Part shown: positions 1-64,000 of the stretch, one piece after another
Layout: each line of letters begins with the position of its first letter
Numbering within the stretch: position 1 is the first letter of the stretch
NCBI GenBank assembly: GCA_964016885.1
Contig: OZ024743.1
Location: 40,858,001 to 40,922,000 of the forward strand
Direction: 5' to 3'
DNA from: Eledone cirrhosa
Taxonomy: Eukaryota
DNA length: 64,000 bases
Made by a program: the position numbers and the translations under genes
The notes under the pieces: model-generated
The model's database searches: none
What the model saw: the letters and a program-made list of their open reading frames with translations, nothing else
What the model was told of the DNA's origin: nothing

Positions 1-1602
1 TTTAAATGAAAAGTGTTATATACCGGGTTTTTATCCGTATTGCAATGTTGCTGCTATCATTGTGGTGGATTTTGATAGAGTTGCTTTTGTCGTTGTCGGT
101 GATGTTGTCGTTGTCTGTTGCTGTTATTGCTTGTGATGGCGTCGTGTCAGCTGTTTTCACTATTGCTGTTGATATTGTATTTATTGTGTGAGTGTTCTCT
201 ATATTGTTGTCGTTGCTGATGTTGCTGTTGTCGTCAAATTTGTAATCATGTGGCTGCTCTCGTCGTTGTTGTTGTTGTGGTTGTTTGTGGCTATTTAAAA
301 AATATTTTACTTGTTATTGTGTTAACCCTTCTTGTGATGGTAGTTATTACGTTTAACATTTTTATTGTCATCATTTTGTTTTTGTCTTGTTACTTATCTA
401 TTTCATCGTGTCTTTGACTGTATTTGTGAATTTAATGTTGCTAACGCAGTTCGATGGAATACTTGTAATCTAAAAGCTTCGTAGTCTCATGTTACATACC
501 TAACATTTCAGTTTTAAATCCAGAGAAAATTCATAAAGACTCCATATTTTATTAATTCATCATATTATATATATTAAATATTATTTATGAGTGGAACATC
601 CTCCTGTGCAATAAATCCAATGACGTATATATAGAATATCAGTGGTTATTTCTTCTTGATTTAAATCAATATATTTTTTGTTTTCTTACAGATGGGAGAT
701 TATGATGTATCCTCTGTCGGTTTGGACAAGGTGTGCTCCAGTTAAGTAATCTACAGGATTACGTACTCAGAGAAAAGATGTATTATACTGTGATTTTTAT
801 TCTACATACATTTATAGACCCATGACTTATACTCAACAAAGGGAAGTCAATGGGGATTTGAAAAAGAACACCCATATATATTTATATACATGAACACAGA
901 ATATATATATTTTTTACTGACATGGTGGCAAAGTTCCGGTTTTCATGAGCGTCATGTACAATACATTATGACTCTCTCTCTCCTATATATATATATATAG
1001 GACAACAAGCACTTTACAAAGGCAGGCCATCCCTTCAACGAATTTCCTGCTTCAATGAAGCCAGCCAACTAAATTCTGCTAGCCATGTTAATGTCTGAGC
1101 AGGGTTTGTTTAAGTTCCATTTTCTAGACCTTTCAAAGTGGTATGGTTGAGCAAAGAATACACAAACAGGGCTGCTCAGAAACACAAGACTCCACCGAAG
1201 CATGCTGCTATTCAGGTTTACAGTACAGTGACGTCAGGATATGACTTGAGCCACCTATGTGTGGATTTGTGACTATGTGCTTCTAACCGGTTGAGTGTGC
1301 GCCGATGCGACTCGTCAGGCGCTGCAAGACTTGTAAAGAATTAACTGCACATAAAAATGGTAAAGCTACGTTATTGGGCTACACACAGAGCACACACTCC
1401 ATCGACGAATTTATATGTATACTGACAAGGTAAAGCAAGATAGTTACGAGGAATGCAGGTGTTATTGTCATATAGTTTAACCTCTGTAGGTGGTGTAGCC
1501 GTACTCATCAAGCTAGGGCGGACGCGCTAGCGTCCGAAACGTTAGGGGCCTCTTCCTGCTATGTCAAGTACCGATTGTGCTGTTAGTTCTGTTTACCTTT
1601 TG

Positions 1603-1763
<161 letters not shown>

Positions 1764-1870
1764 TTAAACATAGTCTGAAATACATATATGCGTTTGGCTA
1801 ACTTTCACGGTGTGGCTCAATGAAAAATTAATTAAGCAAATAATCATTAATCAGAGGTATATATAAAATT

Positions 1871-2520
1871 GCAAGTTTGAAGAACTATTAGATAAAATAT
1901 ATATATCATTTACTCTCCCTAGTCCGTACAAATCAACCACATAAATAATCACCTAAATGAGGCTATAAGTTTCAAATGTAACTGAAAAAATAATAGACAA
2001 ATGATACAGACTATCTTCCGCGAGGAACAGCCACATACAATTTAGTTAGTTATTAATTTTAGCCCGTAGAAATTGACTAGACAAATAATCACCTATACGG
2101 AGTTAGGTATAAAAAGAAATTTGAAGAAAAAATGCATATAAACTTTACCAACATTCCTCTAGTCTCGACTACCGGTAGTTTCGTTCCTTTTCTATGGATA
2201 TACCCGATCTTGGATTTATCCACGAGGCCTGGAACTGATCAAGAGACGCCTCAGTCTGGACTAAATTTTCTACCGTGATCCCCTCCAGAAATGAATTCAA
2301 AATATTTGTCTAGTCAATTTCTACGGGCTAAAAGAAATAACTAGGTCAATTTTATCTGGCTGACCCTCGCGGAAGATAGTCTGTATCATTTGTCTATTAT
2401 TTCTTCAAAGTTACATTTTAAACTTATAGCCTCGTTTAAATGATTTTTATGTGGTTGATTTATAGGGACTACCGAGAGCAAATGGTGTATATATTTTAAC
2501 TAATGGTTCTTCAAACTTGC
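1871..2520. mobile_element. Fold-back element with imperfect ~215 bp inverted arms (1871-2087 / 2303-2520), probable PLE pseudo-LTR remnant
   Basis: gcaagtttgaagaac...gactagacaaata is the reverse complement of tatttgtctagtc...gttcttcaaacttgc. TA-rich flanks and an HHR-like motif in the spacer. Confidence 0.85.
2162..2247 (-). ncRNA. Type I hammerhead ribozyme with variant/decayed core
   Basis: Minus strand: GUCUC-UUGAUCA-GUUCC...GGAAC-GAAA-CUACCGGUAG-UC-GAGAC. Stems I, II and III all pair. The core is UUGAUCA rather than CUGAUGA or UUGANAA. Confidence 0.65.
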
Positions 2521-3000
2521 TATTATATATATATATATATATTAATTTCGTTAAGTATATATATTAATTTCGTAAGTCCTGTAACAAGTCTCACTATTTA
2601 ACCTTAATAAATGAATATTAAAACTCTTTTTCTGTATAGAGTACTCTTTTCTCCCACCCTTCAAAAACAACGAATATCTATCTATCTATATTTTACACAT
2701 ATAAAACATGAAACCGTTCACATTATAATATTTTCGTGGTAAAATTCTTCACATATATAATAAACACTTGCACATACACACACAGAGAGGTAAAATAGAG
2801 AAATAGACAGATAAAGGGCAAATGAAGTAAGGTGAGCGAGAAGATAGATATAGAGTGTGATATAGCATGGGTGACATAACTAGTTAGTACAGAAAATTGT
2901 CATACCACATATTGCAAAAAACGAAGCAAACATGAAAATAGAAATGAATGATTTAAAAAAGATGTATTCATGATCAAATTTAATTGAAGTATTACTAAAA

Positions 3001-3191
<191 letters not shown>

Positions 3192-3468
3192 GTAAAAGGA
3201 GAGAGAGACGGAGAGAAAATGAAATTTATTCATATATACGTAAACGCACACACACATGTATAATGGTAATTGAAAAAAATATATGGTACAACGTACATGA
3301 GACGCACGCACCAGTGGAAATGTGAGATGGGATTTACTTAGGTGAATATATATTCCCATAGAATATATGACTTTGTGCATAACAGACATGGTTGAGAGGA
3401 TTACATTTGACATGAAATACATGTTCATGAATATTGATGACTGTTACATCAATATCATTATATATATA

Positions 3469-3522
<54 letters not shown>

Positions 3523-3532
3523 AGTCTATTTA

Positions 3533-3615
<83 letters not shown>

Positions 3616-4086
3616 ATGGAAGTATTTGCACACATGGATATATATGTGTGGGTGTGTGCGTGCGTGTTTGTGGATAGGTGCGTGTGTTTTCAACATTTTC
3701 AAAATTTATGTATACCCTCAGATCATCTGGTTTAGTGTATGTACCCACAGGCACATACACTCACTGCCATATATATATATTATACATATAGAAATATTTG
3801 AATGAGTGCAAAACTTACAGTAATATATAGATAAAAATAAATGTATTATATGAATATATATATATATCTGTATTCAACTTGTCTCTCTCTTTCTCTCTCT
3901 CTATGTCACTCTCTCTCTAATTATATATATATATATATATATTCTTACGTCTACTGATCTACTCATGTTTAAGAAGAATAAAGAACCTTTATATATATTT
4001 AGAAGAAAGGATTTGAAAAAGAATTCGAAAAATATGATATATAATTTGTTCACATATTTTCAATGTTCATTCAGTTTAAACTTGAC

Positions 4087-4173
<87 letters not shown>

Positions 4174-4664
4174 TCCCCCACAGACATATATATACATATA
4201 TATAAATATTATATATATATATATATCAGATCAAAACTGAAATCAAAATATAGGACACAATGAAAAGCGAAGACAAATTCATTTACGAAACAATAATACC
4301 AACAAATATTGTTCATTGCATTGGTCAGGCGAAACAATGTTTCTAGGAGAAGTTGAGTGTTGCTATAAGTAAGAAAATAGGACGCCCATTAGGGTGTCTT
4401 AATATTATTCAAATTTGCTGAAGTGTTGTGAATAGGCATCATCTCTTGTCATTTACCTGTGGTTTTAATTTCATATAAATCGAAGGGAACATTTTTCAGC
4501 GGTATTTTGAGCCCTCAGGTAACCTTTTGATTAAAATGATTTATACGTAAGATATCAAAGGGGCATGAGCCCCATACACGTGTCATATATCATCAAGATC
4601 GGATCGGTAGCTTTTGAGTTTTAGGTTCACAAACAAACAAACAAACAGACAGAAATTGGCATTA

Positions 4665-4744
<80 letters not shown>

Positions 4745-4745
<1 letters not shown>

Positions 4746-4945
4746 TAGGAAAATGTTCAAGACCCCGACGGCAGAGCTCAAGCCGTTTCGACGGCTATTT
4801 CTGGAGTCCAGAAATAACCGTCGAAACGACTTGAGCTCTGCCGTCGGGGTCTTGAATGTTTTCCTATTACCCACTCTAATACCCTAAGTATTGAGTACCC
4901 TGTGCGTTATGGTCCAACTGGTTCCTTACCACACCTCCTTCGTTA
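4745..4945 (+). mobile_element. PLE-like terminal fragment: ~120 bp palindrome (4745-4866) carrying an HHR 3' half, plus a conserved tail
   Basis: ataggaaaatgttcaagaccccgacgg...ccgtcggggtcttgaatgttttcctat. The tail taagtattgagtac...ccttaccac recurs inverted at 13410-13490, 60078-60160 and 61327-61390. Flanked by (TA)n. Confidence 0.75.
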
Positions 4946-4946
4946 T

Positions 4947-5026
<80 letters not shown>

Positions 5027-5358
5027 TAGCGAGAATCGTATTTCGGCTTAGGAATTAACGAAAAACAACTTCCGAGATGCGTGGCAATCGCTCGATGATT
5101 CAGATGAATCAGAGCTACAACATACGTTAAATACCAAACACACTGATGGTTAAACAAACATCCGCACAGCCAAAGAAACGACCAAGTAATTCGGGTCAAA
5201 CAATAAAAATATATGTTATTGAAAATTTACCCGGACCCCTGGAGGTTGGTAAAATCCAGTATTTGGGTTTCTGTGACTCCATAAATCAAGTACTGTCCGC
5301 TTACATAAAGAATGTTAGGCTTCTGGTAAGATGATTGGACAAGGAAGCCACTTTATCA
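5027..5358 (+). repeat. Dispersed repeat family with degraded ORF-like content
   Basis: Similar in reverse orientation to 57917-58400 and 61392-62225 (gcgagaatcg.atttcggc and ctgtgac...aaatca motifs). Confidence 0.55.
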
Positions 5359-5835
5359 TATATATATGTGTGCATGTGTGTGTGGGCGTGTTAATTTGTG
5401 TTTGACTTGAAATATGTTGGTAGGTCCTTATGGAGGGGGCGAAGAATATAATTTCGATCCTACCATCACGTCAATTTCTGAATCAGAGACGGTATTTTGG
5501 TGACGCTTAAGGATTCAATTACTAAATTACCACTGTGCCGTCTGTCGCATTTTTCTGCCATAGGTGGTACGGGCTGGAATCGAATTCTGTCGATCGATTG
5601 GTTATTGATTATGTGAGACGATCTAAGCATTGTTGCATAATAAATGCAGATAGTAGATTCTGTACGCTCTCTTGTTGCATTAAGTGTGGCCAAAACTCGT
5701 GTGCAGGTTTAGATTTATGGTACCTATTTACGGGTGTTGTATTGAGGCGTTTAATCCCATGTCTATTCTGAAATTTTTACATAACCTTACCCATTGAGTA
5801 CTCTGACATGCAAAACTTCTGCTAGTTCCGTCAAC

Positions 5836-5836
<1 letters not shown>

Positions 5837-5919
<83 letters not shown>
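5837..5919. repeat. (TTA)n microsatellite
   Basis: Direct reading. Confidence 0.98.
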
Positions 5920-5925
<6 letters not shown>

Positions 5926-6118
5926 GGGCGGTGGATTGACAGCATCCGTAGAGGGTCGGACGCCATGCTTTGACGCATAGAGTTACGGTCGTTGCCATTC
6001 TGAGTTCAAATGCCGCTGAGGCTAACTTTGTCTTTCATCCTTACGGAGTCGATAAAATAAAGTACCAGTAATGCACTGGTTAATTGCTGGCCTTGTGCCA
6101 AAAGTAGAAACAATTATT
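5926..6118 (+). mobile_element. SINE with tRNA-like head and Meta-domain-like core
   Basis: B-box-like gagttcaaat followed by ctttcatccttacggagtcgataaaataaagtaccagt. Several copies in this window. Confidence 0.8.
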
Positions 6119-6141
6119 ATAATTATATATATATATATATA

Positions 6142-7327
6142 TCTAATATATATTTGTGAAATGGGTGGTGGTTGAAATTCAGTTGTGCACGGTTAAATGG
6201 TAGCAGACGTGGTCGGACGGACATGAAAATTTACACACCTATGTAAAAAGTGCCAAGGAAGCAAATACCTAACTTGCAAAATGTGGTCCCTAGGGCCTCA
6301 AAACGGTCTATTTACTATCGCGTTCTAATACTTTCAACATTATTTACAATTTCATACACATTTTTAAACTCGTCAATTTCTTTCGCTGCGTTCTTTCGCT
6401 GTTAACATACAGTACCGTTTTATGAAATCGATTCTGCAGTACCATTTTACGAAATGCCAAACCGAAAACGGACACTGTTTTCCATCAAAAGAAATAAAAC
6501 CCTTAAATTGCGAAGAAGGGATTCATGTTCTCAAGTACGTTTTTTCCGATATGATTTTCATTTTAATTCTAATACATGTTAACCACCACTAACAGTAAGT
6601 AGTATTTTTCAAAGTCAAATGAAAAGTTTAAAGTTTTCATTTTTCAATTACAGTTGCACTATATTAAATTCAAATACTTCTATAACGATCATACAGTACC
6701 GTTTTATGAACTTAATGAATGGGATCTATAAGCCTTTTGGTCGCCGAGTTAATTCATTCAGTTTTTTTTTTAATATTCATTGTCTTATTTAAAAACGGTT
6801 GTCTTCTAGAGTACGTTTCATTTTCATTTTTCAAATACAGTTCCTCTATATTAAATTTAAATACTTCTATAACGATCATACAGTACCGTTTTATGAAATC
6901 GATTCTGCAGTAGAAATTTACGAAATGCCAAACCGAAAAAGGTCACTGTTTTCTAACAAAAGAAATAAAACCCTTACATTGCGAACCCCCTGTTCTAATA
7001 CTGGGGTTTAGTTATTTCCCCCTCTTCCAATAAACGTCTAATATATAGAGGCTCCTCTTACTGACCAGGGCAATGAAAATGTAAACTATCATACAAACTT
7101 TCATAATATGGATTTTTAAACTTGCACATCAACAACATTGCTATTTCGCTGTTAATAAACAACGCTTTTCACGTCGCTCCATTTCTCATTTTACGCCGTC
7201 CAGCCCCAAGTGCATATTTCTATTTTTTTCCCTAATACTGCTTCTTTATAATAAACTTTCAATAATATTTTTCAAATTATTAACTTAATAAAAAGTGGCC
7301 CTGGGTGCAACCGGGCTCAGCTGCTAG
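6142..7327 (+). mobile_element. Non-autonomous Helitron-like element
   Basis: A|TCTAATATATA 5' end and a 3' hairpin gccctgg-gtgcaa-ccgggc followed by CTAG|T. Internal repeats of catacagtaccgttttatgaa at ~6407, 6690 and 6876. Confidence 0.75.
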
Positions 7328-7402
<75 letters not shown>

Positions 7403-8311
7403 GCGTCTGTGCGTCTATTTACCTGCGTCCGTTTGTTTGTGAGTATATAAGTTCCCCTAATTTCGCGTCGATCGAACAGAAAGATAAGATGCTGAAAGAT
7501 TTATTTAATATGGCTGAATTTGTTCTTATGTCAAACAGTGTGAACTAGACTCTTTATGTTTAAACGTTCTCATGTAGCATTCCAGTATGAAGTGGTCATG
7601 ACACCTAGTATAGAAATGTCACAATAGATATAAATATGTGGTGAATCGCGCGATGATGGATATATGTTTAATATTTTGTTTACTTCACTCTACGCACTGA
7701 TCTAGCAGATTGTTTGATGGTATTTGACATATGTTTGTCAGATTTATAAAATATATTTTACTAATAACCTTTCCACTCTCCCACCCTATCTCAGACCTTA
7801 TAGCTTGTCATAAGTAATTAATATCCGTTCGCACATATTATGTGTGCATGTACGTGTGTGCGTGTGATTGTTTGTATATATATACACATGTATTCAAGTT
7901 TATGCGTGTATATATATACATATATATATATATATATAGTCACTCTGATGAAATTTCTAACCATAAATGTTGATATCATATGGCATATTCTCTCATCGGG
8001 TGTTTATTACTCGAGAATCCATAATATGTTCTTTTTTTTTAAGACACTTTTGATAACAATCAATCCAATATTGTCCTCCGTCGTATGATGCAAAATTGTT
8101 TGTGTTAAACTGCTCATATAGATTTTAAAATCTCTAAACATATTTTTATTTAAGAATCTTTGTACAGTTTTATTCAAAACGCCAACTTAAAATGCGAACG
8201 GCATTTTATTAATGAACCTAAATATACAATACAACATTTAATTAGAATTTATCGGCAGCATCATTCAATTAAAATACCTTGTGAAACAGAAAAGTCACCG
8301 TAACCTAAGTG

Positions 8312-8405
<94 letters not shown>

Positions 8406-8526
8406 CGTTTCTGAATTTATAAGTTTGTAAATTTGTAAATTTATAAATTTATAAATATATAATAAATTGAAGTGAAAGCATCTGGTGCGTGTGTTTCTTA
8501 TTGGCAACATGACCCTCCCAAAGTAT

Positions 8527-8565
<39 letters not shown>

Positions 8566-8679
8566 TTTTGGAGGTTTTTTATATGAAATCGTCTGTCGAA
8601 ACAAATATTGTTATGATATAGACTGACCAACGGTCAAAAATACAGATATAATATAGACACAAACACATATATATAGTCT

Positions 8680-8721
8680 AACAAAGTTCTTTCGTTGCAT
8701 ATCTGCAACATCGTCAGTGGT
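8680..8721 (-). ncRNA. Minimal type I hammerhead ribozyme in a PLE 3' region
   Basis: Minus strand: ACCA-CUGACGA-U-GUUGCA-GAUA-UGCAAC-GAAA-GAAC-UU-UGUU, with one stem I mismatch. Homologous to 11174-11216. Confidence 0.65.
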
Positions 8722-9004
8722 GCTATTATGTTTCTTCCTATTGTATTGTATGTCTACGCCATCTTTATTTAATACGTTTATTTATTTATTTATTTATCTA
8801 TTTTTGTCCTCTTCTCTGCGTATGCATTTGCGTGTATGTATAGTATTTGATGTGTGTTCGTGTTTGGATGACTGTGTTTTGGTTATTGTATTCTATCTTA
8901 GTTTACTAGTGTGTGTTTATATGTGTTTGTTGTTATTGTGTTTGTGTATATATTTATTTATTTATTTATTTATACTTCTCTTAGGTCAGTATTGTTTGTT
9001 TTGT

Positions 9005-9570
9005 TTGGCTGTTGTTGTTATTCCATTCATTTTTTCTGTTTAGCTTTGGCCTTCTAAGTTCTATTTCGCTGAACTCTCTGATTTCCCTATCTGCTGGGTC
9101 ATTTCTATGTTTAGATATTATTCTAATTTCTATGTTGTCTATGTTACCGTCGTGTTGTTGTCTGGCGTGTTCGTATAGTACTGAGCCGTATTTTCGTCCT
9201 TTTAGCCCCCCCCCCCCCAGTGATGGTCTATCCTTTCACCTATGCTACGGACTGTCTCACCTATGTATGTTGTTGTCAGGTTTCTGCAAGTACCCTCTGT
9301 ACATCTTATGCTATAGACTACGTTTCTAGTTTTACAGTTTTTGCGGAGGTTTACTTTACATATAATACATTTCCTATTGGTACAGTGGGTTTTCTTAAAA
9401 GGGTAGGTTTTGCTGATCAGGGATTTTATGGTGGTTCCTGGCTTTTCTATCACCTTAACCTTTAAGTGGGTCTTTCTCAGGGCCTTTCTACACTGGGCAG
9501 CTAATTTCCCTCCAGGGGTAGCGTTCACGAACATGAAACTCTGGGTATCTCTGGTTGTCATACCATGAGG
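9005..9570 (-). pseudogene. Penelope-like element GIY-YIG endonuclease remnant (Nematis-like)
   Basis: FVNATPGGKL...KVKVIEKPG...PF..THCTNRKCIIC...NVVYSIRC...YIGETVRSIGERIDHH, frameshift at poly-G, then SVLYEHARQQH...RPKLNRKNEW. Confidence 0.9.
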
Positions 9571-9593
9571 TGGCTTTCCCTATATTATGTGTA

Positions 9594-9632
<39 letters not shown>

Positions 9633-9674
9633 TATATATATATATATAAATATATACCCATATATATATATATA

Positions 9675-10560
9675 CTAGCATTAAAGCCCGGCGTTGCTCG
9701 GTGTCAGTAAGTTACCAAAGTTTGGTTGCACCAGCCATTTTATGGCGGCACTTTTTTGTCTGCCAGGCACTGGGTGAATGAATTGCAGGCCTGGACTGCC
9801 GAAGCAGGAGCTGCGCCAGCAGTGACAATTGTAGTTTTGCCTATGGATATTATCTCTGAACAAAGAAGTGTTGAAATTTATTGTTTCACAGTACTTGCGC
9901 AACACGCACGTAGACGATGCCAGCCGAACAATAGAGCTGCGATGGAGTTGTTCTGCATAGTTGTCTAATGTGTGTTTTCTAAATTTAAGACAGTAGGGAG
10001 GGGTGTGATATGGGGGAGAGTTAGCTGCTGTTTCTAGCAGGTTTAGTGACCTCATAGAGGATATGTGTTTTCTAAATTTAAGACAGTAGGGAGTGGTGTG
10101 ATATAGGGGGAGTTAGCTGCTGTTTCTAGCTGGTTTAGTGACCTTATAGAGGATATGCTTTCTAAATTTAAGCTAGTAGGGAGGGGTGTGATATGGAGGA
10201 GAGTTAGCTGCTGTTTCTAGCAGATTCAGTGACCTCATAGAGGATATTATTGTGTATAGTAAATAAACTGATACTTCTTTCTTCCACGTTCGTTGAGAGG
10301 TTTAAAAATGATTTATCGCTCTTTTTTTGTTGTTGAATGAATTTATCTGTTGCTTTGGAATAATTGTTGTTTCGTATGAAATGTAATAAGTTCTCTTTGT
10401 CATTGAAGTAAATAAATGCTTGACCGTTCCACACTCAAAACCAAACGTTCTCTCTCTCTCTCACTCTCTCTCCTTCTCACTCTCTTCTCTCTCTCTTCGG
10501 CGTTCCTAAAGAAGTTTATAAGCATGTATGTAGTTTTATCGAATTTTAAGGAGACTAGAT
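9675..10560 (-). mobile_element. Non-autonomous Helitron-like element
   Basis: Minus-strand 3' end ccgagcaacgccgggctttaatgCTAG|T. Putative TC start near 10559. Confidence 0.6.
9969..10246. repeat. ~91 bp minisatellite x3 inside the Helitron-like element
   Basis: ttttctaaatttaagacagtagggag...gttagctgctgtttctagc...gacctcatagaggatat occurs three times. Confidence 0.92.
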
Positions 10561-10656
10561 AGAGAGTAAATCAGATTGTATTAGAGGAGTAAAGCGTCAT
10601 GTATTTAGTGTTATCGATTATTTCCTGTATTTGTGGGTGAGGTTGAATGAAATAAA

Positions 10657-10955
10657 TATAGCATAAGATGTACCGAAGGACAATGTAGAGATACAAATAT
10701 AGTATACATAGGTGAGACAGCTCGTAGTATAGGGGAACGGATAAATGAACTCTGGCAAGACCTTCAAGATAGTAAATAATCATCTGTACTCCACCAACAT
10801 GCTAAAATAGAACATAAGGGTAAATTAGAGAAGATAGAAATAAAAATAGAATCTACACACAGAAAAGACGCAATGTTTAGACAAATCACAGAGGCAATAA
10901 ACATAAATGAACTTCATCCAAAATTAAATAGAAAACATGAGTGGAACAGCAACAT
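10657..10955 (+). pseudogene. Penelope-like element GIY-YIG C-terminal remnant (Nematis-like, second subfamily)
   Basis: Manual translation: YSIRCTEGQCRDTNIVYIGETARSIGERINEL...*SSVLHQHAKIEH...RQITEAININELHPKLNRKHEW, with an internal stop. Confidence 0.88.
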
Positions 10956-11173
10956 CACAACTTACAATTAAGGACAACATGAAAACACACACGCACATAG
11001 AACAAACAACAAATCAGTAACATGTAAATAAACAAATAAATAAACGAATATAAACACACACAGACACGCGGATGTAAAACATGCGCAAACTAAGCACACA
11101 ACACACACACAAAAACAAGATGGCGTAGGACAGAACAAAGGAGAGGCACAAAAACAAAGAAAAAGAATCCTCA

Positions 11174-11216
11174 GTCACTGAAGAGGTCACAGCATGTGTG
11201 ACGAAAGAACTTTGAC
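11174..11216 (+). ncRNA. Minimal type I hammerhead ribozyme in a PLE 3' region
   Basis: GUCA-CUGAAGA-G-GUCACA-GCAUG-UGUGAC-GAAA-GAAC-UU-UGAC, about 220 nt downstream of the GIY-YIG remnant. Confidence 0.75.
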
Positions 11217-11261
11217 AATATATAAACAATCATCTGGTTGTGGAACCAATCAACCAAACGG

Positions 11262-11362
11262 AAATTTATAAATTCCTAAATTTATAAATGTATTAGAATA
11301 AATTGAAGTGATAGCAACTGGTGCGTGTGTTTCTTATTGGCAACATGACCCTCCCAAAGTAT

Positions 11363-11368
<6 letters not shown>
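11262..11368 (+). repeat. PLE tail segment, duplicated at ~8440-8531
   Basis: aataaattgaagtga.agca.ctggtgcgtgtgtttcttattggcaacatgaccctcccaaagtataacaa followed by (TA)n in both places. Confidence 0.85.
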
Positions 11369-11431
<63 letters not shown>

Positions 11432-12021
11432 CTTGTATTTACCATTGTACATAAATTCTAAACATGAGTAAAAAGAATTCACGAGTAAAAAGATTCCAGA
11501 AGTCAATATTTAGATATAGCGAATAGCATATTCTTTAATGCTTACCCATATTTTGAATACATTAATATTTTCAATAATAATTATTCACTCGACAAATTTG
11601 ATGATGAATAATCCAGTTGTGTAATCCTTGATATATCCTACCTGTTATATGAACGCATGCCTGGACATTAAAAAGACACATGTACTCTTACCACACGACT
11701 CAGGGATATTCAGCGTGACATATTTTGCATGTCTTCCCTTTTGAGTTTTAAGTAAATTCGACCCTCCATCGAGCTTAGAATCAGTCTGTTTTCCGAATAT
11801 TACACTCAATGTTTGGGTCAACCGTACGCTTTAGTTAAAACAACAACAAAGACAACTGTTTAAGAAGAACTAAACCCCTCCTATTCTCTCAGTCACATTG
11901 CTGGGCACATAACTAATAACAAATTAGTACATTTGCATGATACCGACATTAACAAAGTAAGAGCCACTTTTATAAAGCTGTATAATTTCCCTTTTGTATT
12001 CTTAAATTAATTTGTCGAAGG

Positions 12022-12155
12022 GTGTTCCAATTCGTTGATCAACGGAACAGCCTGCTCACAAAATTAATGTGAAACTGCCTGAGCACTCCACATATATATA
12101 TATATCGATTCGCATAATTCTCAGGTTTATTCAGTGAGTCCGGTGTGTGACACCG
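12022..12155 (-). mobile_element. Decayed SINE-like repeat of a second family (relatives ~25760-25860, 28370-28620, 32630-32855, 50260-50320)
   Basis: gatcaacggaacagcctgctc...gagcactccaca motif, with reverse-complement-like matches elsewhere in the window. Confidence 0.5.
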
Positions 12156-13375
12156 GACTCAATGAATAACCCCGCTGCAGGAACAGTCGATTGGACGCTC
12201 ATTCAGTCAGTGTAAGTCTCCCCATTGTCTGTCACGTCAACATTTGTTGAAGTTCCAAGAAACATTTATTTATATAAGAGAGTCTCTAATAGGTGTTTCA
12301 ATGCAGTTACGTAACAGTATTGGAAATACATTTGCAAATAAATGTTTATTGGAGTCTCAACAAATGTTGCCTAGATTTTCTCAATATCCTGTTTATACCA
12401 TAATATCCCTTGAAACATATGTAACGCATTTTTGTATCAACCAGCTATTCATGCTACACAATTCAATCGAATAATTTGTGAAAAACTAACTCGTAAGTTA
12501 TATCTTCCCTTTTGTTGCGCATATCCGCTTCAAGAAAAAAGAACCTCAATTCGGCTACAAAATGCGTCTATTTTCTCATACCCAGTGCCCACATATATAG
12601 ACTGTGACGTCCCACGCAAAACTATTGAAACACTCTCCGAGTTATGACGTAATATATATATTTTCTGGGCCCCCGTCTACTTACATGCCACCGACAACGG
12701 CATTGGTTTACAATACGCAACTCCTGCCTTACCTTTACATTGTGGACAACAGTTAATGTCCACGTTTAACACAATCCGTGTGGTGGTTTTCTTCATAATA
12801 AACATATTCACTTATACGTCTAAACCATTTCCACATATCCTCATAAACACTATCTATCTCAATCTCTCCAACATATTATTCATGTATTACTCACAACTTA
12901 TTATCTATTTTTACAATAAACACAAATTCACACGCTTCAAAGACCACTGCTCCTCACAACCTATGCACATAAAAAATGCTCGGAGCAACTTTTATTCATG
13001 CACAAATAACCAGAAATTCTCCTACAACTCTTTAAACCTAAACTTAAAATATCTACGTTCATCGCCTTTTCTCACTGTATCATTCGTTGTTTGTAAAAAC
13101 GCTAACACATACACAGGCATTCTACCAAATTCTGATTTAAATTCAATATACTGTTTCGGCTATAAAGAACAGTGCTTTTTTTTTCAGCTAAATTTCTATT
13201 TCCTGTGAATTGTTCTTGCCTTGACGAAAGACTATTCCCCTAAACATCGGGTTCTAATTGTTCTGCTTCTCACCATCTACTCCACCCATCGTTTATGCTT
13301 TGATTTGCGTTCTCCGAGACTTATGGATAGGACATTCATGATGTGTCACATGCTAAACAAATTATCAAATTATCT

Positions 13376-13413
<38 letters not shown>

Positions 13414-13497
13414 GGAAGTGGTGGTAAGATACCCGGTGGACCATAACCCACCAGATTACTCGATACTTGGCGTAGTAGGGCGAGTAACATGAAACGA

Positions 13498-13578
<81 letters not shown>

Positions 13579-13971
13579 GTAAAAGGTAAACGGAAATAAC
13601 AACACAATCGGTAAATATATATATATATATATACACATATATATATATACATACTTACATACACGCATACACACATACCATCCCCCACAAATATATATAT
13701 ATACGCACAAATCTGTGTTCCATTTAATTTCACATCATGCGCAACACCCAATTAAAAAAAACAACATCAAAGTACTTTAAAAGAGACAGCGATAGATGCT
13801 GTTTGTGAATTTGAGAAAATATTTACAAATATGTGTTGTTATAAAAGTTAAGTTGTAAAATCTTTTATTTATGAGACGTCATTTTAAACATATGCCAGAA
13901 TGTATATTACATTTTGAGGATTTCTCTCAGTTATAGTATTATTATTATTACTATTATTACTATTCTATTAC

Positions 13972-14025
<54 letters not shown>

Positions 14026-14642
14026 TATTGATGTTGTTGTTCTTGTTGCAGTAGTAGTTGTTGTTTTATACCGCCTGTGAATAAACGGCATCTGAATATT
14101 TGTCCAACTCACATAGGCAGCATGAAAATAATTTGTCAGACATCAAAGCTGTAAAATTCTAAAAATTGTCTGATGTAATTATGAGATAGTATTTTGAACA
14201 TATCAAAAGCTTTATATCAGGTAAGTATAATCATTACTTTTTCTTTTATTAGTATTGTATTTTACAGAAAATTTAATTAGTCTAATACAATTATATTAAA
14301 ACTTAAATTATTCCACTATTTCAATACTATTCACCACCGAACAGAAAGAAAATAACGATAATTTGAATTTCAAAAGTGAAACAATATTTCTACTCTACAT
14401 AGGAACGAGAACACGAATGTACTTACATATACGTTGAAACAAATAAGTACATATGGACAGATATATAGGTATACATACATATGTACTTATATATTTGCAC
14501 ATATGTGTAGATGTATATATGATCTCACAAACACACACTCATATATACATATATGAGTGTGTCAGATATAGATATATGAGTGTGTTTGTGAGATCATATA
14601 TACATCTACACGTATGTGCAAATATATAAGTACATATAAAAG

Positions 14643-14796
<154 letters not shown>

Positions 14797-15297
14797 CCTT
14801 CCTCAGTGTACCGTTTGTGTCGTTAATTCCGTTACATTTTACACACATACACACTCTCCCTCTATCTCTCACACACATATATATATATATTCCCATATAA
14901 TATTCAAGTGATTTAAACAACATTAAATGTTAAACATGGTGCACTATAATATATATATACCTATATTCACTTATGCACAAACGAACCAACGCAACGGAAT
15001 TTAAATTATAATTATGGGGAAAATCCCTCTGAAATATTTGGTAAAAGATTTAATTATGTGTACTAGATAGAAATAGAGAAATAGTGTGTGTTTGCATGAC
15101 TATATATGAGGTATATGAGTGAGGGGTAGAGAGAGAGTCAGAGAAGGAAAGAAAGAGAGAATTGGTAAGAACTGGAAGAAACAGAAATCATGTGGGTGTG
15201 TGGGGCGGGTATACATATATGTCATCCCAGGAACAGTTTTTGATAGCGCTAGTTTGTGATTTAAATTCAGGAATTTTATATTCTTTGAATGAAAAGA

Positions 15298-15381
15298 ACC
15301 TTCTGACGAGAATCTCTCTTTGCAACGAAGGCCGTATGGTCTCCGTTTTATTTTTGGGATTCGAAACCGATCGGTAAAGGT
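15298..15381 (+). ncRNA. Type I hammerhead ribozyme, copy 1
   Basis: ACCUU-CUGACGA-GAAUCUC...GGGAUUC-GAAA-CCGAUCGG-UA-AAGGU. Confidence 0.92.
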
Positions 15382-15781
15382 AACTATAGTAGGTAAAGTC
15401 AATTTTTTTAAAATTTATTTTGAAACTTTTTCATTATTTACTAAACCTTGTTTATATTTGTTCTGGCTCGTTAATTTATTAACCCGCCATTGAACCACAT
15501 TGGCACTTGGTTGGACAATACATGCGTACCTTGGCGCCTTGTGCGTGAAGGGACGTATTTCATATTACTACTACCTCCACTAACGTTGAGAACAAACCGG
15601 GTCATTCCGACTGCTGCTGGCAACAGCGGTGGCTAGTTTGACCTACCTCCTTTTGCCTCTATCTTTGCTACGGCCCTTGATAAACCTGTTCTACATAATC
15701 CACTCTCATCCCAGGAACAGTTTTTGATAGCGCTAGTTTGTGATTTAAATTCAGGAATTTTATATTCTTTGAATGAAAAGA

Positions 15782-15865
15782 ACATTCTGACGAGAATCTC
15801 TCTTTGCAACGAAGGCCGTATGGTCTCCGTTTTATTTTTGGGATTCGAAACCGATCGGTAAAGGT
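15782..15865 (+). ncRNA. Type I hammerhead ribozyme, copy 2 (one stem I mismatch)
   Basis: Same as copy 1 but with ACAUU in stem I. Confidence 0.88.
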
Positions 15866-16264
15866 AACTATAGTAGGTAAAGTCAATTTTTTAAAATTTA
15901 TTTTGAAACTTTTTCATTATTTACTAAACCTTGTTTATATTTGTTCTGGCTCGTTAATTTATTAACCCGCCATTGAACCACATTGGCACTTGGTTGGACA
16001 ATACATGCGTACCTTGGCGCCTTGTGCGTGAAGGGACGTATTTCATATTACTACTACCTCCACTAACGTTGAGAACAAACCGAGCCATTCCGACTGCTGC
16101 TGGCAACAGCGGTGGCTAGTTTGACCTACCTCCTTTTGCCACTATCTTTGCTACGGCCCTTGATAAACCTGTTCTACATCATCCACTCTCATCCCAGGAA
16201 CAGTATTTGATAGCGCTAGTTTGTGATTTAAATTCAGGAATTTTATATTCTTTGAATGAAAAGA

Positions 16265-16348
16265 ACCTTCTGACGAGAATCTCTCTTTGCAACGAAGGCC
16301 GTATGGTCTCCGTTTTATTTTTGGGATTCGAAACCGATCGGTAAAGGT
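16265..16348 (+). ncRNA. Type I hammerhead ribozyme, copy 3
   Basis: Identical to copy 1. Confidence 0.92.
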
Positions 16349-16589
16349 AACTATAGTAGGTAAAGTCAATTTTTTTACTATTTATTTTGAAACTTTTTCA
16401 TTATTTACTAAACCTTGTTTATATTTGTTCTGGCTCGTTAATTTATTAACCCGCCATTGAACCACATTGGCACTTGGTTGGACAATACATGCGTACCTTG
16501 GCGCCTTGTGCGTGAAGGGACGTATTTCATATAGTATGTATATATATATATATGTGTGTGTGTAATGTGTATGTGTTTGTTTGTGTGTG

Positions 16590-16658
<69 letters not shown>

Positions 16659-16888
16659 TTATATGTATACAGAAAGAGAGAGAAAGAGAGAGAGAGTGAG
16701 AGAGAGAGAGAGAGGAGGAAGCAAATATTGCACCAAGAAAGATAACACGGCGTCGTGAAGAGATTATGAATGTTTCAACCGCTCATAACGGAGTAGTGAA
16801 ATACTGTAACTCTATACCGTAAAGCATGTTGTCCGACAATCTGCCGATACTGCCAATCTACTATAATCATAATGTTTTTTTATATAGT

Positions 16889-17088
16889 CACAAGCCTAGC
16901 AATGTTGGGGGAGGGTAAAGTCGGAATCAACCCCAGTATATTACTGGTACCTTATTGTATCGACCCTGTAAGTATGAAAGTCAAAGCTAACCTCGGCGGG
17001 ATTTGAACTCAGATCATAAAGGGCAGTAACTCTTTGCTGCAAAGTATGGTGCCCGAACCTCTACCAATACTGCCAATCCACTGCCCTA
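16889..17088 (-). mobile_element. SINE (same family as 5926-6118), with further partial copies at ~16765-16862 and 17120-17270
   Basis: actggtaccttattgtatcgaccctgtaagtatgaaag...ggatttgaactcag. Confidence 0.78.
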
Positions 17089-17665
17089 AAATATTAATAA
17101 TAATTATGATTTCCACTATAAGCACAAGACCAGCCATTTGAGAAGGTGGTGGAGTCGATTGAATCTACCCCAGTGCATTACTGTGATTTAGTTTACGTTC
17201 TGATTTCAGATCTCTCGAGGGGATTTGAACTCAGAACGTAAAGAGCCGCAACTCTATATTGAGATGCATGTAACTCTAGTTCGGTTAGGATCGGTTTAAA
17301 TCGTGCAGGCAGAGACCCAACATCACCGCAGACCGGTGGTAGAAACCAGGAAAAGAATAAAATGACAAGTATATATCAGATGCTCCATACATATAGCGAC
17401 ATACTGTGTTCAACAATTTTAGCCTGATAGTGGGGTTTAGAACCTTCTAAGAAATGAACGAAATATGAGTACTGACATCAATATTCATCTGTTACCATTT
17501 CTTAGAGGGTTATAAACACCACTACCAAATTAGATTTTTTTAGTCAAAAGTACGGCGAAAGATTATATATATATATATCAAACTTAGCGGTCATTCTAGC
17601 ACTGACGGAGACCATCACTGAGTATTAATATCAATGTAGTGTTTTACATTGATATTGCCTGAGCA

Positions 17666-17788
17666 TCCACTGATGAGTTATAAGGGGCCACTTGTGTGTA
17701 TATCTATGGATTATATACAAGCTTCTACATAACTTGGACATTAATTTTCCGACCTTGTAGAAATCTTATAACGAAACGATCGTATGGA
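17666..17788 (+). ncRNA. Type I hammerhead ribozyme with ~80 nt stem II insertion
   Basis: UCCA-CUGAUGA-GUUAUAAG...CUUAUAAC-GAAA-CGAUCG-UA-UGGA. Confidence 0.85.
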
Positions 17789-17999
17789 AAGAAAGAGGGA
17801 TTTATTTAATTATGTCTCATAAAATAATACAACCAACTATCCACGAAATACAGTATAGTTTCCACCTCAAACACATAAATGGGATTATGCTCAGGTATAT
17901 CCTAATGTTTGTTGTGTGAGATGGAGTTGGTCAGAGTATCGCTAAAAGTTTTCTGTGTTAATGTATTAAATATTAATTAATTAATTATATATATATATA

Positions 18000-18050
18000 A
18001 GTATGTATACGTACATACATATATGTATACAGACGTACAGTAGTGTGTAT

Positions 18051-18122
<72 letters not shown>

Positions 18123-18719
18123 TATATAAGTACGTATTGGTTTACCGAACATTTATTATAATGCTCGGTTTGTTTGAAAACAAACAGCCCGAATTATATC
18201 GTTGCCATTTTTTTCAACATTTACAAAGGAACGATGAACTAGTTTCTATCTTATTAGCTGTCATCAGCACCGTAAACATTCCTGTCAGTCAATTGAACGT
18301 TTGAAAGTATATACTTTCAACAATGGTATATACATACTACTGTACGTCCGTATACATATATGTATGTACGTTTACATATTTATATTTAAATATCAGCCTA
18401 CTAAGAGTGAGAAATGAAATTTCATTTTTTCCAATTATCGTTTTCGGTATGCCCGGCCGACGAACTCACTCGATATGCAAATTAGGCTGTGCAGCCGTTA
18501 ATATGCATAAGGAAAGTATATACTTTCAAACGTTCAAGTGAATGACAGGAACGTATACGGCACGGATGACAGGTAATAAGCTAGAAACTAGTTCATCGTT
18601 CCTTTGTCAGTGTTGAACAAAATGGCAACGATGGTTGCCGAACACTGTACGGCGAATAATTTGGGCTGTTTGTTTAAAAACAAACCGAGCATTATAATAA
18701 ATGTTCGGTAACCCCATAC

Positions 18720-18790
<71 letters not shown>

Positions 18791-18886
18791 CATGTATGTC
18801 TGTATAGATATATGTATGTAGATATACATACTTATATTTAAGTATCAGCCTAACTAAGGGTGAGAAATGAAATTTCATTTTTTCCA
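18000..18886. mobile_element. Diverged head-to-head relative of the 41.1-45.6 kb HHR repeat
   Basis: Shares gaaagtatatactttc, gttttcggtatgcc, atatgcaaattaggctg and gagaaatgaaatttc. Orientation switches at ~18318. Confidence 0.88.
18230..18273 (-). ncRNA. Type I hammerhead ribozyme (diverged copy); decayed partner on + at 18557-18600
   Basis: ACGGUG-CUGAUGA-CAGCUAAUAAGAUA-GAAA-CUAG-UU-CAUCGU, with a weakened stem II. Confidence 0.7.
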
Positions 18887-19054
18887 TATATATATATATA
18901 TATAAATATATGTGTGTGTGTGTGTGTGTGCATTGAGAAAGAGAGACAGAGAGAATATATATAGAAACAAAATAAATATATACACAAAATACACACCCAC
19001 CCGCAACATATACAAACTATATACACATACGTATGTGCTTTATATATTGTTGTG

Positions 19055-19132
<78 letters not shown>

Positions 19133-19167
19133 TGTGAGAAAAGCAACAGACCCTCCATCTCAACTCT

Positions 19168-19205
19168 ACGTTTGAAACGCAGAAGAACTGTGAAACCGGT
19201 AAAGG
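19168..19205 (+). ncRNA. Decayed minimal hammerhead (U3-A8 type family), within repeat 19131-19270
   Basis: UUGAAAC-GCAG-AAGAA-CUGU-GAAA-CCGG-UA-AAGG. Relative at 33093-33130 (-). Confidence 0.45.
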
Positions 19206-19919
19206 AACAAAATAAATATATATATATTTTTTTATATTTCTCCAGTTGCATTTTCGATTCATCTTTTTTTCTTTATATATATATATACATATATATATGG
19301 ATATCCGAATGGAAATCATAGATATATGTTTACACAATTGTTATTTTCAATGATTCCATCACCAATAAACTGATGCTGACCGAGAACATACAGACACTTG
19401 CATTACATACAATTATTTTCAGGTATCAGTCGAACATTCTGTAAAACAAGACAGAATAGTTTTTCACCAAAGCCATTTACTAAGACGTGTCATTTATACT
19501 TATCAATTTTTGGTTAAGTCAGATATCTTTTAGGAGGAATCCGTACAGTTATTTGTAATCCATTGTTTAAGATTTCCGATTCTTCGCAGTTGGTTTTGTG
19601 AGAGTTCGGCTAACAATATATATTTTATAAAATATGTATATTTGCAATTTATCGAGGAAAACTCGATTATGGAATCAAAGTTCACTGAATATAGGAAACA
19701 AATGAAAGTCCATTGGGAAACGTATTTATATGCTTATTTTATAAATAATCTATTAATGATGGACATCGTTGGATATATATAGGAAATATTCTGAAGCGAA
19801 TTATCGTTATAAGGAAGTTTCCAAGGCCGAAGGTGTCTCCAGACACACGTTCTCACAAGGCACGCACACTAATAGTCATATTATACACACACATACACAC
19901 ACACATACACGCACACACA

Positions 19920-19963
<44 letters not shown>

Positions 19964-19966
19964 TAC

Positions 19967-20026
<60 letters not shown>

Positions 20027-20218
20027 CAAGTATATCCAAAGATTAGTATGGTTCGTTGATTACTCAACGAATACAATTTTACAATAGATTAGAAGCACTC
20101 AACCATGAAATATTCCTGGAGTTTTTAATATTATTGAAAATGTTAACAAATGAAAAATATTCTCATACTGGAATTGAATAATCTAGACTGTAGCGGTATG
20201 TCATATATCAAATCATAT

Positions 20219-20282
20219 ATTTTGTCTGATGAGGACGTACTGAAAAAACAACACAGTACCTTTGAAATATATATAATGAAGT
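20219..20282 (+). ncRNA. Type I hammerhead ribozyme between short inverted repeats (20134-20167 / 20295-20328)
   Basis: AUUUUGU-CUGAUGA-GGACGUACUG...CAGUACCUUU-GAAA-UAUAUA-UA-AUGAAGU. Confidence 0.72.
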
Positions 20283-20984
20283 ATATATTTAGATTATGAG
20301 AATATTTTTCATTTGTTAACATTTTGAATAATATATAACAAGTATATATATATATGAACACACATATCAGGAACTACGCAATTCTACGGCTACAGCTTGA
20401 TGATGTTCGTCACACCAATACTAATAATTGATGCGTGTCGGTAGGGATTTGAATTCTCAGAATAGAGCCGAAACAAACACCTCAAAGCATTTTATTTAAC
20501 GTTCTAACGACTCTTCCAATTAACCGTTATTTGTATGTACATAAGAATATACACACACACATATACATACATACATGGTGGCTGCCAACTCGTTTTTGAG
20601 TACGGCCTCTACTTTATATCCATGTAGGAGAACCCCTACCGATGCGCTGAACGAATGTGACTTTTTAGTCCAGCCAGCGACTTGAAAACTCTGGTACAAA
20701 CTCTACACTTGTGACAATTATTGACACATAGTGCTGGGCCCATGGTACCATGTGATAACAAGTGCAGAGAGATATCCAGATATAAAGCAATGCCTGTGCT
20801 GTGAAGCTTTTATAGTGAGCAAAGGCACTGCACAAAGCCAGTCCCACTCTCTTAACCAAGATGATATTTACCAAAAAGAAGAACAAGTCAACATCATTGG
20901 ATACCATACATACATACATACATACATAAATACACACATACATACATACACACATACATACATACGTACATACATACATTCATA

Positions 20985-21030
<46 letters not shown>

Positions 21031-21834
21031 ATCAGTGGAACATACATCGGTTGACGAAATCATTTCATTTCTGAAGTTAGTTCATTCCCTGAAATGTTTG
21101 TAAACCGTGATTATTTTCCCCAATACGAAATGTTGAGAGAAAAATACAGTAACAGAGAGATTGTGTATCACAGACAAAAATATATCTCCACAGCAAGGAC
21201 GCTTTTCCTTCGTGAGTAGAGATCGAAACTGCTAGAAGTCAACTATTGACATTTGAAGAGTTATATATTTAACAAAATCTTTCTTTTAAAGAATTTCTTT
21301 CAATTTGCTTTGTTTTCGTTCATATTCTTCTATTTGTTAATTTTCCTATATTTGTTACTAATCTGTGATGGAGATATTTTCTCTTCTCCTTTTGTTTCAG
21401 CCCCACGAGATTTTGTTGCTATAAAAAGCCCAATACGTTTTCCTATTCGTCGCATAAAATTCTATATGTACATGTTATGGGTTAGCTTCTATAAGGTATT
21501 GTTCTCTCTTGCTCCTGACTCTGACTCCACGGACAGCATTTTCACTTGTTGTAGATGCTGAGGCACTGGTTGAACCAGAAATACCTTTTGTAGCGATTGA
21601 AAGTGCCAGAAGTCCATTTCGACGGCTGAAGACCTTGGAGTTCTGTCATTCGTTTGTAGTTTTATTTTCAAAAATCCCTTTTGAAGATTTCCCCTTTAAA
21701 CAAATTAATTTTGTTTTGATTTTTTTTCGTTCGTTTTCTTCTCTTTGTTAATTTTGGTATGTTTATTATATATATATATATATATATATAGGTTTCAAGT
21801 AGGTGGCAATTACAATAAGCAATTTTCTGCTTCC

Positions 21835-21916
<82 letters not shown>

Positions 21917-21954
21917 GGAAGCAGCAAATTGCTTATTGTAATCCAGAAAATTGC

Positions 21955-22360
21955 TTTAGGTAATTGCCACCTACCTGAAATCTGTTCATTACATAATGAA
22001 TGTATGCAGTCTAACCTGGTTTACCAATGCATAGTAGAATCAGACAACCAGAAATGGTATTACATCGGAGCGACTGGTAATACATTTAAAGCTCGTTGGT
22101 ATATACACCGTTACGCAATGAAACATTCCCAGCATGGTTGTGTAACTACCCTTGCGAACAATACCTGGCAACTGAGGGAAAGTAACCATCAATACACCCT
22201 GAAGTGGAAAACATTATCAAACGCGCCCCCATATCGGAGTGGTATGAGAAGCTGTCGGTTATGTGACTTTCGAAGAATAAGTTACTCAACAATAAAATCG
22301 AAAGATCAATTTATTGTAACCATAGACTCAAAGAAAAGTGTTCGCACTACAAGTGCAAAC
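21955..22360 (+). pseudogene. Penelope-like element GIY-YIG endonuclease remnant (Naiad-like)
   Basis: NCHLPEICSLHNEC...LVYQCIV...YYIGATGNTFKARWYIH...TTLANNTWQLRE...LKWKTL..APPY...CRLC, then a frameshift and a terminal KCSH. Confidence 0.88.
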
Positions 22361-23519
22361 CGAACTCTTAACCTCTTACTACCACCTGACAAACTGCATA
22401 TACTTAGACTTTCTAACCTCTTATTATATCTAACCCCTTTAATTACCCACAAAAGCAAATACCTATATCCCTCCATCCTCCTTCATTCCTTTTCTATTTC
22501 TTATCGTTTTCTTCCTTTCATCTCTCCCTTTTTCGCTATCTTTTCTTTTCTTCTTTCTTTCCGCCCTCTTCTTTAATTTTATTTTTTTATTATTTTTTCA
22601 TATATATATTTATCTCTCTATCTCTTCACCCCCCTCTCTCTCTCTCCATCCGTCCCACTATAAACAATTTAATTATCTTTAACTCCCTACACTGTAAATC
22701 AACGACAAGAAGTCTACGTATCAAAACTGAACGAGGAATCTTTCCACACCCACCCCTCCCTCCATCTCAGTTTGTCATCCTACTTCCTAAGTCCTCTACC
22801 CCTTCCTCTCTCTCTATACTACTACGTTTATCAATCCACTTTCTAATTCCTCTTCCTCTCACTCTATACAAGTAAATACAATTCCCAAAAAGCGTTTTTC
22901 TATATATTAAGAACTTTTAACGAGTAACGTTTTCACTATTTTGAAAATTTGGACCTGTACATCAATTATTATTTAGTGGCTGCCATTTGCAGTATAGCAA
23001 TATAAGCTTGCAATTAACAATGAAACGGTCGTAAACACCTGGATAAAATCCCTTTTTTTAATGCTTACCTGTGTTTTCTTTTTTATCCTATATATATATA
23101 TATATACATATATATATAGGATTGGATTCATAGCTTTTGCCGTATATCTAGCATCAGAGCGTATAAGCCCTCAGAACGGAGAAAAATGGGTCTATATTTT
23201 GTCACCAGTGTAAATTATCAGACTTATTAACTATTATTTTCAGTTCTCAAATAGTATTATCGTTATCTGCATTGTGGAGACTATATATAAAACATAATAA
23301 TATTATATAAAAAATACTAAATATTAAATTTTAAAGTTAAGAAATATATTTTCTGGAATATTAAATTATAACTTCATCAGAGAAAAACATTTTTTTTAGT
23401 TGGAAAAATATGAATATGACAGGATTTAATTTGTAAATCAATGGAAAACTTTCATTTAATTTCCTGTGGATTCGGTTTGAAGGAAATGGTCCGAAAACCA
23501 AAAAGTACAGGACAGCTGT

Positions 23520-23831
23520 AAAAATGATGGTGGTCTTGGTAATGGTGGTACTACTGGTGGTGGTAATAGTAGTAGCTGTTCTAATAGCTGTGGTGTTGGT
23601 GGTAATTGGTAGTTTTGGTGGTAGTGTTAGTAATTGTGGTTAGGGAAATGACGGTGAGGGTGTGGTTTGTTGAGGTGTGCGTGGTTATGGTAGTAATGGT
23701 GTTATTAGTGGTGGCAGTAGATGTAATGATGGTTGTGGTATTGGTTTTTATTTTGGTATGGGTGATAGCATTGGTGATGTTGTGTGTAGTTTTAATAGTA
23801 TTAGCTTCGTTTTTAGCCACAGTGTGGCTTT

Positions 23832-23890
<59 letters not shown>

Positions 23891-24016
23891 ATAATAGTAG
23901 TAGTAGTAGTAGTAGTAGTAGTTGTAGTAGTAGTAGTAGTAGTAGTAGTAGGAGTAGTAGTAGTGATGACGGTGTTGGGAGTAGTAATAATAGTAGTAGT
24001 AGTAGTAGTAGTAGTT

Positions 24017-24047
<31 letters not shown>

Positions 24048-24212
24048 GAGTAGTAGTAGTGATGACGGTGTTGGGAGTAGTGATGCTGGGCGTAGTAATA
24101 TTAGGGCTAGTAGTGTTGATGGCGTTGGTGATAATAATCGTCGCGATATTATTATTGGTAGAGTTGTTTGGTAGTTGTTGGAATATAACAAATACAAGAT
24201 ACAACTATATTA

Positions 24213-24273
<61 letters not shown>

Positions 24274-24302
24274 GCTACTACTACTACTACTACTACTACT
24301 AC
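23520..24302. repeat. Degenerate trinucleotide tract: (TAG)n 23832-24060 and complementary (CTA)n 24214-24300
   Basis: Direct reading. Internal duplication of gatgacggtgttgggagtagt. Confidence 0.92.
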
Positions 24303-24497
24303 AAAGACATTGGCAACTATAGCAACACACCAAGTGACAGTAATAAGTATAATAACAGTGATGTATTCTTGTTTTATCAGAAAGATATATTATACAAAAT
24401 ACGAAATAATTAACGAGTAAAATAGTTCTTAGAAGAAATAACGAGGAGTATATTGAACTCACAAATGCACCCACAGACACCCCCTCCCATATATATA

Positions 24498-24578
24498 TAT
24501 ATGGTGTCCCCCAAAATGTATGCACACTTTTATTAGAATGCTGTTGGAGTGAGTATACATTTTTGGTGACACCATGTA
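24498..24578. mobile_element. Tiny Tc1/mariner-type MITE
   Basis: Inverted ends atggtgtcccccaaaatgtatgcacac / gtgagtatacatttttggtgacaccatg with TA flanks. Relative at 50341-50444. Confidence 0.65.
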
Positions 24579-24667
24579 TATATATATCCATCTTTGTGTG
24601 TTTGCATATATACAAAACTTCAGTTTTCAAACACAGTGGCTTTATTCTAGAAAAATAAAGTGTGTGC

Positions 24668-24816
<149 letters not shown>

Positions 24817-25450
24817 GGAGGTGGAGAGCCAACCTAAGTATTCGCAAGGTATTCTATTTATCAACTTCGAAAGGAATAATTGTAAACGGTGGAATTTGAA
24901 CTCGAGGCAGAGTGAGTTGGGACAAATATTGATGCATTTTTAGTCAGATACTGTGTCAACGCTTCTATTTCGATGTCTTGTAGACTATATTAGAGGACAC
25001 TTACCCAACGTGCCAAGCTGTAGATTCGAATCCGTAAGCACGTTGTTGGGTAGAGAACGCCTTAACCATTTTATCTTGCGTTTATAACATTTACTACACT
25101 GATTTCACCTTACAGGATAACTAGGGTTGTTATGGCTATGATATTTTGAATATGCTTTTGAATGAATCTATATTTATCTATATTTATCTGAGAAGAAAAA
25201 TCGATATTTCTTGTTAGAAATTCTAGTGTTTATTATTCTAACGTACTAATTTTCAAAAATCTTTCTCTTTTACCATTTACGATTGTTGAAGGTAATATGT
25301 ACCAGAAGATGACGGATCGATCAGCGTGCTGATCGATCATGATATTCATGTGGCATCCTAGCTTAGGGTCATTAACCCACGTTTTTAGTCTGGATTTATC
25401 AAGATCTAACTGCTTGCATTACTCTGCTCATCACATTAATTAAATATAAA

Positions 25451-25640
25451 GAGGTGGATTGGCAGTATCAGTAGAGGGTCGGACACCATGCAATGCAGCA
25501 TAGAGCTATGGCCCTTTACGGTCTGAGTTTAAATCTCATCGAAGTTAACTTAGCATCCCATCCATACAGGGTCGATATAAATAATGCACCAATAATGCAT
25601 TGGGATAATTGCTGGTTATGTACCAAAAGTAGAAACAATT
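25451..25640 (+). mobile_element. SINE (Meta-domain-like family)
   Basis: ggtggattggcagtatcagtagagggtcggacaccatgc...gggtcgatataaata. Confidence 0.78.
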
Positions 25641-26380
25641 AATTAAACATAAATGAATATGAGAGAATGAGAGAGCCTGTACTTGATTAATCGACCAGCC
25701 AAATGTTCAGAAATTGTATAGATGGAAAATGTATAGGAGTTAAAAAGCGAGATGTTGTTCAATAGTGCAGCATTGTCACACACTGTGTCGTGCTAATCTA
25801 ACGTGGGAGTTACATTAAGGATACACGTGTCTGAGTAATATTCAGCCAAGTATATATTAACTCATAAGATAGATAATCAGTTGATTGAATAAATGAATGA
25901 TCATCGACGAAATCAAGGTAGGATCCATCATGTTCATATAGCAGAGAATTGGCAGGAAATAATTTGCGCTCTGCCAGCAGGTAAGGAATTGGACACGCAC
26001 CACTCGCTGATTCGTTATTTACCCTTGATACCATTCCTATGAACGAAATCGTTTAGTACATTTATTTCGGCTCATCAAATTTTGAATTCAAACTCCGATG
26101 AGTTGAACTATGACTCTCATCCTTTAGGAGCCCACACTTGTATAAATACGTTCGCTGCAACAGTTAGAAGCACCCAATGAAATGCCTTAAAATATTTAAC
26201 TTGGCTCATTGGGTACTGAGTATCAATTTTGCCGTCGTCTGTCAAACTATACGGAAGGGTTTGTTCACTCACCCAATAAACATTCATTGTAAACCATGGA
26301 TAAAGATGGAAAATATCTCATGCTATAAAATGAAAGCCCATTTTCGAAATGTAGGCTCAATCATTATTGCCATTACAAAA

Positions 26381-26560
26381 GGTGATGGATTGGCAGTATC
26401 GGTGGAGAGTCGGACACCATGCTTTGCAGCATAGAGTTACGGCCCTTTTATGATCTGGGTTCAAATCCCTAGGTTATCTTTGCCTTTCATCGTTACGGGT
26501 TCGATAAAATAAGGTACCAGTCACGCACTGGTTAATTGCAGGCCAAAAGTATAAACAATT
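26381..26560 (+). mobile_element. SINE (Meta-domain-like family)
   Basis: ggattggcagtatcggtggagagtcggacaccatgc...gcctttcatcgttacgggttcgataaaataaggtaccagt. Confidence 0.8.
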
Positions 26561-27350
26561 ATTACCATTAATAACAAGACAAGTCTTCTCAAATCCTGCA
26601 TGCCATTATGCTCATCTTCGATACTGACGGATGTTCTCGCTCATCACATTCTCAGTTAGATACACAATCCTTCTGAATACTTCAATGCCCATAATCTCCA
26701 ATGGATGCTTATCAACGAAGCCAACGGAGATTCCACCAACAACATACTCACAATCACAATTACACACACATACTTCCTGAATCCCTTGATGCACCAATAA
26801 TCTTCAAGTTTTACCGTTTCTATATTAATTGCTGCACCTCTTCTCAATTAACGCATGAAAGTATCTTACGCTGGTTTAACAATAATTTTTACTCATCTGA
26901 ACAATCAATGCAAAAACATTACAAAATGAACTAAAATTAGTTCGTTAAATTTTGCTTGGACTAGAACACAGTCTCCATGTTACAAATGACGATATACATT
27001 AACCACATTATTTTACAGTCGATATCACCCCCCTCGTGAAATATCTCGTGCATGTTGGTTAGTAAATGAATAAAAATGCTGACATTAATTCCACCCGATT
27101 TATGTATGGTAATACATGAACTGGTTTATATTAAATTTGGCTTGTTTTCTAGTTTAGACAAAGGGAAATGGCTGGTTAATCCTTTACGAGCACAATGCAA
27201 TAAATTTTGATAAGCTTGGAAACTATAAATGTTTGCAGAGCTCATCATGGAGAGAAGCTAGCGGACATAAAACCACGTTAAACAGACATAAGCTGAACAG
27301 AATCCATTAGCAACGAATAGCAAACACAAACATATATATACACACACAAA

Positions 27351-27384
<34 letters not shown>

Positions 27385-27549
27385 CATTTATATGTATGAT
27401 GTTTGTGTATGTGTGTAAACACATATATAACGTTAGAGAAATAGATAGTTTCATATACATATACGCTTCTGTTATGCACCCTCACACAAATGACTAACAA
27501 ATTATACGGTTGCATTAATAGAAAATTAGAATCGCACATTCACACACAC

Positions 27550-27626
<77 letters not shown>

Positions 27627-29210
27627 ACATATTAAACTCTACACTTTTAAACACAAACTGAAGACTACAATCACCTAAATGCATACAGATATCTATTTGT
27701 CTATCTAAATACTTATCAAATTTCCTGCTCCCTCTCCCCATCTCTCACTTTCTCTTGCTCGCTCCCCCTCCCCATCCCCCCTCTCTCGCTTTTTCTCTCT
27801 CTCTCTCACACACATATATATATATGTGTGTGTGTGTGGGTGTGTGAGTTAGCGTAAATAAGGAGCACCTTTGTTTTCAAACATTTCATGCGAAAGACAC
27901 GACTGTGTTCGAGGTTAATATTTTCCTAGAACGCCCTTTCATACTTCTCTATTAATGCTTTATATTTAGACTGAAACAATACTATTAATAGTCTTTCAAC
28001 GTTTCAGACAATTCTCAACCATATCAACAACAATGAAATGGATATTGTTACATTATGATATTCGAGCACTTTACTCTTGTGTGGGCAATATAATAAGAAT
28101 AGGGGAAAGATTTTCAACTACCGAATATAAAATTCCTACAATTATTTAGATTCTGTACTTGATTTTAGGTTTGCTGTGTTTGTGTGAGTTGTTGTTCACT
28201 CACAAAAGGCGAGCGGGGAGCCAAGGCTATCTTGAAAGAAACATGTCAAAGATTCCACACAGTGAGATAGGACACAGCAGCTCATCATTGCGTCCTCAAT
28301 ATCTTAGTCACTCAATCGTGTATGCGATCGTGACATAAGTATTTAATTTCGTAGATATAATACATTTATGATGTCGCGATGGTTAGTGTTTGGATCATTC
28401 AGCTTATGATCGTAATGTTGTGTCTTTGAGCAAAATAATTTATTTGGGCTTTCACTAGTCGAAAAAGAGTTGCACACGCAATTCAAAGAGAAAGCGTTGG
28501 CACATACTGTGCCGTGCAGAATCTTCCTGAGATTTACATTATGGTTACATTACGGTTACATGCGTGCATTGCTCAGCTAATTGGCCATTAATTACATGCA
28601 CACGCTGATCCGTTCATAAAAGAAGGCAGAGGCCCAACACATACAAAATGGGAGATAAACACCTCATAATACCTTTTCTATTTTGATGAAACGATTTGCT
28701 ATGTAAAAGAGTATAATGTAGTTGAAATAAAAGATATTTAGTGTAGGTTTTCTGGATAAGTGTGCAGCTGTCCAATAAATGTTCAGTTCAATTAAAATGG
28801 AGTATATATGTATATATTGTAAGAAATCGATTTAGAGAAGGAGAGAGTGTGACTAAGATAGTGAATGAGAAGGAGAGAGAGGGGGAGCGAGATAGAGAGG
28901 GAGTGAGAGAGAGAGTGGGAGAGAAAGAGTAAGGCAGGTGAACTGTGACAGTCACGATATACGTTAGACACTATGAACAATTTCAATTGATGTTCATTGA
29001 CACGGAAGTAGCACGTGGAAGCTAACAAAACTCAACTGTCTTACTACTTATAATACAACTACTATATTATAATATATATAGATATAAATATATATATATA
29101 CAGACGCACGCACACACACATATATATACACACACACACTCTCTCTTTCTCTCTCACACACTCACACAATCACACACACACACACACATACACATATATA
29201 CATATGTGCG

Positions 29211-29260
<50 letters not shown>

Positions 29261-29261
29261 C

Positions 29262-29326
<65 letters not shown>

Positions 29327-29358
29327 TATATATATATGTATATATGTATATATATATG

Positions 29359-29423
<65 letters not shown>

Positions 29424-29986
29424 TTATATATATATATATATATATGCACAGACATTGAAGGTGGAAGTTAGCCTCCATAACGTTGTGGCGAATGAGGCAA
29501 ACAGAGCTGGCGGATTTGCTACATAGAGACAAACATAGAGGCCAGAAGTGACCTGGTCCTGTCTGTATCGATTACAACATTGAGGGGAAAATACAAATCA
29601 TGGCAAGTATAATCGAAGAGGTTATCTAAGTAAGGTGTTTTGACATGTAATCTTGAAAGACGAATGCGTGGCTACACCGGTGTTTCGTGTAAACCCACCC
29701 ATTCATTCCAATCTCGTCACTTTCCATACACACGTACTCACGCCATATTGACGCCACTAACAAACGGTTTACACAGAACATCAGCTTAAAAGACGTCTGT
29801 CTAAAATATTCTTCAGACACTACTGCATTCTGTATTTTCCATCTTTCTATAGGGAAGCATACACACACACAAACACACACACACATACACGTACACACAC
29901 ACACATATATATATATATACACACAGATCGGACCATGAGTAAATACGTATGTTTGTTCTTGTGCATCTATCTCTCTCTCTCTCTCT

Positions 29987-30171
<185 letters not shown>

Positions 30172-31459
30172 GACCCATATAGCTACAATTCGGAGATATT
30201 TCATGTTTATTAGTTGTCATATCAAATTGCCTGTATCATACAACTGTCTCCGCACTTCAAATCTTTGTCTCTCTCACTCTCTCTCTATCCTTCTGTCGTC
30301 TAACTTCCTTCCTCCCCTCTCTCTGTTTCTTTTCACAGACACACACACATACACGAGCGCGCCGCGCACTTATATATATAGATATATACCGGAAATATCT
30401 GTTCCATTATAAGTATGGTCATTTTTTCTCAGGCAAATTCAACTGATCTTTCGAAGTGGCTAGCGCCAGTCTTATAGCCAAACAGCTTGCGTGACAGGTA
30501 ATACTATTGATTCAGTCATTACACTAAACTCAATAACAATATTTGATTAGAAGGAAGCAAACACCGTTATTGAATACCGTCTTACTTATTCTCTTATTTG
30601 AGAAAAAGTATGTTTTAATGGTTAGGTTGTACGGTCTACAAACGTTAGGTCAATTGTACGATTCCTCGCGGTGTGTTGTGTTCTTGAGCAAGACACTATA
30701 TTATAAGTTGCCCCAGTCTACCTTCCTGCCAACTATGTAATATCAAATGTATTGAATTGTGATTCCGTCAATAAAGATTACTTTTAAATGAAACACAACA
30801 TTATGGATCTTCCTGGGGGCTTACGTTGTACATTAGAGCTAGGACATATATATATATTGGGAGCCTACATGGTACTCTTCGTTTCCACATTTCTATGTCT
30901 TGGAGACTATATGTACTCTTTGTCCCACACATGTCTTGGAGGCTTCATGATACTGTTAGTTCCCCAAATTTATGTCACATAAATATAGATTTCATTCTAC
31001 ATCACGAAACAATTGAAGGAAACAGAATTAGTCCTATCGGAGACACGCATCAATAAATCATATATGTATACTGCTTGTGTCACGATAAAATGCACTCAGT
31101 ACATTCTGTACATTGATTGACCAAAGGATGGGTATGTGCACCCAGTTGTAGCCAATATGTTCAGACACCTAAGGAAAATGTGAACTCAGACCACACCTAT
31201 CTTCCCAACCGTTCGGGTCATGATACCAATAAAATCACCTGTTGAGTTTTACTTCAATTTATTATTATAATCTCCCGTCGGTTAGTTTAATAATCGTATA
31301 ATTGTTTAGTTGTTTATTGTCATTGCTCTCTCGTCACACATTCTATGACCTTTTCACTTACTAATTTTGTTAATTTGTGTCTCCACTTTGTTCAGTTTTA
31401 TACCATCTTTTCCTTGTGAGCTGTACACCTGAACTGTGTAAGAGATACATCCGGGGGTC

Positions 31460-31660
31460 AAGCTCGTGACAGGTCTTCCAGATTGCTCGTCATATTCCAC
31501 GGACGTTGTTCCGTTTTTGAAGAGCCCGTGACACTCGAAACATTACGTACGACCCATTGCCTCATGAACTTAAGCTTGCCAAAACAAGCGCAATGTCTCT
31601 GTAGCAGACTACACAAGTGAACGCCAAATTCCACGTTTCCTTTCCTGTTTCCTTTCATGA
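31460..31660 (-). pseudogene. Mariner transposase N-terminal HTH remnant
   Basis: Manual translation across a frameshift: NVEFGVHL/SATETLRLFWQA*VHEAMGRT*CFECHGLFKNGTTSVEYDEQSGRP. Confidence 0.8.
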
Positions 31661-33092
31661 CAAAATCGCAGGCTACAGCACATACCTGATCACAAAATCA
31701 CAACTTGCGAAGTGAACACAGCAATTTCACTCGGCACACTAACAGAGTAAGGTCACTTCTAGCTCTCACTGCACACGCAAACGTATGATGCCATATGTTG
31801 GTGCACTAAGGAACTAGTCTGCTCTACAGAACTAATGTATTTCGCTATAAACTAATGTCTATCGTAGAAGAACTCTAAGTATATTTTGAAATATTTGATA
31901 TTTCTTAAACATCCACTCCCTCCATTACTTTTTCTATTTCTTTCAATTTAGAAATTAATACTATCCTCAAAAATTAAAATGTCAAAATGATTAATACTTC
32001 CAGAATTATCGTATTTAATTCTTCCAACTTACTGTCACTGACATTTTAATATCAATGTGTTTCGATGCATTTTTTCTCAATATATATTGTATATATTTAA
32101 AATAATATCTGCATTACTGTTCACTAGACTCTACGTCATGATGACGTCAGCAGAGATTCATACATTGTACAATACTATACGTCTGTCCCTGAACACCTGC
32201 TACAGCTGTGATGCGTCGTTATGATGCACGACAAAATCTGGGCATCAAAATATTTGAGTCACACACCAAATATGTGGAAGAGATAGAGAGAGTAGAGGGT
32301 TTTGGTCTACGTGCTGGACTGATACTATTTTCTACAGCTGCCTGAGCCAGCACTCACTTTAGTTATCGATCTAGAAAGAATGGACGACAATAATGCAATC
32401 AACTTGCAAGAAGATGTTTATTATTTCGTTTACAAGATATACTTCTCTAATTTTAAAACGGTTCTTGAACTACACACTGAAGATACTTCCGTGGTAATAT
32501 CTCGACAAATACAGCATGTGCTAAGTAAGCTTCTACTAAGAACTTTCTGTTTTCACCATAAGTTCACAGCTTATCTATGCTCTTATCATTTATCATGTAT
32601 TGTGTGGAATATTCTGTGAATATGCGTCGTTTAGCGGTTCAGATATTCAGCTTAGGTGTGCAATGTTGTAGGTTTGATTCCAGGTAGCTCATGATAGCCT
32701 TGACCAATATACTTTATTTCATATTGTTACAGGCCGCTAACAAGACACAAATGAGTTTTCTCTGTATTTGAAAACGCCAGCATTGTCATACGGTGTCACA
32801 CTGCATTTCGCTGAGAATTCACACGTTAGTATGACGAAGAAGCTGTTCTGTTCATGAAACATATGGTTCACACACTGTTTTGTTTAGATTTCTTTGCTCC
32901 ACCCTCGACACGGTTAAACATTTGTCTTACTCATGCTGCATGAGTATATATATATATTAGAAAGTGAGATTTTCTTACAAAATGAAAAATAACCGAGGTG
33001 TCCTACACGAGTGAAAGTATAAAGAAAAAAAGATGAAATCGAAAATGTAACTGGCGTCTTATTTTTAATGAAATATATATATTTATTCGGTT

Positions 33093-33130
33093 CCTTTACC
33101 GGTTTCGCAGTTCCTCTGCTTTTCATAAGA
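33093..33130 (-). ncRNA. Minimal hammerhead with variant core
   Basis: CUU-AUGAAAA-GCAG-AGGAA-CUGC-GAAA-CCGG-UA-AAG. Confidence 0.5.
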
Positions 33131-33315
33131 AAGTAAAGTTGAGATGGAGGGTCTGTGGTTTTTCTCACATCTGATATATACATATATATATATATCAGAT
33201 GTGAGAAAAACCACAGACCCTCCATCTTAAATCTACTATCCGGGAGCTTCCAACCGACATGGTCGCATTCTTTAAGGGTGTGTCAATATGTGTTTATAAA
33301 ACAGATCTATATTAT

Positions 33316-33378
33316 ATTTTATCTGATGAAAGCGCACCATAATTTGCTTTGGTATCCTTGAAATATGTATAATGAAAT
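33316..33378 (+). ncRNA. Type I hammerhead ribozyme
   Basis: AUUUUAU-CUGAUGA-AAGCGCACCA...UGGUAUCCUU-GAAA-UAUGUA-UA-AUGAAAU. Family copies at 40001, 40206 and ~46223. Confidence 0.75.
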
Positions 33379-33413
33379 AAATATGGTTTTATAAATATAG
33401 TTTCCATTTGTTA

Positions 33414-33474
<61 letters not shown>

Positions 33475-33849
33475 ATAATTAACTAATTAATTTAATGAGA
33501 CAATTCTGTTGATTGGTTAATTCTTTGTTAGTTTAATAACATCTGGTTGAAACATTTGGAATGCTTGAGCAGAAATTATAATATTTCCCTTGTTACCACT
33601 TTGAATTTACCCGCCAAAAACCGGGGGTTGCTTCCCTTGTTGGAAATAAAACGTAACAACGAAGTGTTCTAAGGCTGCCCCCTGTAGCGGTCGCATTTAA
33701 TTTGTTCACACCAGTTTGAGGCAGAACGGAATCCGGGTTGATAAAATGAATCCTCTGTTCGATCATGGAATACCACAAGCTTGGAAACACCTCAGACGTT
33801 TATCGTTTGATTTGTCCAGGTCTGTATTTTAACCTGTAAGTTCTTTCGT

Positions 33850-34015
33850 TATTTTGGTATTGTATGGTTGGGTTTTGCCTACCGCAATGTTCAATTTGTC
33901 AAACTATTTAAACGTATGTTATTACTCTTGAGTGCATGGCTAACTAATTCCTATTGTAGGTCGACTTTGCTTAGCCACAGCCAAAGCTTCGATTATTACT
34001 AAACTTCCACTTGTA
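33850..34015 (-). mobile_element. Probable PLE ORF C-terminus/3' remnant (relative at 46320-46492)
   Basis: [19 protein letters not shown] resembles the GIY-YIG terminal LxIxEALxI..P motif. The 46 kb copy leads into a decayed HHR. Confidence 0.5.
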
Positions 34016-34018
34016 TAC

Positions 34019-34122
<104 letters not shown>

Positions 34123-34137
34123 ATATATATATATATT

Positions 34138-34166
<29 letters not shown>

Positions 34167-34170
<4 letters not shown>

Positions 34171-35541
34171 GAAAAATGGAGTGCTGCGTGGTTGCACATG
34201 GGTTACATATGAATAAAATTAGTCCTTCATCAGATATCTTCCAACCTTCATTGGTATTTCATCGCTTTAAAAATAATGTACCTCTGGTTGGTGCGAGCAA
34301 TAACTAAATAAAGTTATTGAGACAAGGAAAATGGGGTGAAGCGAGCGAGACATGTAAACAAACAAAGATGGTATTGCAACGGAAATATAGGAAGAGACAA
34401 GTCCATTATATCAATAAGCTTAAGCTTAGTGAAATCATGGACGAGAGATACAGACAAAGTGATGAAATACCAATGAAGGTTGGAAGATCACTGATGAAGG
34501 ACTAATTTTATTCATATGTAACCCATGTTCAACCATGCAGCACTCCATTTTTCTTATATTTATATTTTTTTCTCAGCTGCGATTGTCTGTTTCTTTTGTT
34601 ACTGCTTCCCCTCTCTCTGTATCTCTCACCTTCTTTTCACCCACTCTGCAAGTCACACTCTCTCTCAGCTGGCCTTTTCCTCACACTTCCACACACTCAC
34701 TCTCTGCTTCTCTCCCTCTCTCACTTCCTCCTGTTTGACCTGTGTGAAATCATTTTCTCGCTCACTCTCACCTAGGGCGGATGGTCTGTATCTCTCGTCC
34801 ATGATTTCACCAAGCTTAAGATTATAGATATCATGTACCTGTCTCACACTATCTTTCCGCTGCAATACCATCTTTGTTTGTTTACATGTCTCGCTCGCTT
34901 CACCCTATTTTATTTGTCCCAATAACTTTATTTAGTTATTGCTCGCGCCAACCAGAGGTATATGATTTTTAAAGCGATGAAATACCAATGAAGGTTGGAA
35001 GATCACTGATGAAGGACTAATTTTATTAATATGTAATCCATGTGCAACCACGCAGCACTCGATTTTTCTTATATTTATATTTTTTCCTCAGCTGCGATTG
35101 TCTGTTTCTTTCTTACTACTCCCCATCTCACTATATCTCTCACCTTCTTTTTACCCACTCTGCCAGTCACACTCTCTCTCAGCTGGCCTCTTCCTCACAC
35201 TTCCACTCACTCACTCTCTGATTCTCCCCATCTCTCACTTCCTCCCGTTTGACCTGTGTGAAATCCTTTTCTCGCTCACAGCTCATCCAGGTCGGATGGT
35301 CTGTATCTCTCGTCCATGATTTCACCTAGCTTAAGCTTATAGATATGTACTTGTCTATTCATATCTTTCCGTTGCAATACCATCTTTGTTTGTTTACATG
35401 TCTCGTTCGCTTCACCCTATTTTACTTGTCCCAAAAACTTTATTTAGTTATTGCTCGCACCAACCAGAGGTATATGATTATTAAAGCGATGAAATACCAA
35501 TGAAGGTTGGAAGATCACTGATGAAGGACTAATTTTATTCA
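34167..35541. repeat. Tandem ~512-515 bp repeat (~2.1 copies) preceded by an inverted partial copy (34167-34455)
   Basis: gatgaaataccaatgaaggttggaagatcactgatgaaggac at 34461, ~34977 and ~35488. Reverse complement at ~34215-34263. (TA)n flanks. Confidence 0.92.
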
Positions 35542-36223
35542 TATATATATATATATTGAGTATATGTTGGTTGTTTACCGACACCTCAGTATGCAGATTG
35601 GAGCACTCGACGAAGTACTCAGTTTGGTTTGGTTACTCCGGAGTAATGTAACATTTTTTTTTCTTCTTTGATATTTGATATTGGCTACAATATTGTATTT
35701 AATTTTTTTTTTGTTTACTTCTTCATTTTATTTTATCTTTTATTGTATCTTTTATTATTTTATTATTTTTTTATTTTTTTATATTGTATTTCTTCATTTT
35801 ACTTTATCTTATTTCATTATCTGTTTGGCACCCCCCACCACTTGAAATGATGGTAGGATTGATGCCAACCCGCACACACTAATTCTTCTAAAGACATCAA
35901 CAGTAGAACTAAGGCTGACCTGCCAGCTAACCCCCTAACACCAATAACCACAAGGGAGGAGGTCAGCTGTACTTAACAAAAACAGCCACAACAGATTGTC
36001 TTGCGTCAGAAAAAATTTCTATAGAATTTTAACTGAGGAATGTTCTCAAAACTGACCAATGGGAGGAGTGAGTGTCCTTTGATGACGAAATTCGTTTGTT
36101 CGAATTCATATGATTCCAGTTTGCCAGAGATAAAAAACCCAACCAGGAGCTGGACATATCGGAGTATTGATGGAGTAAAACACTTTAACAACATGTGTAC
36201 CTGTCTCTACCACACCAATTCGG

Positions 36224-36282
36224 ACTGCCTGAAGAGGTCACAGCCAATGATGGCTGTCACCGAAATATATATATATAGCAGT
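36224..36282 (+). ncRNA. Type I hammerhead ribozyme with (UA)n stem III
   Basis: ACUGC-CUGAAGA-GGUCACAGCCA-AUGA-UGGCUGUCACC-GAAA-(UA)6-GCAGU. Confidence 0.88.
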
Positions 36283-36331
36283 ACATCTTTATTAATCGAA
36301 GTCAAATTTTAAATAATTGACTTAATTATTT

Positions 36332-36410
<79 letters not shown>

Positions 36411-36593
36411 TGTAATTTTTTATTACGAGTTTTATATTCCAGATATAAATATGCAAAAAACAGTTGCTTTTAGGGATGAAGAGGGGGAGAGAGAAAATCA
36501 TAGAGAGGGAAACACATACACAGACTTATGAATATATATATGTATATATATATGTGTGTGTGTGTGCGTATGTGTGTATGTGTGTGTGTGTGT

Positions 36594-36625
<32 letters not shown>

Positions 36626-37268
36626 ACAACCATACACAGGTTGAAAATCCACTACGATTTACTATACACGAATAACTGTAAGACATGTTTGAGTAATTAA
36701 ATAATTATAATTATTATCGCGTATTATGCGCATCTTAGTAAAGCTAGTGCATTGCAGTTATGTAATTGCAACAGCAACTAGCATGGAATCATTGTACTGT
36801 TGCATAAGAATAATTATGCATGACAGTCTATAAGAGAAAACAAAGTTTCTGATATGCGTCTACCAGTGATACCCTCGTTCATAGTTGTGTTTGTCTGTTA
36901 TGTCACACTGACACACAAGTATGAACAAAAACAATACATTTTCTGAATTTGAAGTGGAGATGTCAGAGTAGATAGTCGATGGCGATATAAACGGAGACGT
37001 AGTTTAAAATTGAAAATACACAGTAGAACGTGAGTGATCCAGTTTAGAAAATGTAATCGATGTTTCTGAAGTTAATGAATTAAAATCAGAATCAATAAAG
37101 AATTGGTTGGAGTAGACAATGCCGCCACTTTATGTTCAGTACAGATCACACAGTACACAACGCAAGAACATGCATTCATTCTATTTTCTTTAGTGTCAAA
37201 TAAGTTTGACTTCATATACATTGGATTTGATTCGTTCTCTAATCCCCCGACAAAGAAACAAATACATC

Positions 37269-37301
<33 letters not shown>

Positions 37302-37331
37302 CAAAGAGAGAGAGTGAGAGAGAGAGAGAGA

Positions 37332-37414
<83 letters not shown>

Positions 37415-37722
37415 AAAACAATGAAATAAAAATTCAAGTCATTAGAAATATACTTCACTGCTTTACGATCGTTTCTAGGTTATAATAATACATCGTACGC
37501 ATATTTCGTTATCGAACTATGTAGGGTTAGTTACAAAATATCAGATATTTACTTACATGTACATCATCAGCTGTTGACAAAAGCAACAAGAATTGTATTC
37601 AAAATCAGTAGTAAATTGAGTTCTATGTCCTTATTTGGAGGTAGCTGAAGAACAAATGCAATTGCATGGACATATATGTATCTATGTATATATGATATGC
37701 AACTATGTGTGTATGACATGTA

Positions 37723-37788
<66 letters not shown>

Positions 37789-37801
37789 CATATATATATA
37801 T

Positions 37802-37853
<52 letters not shown>

Positions 37854-37931
37854 GTGTGTGTGTATATGTGTATGTGTGTGTATGTGTGTGTGTACATGTA
37901 TGTGTGTGTACATATGTATATGTATGTATAA

Positions 37932-37972
<41 letters not shown>

Positions 37973-38727
37973 CATTAAGTATATTCTAGCCTTCTTAGTT
38001 CTATACCACACTAATGTCTGTAAGTACCTCATCAACCCATAAACTTCTCTCTTCTCAGCTGCTGTCAGCACTTGATCCTAAATCCAAGAACATTTAAAAA
38101 TACTACTACAACAGAACTTTACCTTCCTCTTATCATAATTATAGTCAGCATGTTTTCTCTTTGTATGTATGTATGTATGTATATGTATGTGTGTGTGTTT
38201 ATATATATATATATATGTTTGTGTGCATGTGTGTGTGTATATATATGTATATATATATATTGCCTCCTTAACCGCTGTATTAACTTGGCCATTATTTAGC
38301 TTTGTTAGTGTTGTCTTATACATGTATGTTATTGAGGATGAGAAAGCTAGACAGCCCTCTCATCTAATATAGACCACACACATTCCACTACAGTGATAAA
38401 TCCTCATCGGTCAGATAAAAACCGACTATTACGGCCACCTGACCTACATTGTTTAAAAACACCAGCTTATCTTTACGCTTGATATAATACACCCTACGAC
38501 AGTTTTTACATGTCAATTTTATACATCTGCCTCATGTCAGCTAGTTTTACACGCTAAAATCATATATATACTATACTTCCCACCTAGATTGATGTTTTGA
38601 TTATTTCAAATAATTTATTGCTAGCATTGTTGATATTGTTGTTATTGTTCTAACTAAATGCCATTACTACTGCTTATAGTAGACTGTATATTCTTTTCAT
38701 GCCTGTATATTCTCTTCATTCTCGCAA

Positions 38728-38833
38728 GCTCCGATAAACTGACTGGTTATAACTTTGTATTGGCGATCGAGGAACGTGAAAATAAGCGGATAGCGATATC
38801 TAGACTTACCAGTTCAGAGAAACAATTGTCAGC
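38728..38833 (+). ncRNA. Decayed type I hammerhead with long stem II
   Basis: GCU-CCGAUAA-ACUGACUGGU...ACCAGUUCAGA-GAAA-CAAUUG-UC-AGC, with two core changes. Confidence 0.55.
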
Positions 38834-38889
38834 AATGAGATTAAAAACCTTTTTTGTATAGCAAACCGTGTCACTCTTCTTTCAGGATT

Positions 38890-38989
<100 letters not shown>

Positions 38990-39010
38990 AAGAAACAATA
39001 CAATATAATT

Positions 39011-39080
39011 ACCTCATTACCAGAGGTTTCCCGAATAAGACGAATTCGAAAGACGTCCTCATTCGTTCGTCGGACAAGGC
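39011..39080 (-). ncRNA. Type I hammerhead, U4C variant
   Basis: GCCUUGU-CCGACGA-ACGAAUGAG...CUUAUUCGG-GAAA-CCUCUGG-UA-AUGAGGU. Confidence 0.68.
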
Positions 39081-39673
39081 AATTTAAAACATAGTGAAAT
39101 ATTTGGAAAGTCTCCTCAAGAAATGCAAAAAATATATAAATAAAAGTAATGAAAGAGATATATAAAAAAATATAAGGAAATATAGTTAGGGTATGTGTAT
39201 ATGTATGTATATACACTCACAAATGTACATATGTGTGTATGTACAAATGCATGTGTATGGTGAAAATGTGTGCGTAAGTACATATATGAGGGCAAGTATA
39301 TTTGTGTATATGTGACCACAAATACGTATATAATATGAGTTGAAAAGGAAAATGTATGATAATATAGTTGACACGCATCCAGATACAGGTATTAAATACA
39401 CATACGAGTATGGAAGCACGCGTATAAACACACATACACGCGCGGTCACTTATATGCGGAAGATAAAGAGGGAAGGGAGTGTAATAGTAAAAAGAAGTGT
39501 CATTCTCGATATATGTATAACAATGAAACAATATATGTATAAAAATGAAACAATATATGAGAATGAAAAATGTTTAAATCAAAAAGAAATAATCAATTAA
39601 CACTAGAGAAAAGAAAACAAACATAGGTACGCACGTACATACACATATATATATAAAACAAAATTATAGTTAT

Positions 39674-39728
39674 ACTGCTACATATATTTCAGTGACAGTC
39701 ATCATTGGCTGTGACCTCTTCAGGCAGT
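39674..39728 (-). ncRNA. Type I hammerhead ribozyme (36224 family)
   Basis: ACUGC-CUGAAGA-GGUCACAGCCAAUGAUGACUGUCACU-GAAA-UAUAUG-UA-GCAGU. Confidence 0.85.
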
Positions 39729-39804
39729 CCGAATTGGTGTGGTAGAGACAGGTACACATGTTGTTAAAGTGTTTTACTCCGTCAATACTCCGTCAATACT
39801 CCGT

Positions 39805-39896
<92 letters not shown>

Positions 39897-40000
39897 TATA
39901 TATATAAAGAGAGTATATATATATACTATATATATATATAGAGTATATATATATACAATATATTAACAAATGGAAACTATATTTATAAAAAACCATATTT

Positions 40001-40063
40001 ATTTCATTATACATATTTCAAGGACACCAAAGCAAATTATGGTGCGCTTTCATCAGATAAAAT
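40001..40063 (-). ncRNA. Type I hammerhead ribozyme, intact core
   Basis: AUUUUAU-CUGAUGA-AAGCGCACCA...UGGUGUCCUU-GAAA-UAUGUA-UA-AUGAAAU. Confidence 0.78.
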
Positions 40064-40205
40064 ATAATATAGATCACTTTTATAAACAAATATTGACATA
40101 CCCTTAAAGAATGCAACCATGTCGGTTGGAAGCTCCCGGATAATCCGACATGGTTCCATTCTTTAAAGGTATGTCAATATTTTTTATAAAACTGATCTAT
40201 ATTAT

Positions 40206-40268
40206 ATTTTATCTAATGAAAGCGCACCATAATTTGCTTTGGTGTCCTTGAAATATGTATAATGAAAT
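40206..40268 (+). ncRNA. Hammerhead copy with G5A core change (predicted inactive)
   Basis: Core reads CUAAUGA. Confidence 0.7.
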
Positions 40269-40425
40269 AAATATGGTTTTATAAATATAGTTTCCATTTG
40301 TTAATATATTGTATTTTTACTCCAAAATTTTGTTGAGTGCTTTATATCAGATATAAAAATATTTGGTTGTTGTATCCCAACAAATTAAATATAAGTTCTA
40401 TATATATAGTACATATATATGTAGA

Positions 40426-40577
<152 letters not shown>

Positions 40578-41076
40578 GAGTATTGAAGTTTGCTTGAAGC
40601 ATTGTGGAATAATAAGGTACATTTATTTAAGTCCTTTGGAAGTCTCGACAATGCAGATGGGTAAATCTCCGGGTAACAGGATCCGGTGGTAGAGAGATAG
40701 ATGTAAGTATGTGTACGTTGAGATGCGTGGCGTGTATAAGACGTGTAGAGGAATGAAGGAGAGAGCGTAAAGGATAAAAATAAAAATAACAACACGAGAG
40801 AGAGTTACCTTGGGAGAGATTTAATTGTCCCTATATATTTCGGATTCACTTCCATCAACTGGGGGTAATTTCCGGGGTGGGGGAAAGGTTGTCTGTCGGA
40901 AAGGTGCGAAACGTGTCCTCCGCTGTTCGTTAGCGGAGGACACGTTTCGCAGATTTCTTCATAGGAACCTTTATCCCTATAACTTGGTTTTATTTATTTT
41001 TTTTATATGGTTAATTATGCTAATTGGGAGAGGAAACGGTATATATTTTATCTGGTGATTCTATAGACATCTTTTA

Positions 41077-41111
<35 letters not shown>

Positions 41112-41190
41112 AGTACGTATGTATACGTACATACATATATGTATACAGACGTACAGTAGCATGCATATATATATACATACACACACACAC

Positions 41191-41248
<58 letters not shown>

Positions 41249-41410
41249 GCATACAGGTACACATACATATATGCACGCATCAGTTTAGCCGACGTTTATT
41301 ATAACGCCGACCGCTTTGTTCGTTTGTTTGTCAACAAAGCGAACAGCCTGAATTTATGCCATACGGTGTTAAGGCAACCACGTCACCTTTTTGTTCAACA
41401 CTGACACAGG

Positions 41411-41455
41411 AACGATGTACTAGTTTCAAGCTTGTTAGCTATCATCAGCACCGTT
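41411..41455 (-). ncRNA. Minimal type I hammerhead ribozyme, array copy 1
   Basis: AACGGUG-CUGAUGA-U-AGCU-AACA-AGCU-U-GAAA-CUAG-UA-CAUCGUU. Confidence 0.88.
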
Positions 41456-41718
41456 TACCCATCTGCCAGATAGTTGAACGTTCGAAAGTATATACTTTCC
41501 TTATGAAAATTAACGGCTGAGCAGCCTAATTTGCATATTGAGTGAGTTAAATCGGTCAGGCATACCGAAAACGATAAGTTGAAAAAAATGAAAACGAAAT
41601 TTCATTTCTCACTCTTAGTATGGCACTTACTTAAATGTAAGTACGTATGTATACGTACATACATATATGTATACAGACGTACAGTAGCATGCATATATAT
41701 ATACATACACACACACAC

Positions 41719-41782
<64 letters not shown>

Positions 41783-41944
41783 GCATACAGGTACACATAC
41801 ATATATGCACGCATCAGTTTAGCCGACGTTTATTATAACGCCGACCGCTTTGTTCGTTTGTTTGTCAACAAAGCGAACAGCCTGAATTTATGCCATACGG
41901 TGTTAAGGCAACCACGTCACCTTTTTGTTCAACACTGACACAGG

Positions 41945-41989
41945 AACGATGTACTAGTTTCAAGCTTGTTAGCTATCATCAGCACCGTT
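41945..41989 (-). ncRNA. Hammerhead ribozyme, array copy 2
   Basis: Identical motif. Confidence 0.88.
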
Positions 41990-42252
41990 TACCCATCTGC
42001 CAGATAGTTGAACGTTCGAAAGTATATACTTTCCTTATGAAAATTAACGGCTGAGCAGCCTAATTTGCATATTGAGTGAGTTAAATCGGTCAGGCATACC
42101 GAAAACGATAAGTTGAAAAAAATGAAAACGAAATTTCATTTCTCACTCTTAGTATGGCACTTACTTAAATGTAAGTACGTATGTATACGTACATACATAT
42201 ATGTATACAGACGTACAGTAGCATGCATATATATATACATACACACACACAC

Positions 42253-42298
<46 letters not shown>

Positions 42299-42460
42299 GC
42301 ATACAGGTACACATACATATATGCACGCATCAGTTTAGCCGACGTTTATTATAACGCCGACCGCTTTGTTCGTTTGTTTGTCAACAAAGCGAACAGCCTG
42401 AATTTATGCCATACGGTGTTAAGGCAACCACGTCACCTTTTTGTTCAACACTGACACAGG

Positions 42461-42505
42461 AACGATGTACTAGTTTCAAGCTTGTTAGCTATCATCAGCA
42501 CCGTT
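42461..42505 (-). ncRNA. Hammerhead ribozyme, array copy 3
   Basis: Identical motif. Confidence 0.88.
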
Positions 42506-42768
42506 TACCCATCTGCCAGATAGTTGAACGTTCGAAAGTATATACTTTCCTTATGAAAATTAACGGCTGAGCAGCCTAATTTGCATATTGAGTGAGTTAA
42601 ATCGGTCAGGCATACCGAAAACGATAAGTTGAAAAAAATGAAAACGAAATTTCATTTCTCACTCTTAGTATGGCACTTACTTAAATGTAAGTACGTATGT
42701 ATACGTACATACATATATGTATACAGACGTACAGTAGCATGCATATATATATACATACACACACACAC

Positions 42769-42842
<74 letters not shown>

Positions 42843-43004
42843 GCATACAGGTACACATACATATATGCACGCATCAGTTTAGCCGACGTTTATTATAACG
42901 CCGACCGCTTTGTTCGTTTGTTTGTCAACAAAGCGAACAGCCTGAATTTATGCCATACGGTGTTAAGGCAACCACGTCACCTTTTTGTTCAACACTGACA
43001 CAGG

Positions 43005-43049
43005 AACGATGTACTAGTTTCAAGCTTGTTAGCTATCATCAGCACCGTT
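43005..43049 (-). ncRNA. Hammerhead ribozyme, array copy 4
   Basis: Identical motif. Confidence 0.88.
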
Positions 43050-43264
43050 TACCCATCTGCCAGATAGTTGAACGTTCGAAAGTTTGAAACTAGTACATCG
43101 TTCCTGTGTCAGTGTTGAACAAAAAGGTGACGTGGTTGCCTTAACACCGTATGGCATAAATTCAGGCTGTTCGCTTTGTTGACAAACAAACGAACAAAGC
43201 GGTCGGCGTTATAATAAACGTCGGCTAAACTGATGCGTGCATATATGTATGTGTACCTGTATGC

Positions 43265-43334
<70 letters not shown>

Positions 43335-43597
43335 GTGTGTGTGTGTATGTATATATATATGCATGCTACTGTACGTCTGTATACATATATGTATGTACGT
43401 ATACATACGTACTTACATTTAAGTAAGTGCCATACTAAGAGTGAGAAATGAAATTTCGTTTTCATTTTTTTCAACTTATCGTTTTCGGTATGCCTGACCG
43501 ATTTAACTCACTCAATATGCAAATTAGGCTGCTCAGCCGTTAATTTTCATAAGGAAAGTATATACTTTCGAACGTTCAACTATCTGGCAGATGGGTA

Positions 43598-43642
43598 AAC
43601 GGTGCTGATGATAGCTAACAAGCTTGAAACTAGTACATCGTT
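43598..43642 (+). ncRNA. Hammerhead ribozyme, array copy 5
   Basis: aacggtgCTGATGAtagctaacaagcttGAAActagtacatcgtt. Confidence 0.88.
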
Positions 43643-43804
43643 CCTGTGTCAGTGTTGAACAAAAAGGTGACGTGGTTGCCTTAACACCGTATGGCATAAA
43701 TTCAGGCTGTTCGCTTTGTTGACAAACAAACGAACAAAGCGGTCGGCGTTATAATAAACGTCGGCTAAACTGATGCGTGCATATATGTATGTGTACCTGT
43801 ATGC

Positions 43805-43874
<70 letters not shown>

Positions 43875-44137
43875 GTGTGTGTGTGTATGTATATATATAT
43901 GCATGCTACTGTACGTCTGTATACATATATGTATGTACGTATACATACGTACTTACATTTAAGTAAGTGCCATACTAAGAGTGAGAAATGAAATTTCGTT
44001 TTCATTTTTTTCAACTTATCGTTTTCGGTATGCCTGACCGATTTAACTCACTCAATATGCAAATTAGGCTGCTCAGCCGTTAATTTTCATAAGGAAAGTA
44101 TATACTTTCGAACGTTCAACTATCTGGCAGATGGGTA

Positions 44138-44182
44138 AACGGTGCTGATGATAGCTAACAAGCTTGAAACTAGTACATCGTT
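44138..44182 (+). ncRNA. Hammerhead ribozyme, array copy 6
   Basis: Identical motif. Confidence 0.88.
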
Positions 44183-44344
44183 CCTGTGTCAGTGTTGAAC
44201 AAAAAGGTGACGTGGTTGCCTTAACACCGTATGGCATAAATTCAGGCTGTTCGCTTTGTTGACAAACAAACGAACAAAGCGGTCGGCGTTATAATAAACG
44301 TCGGCTAAACTGATGCGTGCATATATGTATGTGTACCTGTATGC

Positions 44345-44410
<66 letters not shown>

Positions 44411-44673
44411 GTGTGTGTGTGTATGTATATATATATGCATGCTACTGTACGTCTGTATACATATATGTATGTACGTATACATACGTACTTACATTTAAGT
44501 AAGTGCCATACTAAGAGTGAGAAATGAAATTTCGTTTTCATTTTTTTCAACTTATCGTTTTCGGTATGCCTGACCGATTTAACTCACTCAATATGCAAAT
44601 TAGGCTGCTCAGCCGTTAATTTTCATAAGGAAAGTATATACTTTCGAACGTTCAACTATCTGGCAGATGGGTA

Positions 44674-44718
44674 AACGGTGCTGATGATAGCTAACAAGCT
44701 TGAAACTAGTACATCGTT
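44674..44718 (+). ncRNA. Hammerhead ribozyme, array copy 7
   Basis: Identical motif. Confidence 0.88.
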
Positions 44719-44880
44719 CCTGTGTCAGTGTTGAACAAAAAGGTGACGTGGTTGCCTTAACACCGTATGGCATAAATTCAGGCTGTTCGCTTTGTTGACA
44801 AACAAACGAACAAAGCGGTCGGCGTTATAATAAACGTCGGCTAAACTGATGCGTGCATATATGTATGTGCACCTGTATGC

Positions 44881-44940
<60 letters not shown>

Positions 44941-45202
44941 GTGTGTGTGTGTATGTATATATATATGCATGCTACTGTACGTCTGTATACATATATGTAT
45001 GTACGTATACATACGTACTTACATTTAAGTAAGTGCCATACTAAGAGTGAGAAATGAAATTTCGTTTTCATTTTTTCAACTTATCGTTTTCGGTATGCCT
45101 GACCGATTTAACTCACTCAATATGCAAATTAGGCTGCTCAGCCGTTAATTTTCATAAGGAAAGTATATACTTTCGAACGTTCAACTATCTGGCAGATGGG
45201 TA

Positions 45203-45247
45203 AACGGTGCTGATGATAGCTAACAAGCTTGAAACTAGTACATCGTT
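45203..45247 (+). ncRNA. Hammerhead ribozyme, array copy 8
   Basis: Identical motif. Confidence 0.88.
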
Positions 45248-45409
45248 CCTGTGTCAGTGTTGAACAAAAAGGTGACGTGGTTGCCTTAACACCGTATGGC
45301 ATAAATTCAGGCTGTTCGCTTTGTTGACAAACAAACGAACAAAGCGGTCGGCGTTATAATAAACGTCGGCTAAACTGATGCGTGCATATATGTATGTGTA
45401 CCTGTATGC

Positions 45410-45469
<60 letters not shown>

Positions 45470-45609
45470 GTGTGTGTGTGTATGTATATATATATGCATG
45501 CTACTGTACGTCTGTATACATATATGTATGTACGTATACATACGTACTTACATTTAAGTAAGTGCCATACTAAGAGTGAGAAATGAAATTTCGTTTTCAT
45601 TTTTTTCAA

Positions 45610-45698
<89 letters not shown>

Positions 45699-46881
45699 AT
45701 ATATATATGTATGTATATATATATTTATATATATCGTATTCACCAATATAGCCTCGACTGTATAATACCTGAATACCTTCTATCTGGTTTATCATATGTG
45801 TTTATATTATATTATATTATATTATATTATATTATATTACAATAGCGATAATAGCGTAACAGTGTAAAACTTTAATAGTGTCAGTAAACCAAGTACTTAC
45901 TTAGCAGACGATTTACTCTCGAATAGTCTGATGTTGAAATTCTACAATCATAAGCTATTCAGAACATCAATACATTGAATAAGACATGATACTAACCTTT
46001 AACATCGTAAATGTTGGCAACAGAATTTCGACCTATCGCCTATAAAATGAAACAAAGCCACTTATATTTTCCAGGATATATATATATAAGCAAAGGGATA
46101 TTTAATTTGTTGGTAATTCAACAAATATATTCATTTATAACTGATTCGAAGCACTCGACAAGTTTTCTGGATATAATATCAATGATATTAATAAATGGAA
46201 ACTATATTTATAAAACCATATTTATTCTATTATATATATTTCAACGGTACAATACTTTGGTATGCTCTCATGAGATAAAATACAAAGTTTGTTTTATAAA
46301 TATTGACATATCCATGTCTTGGTATCATGTGGCTGGGCTCGCCTGTCGCAGTATTCAATTTGTCAAGCTGTCTAACGCATGTTATTACTCTAAGGTGACA
46401 CAACCTTATCGAGTGCTTTGCTGCTCATTCCTAATTGTATATCGTTAGCTTGGCCACAGCCAAAACTTCGATTTTCCTAAACTTCCATTCGTATATATAT
46501 ATACATGCGTGTATGTGCGTGTGTGATAGTGTGTGTGTGTGCGAGTGTGTGTGTGTATGTGTGTGCGCGTGCGTATGTAGTGCGTAGTGTCTAGTGTCTG
46601 CTCAGCGCTTATTCTGTGAAGACCACTAATGAAAGTAGTCCTTGCTGCATAATGTGATGCAGATTTGGTACATGCGAGAATACATTATTATACACTCGTA
46701 TGAGGGAACTCGCGAGCATCGCCTTTAGGAACTAACGCTCGTATATATTCTTCCTATATATCATATGATTCCAGTTCCTCAGAGAAATAACAACACAACC
46801 AGTAGCTGGACATATAGTTGTATTGACTGAGCAAAACACACTTCAACAACAATTGTACCTGTCTTTCCCACGCCAATTCGG

Positions 46882-46936
46882 ACAGCCTGAAGAGGTCACA
46901 GCCAATGATGACTGTCACCGAAATATATATAGCAGT
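46882..46936 (+). ncRNA. Type I hammerhead ribozyme (36224 family, one stem I mismatch)
   Basis: ACAGC-CUGAAGA-GGUCACAGCCAAUGAUGACUGUCACC-GAAA-UAUAUA-UA-GCAGU. Confidence 0.8.
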
Positions 46937-46987
46937 ATAACTATAATTTCTAATAAACGAAGCCAAAATTTACATATTTGAATTAAT

Positions 46988-47063
<76 letters not shown>

Positions 47064-47276
47064 AATCAAAATATTCGACTTCACGCAGTATATACAATTT
47101 TAGTATAGCCTAAAATTATATTTACCGCGTGAAGCAACATATTTTAATTAATTAATGATTTGTGTTATAAACGAAATAAGATTAATACAGCCAATTCAAC
47201 TCAATACACAAATTGTATATTAGAATTAGATTAATATTAATGGTCATTTAATCACACACACACATACACACCACAC

Positions 47277-47424
<148 letters not shown>

Positions 47425-48225
47425 TTAATAAGAAAATATATAATAGCTAACATTAGATATATGTATGTCTGTCAAGCATATACACAATCCAAGTGGTGTA
47501 TAATTGAAGCCATGTCCGTGCAGATAAAGTACTTTCCAGCCGGTTCTATCGTCTATCACACTACAAAAGTATAATTGTGTAAATTATACTACTTGGTCTT
47601 GTTTATATCATTCCTAATAGTAGAACATTGATTCAAGGTACGAAGGAATAATTCTAGTTTTTGTTCAGGTAAAAGAAAAAAAGCAGATTGAATCACGAAA
47701 GAAAATTACTTTATTCTTACTTACTTCAGTTATTGAAGGACTTTGTGTGGTTTTGAAATAAACTACTTAACCACAGAGCCATGCCAGCGCTTATATGTCT
47801 AAATTATATTTAAAAGTTTGCTTTGGTTTCTAACAGCTATACTTTCCAGAGAGATATTTATGAAACGTACCGTATTATAGGCTATTACTTGCTCCAGTTA
47901 TTATTTTCTCAATCTAAACTGAAGATATAGGCAAGGTGTTCCTGGTTCGAGAAAATTCTTCTTCTTCACGCACACTCAGTATTGTTAAAAGCCGTTGATA
48001 TCTTTTATACGTGTTATCTTTTGGATATGTGATGACAGTAACACTTTTCTATCTTCAGCTTTATTCTATTTTCTCTAATTTCGGATACACAAACATATGC
48101 GTGCGTACAGGGAAATCCATAAATCAGTAATGGCTTGGCTGCTTAATGAGATGCACAATGGGTGTAGTTAAGACTTACTTCACTATATATGGATTCAATT
48201 ACACACACTCAGACACAGCCACCCC

Positions 48226-48275
<50 letters not shown>

Positions 48276-48284
48276 CACATTTAT

Positions 48285-48337
<53 letters not shown>

Positions 48338-49770
48338 TTTATTGTGATCTGAACAACAACAGAAGGATGGAATAGAAACTTATCTTTAGAATTGTAATTT
48401 CGCAAAAGCAATATACATATTCCAAAGGCCCAGCCTTATCATCAGATTATGATGCAAGACTAGACAATATCATTAGGTGTTATTTGCGGAATTAGTCAAC
48501 ATGAGATATATTTAGCACAAACAGAGAATAGAAAATAGACAATAGAGGCCTGATTCAATTCGGGAATAACCTGCCAAATCGGTGTTTTAGCCATGGCAGA
48601 CATTCCCCGAATGTCGCACTAGCAATTAATGCCAGCATTGTGGGTTGGTAGTGACAGCTATATTGCCGTCCTTAGAAAATATCATTCATTAATCACAACC
48701 GAGGATTCTCTGCCACAACGTTCATAGGTTTCAAAACTGTGCTTTTCGAAGTTATATACATATAGTTCGGCTTTAACCTTTCCAAAGATTAACAAAATGC
48801 GTTTAGACACACGATTTCACATTACGAATCTTGCAAAATAAATGCAAACGAAGTATTTTTGTAAATTAAAGTTGTAATAGATGTTCGAGTAAAATAAATG
48901 CATTTATTTCCAGAAAATATTTAAAATCCATTCATTGTTAGAGCTTGTCTTTGGAATCCGAGATAATACGTATTTTGTAGACGAATGTATTTCTGTGCAA
49001 AATGTTGAACATTTTGCTATTGATTTTAAAACAAACTGCTGAAGATATAAAACATAATTTTCCTAAGTGAGGCACTAACTATAAATTATTGACTTCTCAC
49101 ATCAGTTTCTGAATGTGACAAAATGGAAGTAAGAGGATATTTAAGTGCTTTGCTGGTATATATATTATCGACGATCCGTGTGCCTGAAATATACACCAAA
49201 ATACAGTATTCCATCCGATAAACTACCATTTCTCAAGAGTTTCCAAGACACACTATAAACTCTAATGACCATACACCAGGCACATCGATTTCTACGAAGT
49301 CGCCCACTCGACATTCTATAATTCCTTATGACCGCCTACCATAAGATTTCTGAGGAATCTCCTCTTCCCCTTATCTATAGTTTTCATAAAATGTTAAGCA
49401 GTCGCACTCTAGGCGAATATTATACAATATACAGGTCCTTAATACAATCGCCCATGTATCTGTTTGAAACAAGTCAATTAATTAATCTTATTATTACACA
49501 CACACTTACACACACACACGCGCACACACGCACGCACGCACACACACACACACACACACAAACACACATAAAAAAGACACACACTCAAACACACACATAT
49601 AGATAGATCTCATTTATTATATGTTAACCCTACGGGAAAATTTAATGCATTTCGTTGGCAGAATTATTCAAACGGTTTATGCTTGACCGAAAGGTTTATA
49701 CGTATTGAATAACATCTTCACACTAATTGTGTGTGTGCCTGTAAAGAGAGAGAGAGCGAGACAGAGAGAC

Positions 49771-49882
<112 letters not shown>

Positions 49883-50340
49883 GGGTGCTTTGCCGTGTGG
49901 AATAAACATTTCCAACAAAACGTATTCTAGTAATGTTGCGATTGTTTCCATTCCTTATTAATTATCTGCTCAATCAACATTTCATGATAATGTTTATACC
50001 ACGTTACCCCGCGGTACCGCTTACAACCAAACACAACAATATAGATTCTAGTGTACTAGAAGAATTCAACAGTTAAAATGCCAGGAAGCAAGTGATATAT
50101 TGTATCGGCAAACAATAGCCATTACTGAGTTGTTAAGACGGGCGCCTAGTGATTATTGTGTCTCGGCCTCGATCCCACTGCGTGGCATCTTCAGCATATG
50201 TCTTTACCAAGGCCGTATGAGTAAAATTAAATGAATGAAACTGCATGAGCCGCCAGATGGTACCTGTAATTCAAACTTGCAGCCTTGTCACAGATTATTC
50301 TTGAGAAATACGTTAATTGTTAATTGAACACATTTGTAAA

Positions 50341-50444
50341 TACAGGATGTCCCCACAAAATATATACACACTTTGATTAACTTTACAGGCTATATCTATT
50401 AGAATGCAGAGTCTTTGTGTATACAAGTTTGGGGATATCCTGTT
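50341..50444. mobile_element. Tiny Tc1/mariner-type MITE
   Basis: tacaggatgtccccacaaaatatatacaca ... tgtgtatacaagtttggggatatcctgt. Confidence 0.65.
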
Positions 50445-50521
50445 GCTGCTCAACGTATCGCGAAATAACTTTAAAAAAATGTTTTTAAAATAAAAATAGA
50501 TTATAATAATTGTTTCTAGTT

Positions 50522-50902
50522 TTTGGCACAAGACCAGCAAATACCCAGTACATTACTGGTACTTTATTTTATCGACCCCCGTAAGGATAAAAGGCAAAGT
50601 TAACCTCGGCGGGATTTGAACTCAGAATGGCAAGGACCGTAACTCTATGCGTCAAAGCATGGTGTCCGACCCACTACCGATACTGACAATCCACCACCCT
50701 AAATTATAATAATTGTTTATAATATTAGCACAAGGCCAGCAATTACTCCAGTACATTACTGGTACTTTATTTTATCGACTCCGTAAGGATGAAAGGCAAA
50801 GTGAAATCGGCGGGATTTGAGCTCACACCATAAAGGGGCGTAACTCTATGCTTCAAAGCATGGTGTCCGACCTTCTACTGATACTGCTAATCCCCGGCCC
50901 TA
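50522..50902 (-). mobile_element. Two tandem SINE copies (50522-50702, 50726-50902)
   Basis: actggtactttattttatcgac.ccgtaaggat.aaaggcaaagt...gggatttga.ctca occurs twice. Confidence 0.85.
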
Positions 50903-52556
50903 AATTTTAATAACGCAGGTATGTTTGTATATATATATTAATACATATATATTTGCTTCTAACTCTTTAAAATTTACGCAGACAAGCATGCACACATATG
51001 CACACTGTGTATTTATTATACCAGTCACATTTCTACAATAAGAAATTCGCTTCCCAATCATAAGGTGTTGAGTTCTAACCCTTTGTCCTTGTAAATAGCT
51101 CTTTACTCGTATATTTAATCCTGCAAATCACGTTTACATATATGATGGATACGTATGTAATTATATTCTAGAATTAAATTACTATAATGTTATTCTTATA
51201 TCTAATAATCTCTATGAGTCAAAAATTGCCCTAAATGGATAGGTTACTCTGATGGAAACTATTAACTTATCAAAACGCATATTCCCAGTAAGAATGGTTT
51301 TACATATAGCTGGTAATATTTCCGTCTATCAATGTATATCTCCAAAAATTAAATACGGTCAACTCTATTGTCGTATTCATTGACAGCTTGCGTATCAAAT
51401 ATTATTATACTTTTGTTTCCAGATTTTGTTTTTATAGGCAGAATCACTAGAGCGTCGTATTAAATGCATATGTATTTGCTTAAACTCATTGTGCTCTGAA
51501 ATCAAATCATACTGATGTTAAATTTGCCATTCGTAATTCCATAGTTGATAAATATAGAACCAGTGTGGTGGACTTATGGTGTTACAGACGCGAATAGGGG
51601 TGCATTTCGGTAGATATACCTGCTATAAGCCTTCGTAGTTAACATCTTGCCTCCTTTGCCAGAAAAGCAGTGGCACTCCAGCAGGTTTTGCATCAATTAC
51701 AAAAATGATAAGATCATTGGAAACGCAATCCCCTGGTTATATATTAGGCTGGTAAGTTTCTTTAGAATATGTATGAAATGTTTTATATCAAGACACAAAG
51801 AAAATATATAGGAATTTCGATGGACACAATATAATAAGCACCATCTCCTTCACGTAATACGTAGTATGGCGTTTAATATCGGTACTTGGAAAAGCTGGCG
51901 AAAGGTGATAAGACTATAAAATGTCAGGACTTTTGGATGGAAACGGTGTAACTGAGGACGCTTCTCCCAGGAGATGTAACTAGTAGATAACATTCGCAGC
52001 GTAAAGCCAATTAGAAGAGGTATGCTTGGTTCGATCTGACGATCAACATCATTCTGTTAGAAATATAAAACAATGCATCTTGCAACTCTAAAATTATACT
52101 GTTTCTCTTCATAATCAAGAATTAGATAAACCTACATAGGATATATTATCTCGCTAGAGCAAAAGAGATAGTTATCTAAGGACACTTATATCTCTTCTGA
52201 AATATTTAGTTATCTAAATTAATTCACCTGTTTAAATTACATTGCATGTACATGAATTCACATAAAGATACACCTATACACGCAAACAAAAACGTACATA
52301 CACATACACATGCATATGTATATATACAGCATTCACTGTTTTGAAGCTATGCATAACATCCATTGACTTACAAAGTATTTAAACTAATTTATCTGGATAT
52401 TATAAATCAGGAAAAAATCTGAATCCGATTTTCAAAGGCACCATGTTGTACATAGGGAGCGGGGCGAGAAGAGAATGTAGCTGGGAAGTAAAGCATTATC
52501 ATTGAGAGAATATGCATGCTTACATCTAGTCAGTAAATGATTTCATACACAAACAT

Positions 52557-52688
<132 letters not shown>

Positions 52689-52911
52689 ACACACACACAC
52701 ACACATACCCCCCACACACACATACATACACCCCCCCACACACACGCACACACACCCACACACACCCACACACATACACACAAACACCACACACACACAG
52801 ATATATATATATATATGAATTCCTTTTGCTGTTCAGTTCTCCTGAGAGATTCTTACCACTCTATATACACACATGCACGCACACACACCTGTATGTATAT
52901 GCACATATGTG

Positions 52912-53019
<108 letters not shown>

Positions 53020-53769
53020 CATATATACACATACATACATATATATATATATTCATACTTAGTCATATATATTTATAAATATAAACGAATATATATATAA
53101 ATAAATACATATACATAAATATATATATATATATATAAACACAAATAATATTAAGGATGGGGAACAAAATGACAACGAGTAAAGCGAAATGAATAGAAAA
53201 TGTTGTTTTCCGATTGATTGGTTGCAGCCAGTGACCTGCATTAACAACAAGTTCGAATGAAATACCGTCACAAATGAATGAGAATCGTGAAAGAGCTATG
53301 ATATAGAATGTACCAGTTCATTATCAGCATGTGTCTATCCCACTTCGAGCAAATACCTCGCTAGAACAACTGTAATCACCGAAGACGTCAGCTGCAGCAC
53401 TCTTCTATCGATCTTCTGCTTTCTACATACGAAAGAGGATTTTACACCTGAAGAACGAATAGTTAGAAATGGAATATGGAAGAATGCAGGAGAACGTCAC
53501 AGCGATATGTCATAAAGCGCTCATAAATATTGCAACACCGTTTACCAAACCTCCTGTCATTTTCAATATATTTCATTTCTGAAGAATACCTATGTTTGTA
53601 TTTATTTAATCATCTCACTAGCGATTTAGCCAACAACTTATTGTATTGTTGCTGTTGCATTTGCTTGTGGTATTGCTTTAGTTGCTCAGCACTAGATCAA
53701 ATTTAATCGAACAGAAATGTGATCAAATGCATTTTAACTATTTATATCTTACCCTTACACTCCTCTCTC

Positions 53770-53882
<113 letters not shown>

Positions 53883-53942
53883 GCGCATCACTCATACAAA
53901 CACACACACACACGAGCATATATATATATATATAATTATATA

Positions 53943-53986
<44 letters not shown>

Positions 53987-54127
53987 TATAGATATATATA
54001 TTATATGTAGTAATACACAGTAAATCGTGTCTTTATTACTACATATATTATTAAAATGCCCAGTATTTATACTTTGAGCTTGTTAATTAAAGGGTATCAG
54101 CATGAGTTATTAACTCTGACTCTTATT

Positions 54128-54631
<504 letters not shown>

Positions 54632-56546
54632 GAGGTATAGGAGAGAGATTTCAACAACATGCCACAACATTGTATATGTTCTGAGTTATAACAGCACCAC
54701 AGTAAACTTTGCCTTTTATCGTCCTGGGGCTGATAACACAAAGGACCACTCAATCATTTTAATTGACACTCAACGTTAAATTGCACACCTTAAATCTAAA
54801 TTGGAGACCATTAGTTTGTTGTCGTGTTGTTTTGCCTGGTTCAATGCAATTCTCATTCAAATATATCATACTTTAATAGCGTTCCATCTCTGGACTCATC
54901 TGTTGTTTGAGCCCTCTTGAACTAACTTTTCAAAAAGCCGTTCTTTATATAACACAGCATGATATGAATTGAAATGTATAGATGAAGCAGCTTGCGCGAC
55001 TGTATTGAGGCTCAATTCTTAGCTCAGACGAATGGTGGATTACAACAAAGACAGTGGATCAGCAAGCACTATGTTTATATTATACTAATCTCAGTAGGTC
55101 AGAGATACACACGTGCTTATGTAACAATCATTAAATTCAACACTGTTTTGTTTACGTGGGAGCGATTCCAGTGAATCACAGGTGGTAGTCATATATTCAC
55201 ATATATAACAACTATTCTAATATATCAGAGAACCCTTTACTTATGCATTAACAATCTTAGTGGGTAAAAGACCAATGTTTATGTAGCAGCACTTTTAAAG
55301 GAATAGCCTCAATGTTTATTTAACAGCAATCCTAGTGAAATAAAGACCACTGTTTACGTAACAACATTCCTACAGTCCTAGAAACACATTTTCAAGCGAT
55401 AGCCATGCTAGTGGATCAGAAAGCACGTCTGTGTCTATATAACAGTAAGAACGATTTATTGATGATGTTATAAACAAAAATGACACATCTGAAAATATAT
55501 GGGAATTGTATTTCAATGCTCTAAGACTTATAGTATCAGCATATAGTGTTTTTTGAAATATAAATGTTTTTTTTCTTTTTAAAATGTGTTGAATATTATT
55601 ATGTCATTGCTCTATAACTTGATAGGTAATTGTTTTCATTTCATTTTATATAAACATTTCATCTCGAAGAATAGCAGAACTGGTTTAAAAGAATCATTTT
55701 CTGCACGAAATCTACATTGTGGAAACAAGGCTGTAGAGTACAACAGTGATTCCCAATATTTTCACTAAGAATGACCCATTTTATTTCAATGTGTGTTCAC
55801 ACAGAAGTCTCTGCTATACTTACTACATTCATATACTACGACAGATTAACAACGGAAGAAGTGTATACTTGTTTATATTTATATAAGATTATACTCTATA
55901 TGTTTATACTTTAAAAATATAAAAGATACCCAATACTGTTTGTATATAATATTTTTTTAACGAAGTACTTCAAATTTTGACCTTAGATTTTCACAAAACC
56001 AGTTCCACCATTACGGACTATGTATTTTGCTTGATGTCTGTTCAAAGTATTTCTTAACAATATATTCAATGAGAGGTCGTATGTCCGGAATAATTAAAAG
56101 AAGTTTCCGGGAGATGTCAAAAAATAATGCCATTCGTTTGCGATAAGGAAAACAGAATAAAAAAATGATGTCTTTTAGGTTCATTTGAATTGAAGAGGAA
56201 AGTAACGTAAACACATAAAAAAAGAAATGTAATAAATATTCAGATATATTGACTAAACGTGGATAGTAAGAGAACATTAAATAATTGCCATAACATAAAA
56301 AGGTCAGTGTAAATGAATTTACTATGATGTACCATAAATGAGATTGGGAAATTATATTCTTTCAAGAGTCAAAGGAGGGCAGATAAAAAGTGACAAATAT
56401 TGGGATTTTTAATGGAATGTAAAATAAAACTTGTCATGATAAAAAAAAACTAAAGTGAAATTACTGTTGCTAAGAAATGGTATTGCCTAGATGAGAATTG
56501 TGGCAGACATATATAGAGAAGTGTGGCATATATATATATAATAGCT

Positions 56547-56607
<61 letters not shown>

Positions 56608-56619
56608 CATATATATGTA

Positions 56620-56673
<54 letters not shown>

Positions 56674-56677
56674 TATA

Positions 56678-56704
<27 letters not shown>

Positions 56705-56709
<5 letters not shown>

Positions 56710-56816
56710 GATGAGATTCTACAGGACTAGAACTGTTTCATTCATTAGAAATCATCAGGAATCTGATGATTTCTAATGAATGAAACAGTTCTAGTCCTGT
56801 AGAATCTCATCTATAT
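56705..56816. ncRNA. Near-perfect palindrome carrying a hammerhead core on both strands
   Basis: CUGAUGA-UUUCUAAUGAAU-GAAA-CAGUUCUAG-UC-CUGUAGAAUC at 56763-56806, mirrored at 56715-56758. Confidence 0.7.
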
Positions 56817-56889
56817 TAAAACTGTTATACTCTGCTATGTATTGAGTACCTTACTTACTGTGGTTACCTCCGATTCAACCCGGAATAAC

Positions 56890-56948
<59 letters not shown>

Positions 56949-57089
56949 CTGTGTGTGCGTGCGTCTGTGTGAGTGAGTGTTTATTTAGTGTGAATGTGTG
57001 AAGATACATAATATAGCACCAGAAAATTTAGGGTGACAGATTTAGTTAATAATTTTTATCTGAATGTGCTTGCGTGTACATAAACTTGA

Positions 57090-57450
57090 TGAAACGGTTG
57101 GCAAAATACAACAGGCATAATATTCACGCAGCTCATTCGAAAGCTCAAATCTATGGTGAAATCTTCCGAACGATGTCACGGTCTATGATCAGCTCACTTG
57201 TGATCAGTCAAATAGACAGCCAACGATCGTCACACGGCAGCTTCTTCAATCGCTCAATGTTTGCCTCAGTCATGCTCATTGAAGATCCTCTGATTCTGGG
57301 GTCGTTTTTGAACCTTTTGTGCCAACCGAAATCTCGTGACTACAACATTGTCGCATCTTCGTAAACTTGCTGCACTATTCAGAGTGTTTCTGACGGAGTT
57401 TTTCCCAGCCTGACCAGAAACTTCACGTTCGTTTATTGTTCTCTGTCCAT
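57090..57450 (-). pseudogene. Mariner transposase N-terminal remnant
   Basis: MDREQ*TNVKFLVRLGKTPSETL/VYEDATM...FGWHKRFKNDPR...TEANIERLKKL..DDRWLSI. Confidence 0.82.
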
Positions 57451-57757
57451 CGCTTGACAGCATACAATTGAGGAGCTGTTAACAAAAGCACATTAATGAA
57501 CATAGAATGGCTGCAGAGTGTGGAGATCGCAGTTATATACATCCCGGATATTACGGCACACGGCAAGCCGCTAATCCCTACTCCAGCCAGAGACCACACA
57601 GCTCACACACAAACCCAAAAATAAACACACACATACACTCACACCCAAAAATAACACACGCGCATACATATTTATATATGTATATATATATATACCATAT
57701 ATAAGTCGTAGCCGCCCTATAGCAATTACCAATTGAATTGTTTCAGTCACTTTACGC

Positions 57758-57836
<79 letters not shown>

Positions 57837-58199
57837 CTTTTTTTTTCTTTTTTTTCTTTTACTCTTTTACCTGTTCCAGCCATCCGGCTGGGGCCATGTT
57901 GGGATATATATATAAATTCGATTCGTGCTATTTATGCAATTTTTATGCATGGATTTACACATACTGAATTCATTTGCCATAATCTGGGGGTTTTCCCCTG
58001 TGAATTACGCATGTGCTTTTACAAAACACTGTGTCATCCGCAGCACTGGCGCAGAACAAAATACCTGTTGATAACGTGATATTCCTCGTTCGATCATTAT
58101 ACCAAAAGCTTATTGTTTTAAGCAGACAGTATTATTGATTTAGCTGTCACAGAAACCCTGTACTGTATTTTATCATCAATTCCAAGGGTCCAGGTTTGT

Positions 58200-58230
<31 letters not shown>

Positions 58231-58722
58231 GAATATGTCATTTATTTTGTCTGACCTGTTTAGCTTGACTTGTTTTTTTTGGCTTAGGTGGTTTATGGCT
58301 TCTTGACCGCCTTCTCAGTTGTGTATGGCCTTTATAAACTATGTTTATTGCTCTGGTCTTGTTTAGCCCATGGAGCGCTTGCCAGCATGACTCGGAATTT
58401 AGTTATTACTCTGATTTTCAGTTAAACCCCGCTTAAACGAGTTTGTACGACTTTTCGGGCTTGGTAAATAAGTAGCATTCTAGCATTGGGGTCGTTTCGT
58501 TTTCTCTCTTATCTCCTCACTAATTCTCAGTATTTGACTGAAATTTACTTTGTACAACATTGAAGAGGGTCAGGAGTTTTCAGGTTTAAAAAATACTAGA
58601 ATCAATGTATATCCCTACGGTGGCCTTAAGATAACATTAGAAATGTAGGAATCGGTGATTAGTGTGAAACACTAACACTAATACATATATATGCATATAA
58701 CCATCTATCTAAATATATATAA

Positions 58723-58768
<46 letters not shown>

Positions 58769-58985
58769 AAATATTTACGTATCGAGAGAGAGAAAAAAAG
58801 GAAGGATAGGTGATAGATGTAGTTATTTGCGAAGTAGCGTATGCCAAAGGTGCTCAATATTAGTGCCGGCAGTATTAAATATTAGAAGTGTTAATATTTA
58901 GTGGGCGAGTGATTTAGCAGAGCGTAAGCACGTGGAAAAGTAAGAAATCGGAGAATAGATCGTTAAAACAGGTTTATTTAAAACC

Positions 58986-59027
58986 GCACCTACGTACGTT
59001 TCGCCCAGTTGGGCTTGTCAAGGGCAT
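58986..59027 (-). ncRNA. Minimal hammerhead, U3-A8 core variant
   Basis: GCCC-UUGACAA-GCCC-AACU-GGGC-GAAA-CGUACG-UA-GGUGC. Confidence 0.7.
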
Positions 59028-59958
59028 ACACAACCAAAAGTGTTATTTACATTGCTCGGGTTAAGTTCACGTCAAGATTCATTCTTCGCAAAAAAAGTGC
59101 GTTTTGATTTTGCAGTAGGTCAAGGGAGGTAACTCTGACTGGTGTTAGGGCAGTCTTTCCCGGACAAATTGTTATCCGTTACAAGATGTGGTTACAACTT
59201 TACCATTGTCGATACGCAACGGTTATGTAATCAACGCTTATTTTGAGACGTTTGTTTTTCCGCACCTCCTTGCCTGGGTCATCTGTGGCTGGGTCTGGGA
59301 TGCATGGTCAGTTTCCTGGGTCTTTTCTTGCAGCGCCTGCCCGCCGGGTTGTTAAAGCTTGTTGCAGGGAGTCCCGGTACACGGTTTCACTACTCATCCT
59401 TAACCCATCTGAAGAAGGATATGTTTAAGCGATGTGTACAACGTATCGTCGTTTCAGCTCTGCTGTTGATGAGCCAGTGCGTGGAGAAGCTGATGTTTAA
59501 GTCTTTTAATGAGCTGAAACGACGATAAGTTGTACACATCGCTTAAAAATATCCTTCTTCAGATGGGTTCAGGATGACGAGTGAAACCGTGTAGCGGGTC
59601 TCCCTGCAACAAGCTTTAACAACCCGGCGGGCAGGCGCTGCAAGAAAAGACCCAGGAAACTAACCATGCATCCCAGACCCAGCCTCAAACGACCCAGGCA
59701 AGCAGGTGCTGAAAAACACACGTCTCAAAATAAGCGTTGATTACATGACGCTGTGCGTATCGACAATGGTAAGGTTGTAACCACATCTTGTAACGGATAA
59801 AAAATTTGTCCAGAAAGACTGCCCTAACACCGGCCAGAGTTACCTACCTTGACCTACTGCAAAATCAAAACACGCTTTTTTTGCGAAGAATGAATCTTGA
59901 CGTGAACATAACCCCAAAAACTCTTTCCAAGCAATGTAAGGAACACTTTTGGTTATTT

Positions 59959-60000
59959 ATGCCCTTGACAAGCCCAACTGGGCGAAACGTGCGTAGGTGG
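59959..60000 (+). ncRNA. Minimal hammerhead, U3-A8 core variant
   Basis: GCCC-UUGACAA-GCCC-AACU-GGGC-GAAA-CGUGCG-UA-GGUGG. Confidence 0.65.
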
Positions 60001-60077
60001 TGTTTTAAATAAACATGTTTTAACGGTCTATTCTCCGATTTCTTACTTTTCTACGTATATATATATATATATATATA

Positions 60078-60278
60078 TAACAAAGGAATTGTGGTAAGGA
60101 ATCAGATGGACCATAACGCACCAGAGTACTCAATACTTAGGGCAGTACAGTGGGAAATAGGAAAAACTATGACCCCCACGGCAGAGCTCAAGCCGTTTCG
60201 ACGGCTATTTCTGGACTGAAATAGCAGTCCAGAAATAGCCGTCTAAACGGCTTGAACTCTGCCGTCGTGGTCATACTT

Positions 60279-60283
<5 letters not shown>
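60078..60283 (-). mobile_element. Second copy of the 4745-4945 palindromic PLE-terminal element
   Basis: gacccccacggcagagctcaagccgtttcgacggctatttctggact...agtccagaaatagccgtc plus the shared tail. Confidence 0.8.
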
Positions 60284-60354
<71 letters not shown>

Positions 60355-60640
60355 GCATGTATTTTATAATAAAAATTATCTTGGCTAAAGATGTGTAATA
60401 TGATCATCGGTATAATCCTGGATAATCTACTACATACAATCATTTCTGCACTTCAAATTACATTTATTGGTTACGAATGAAACTGCACTGACTAAATCTT
60501 ACATCCGTAATCAATACACATCTGACTATTTCAAAATTCTATTGCTTTCTCAGTCTATGGTAATGAGTCTAGAATTAAGTATAAATGATAAGTATCATGG
60601 GATGTTGTTTTCAGTAGCTATATATAATTATATGCATATG

Positions 60641-60742
<102 letters not shown>

Positions 60743-61083
60743 TGTTCGGTAATCACCTCAGAACATAATATTACTATATTTTATTTAATACTACATTTAA
60801 ATTTCTGGAAAGCTTGGCAATAATGTAATTTGGATTAGATTCTATGACACAGCATGGAAATAGTAAAAGGAAAAAATAAATAAAATATAAATAAATTATA
60901 TACTGAGATAGGTATATCTCTGTGGTTAATGAGTAGTACTTGCATGCACGTGGGTCCGGAATTGATCTATCTGCATGTCGCATTGGGTAAGTATCTTCTG
61001 CTATAACCGCAACGTAACTCCGGTCTTGTGTGTGAATTTCAGTAGCGGTAAGCCAGACGTGTGTGTGTGTGTGTATATATATA

Positions 61084-61161
<78 letters not shown>

Positions 61162-61277
61162 GATAAATTAACGGAGCCATATGCCCTTGCCATTCCCTGT
61201 AAATAATGTGCTCAAAGGAGAAGAAATCCTGAGCTCTTTAAAATACAATATGTTGAAAAGGTAACACATACACACAC

Positions 61278-61328
<51 letters not shown>

Positions 61329-61391
61329 ACAAAGGAATTGTGGTAAGGAACCAGATGGACCATACCGTACCAGAGTACTCAATAATTAGGG

Positions 61392-62222
61392 TCATTTATT
61401 TTTTATCATTTATTTTGTTTTGACCTGTTTAGCTTGATTTGGTTTTTGGCTTGGGTGGTTAATGCCTTCTTGACCACATTTTCAGTTTTGTATGGCTTCT
61501 TAACACATTGCTTATCTCTGGTTTTTAACTATTGAGCATTTTGCCAGTATCATTTATGATTTTTGCGTTTCGCTTAGCTTTTCCTCCCGCCGAAATGCGA
61601 TTCTCGCTGAATCTTTATTTGTATTAATCTCCCGTGTCTTACTTGTTAATAATATCTATTGATAGGTTAATTGTATAAGTTTATTTCAAAACCACTCGGT
61701 TGAGAACTTTTTCAATTCGTGCTATTTATGCTATTTTTCACATGATTTACACCTACTGAATTACTCTGCCAAAATCTGGGGTTATTCCCCTTTTGATTTC
61801 CACACGTGGTTTACCTTACCACCGTGTCATTCACTTATTTGGTACATAGAGAAATACCTGTTGATAACATGATATTCCTTGTTCGATCATTATACCCAAA
61901 GCTTATATTTTTAAGCAGACTCTATTTTGATTTAGGTGTCACAGATACTCTACATCGTATTTCAACGGCAATTCCGGGAGTCCAGGTCTGGTTATTATTT
62001 ATTTTTTTATTTTTTTTGTTTTGACCTGTTTAGCCTGATTTGGTTTTTGGCTTGGGTGGTTAATGCCTTCTTGACTACCTTTTCAGTTTTGTATGGCTTC
62101 TTAACACAATGTTTAGCTCTGGTTTTTAACTATTGAGCACTTTGCCAGTATCATTTCTGATTTTTTGCGTTTCGCTTCGCTTTTCCTTCCGCCCCAAATG
62201 CGATTCTCGCTGAATCTTTATT

Positions 62223-62225
<3 letters not shown>
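61392..62225 (-). repeat. Dispersed repeat with internal direct duplication (61392-61623 ~ 61995-62225); relatives at 57917-58400 and 5027-5358
   Basis: tttgacctgtttagc.tgatttggtttttggcttgggtggttaatgcc occurs twice, and aaatacctgttgataac.tgatattcct.gttcgatcattatacc is shared with ~58060. Confidence 0.85.
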
Positions 62226-62280
<55 letters not shown>

Positions 62281-63759
62281 CATACACACACACTCACACG
62301 CACACACACACATACACACACACACACATTACACACATCACACACGCATACACACACACATACACACACATACATATATATATATTTATACATAGTGAGA
62401 GAAAGGGGGGGGGGGGGTGAGAAAGCAAAGCGAGGCTTCACATTTGAATGTTTAAAATCGATTGTGGAAGACGTTAGTTAAAGATAGACAATTGCTTTAA
62501 CATCTGCTGAATTAATACGGAGTTGTACTTACATTAATTAAGTATGGATTCACTGAATGATAATTTATTGACTTAAAACAACGAAATCTCTAAAGAAGTT
62601 TTTTTTGTTTTGCTTATATTCAGGGAACATTATTACTGTTTGTAAGAAAACAACACTGGTTTAGTTCTTTTATGACAATTTCGACTGAGAATAAATTTGA
62701 TGTAAAACTTTGCAGTCGCGACTATCAAACCAAATTATGTATACTTAGGTCAAATTCATTCAATGGGTTGTTCTTAAAGGTATATCAAACATCATGTTCC
62801 AGCCTCCTTAGGATTACTTAGGGCTTAATCTAACGTGTCTTTTGTTAGTATGACATTGTTGGTTGATTTCAGAGTTATTCGGTTAGCTATGTCGAGTAAG
62901 CACTACCAAACGTAAGAATCTCTGGCGTGGGTCTCCGTCGTACCGTGATATCTAATGACATATAATATGTTCATGTATTTATGGGCCATAACTCCCGATA
63001 CAGTAAATAGCAAGACTCGCTATTTGAATCATGGGTAGAGTCCATTTGTTTTCTAATGGCTGAGTATAATAGAACAACGCGAAGTAAAGTATCTTGCTGA
63101 AGGAGAGAACATCGTGCAATTAGCGCACAAAACTCTAAGCCATGCGCCTTCCCAAGCCAATGGAATAACTAACTATAATCATGTGAGTAAGAAAAAACCT
63201 TATACAGGAATTGTTAAACTGTCGAAGTTCTTTCTCGGAAGGAACAAAAGGCGGTTTAACTGTGTACTTAATAACATGAATTTTCTCTTACATTTTATTG
63301 ATAAAAAGAAAAACTTAATCCTGCCTCCTACTGGAAGACATCATGTGATATATTCGAAGATGTTTTCTGGAAGCATGCTCCATAATCTATAGTTTTTGTG
63401 TTGGTGGTATTGATCCAATGTCGGGTATGTAAGGAAAGAGAATAAGAGGGGAGTGTGAGAGGGAGAAAGTGAGAGAGAATGAGAATGAGAGAGAGAGAGA
63501 GAGAGGGGGAGAGAGACAGAAAGAGAGAGGAAGAGAGTGTCGGGTGCAAAAGAGAAAAAGATGTTTCTTTCCATTTCTGTGTGGAAATGTAGGTTTATTT
63601 GTGTATATGCGAGATGTGCATGTTTGGGAATTCTGAATCTCTGATTATTCCGCACTTTTGAATATACAGACACAAATACACTCGAACATATACAGACACA
63701 GGTATACATCCTCATGTATATATATATATATAATATATATAATCTCTATCTCTCTCTCT

Positions 63760-63913
<154 letters not shown>

Positions 63914-63918
63914 AACAA

Positions 63919-63958
<40 letters not shown>

Positions 63959-64000
63959 ACGAGGTTAAAAGGGCTGAGGTCAGACAACTTTCTCTCCAGC

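What the first reader, a model, noticed from the sequence alone, without database searches (positions are those of the whole stretch)
41108..45612. Young hammerhead-ribozyme satellite/retrozyme array of ~535 bp units arranged head-to-head
Seen: every monomer carries the same type I HHR, with a 7-bp stem I, CUGAUGA/GAAA core, GUA cleavage site and palindromic ACUAGU stem III. There are 8 full copies, 4 pointing left and 4 pointing right from a junction at 43083/43084. The monomers have no coding capacity, the array has (TA)n flanks, and unit length varies mainly through an internal (TA)n tract. Known: tandem monomers with minimal type I HHRs that cleave as dimers characterise newt satellite 2, schistosome Sm-alpha, cricket pDo500, metazoan non-LTR retrozymes and PLE pseudo-LTRs. 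Inference: this is a non-autonomous, RNA-propagated element producing 516-544 nt self-cleaved and possibly circular monomers, mobilised by PLE reverse transcriptase. I am not aware of this family being described, but did not search.
Basis: partly seen in the sequence, partly recalled or inferred. Interest (0 to 1): 0.9.

Follow-up and report, generated by a model that had tools for sequence, protein, structure and literature searches.

The report
Hammerhead retrozyme arrays with Penelope-type ends
A roughly 500-base non-coding repeat carrying a hammerhead ribozyme motif lies in over ten thousand copies in this animal genome, mostly as back-to-back arrays inside TA microsatellites with the end pattern of Penelope-like jumping genes, and was likely copied in by their enzyme from a predicted circular RNA; the kind (retrozyme) is known, but these arrays make its unproven copying mechanism testable.

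Summary
Observation confirmed: eight intact type I hammerhead motifs in seven complete units (516-544 bp), two arms diverging from 43083/43084, (TA)n flanks. It is not an assembly artefact but one insertion of a large family: 10,391 exact hammerhead cores genome-wide. Most sampled loci (39 of 58; 28 of 36) are head-to-head. Their outer ends sit at two fixed unit positions 58 nt apart, usually one of each per locus. A second, unrelated hammerhead family in this window and coding Penelope-like elements (PLEs) in the genome follow the same rule, which is the PLE 'tail' signature. Units within a locus are nearly identical across both arms (1.0 versus 5.6 differences between loci). This array's haplotype occurs nowhere else. 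One locus alternates two different units in both arms. Best reading: a non-LTR retrozyme whose arrays are born long, by PLE priming from both target strands on one, probably circular, RNA. Cleavage, circles, expression and the partner PLE are not shown, and some arrays clearly expanded later at DNA level. New member of a known kind; its value is as a test bed for the rolling-circle model.

The parts
41079..41107 (.). left (TA)n flank
41108..43083 (-). left arm, about 3.7 units; outer 3' end at unit position about 325 (upstream start site), inner 5' end at position 469
43084..45612 (+). right arm, about 4.7 units; inner 5' end at position 529, outer 3' end at position about 383 (downstream start site, carries the 58-nt tail)
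43083..43084 (.). head-to-head (5'-to-5') junction, blunt
43096..43635 (+). reference unit (540 nt), from one predicted cleavage site to the next; unit positions in this report count on it
43272..43360 (+). internal (TA)n/(TG)n tract of the reference unit; main source of length variation; predicted long hairpin
43420..43478 (+). 58-nt tail between the two family-wide 3' end sites (positions about 325 and 383); upstream site lies at the loop of a small predicted stem-loop
43598..43642 (+). type I hammerhead motif, predicted cleavage after 43635
44138..44182 (+). type I hammerhead motif, predicted cleavage after 44175
44674..44718 (+). type I hammerhead motif, predicted cleavage after 44711
45203..45247 (+). 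type I hammerhead motif, predicted cleavage after 45240
43005..43049 (-). type I hammerhead motif, predicted cleavage after 43012
42461..42505 (-). type I hammerhead motif, predicted cleavage after 42468
41945..41989 (-). type I hammerhead motif, predicted cleavage after 41952
41411..41455 (-). type I hammerhead motif, predicted cleavage after 41418
45613..45734 (.). right (TA)n flank
17998..18885 (.). older, 70-82% identical insertion of the same family, also head-to-head (junction about 18318/18327) with (TA)n at both ends

Best explanation
This is one young insertion of a high-copy, non-coding non-LTR retrozyme family whose arrays carry the end signature of Penelope-like elements (PLEs) and were likely written into a (TA)n tract in a single event by a PLE protein acting in trans, probably by rolling round a circular RNA. 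Steps. (1) Inferred: read-through transcripts of an array are cut by the hammerheads acting as dimers and the released monomers (sometimes dimers) are ligated into circles. (2) Inferred from shown end positions: a PLE reverse transcriptase/GIY-YIG protein cuts both strands of a TA-rich target and uses both 3' ends as primers on one RNA, one at unit position about 325, the other at about 383. (3) Inferred: each primer runs an independent, variable number of rounds through the cleavage site. (4) Shown as structure, inferred as process: the two cDNA ends are joined head-to-head, mostly through 0-4 nt of microhomology; if only one primer succeeds, a one-directional array results. (5) Shown: some arrays are later reshaped by DNA-level duplication and microsatellite slippage.
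For: Family size: 10,391 exact 36-nt hammerhead cores, 1,512 exact upstream-end+(TA)n junctions, 412 exact downstream-end+(TA)n junctions; reversed-pattern controls 0. Head-to-head: 10 of 14, 39 of 58 parsed, 28 of 36 parsed. End pairing: picked by the 383 end, 34 of 39 have the other end at 308-331 and 0 at 376-384; picked by the 325 end, 23 of 28 have the other end at 376-384. Same rule in the unrelated 483-bp hammerhead family (ends 236 and about 344; 18 of 20 listed head-to-head loci pair one of each) and in a coding PLE family of this genome (ends 68 nt apart, 5 of 5 paired loci; RT plus C-terminal GIY-YIG). Arm lengths uncorrelated (rho -0.09, n=34), either arm longer (23 vs 11), against fold-back copying. 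68 of 97 arms cross the predicted cleavage site and 0 of 97 inner ends lie within -5..+6 of it. Differences per 361 unique nt: 0.85 within loci, 1.03 across opposite arms, 5.6 between loci (233 copies, 32 loci). This array's 78-nt marker has 9 matches in the genome, all in this array. Locus L090 alternates two distinct units ABABABA in both arms, both arms ending in A; the A marker occurs only there. Hammerhead variation among 88 distinct copies falls at N7, loop II and one stem I pair (G.U 63, A-U 15, U.G 4, U-A 2) while the core is nearly invariant. The unique 361 nt fold better than shuffles, z -4.9. Literature: two internal start sites and extension of both target strands by a PLE protein (PMC11167929); cleavage of an axolotl hammerhead with the same U.U base of stem II and 2-bp stem III, and circles in vivo (PMC7229834).
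Against: No cleavage, circle or expression data here. The motif is below Rfam gathering scores and stem III has near-zero pairing probability in a monomer fold, so activity depends on dimers. In vitro the anole PLE preferred uncleaved RNA and did not need its hammerhead (PMC11167929), and 8 of 9 Xenopus retrozyme dimers did not cleave (bioRxiv 2026.07.22.740005). L138 is a mixed array (C', C, B, B, A'), as a linear multimer template would give. L030 has a 4-unit duplication in one arm only and L024 has at least 59 units with recurring blocks: DNA-level expansion happens. Many haplotypes are shared by several loci (17 distinct in 32; nearest neighbour in own locus 68, tie 149, elsewhere 16 of 233), and a second private-looking marker was found at 5 loci. 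The pairing rule has exceptions (L021 383/383, L025 both near 325; one 236/236). No partner PLE was identified by homology.
Confidence: 0.62

Rival explanations
1. Same element and same PLE double priming, but the template is a linear, uncleaved read-through transcript of an existing array; hammerhead cleavage and circles are incidental to transposition.
For: PMC11167929 found unprocessed RNA to be the dominant substrate in vitro. L138 keeps a mixed order of units. Absence of 5' ends at the cleavage site fits uncut RNA as well as circles. Long homogeneous arrays that could act as sources exist (L024), and subfamily haplotypes are shared between loci.
Against: Needs a homogeneous source array at least as long for every private haplotype; none exists in this assembly for this locus or for the L090 A unit. 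The strict AB alternation in both arms of L090 needs a pre-amplified (AB)4 source. Conservation of the core across subfamilies suggests cleavage is selected.
Confidence: 0.27
2. Short PLE-type insertions (1-2 units per arm) were expanded afterwards by unequal crossing-over, as proposed for vertebrate retrozymes; the array is an ordinary minisatellite of pLTR-like origin.
For: Shown for some loci: L030 4-unit duplication, L024 block repeats, L034 partial alternation. Model proposed in bioRxiv 2026.07.22.740005.
Against: Young arrays have several units in both opposite arms with zero substitutions (this locus, L033 15 copies, L102); expansion would have to outrun point mutation in both arms at many loci. 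L090 shows the same AB phase in both arms.
Confidence: 0.08
3. The inversion is an assembly or palindromic-read artefact, or a fold-back copy of the first cDNA strand.
For: One junction (L029) is palindromic; self-priming was proposed for PLE inversions (PMC3846280); three loci carry a short inverted copy of the opposite flank.
Against: Flanks are unrelated here, arms end at different fixed positions, and either arm can be longer. Opposite-strand joints of the unit also stand in contigs of public runs (two in X1, one in X6), though not tested for this exact junction.
Confidence: 0.03

Closest known systems
Metazoan non-LTR retrozymes (Cervera and de la Pena 2020, PMC7229834; Li, Clavereau and Pollet 2026, bioRxiv 2026.07.22.740005); newt satellite 2 and axolotl Rtz_331/Rtz_353
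   Same: Non-coding tandem units each with a type I hammerhead; high copy; low GC; structured RNA; co-occurs with PLEs. The hammerhead resembles axolotl HHR_Amex2 (2-bp stem III, U.U at the base of stem II).
   Different: Unit of about 480-570 bp is above the 150-450 bp of the 2020 paper though inside the 51-972 bp of the 2026 preprint; it contains its own (TA)n tract. In the text I read, those papers describe head-to-tail arrays and give no inverted arms, fixed ends or microsatellite targets. Cleavage and circles were shown there, not here.
Endonuclease-positive Penelope-like elements: pLTR, inverted 5'-truncated copy, optional tail, microsatellite bias (PMC8557442, PMC3846280, PMC11167929)
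   Same: Head-to-head arrangement, variable 5' truncation, two 3' ends defining a tail usually present at one end, (TA)n flanks, hammerhead in the repeat; the same layout in coding PLEs of this genome.
   Different: No ORF; up to ten or more units per arm; tail 58 nt (108 nt in the second family) versus 30-40 bp published; no homology to any PLE terminal repeat sampled.
Non-autonomous Chlamys elements such as MRC1 (PMC8557442, passage read)
   Same: Non-coding PLE passengers forming multicopy head-to-tail insertions.
   Different: Those share 3' sequence with an autonomous family and belong to a clade reported to lack canonical hammerheads; here the hammerhead is present and no partner is known.
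LINE-1 twin priming (recalled, no call)
   Same: Both target strands prime cDNA, giving an inverted 5' segment joined by microhomology.
   Different: Here both priming sites are fixed and 58 nt apart, and the inner ends are scattered rather than meeting at the second priming site.

Membership tests
Type I hammerhead ribozyme | Core CUGANGA, GAAA, NUH with stems I-III in type I order | tested here: met
   stem I 7 bp, stem II 4 bp, stem III 2 bp with palindromic ACUAGU
Type I hammerhead ribozyme | Standard pair closing stem II (10.1-11.1) | tested here: not met
   U.U in 81 of 88 distinct copies; precedent that still cleaves: axolotl HHR_Amex2 (PMC7229834)
Type I hammerhead ribozyme | Score at Rfam gathering threshold | tested here: not met
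   none; Hammerhead_HH9 18.5 bits versus 52
Type I hammerhead ribozyme | Conservation and covariation pattern of a functional fold | tested here: inconclusive
   changes at N7, loop II, one stem I pair with 6 of 88 two-sided changes; copies are related, so few independent events
Type I hammerhead ribozyme | Self-cleavage | not testable with these tools
   needs in vitro transcription
Non-LTR retrozyme | Non-coding tandem units, each with a type I hammerhead, at least two in a row | tested here: met
Non-LTR retrozyme | Dispersed, high-copy, mobile | tested here: met
Non-LTR retrozyme | Expressed as linear and circular monomer RNA | not testable with these tools
   no RNA run was listed
Non-autonomous PLE passenger | Inverted 5'-truncated arm, tail at one end, two 3' start sites | tested here: met
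Non-autonomous PLE passenger | Coding PLEs with the same insertion signature in the genome | tested here: met
Non-autonomous PLE passenger | Sequence homology to the pLTR of an autonomous family | tested here: inconclusive
   none with the families in 39 GIY-YIG loci and PLE copies met in other loci (best shuffle p 0.03 of 10 comparisons); only 150 of 10,595 candidates were scored
Autonomous PLE | RT plus GIY-YIG open reading frame | tested here: not met
   for this array; no ORF fused to the unit in 58 loci

The most novel reading that the evidence does not exclude
These arrays are a genomic record of rolling-circle retrotransposition: one PLE protein dimer grips one circular ribozyme RNA at two fixed sites, primes from both target strands and spools out two opposite multimers, and circular dimers of different units (L090) are copied the same way. 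The one-of-each end rule would hold for PLEs generally and explain their head-to-head and 'tail' structures; two loci with (TA)n inside a target duplication hint that the enzyme also adds (TA)n itself, feeding this genome's microsatellite load.
Probability: 0.4. Interest if true: 0.8.

Novelty: new member of a known kind. Interest (0 to 1): 0.55.

Why it matters
Whether animal retrozymes and PLEs transpose through circular RNA has been proposed since 2014 but not shown, and recent papers favour other routes (uncleaved multimer RNA; unequal crossing-over). This genome holds thousands of young insertions of two unrelated retrozyme families plus coding PLEs, all with one end rule, so the models make different, countable predictions here (private haplotypes, AB arrays, parent monomers), and a defined RNA substrate with two mapped start sites is available for reconstitution.

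Tried and rejected
Rfam: no hit at gathering score; the top E-value hits are microRNA models matching the TA tract and were rejected. Partner search: GIY-YIG search, ORF scans and sensitive alignments found no PLE whose terminal repeat matches the unit; family copies next to PLEs (L059, L072, L073, L082, L110, L120) are separate insertions, several in or near the PLE's own TA tail. RNA: no RNA holder listed; this is no evidence on expression. A read check of this locus's own junction could not be obtained, so that check stays open. Target-site duplications: 2 of 60 loci show a direct repeat beyond the TA runs against 2.4% in mismatched controls, so no general duplication is visible; none at this locus. 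Short-window folds of the hammerhead alone are not more stable than shuffles (z -0.3). Simple fold-back and same-molecule 'blocking' twin priming were rejected on arm lengths and scattered inner ends. Lunse et al. 2017 was not available; I saw it only as cited in PMC6765202. Earlier scan notes held nothing on this genome or sequence.
Full report
OBSERVATION. The array is as described. A minus-strand arm (41108-43083) and a plus-strand arm (43084-45612) diverge from a blunt junction and each runs out into (TA)n. There are eight intact type I hammerhead motifs and seven complete units of 516-544 bp, identical apart from the internal TA run, one TG insertion, one substitution and one single-base deletion. 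The motif has a 7-bp stem I, canonical core, a 4-bp stem II closed by U.U, and a 2-bp stem III whose palindrome allows a 6-bp stem in a dimer. Rfam does not call it at gathering score (HH9 18.5 bits, E 0.086). In a monomer fold stem II is firm and stem III absent. An axolotl retrozyme hammerhead with the same U.U and 2-bp stem III cleaves weakly alone and well as a dimer (PMC7229834). Among 88 distinct copies from 104 fetched stretches, subfamily changes fall at N7, loop II and one stem I pair while the core is nearly invariant; these copies are related, so this is suggestive only.

FAMILY. The window lies in a 3.0-Gb genome. From memory, a SINE-like repeat at 50500-50913 and the microsatellite load suggest an octopod; no call tested this. 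The 36-nt core has 10,391 exact matches. Contigs of public run X1 hold the unit at very high summed depth and show two opposite-strand joints of it, and X6 one; X4 laid nothing. An older relative lies at 17998-18885 in this window.

ARCHITECTURE. I examined three samples. (a) 14 loci from the best DNA hits: 10 head-to-head, 3 one-directional, 1 long array whose ends were not reached. (b) The first 61 places listed (412 exact junctions of unit position 383 with (TA)n) less one already held; 58 of 60 parsed: 39 head-to-head, 19 one-directional. The opposite end lies at 308-331 in 34 of 39 (one of these, L090, was cut by the fetch and confirmed), inside the internal TA tract in 3, cut or interrupted in 2, and at 376-384 in none. 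L132 and L133 are duplicates of one event. (c) The first 37 places (1,512 exact junctions of position 325 with (TA)n); 36 parsed: 28 called head-to-head, 23 with the opposite end at 376-384; three calls at 330 are 46-nt matches in self-complementary sequence that I did not inspect, two end elsewhere. Exceptions in sample (a): L021 ends twice at 383, L025 twice near 325, L023 and L031 have one off-site end. Inner ends are scattered; of 97 arms, 68 cross the predicted cleavage site and none starts within -5..+6 of it, with 16 inner ends unresolved inside the microsatellite. Of 23 junctions resolved, 14 have 1-4 nt of microhomology, 2 are blunt and 7 have inserted or unmatched bases. Arm lengths are uncorrelated and either can be longer, which a fold-back copy cannot give.

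THE SAME RULE ELSEWHERE. A second hammerhead family in this window (483-bp unit, 15222-16532) has fixed ends at 236 and about 344 joined to (TA)n. Counting by eye in the listing (17 rows not shown), 18 of 20 head-to-head loci pair one of each, one pairs 222 with 344, one has 236 twice. The genome holds many PLE copies (150 scored of 10,595 GIY-YIG candidates), with RT and C-terminal GIY-YIG in open frames up to 938-1,096 aa. Four families end in (TA)n at two sites 42-68 nt apart, and in the best-sampled one all 5 paired loci have one end of each; L070 shows it for another. This is the published PLE structure: an inverted 5'-truncated copy and a tail usually at one end (PMC8557442, PMC3846280), the tail being the stretch between two internal start sites of an enzyme that extends both target strands (PMC11167929). 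No sampled PLE shares sequence with the unit, so the partner is unknown.

HOW THE MULTIMERS ARISE. Over 361 unique nt, 233 copies in 32 multi-copy loci differ by 0.85 within loci, 1.03 across opposite arms and 5.6 between loci (253 copies at 90% identity or more in 56 loci were found, single-copy loci dropped). This array's marker has 9 matches in the genome, all here, so no source array is present in this assembly. L090 alternates two distinct units in both arms with the same phase; unit A occurs only there, unit B also twice in L138. A circular dimer explains this most simply. Against: haplotypes are often shared by subfamilies (17 distinct in 32 loci; the nearest-neighbour test is mostly ties); the L033 marker occurs at 5 loci; L138 is a mixed array, as a linear multimer template would give; L030 and L024 show later DNA-level duplication; and the assembly is one haplotype, so sources may be missing. 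I put PLE-mediated mobility near 0.9, birth as multimers by double priming near 0.8, and a circular template near 0.62.

COMPARISON. It works like, and meets the sequence-level criteria of, metazoan non-LTR retrozymes; expression as circles and cleavage are untested. The circle-to-tandem-cDNA model is stated as a proposal in PMC4209133 and PMC7229834; bioRxiv 2026.07.22.740005 links vertebrate retrozymes to PLE pLTRs and invokes unequal crossover; PMC11167929 favours uncleaved RNA. What I read: bioRxiv preprint, parts 1-3 of 5 (all main text); PMC7229834 parts 2-4 of 6 and a term search; PMC11167929 parts 1-2 of 4; PMC4209133 part 2 of 4; PMC8557442 passages and section 11; PMC3846280 and PMC6765202 passages; other papers as search listings only. 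No supplements were read; those of PMC8557442, PMC4209133 and PMC7229834 list families by species and could bear on novelty. Searches showed no description of this family or of the one-of-each end rule; Dfam and Repbase could not be searched.

VERDICT. Real; a new member of a known kind; ordinary as one locus, useful as a family because it lets competing models of retrozyme and PLE transposition be tested. Interest 0.55.

Noticed in passing
window 15222-16532 (+): Second, unrelated retrozyme family: 483-bp unit x2.7 with its own type I hammerhead (long stem II insert, palindromic stem III, predicted cleavage after 15376); genome-wide it shows head-to-head arrays with fixed ends at 236 and about 344 in (TA)n.
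   Followed up: partly
window 17998-18885: Older head-to-head copy of the 535-bp family with the same two end sites and decayed hammerheads.
   Followed up: partly
L090 (G000:C1:125825300-125832300, extended by L139, L140): Array alternating two different units in both inverted arms; best single piece of evidence for a dimeric template.
   Followed up: yes
L034, L102, L133: One end carries a 27-100 nt inverted copy of the opposite flank between two TA runs; unexplained by-product of insertion.
   Followed up: partly
L136, L199: 16-17 nt direct target duplications with a (TA)n run between the element and the duplicate, hinting at (TA)n added during insertion; only 2 of 60 loci.
   Followed up: partly
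L181: A 483-bp family array sits inside the internal (TA)n tract of a 535-bp family unit, so the unit carries its own target site.
   Followed up: no
L024 with L076, L077 (G000:C239:100200-129700): Satellite-like array of at least 59 units in one direction with recurring blocks; ends not reached.
   Followed up: partly
L063, L067, L070 3' regions; L060 5' region: Coding PLE families carry variant hammerhead-like motifs: one with the same U.U base of stem II and 2-bp palindromic stem III but a U at the cleavage position, another with an altered first core box.
   Followed up: no
L082, L132, L133: PLE family with an open frame over 1,000 aa containing a long asparagine-rich insert before the RT domain; asparagine-rich inserts are reported in rotifer Penelopes (PMC3846280).
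   Followed up: no
window 9202-9579 (-), 21917-22576 (+), about 19140-19200, about 33000-33200: Decayed PLE fragments: endonuclease-region frames and pieces of the L060-family terminal repeat.
   Followed up: no
window 50500-50913 and 9971-10247: 201-bp dimer of a SINE-like repeat and a 91-bp trimer; not examined.
   Followed up: no
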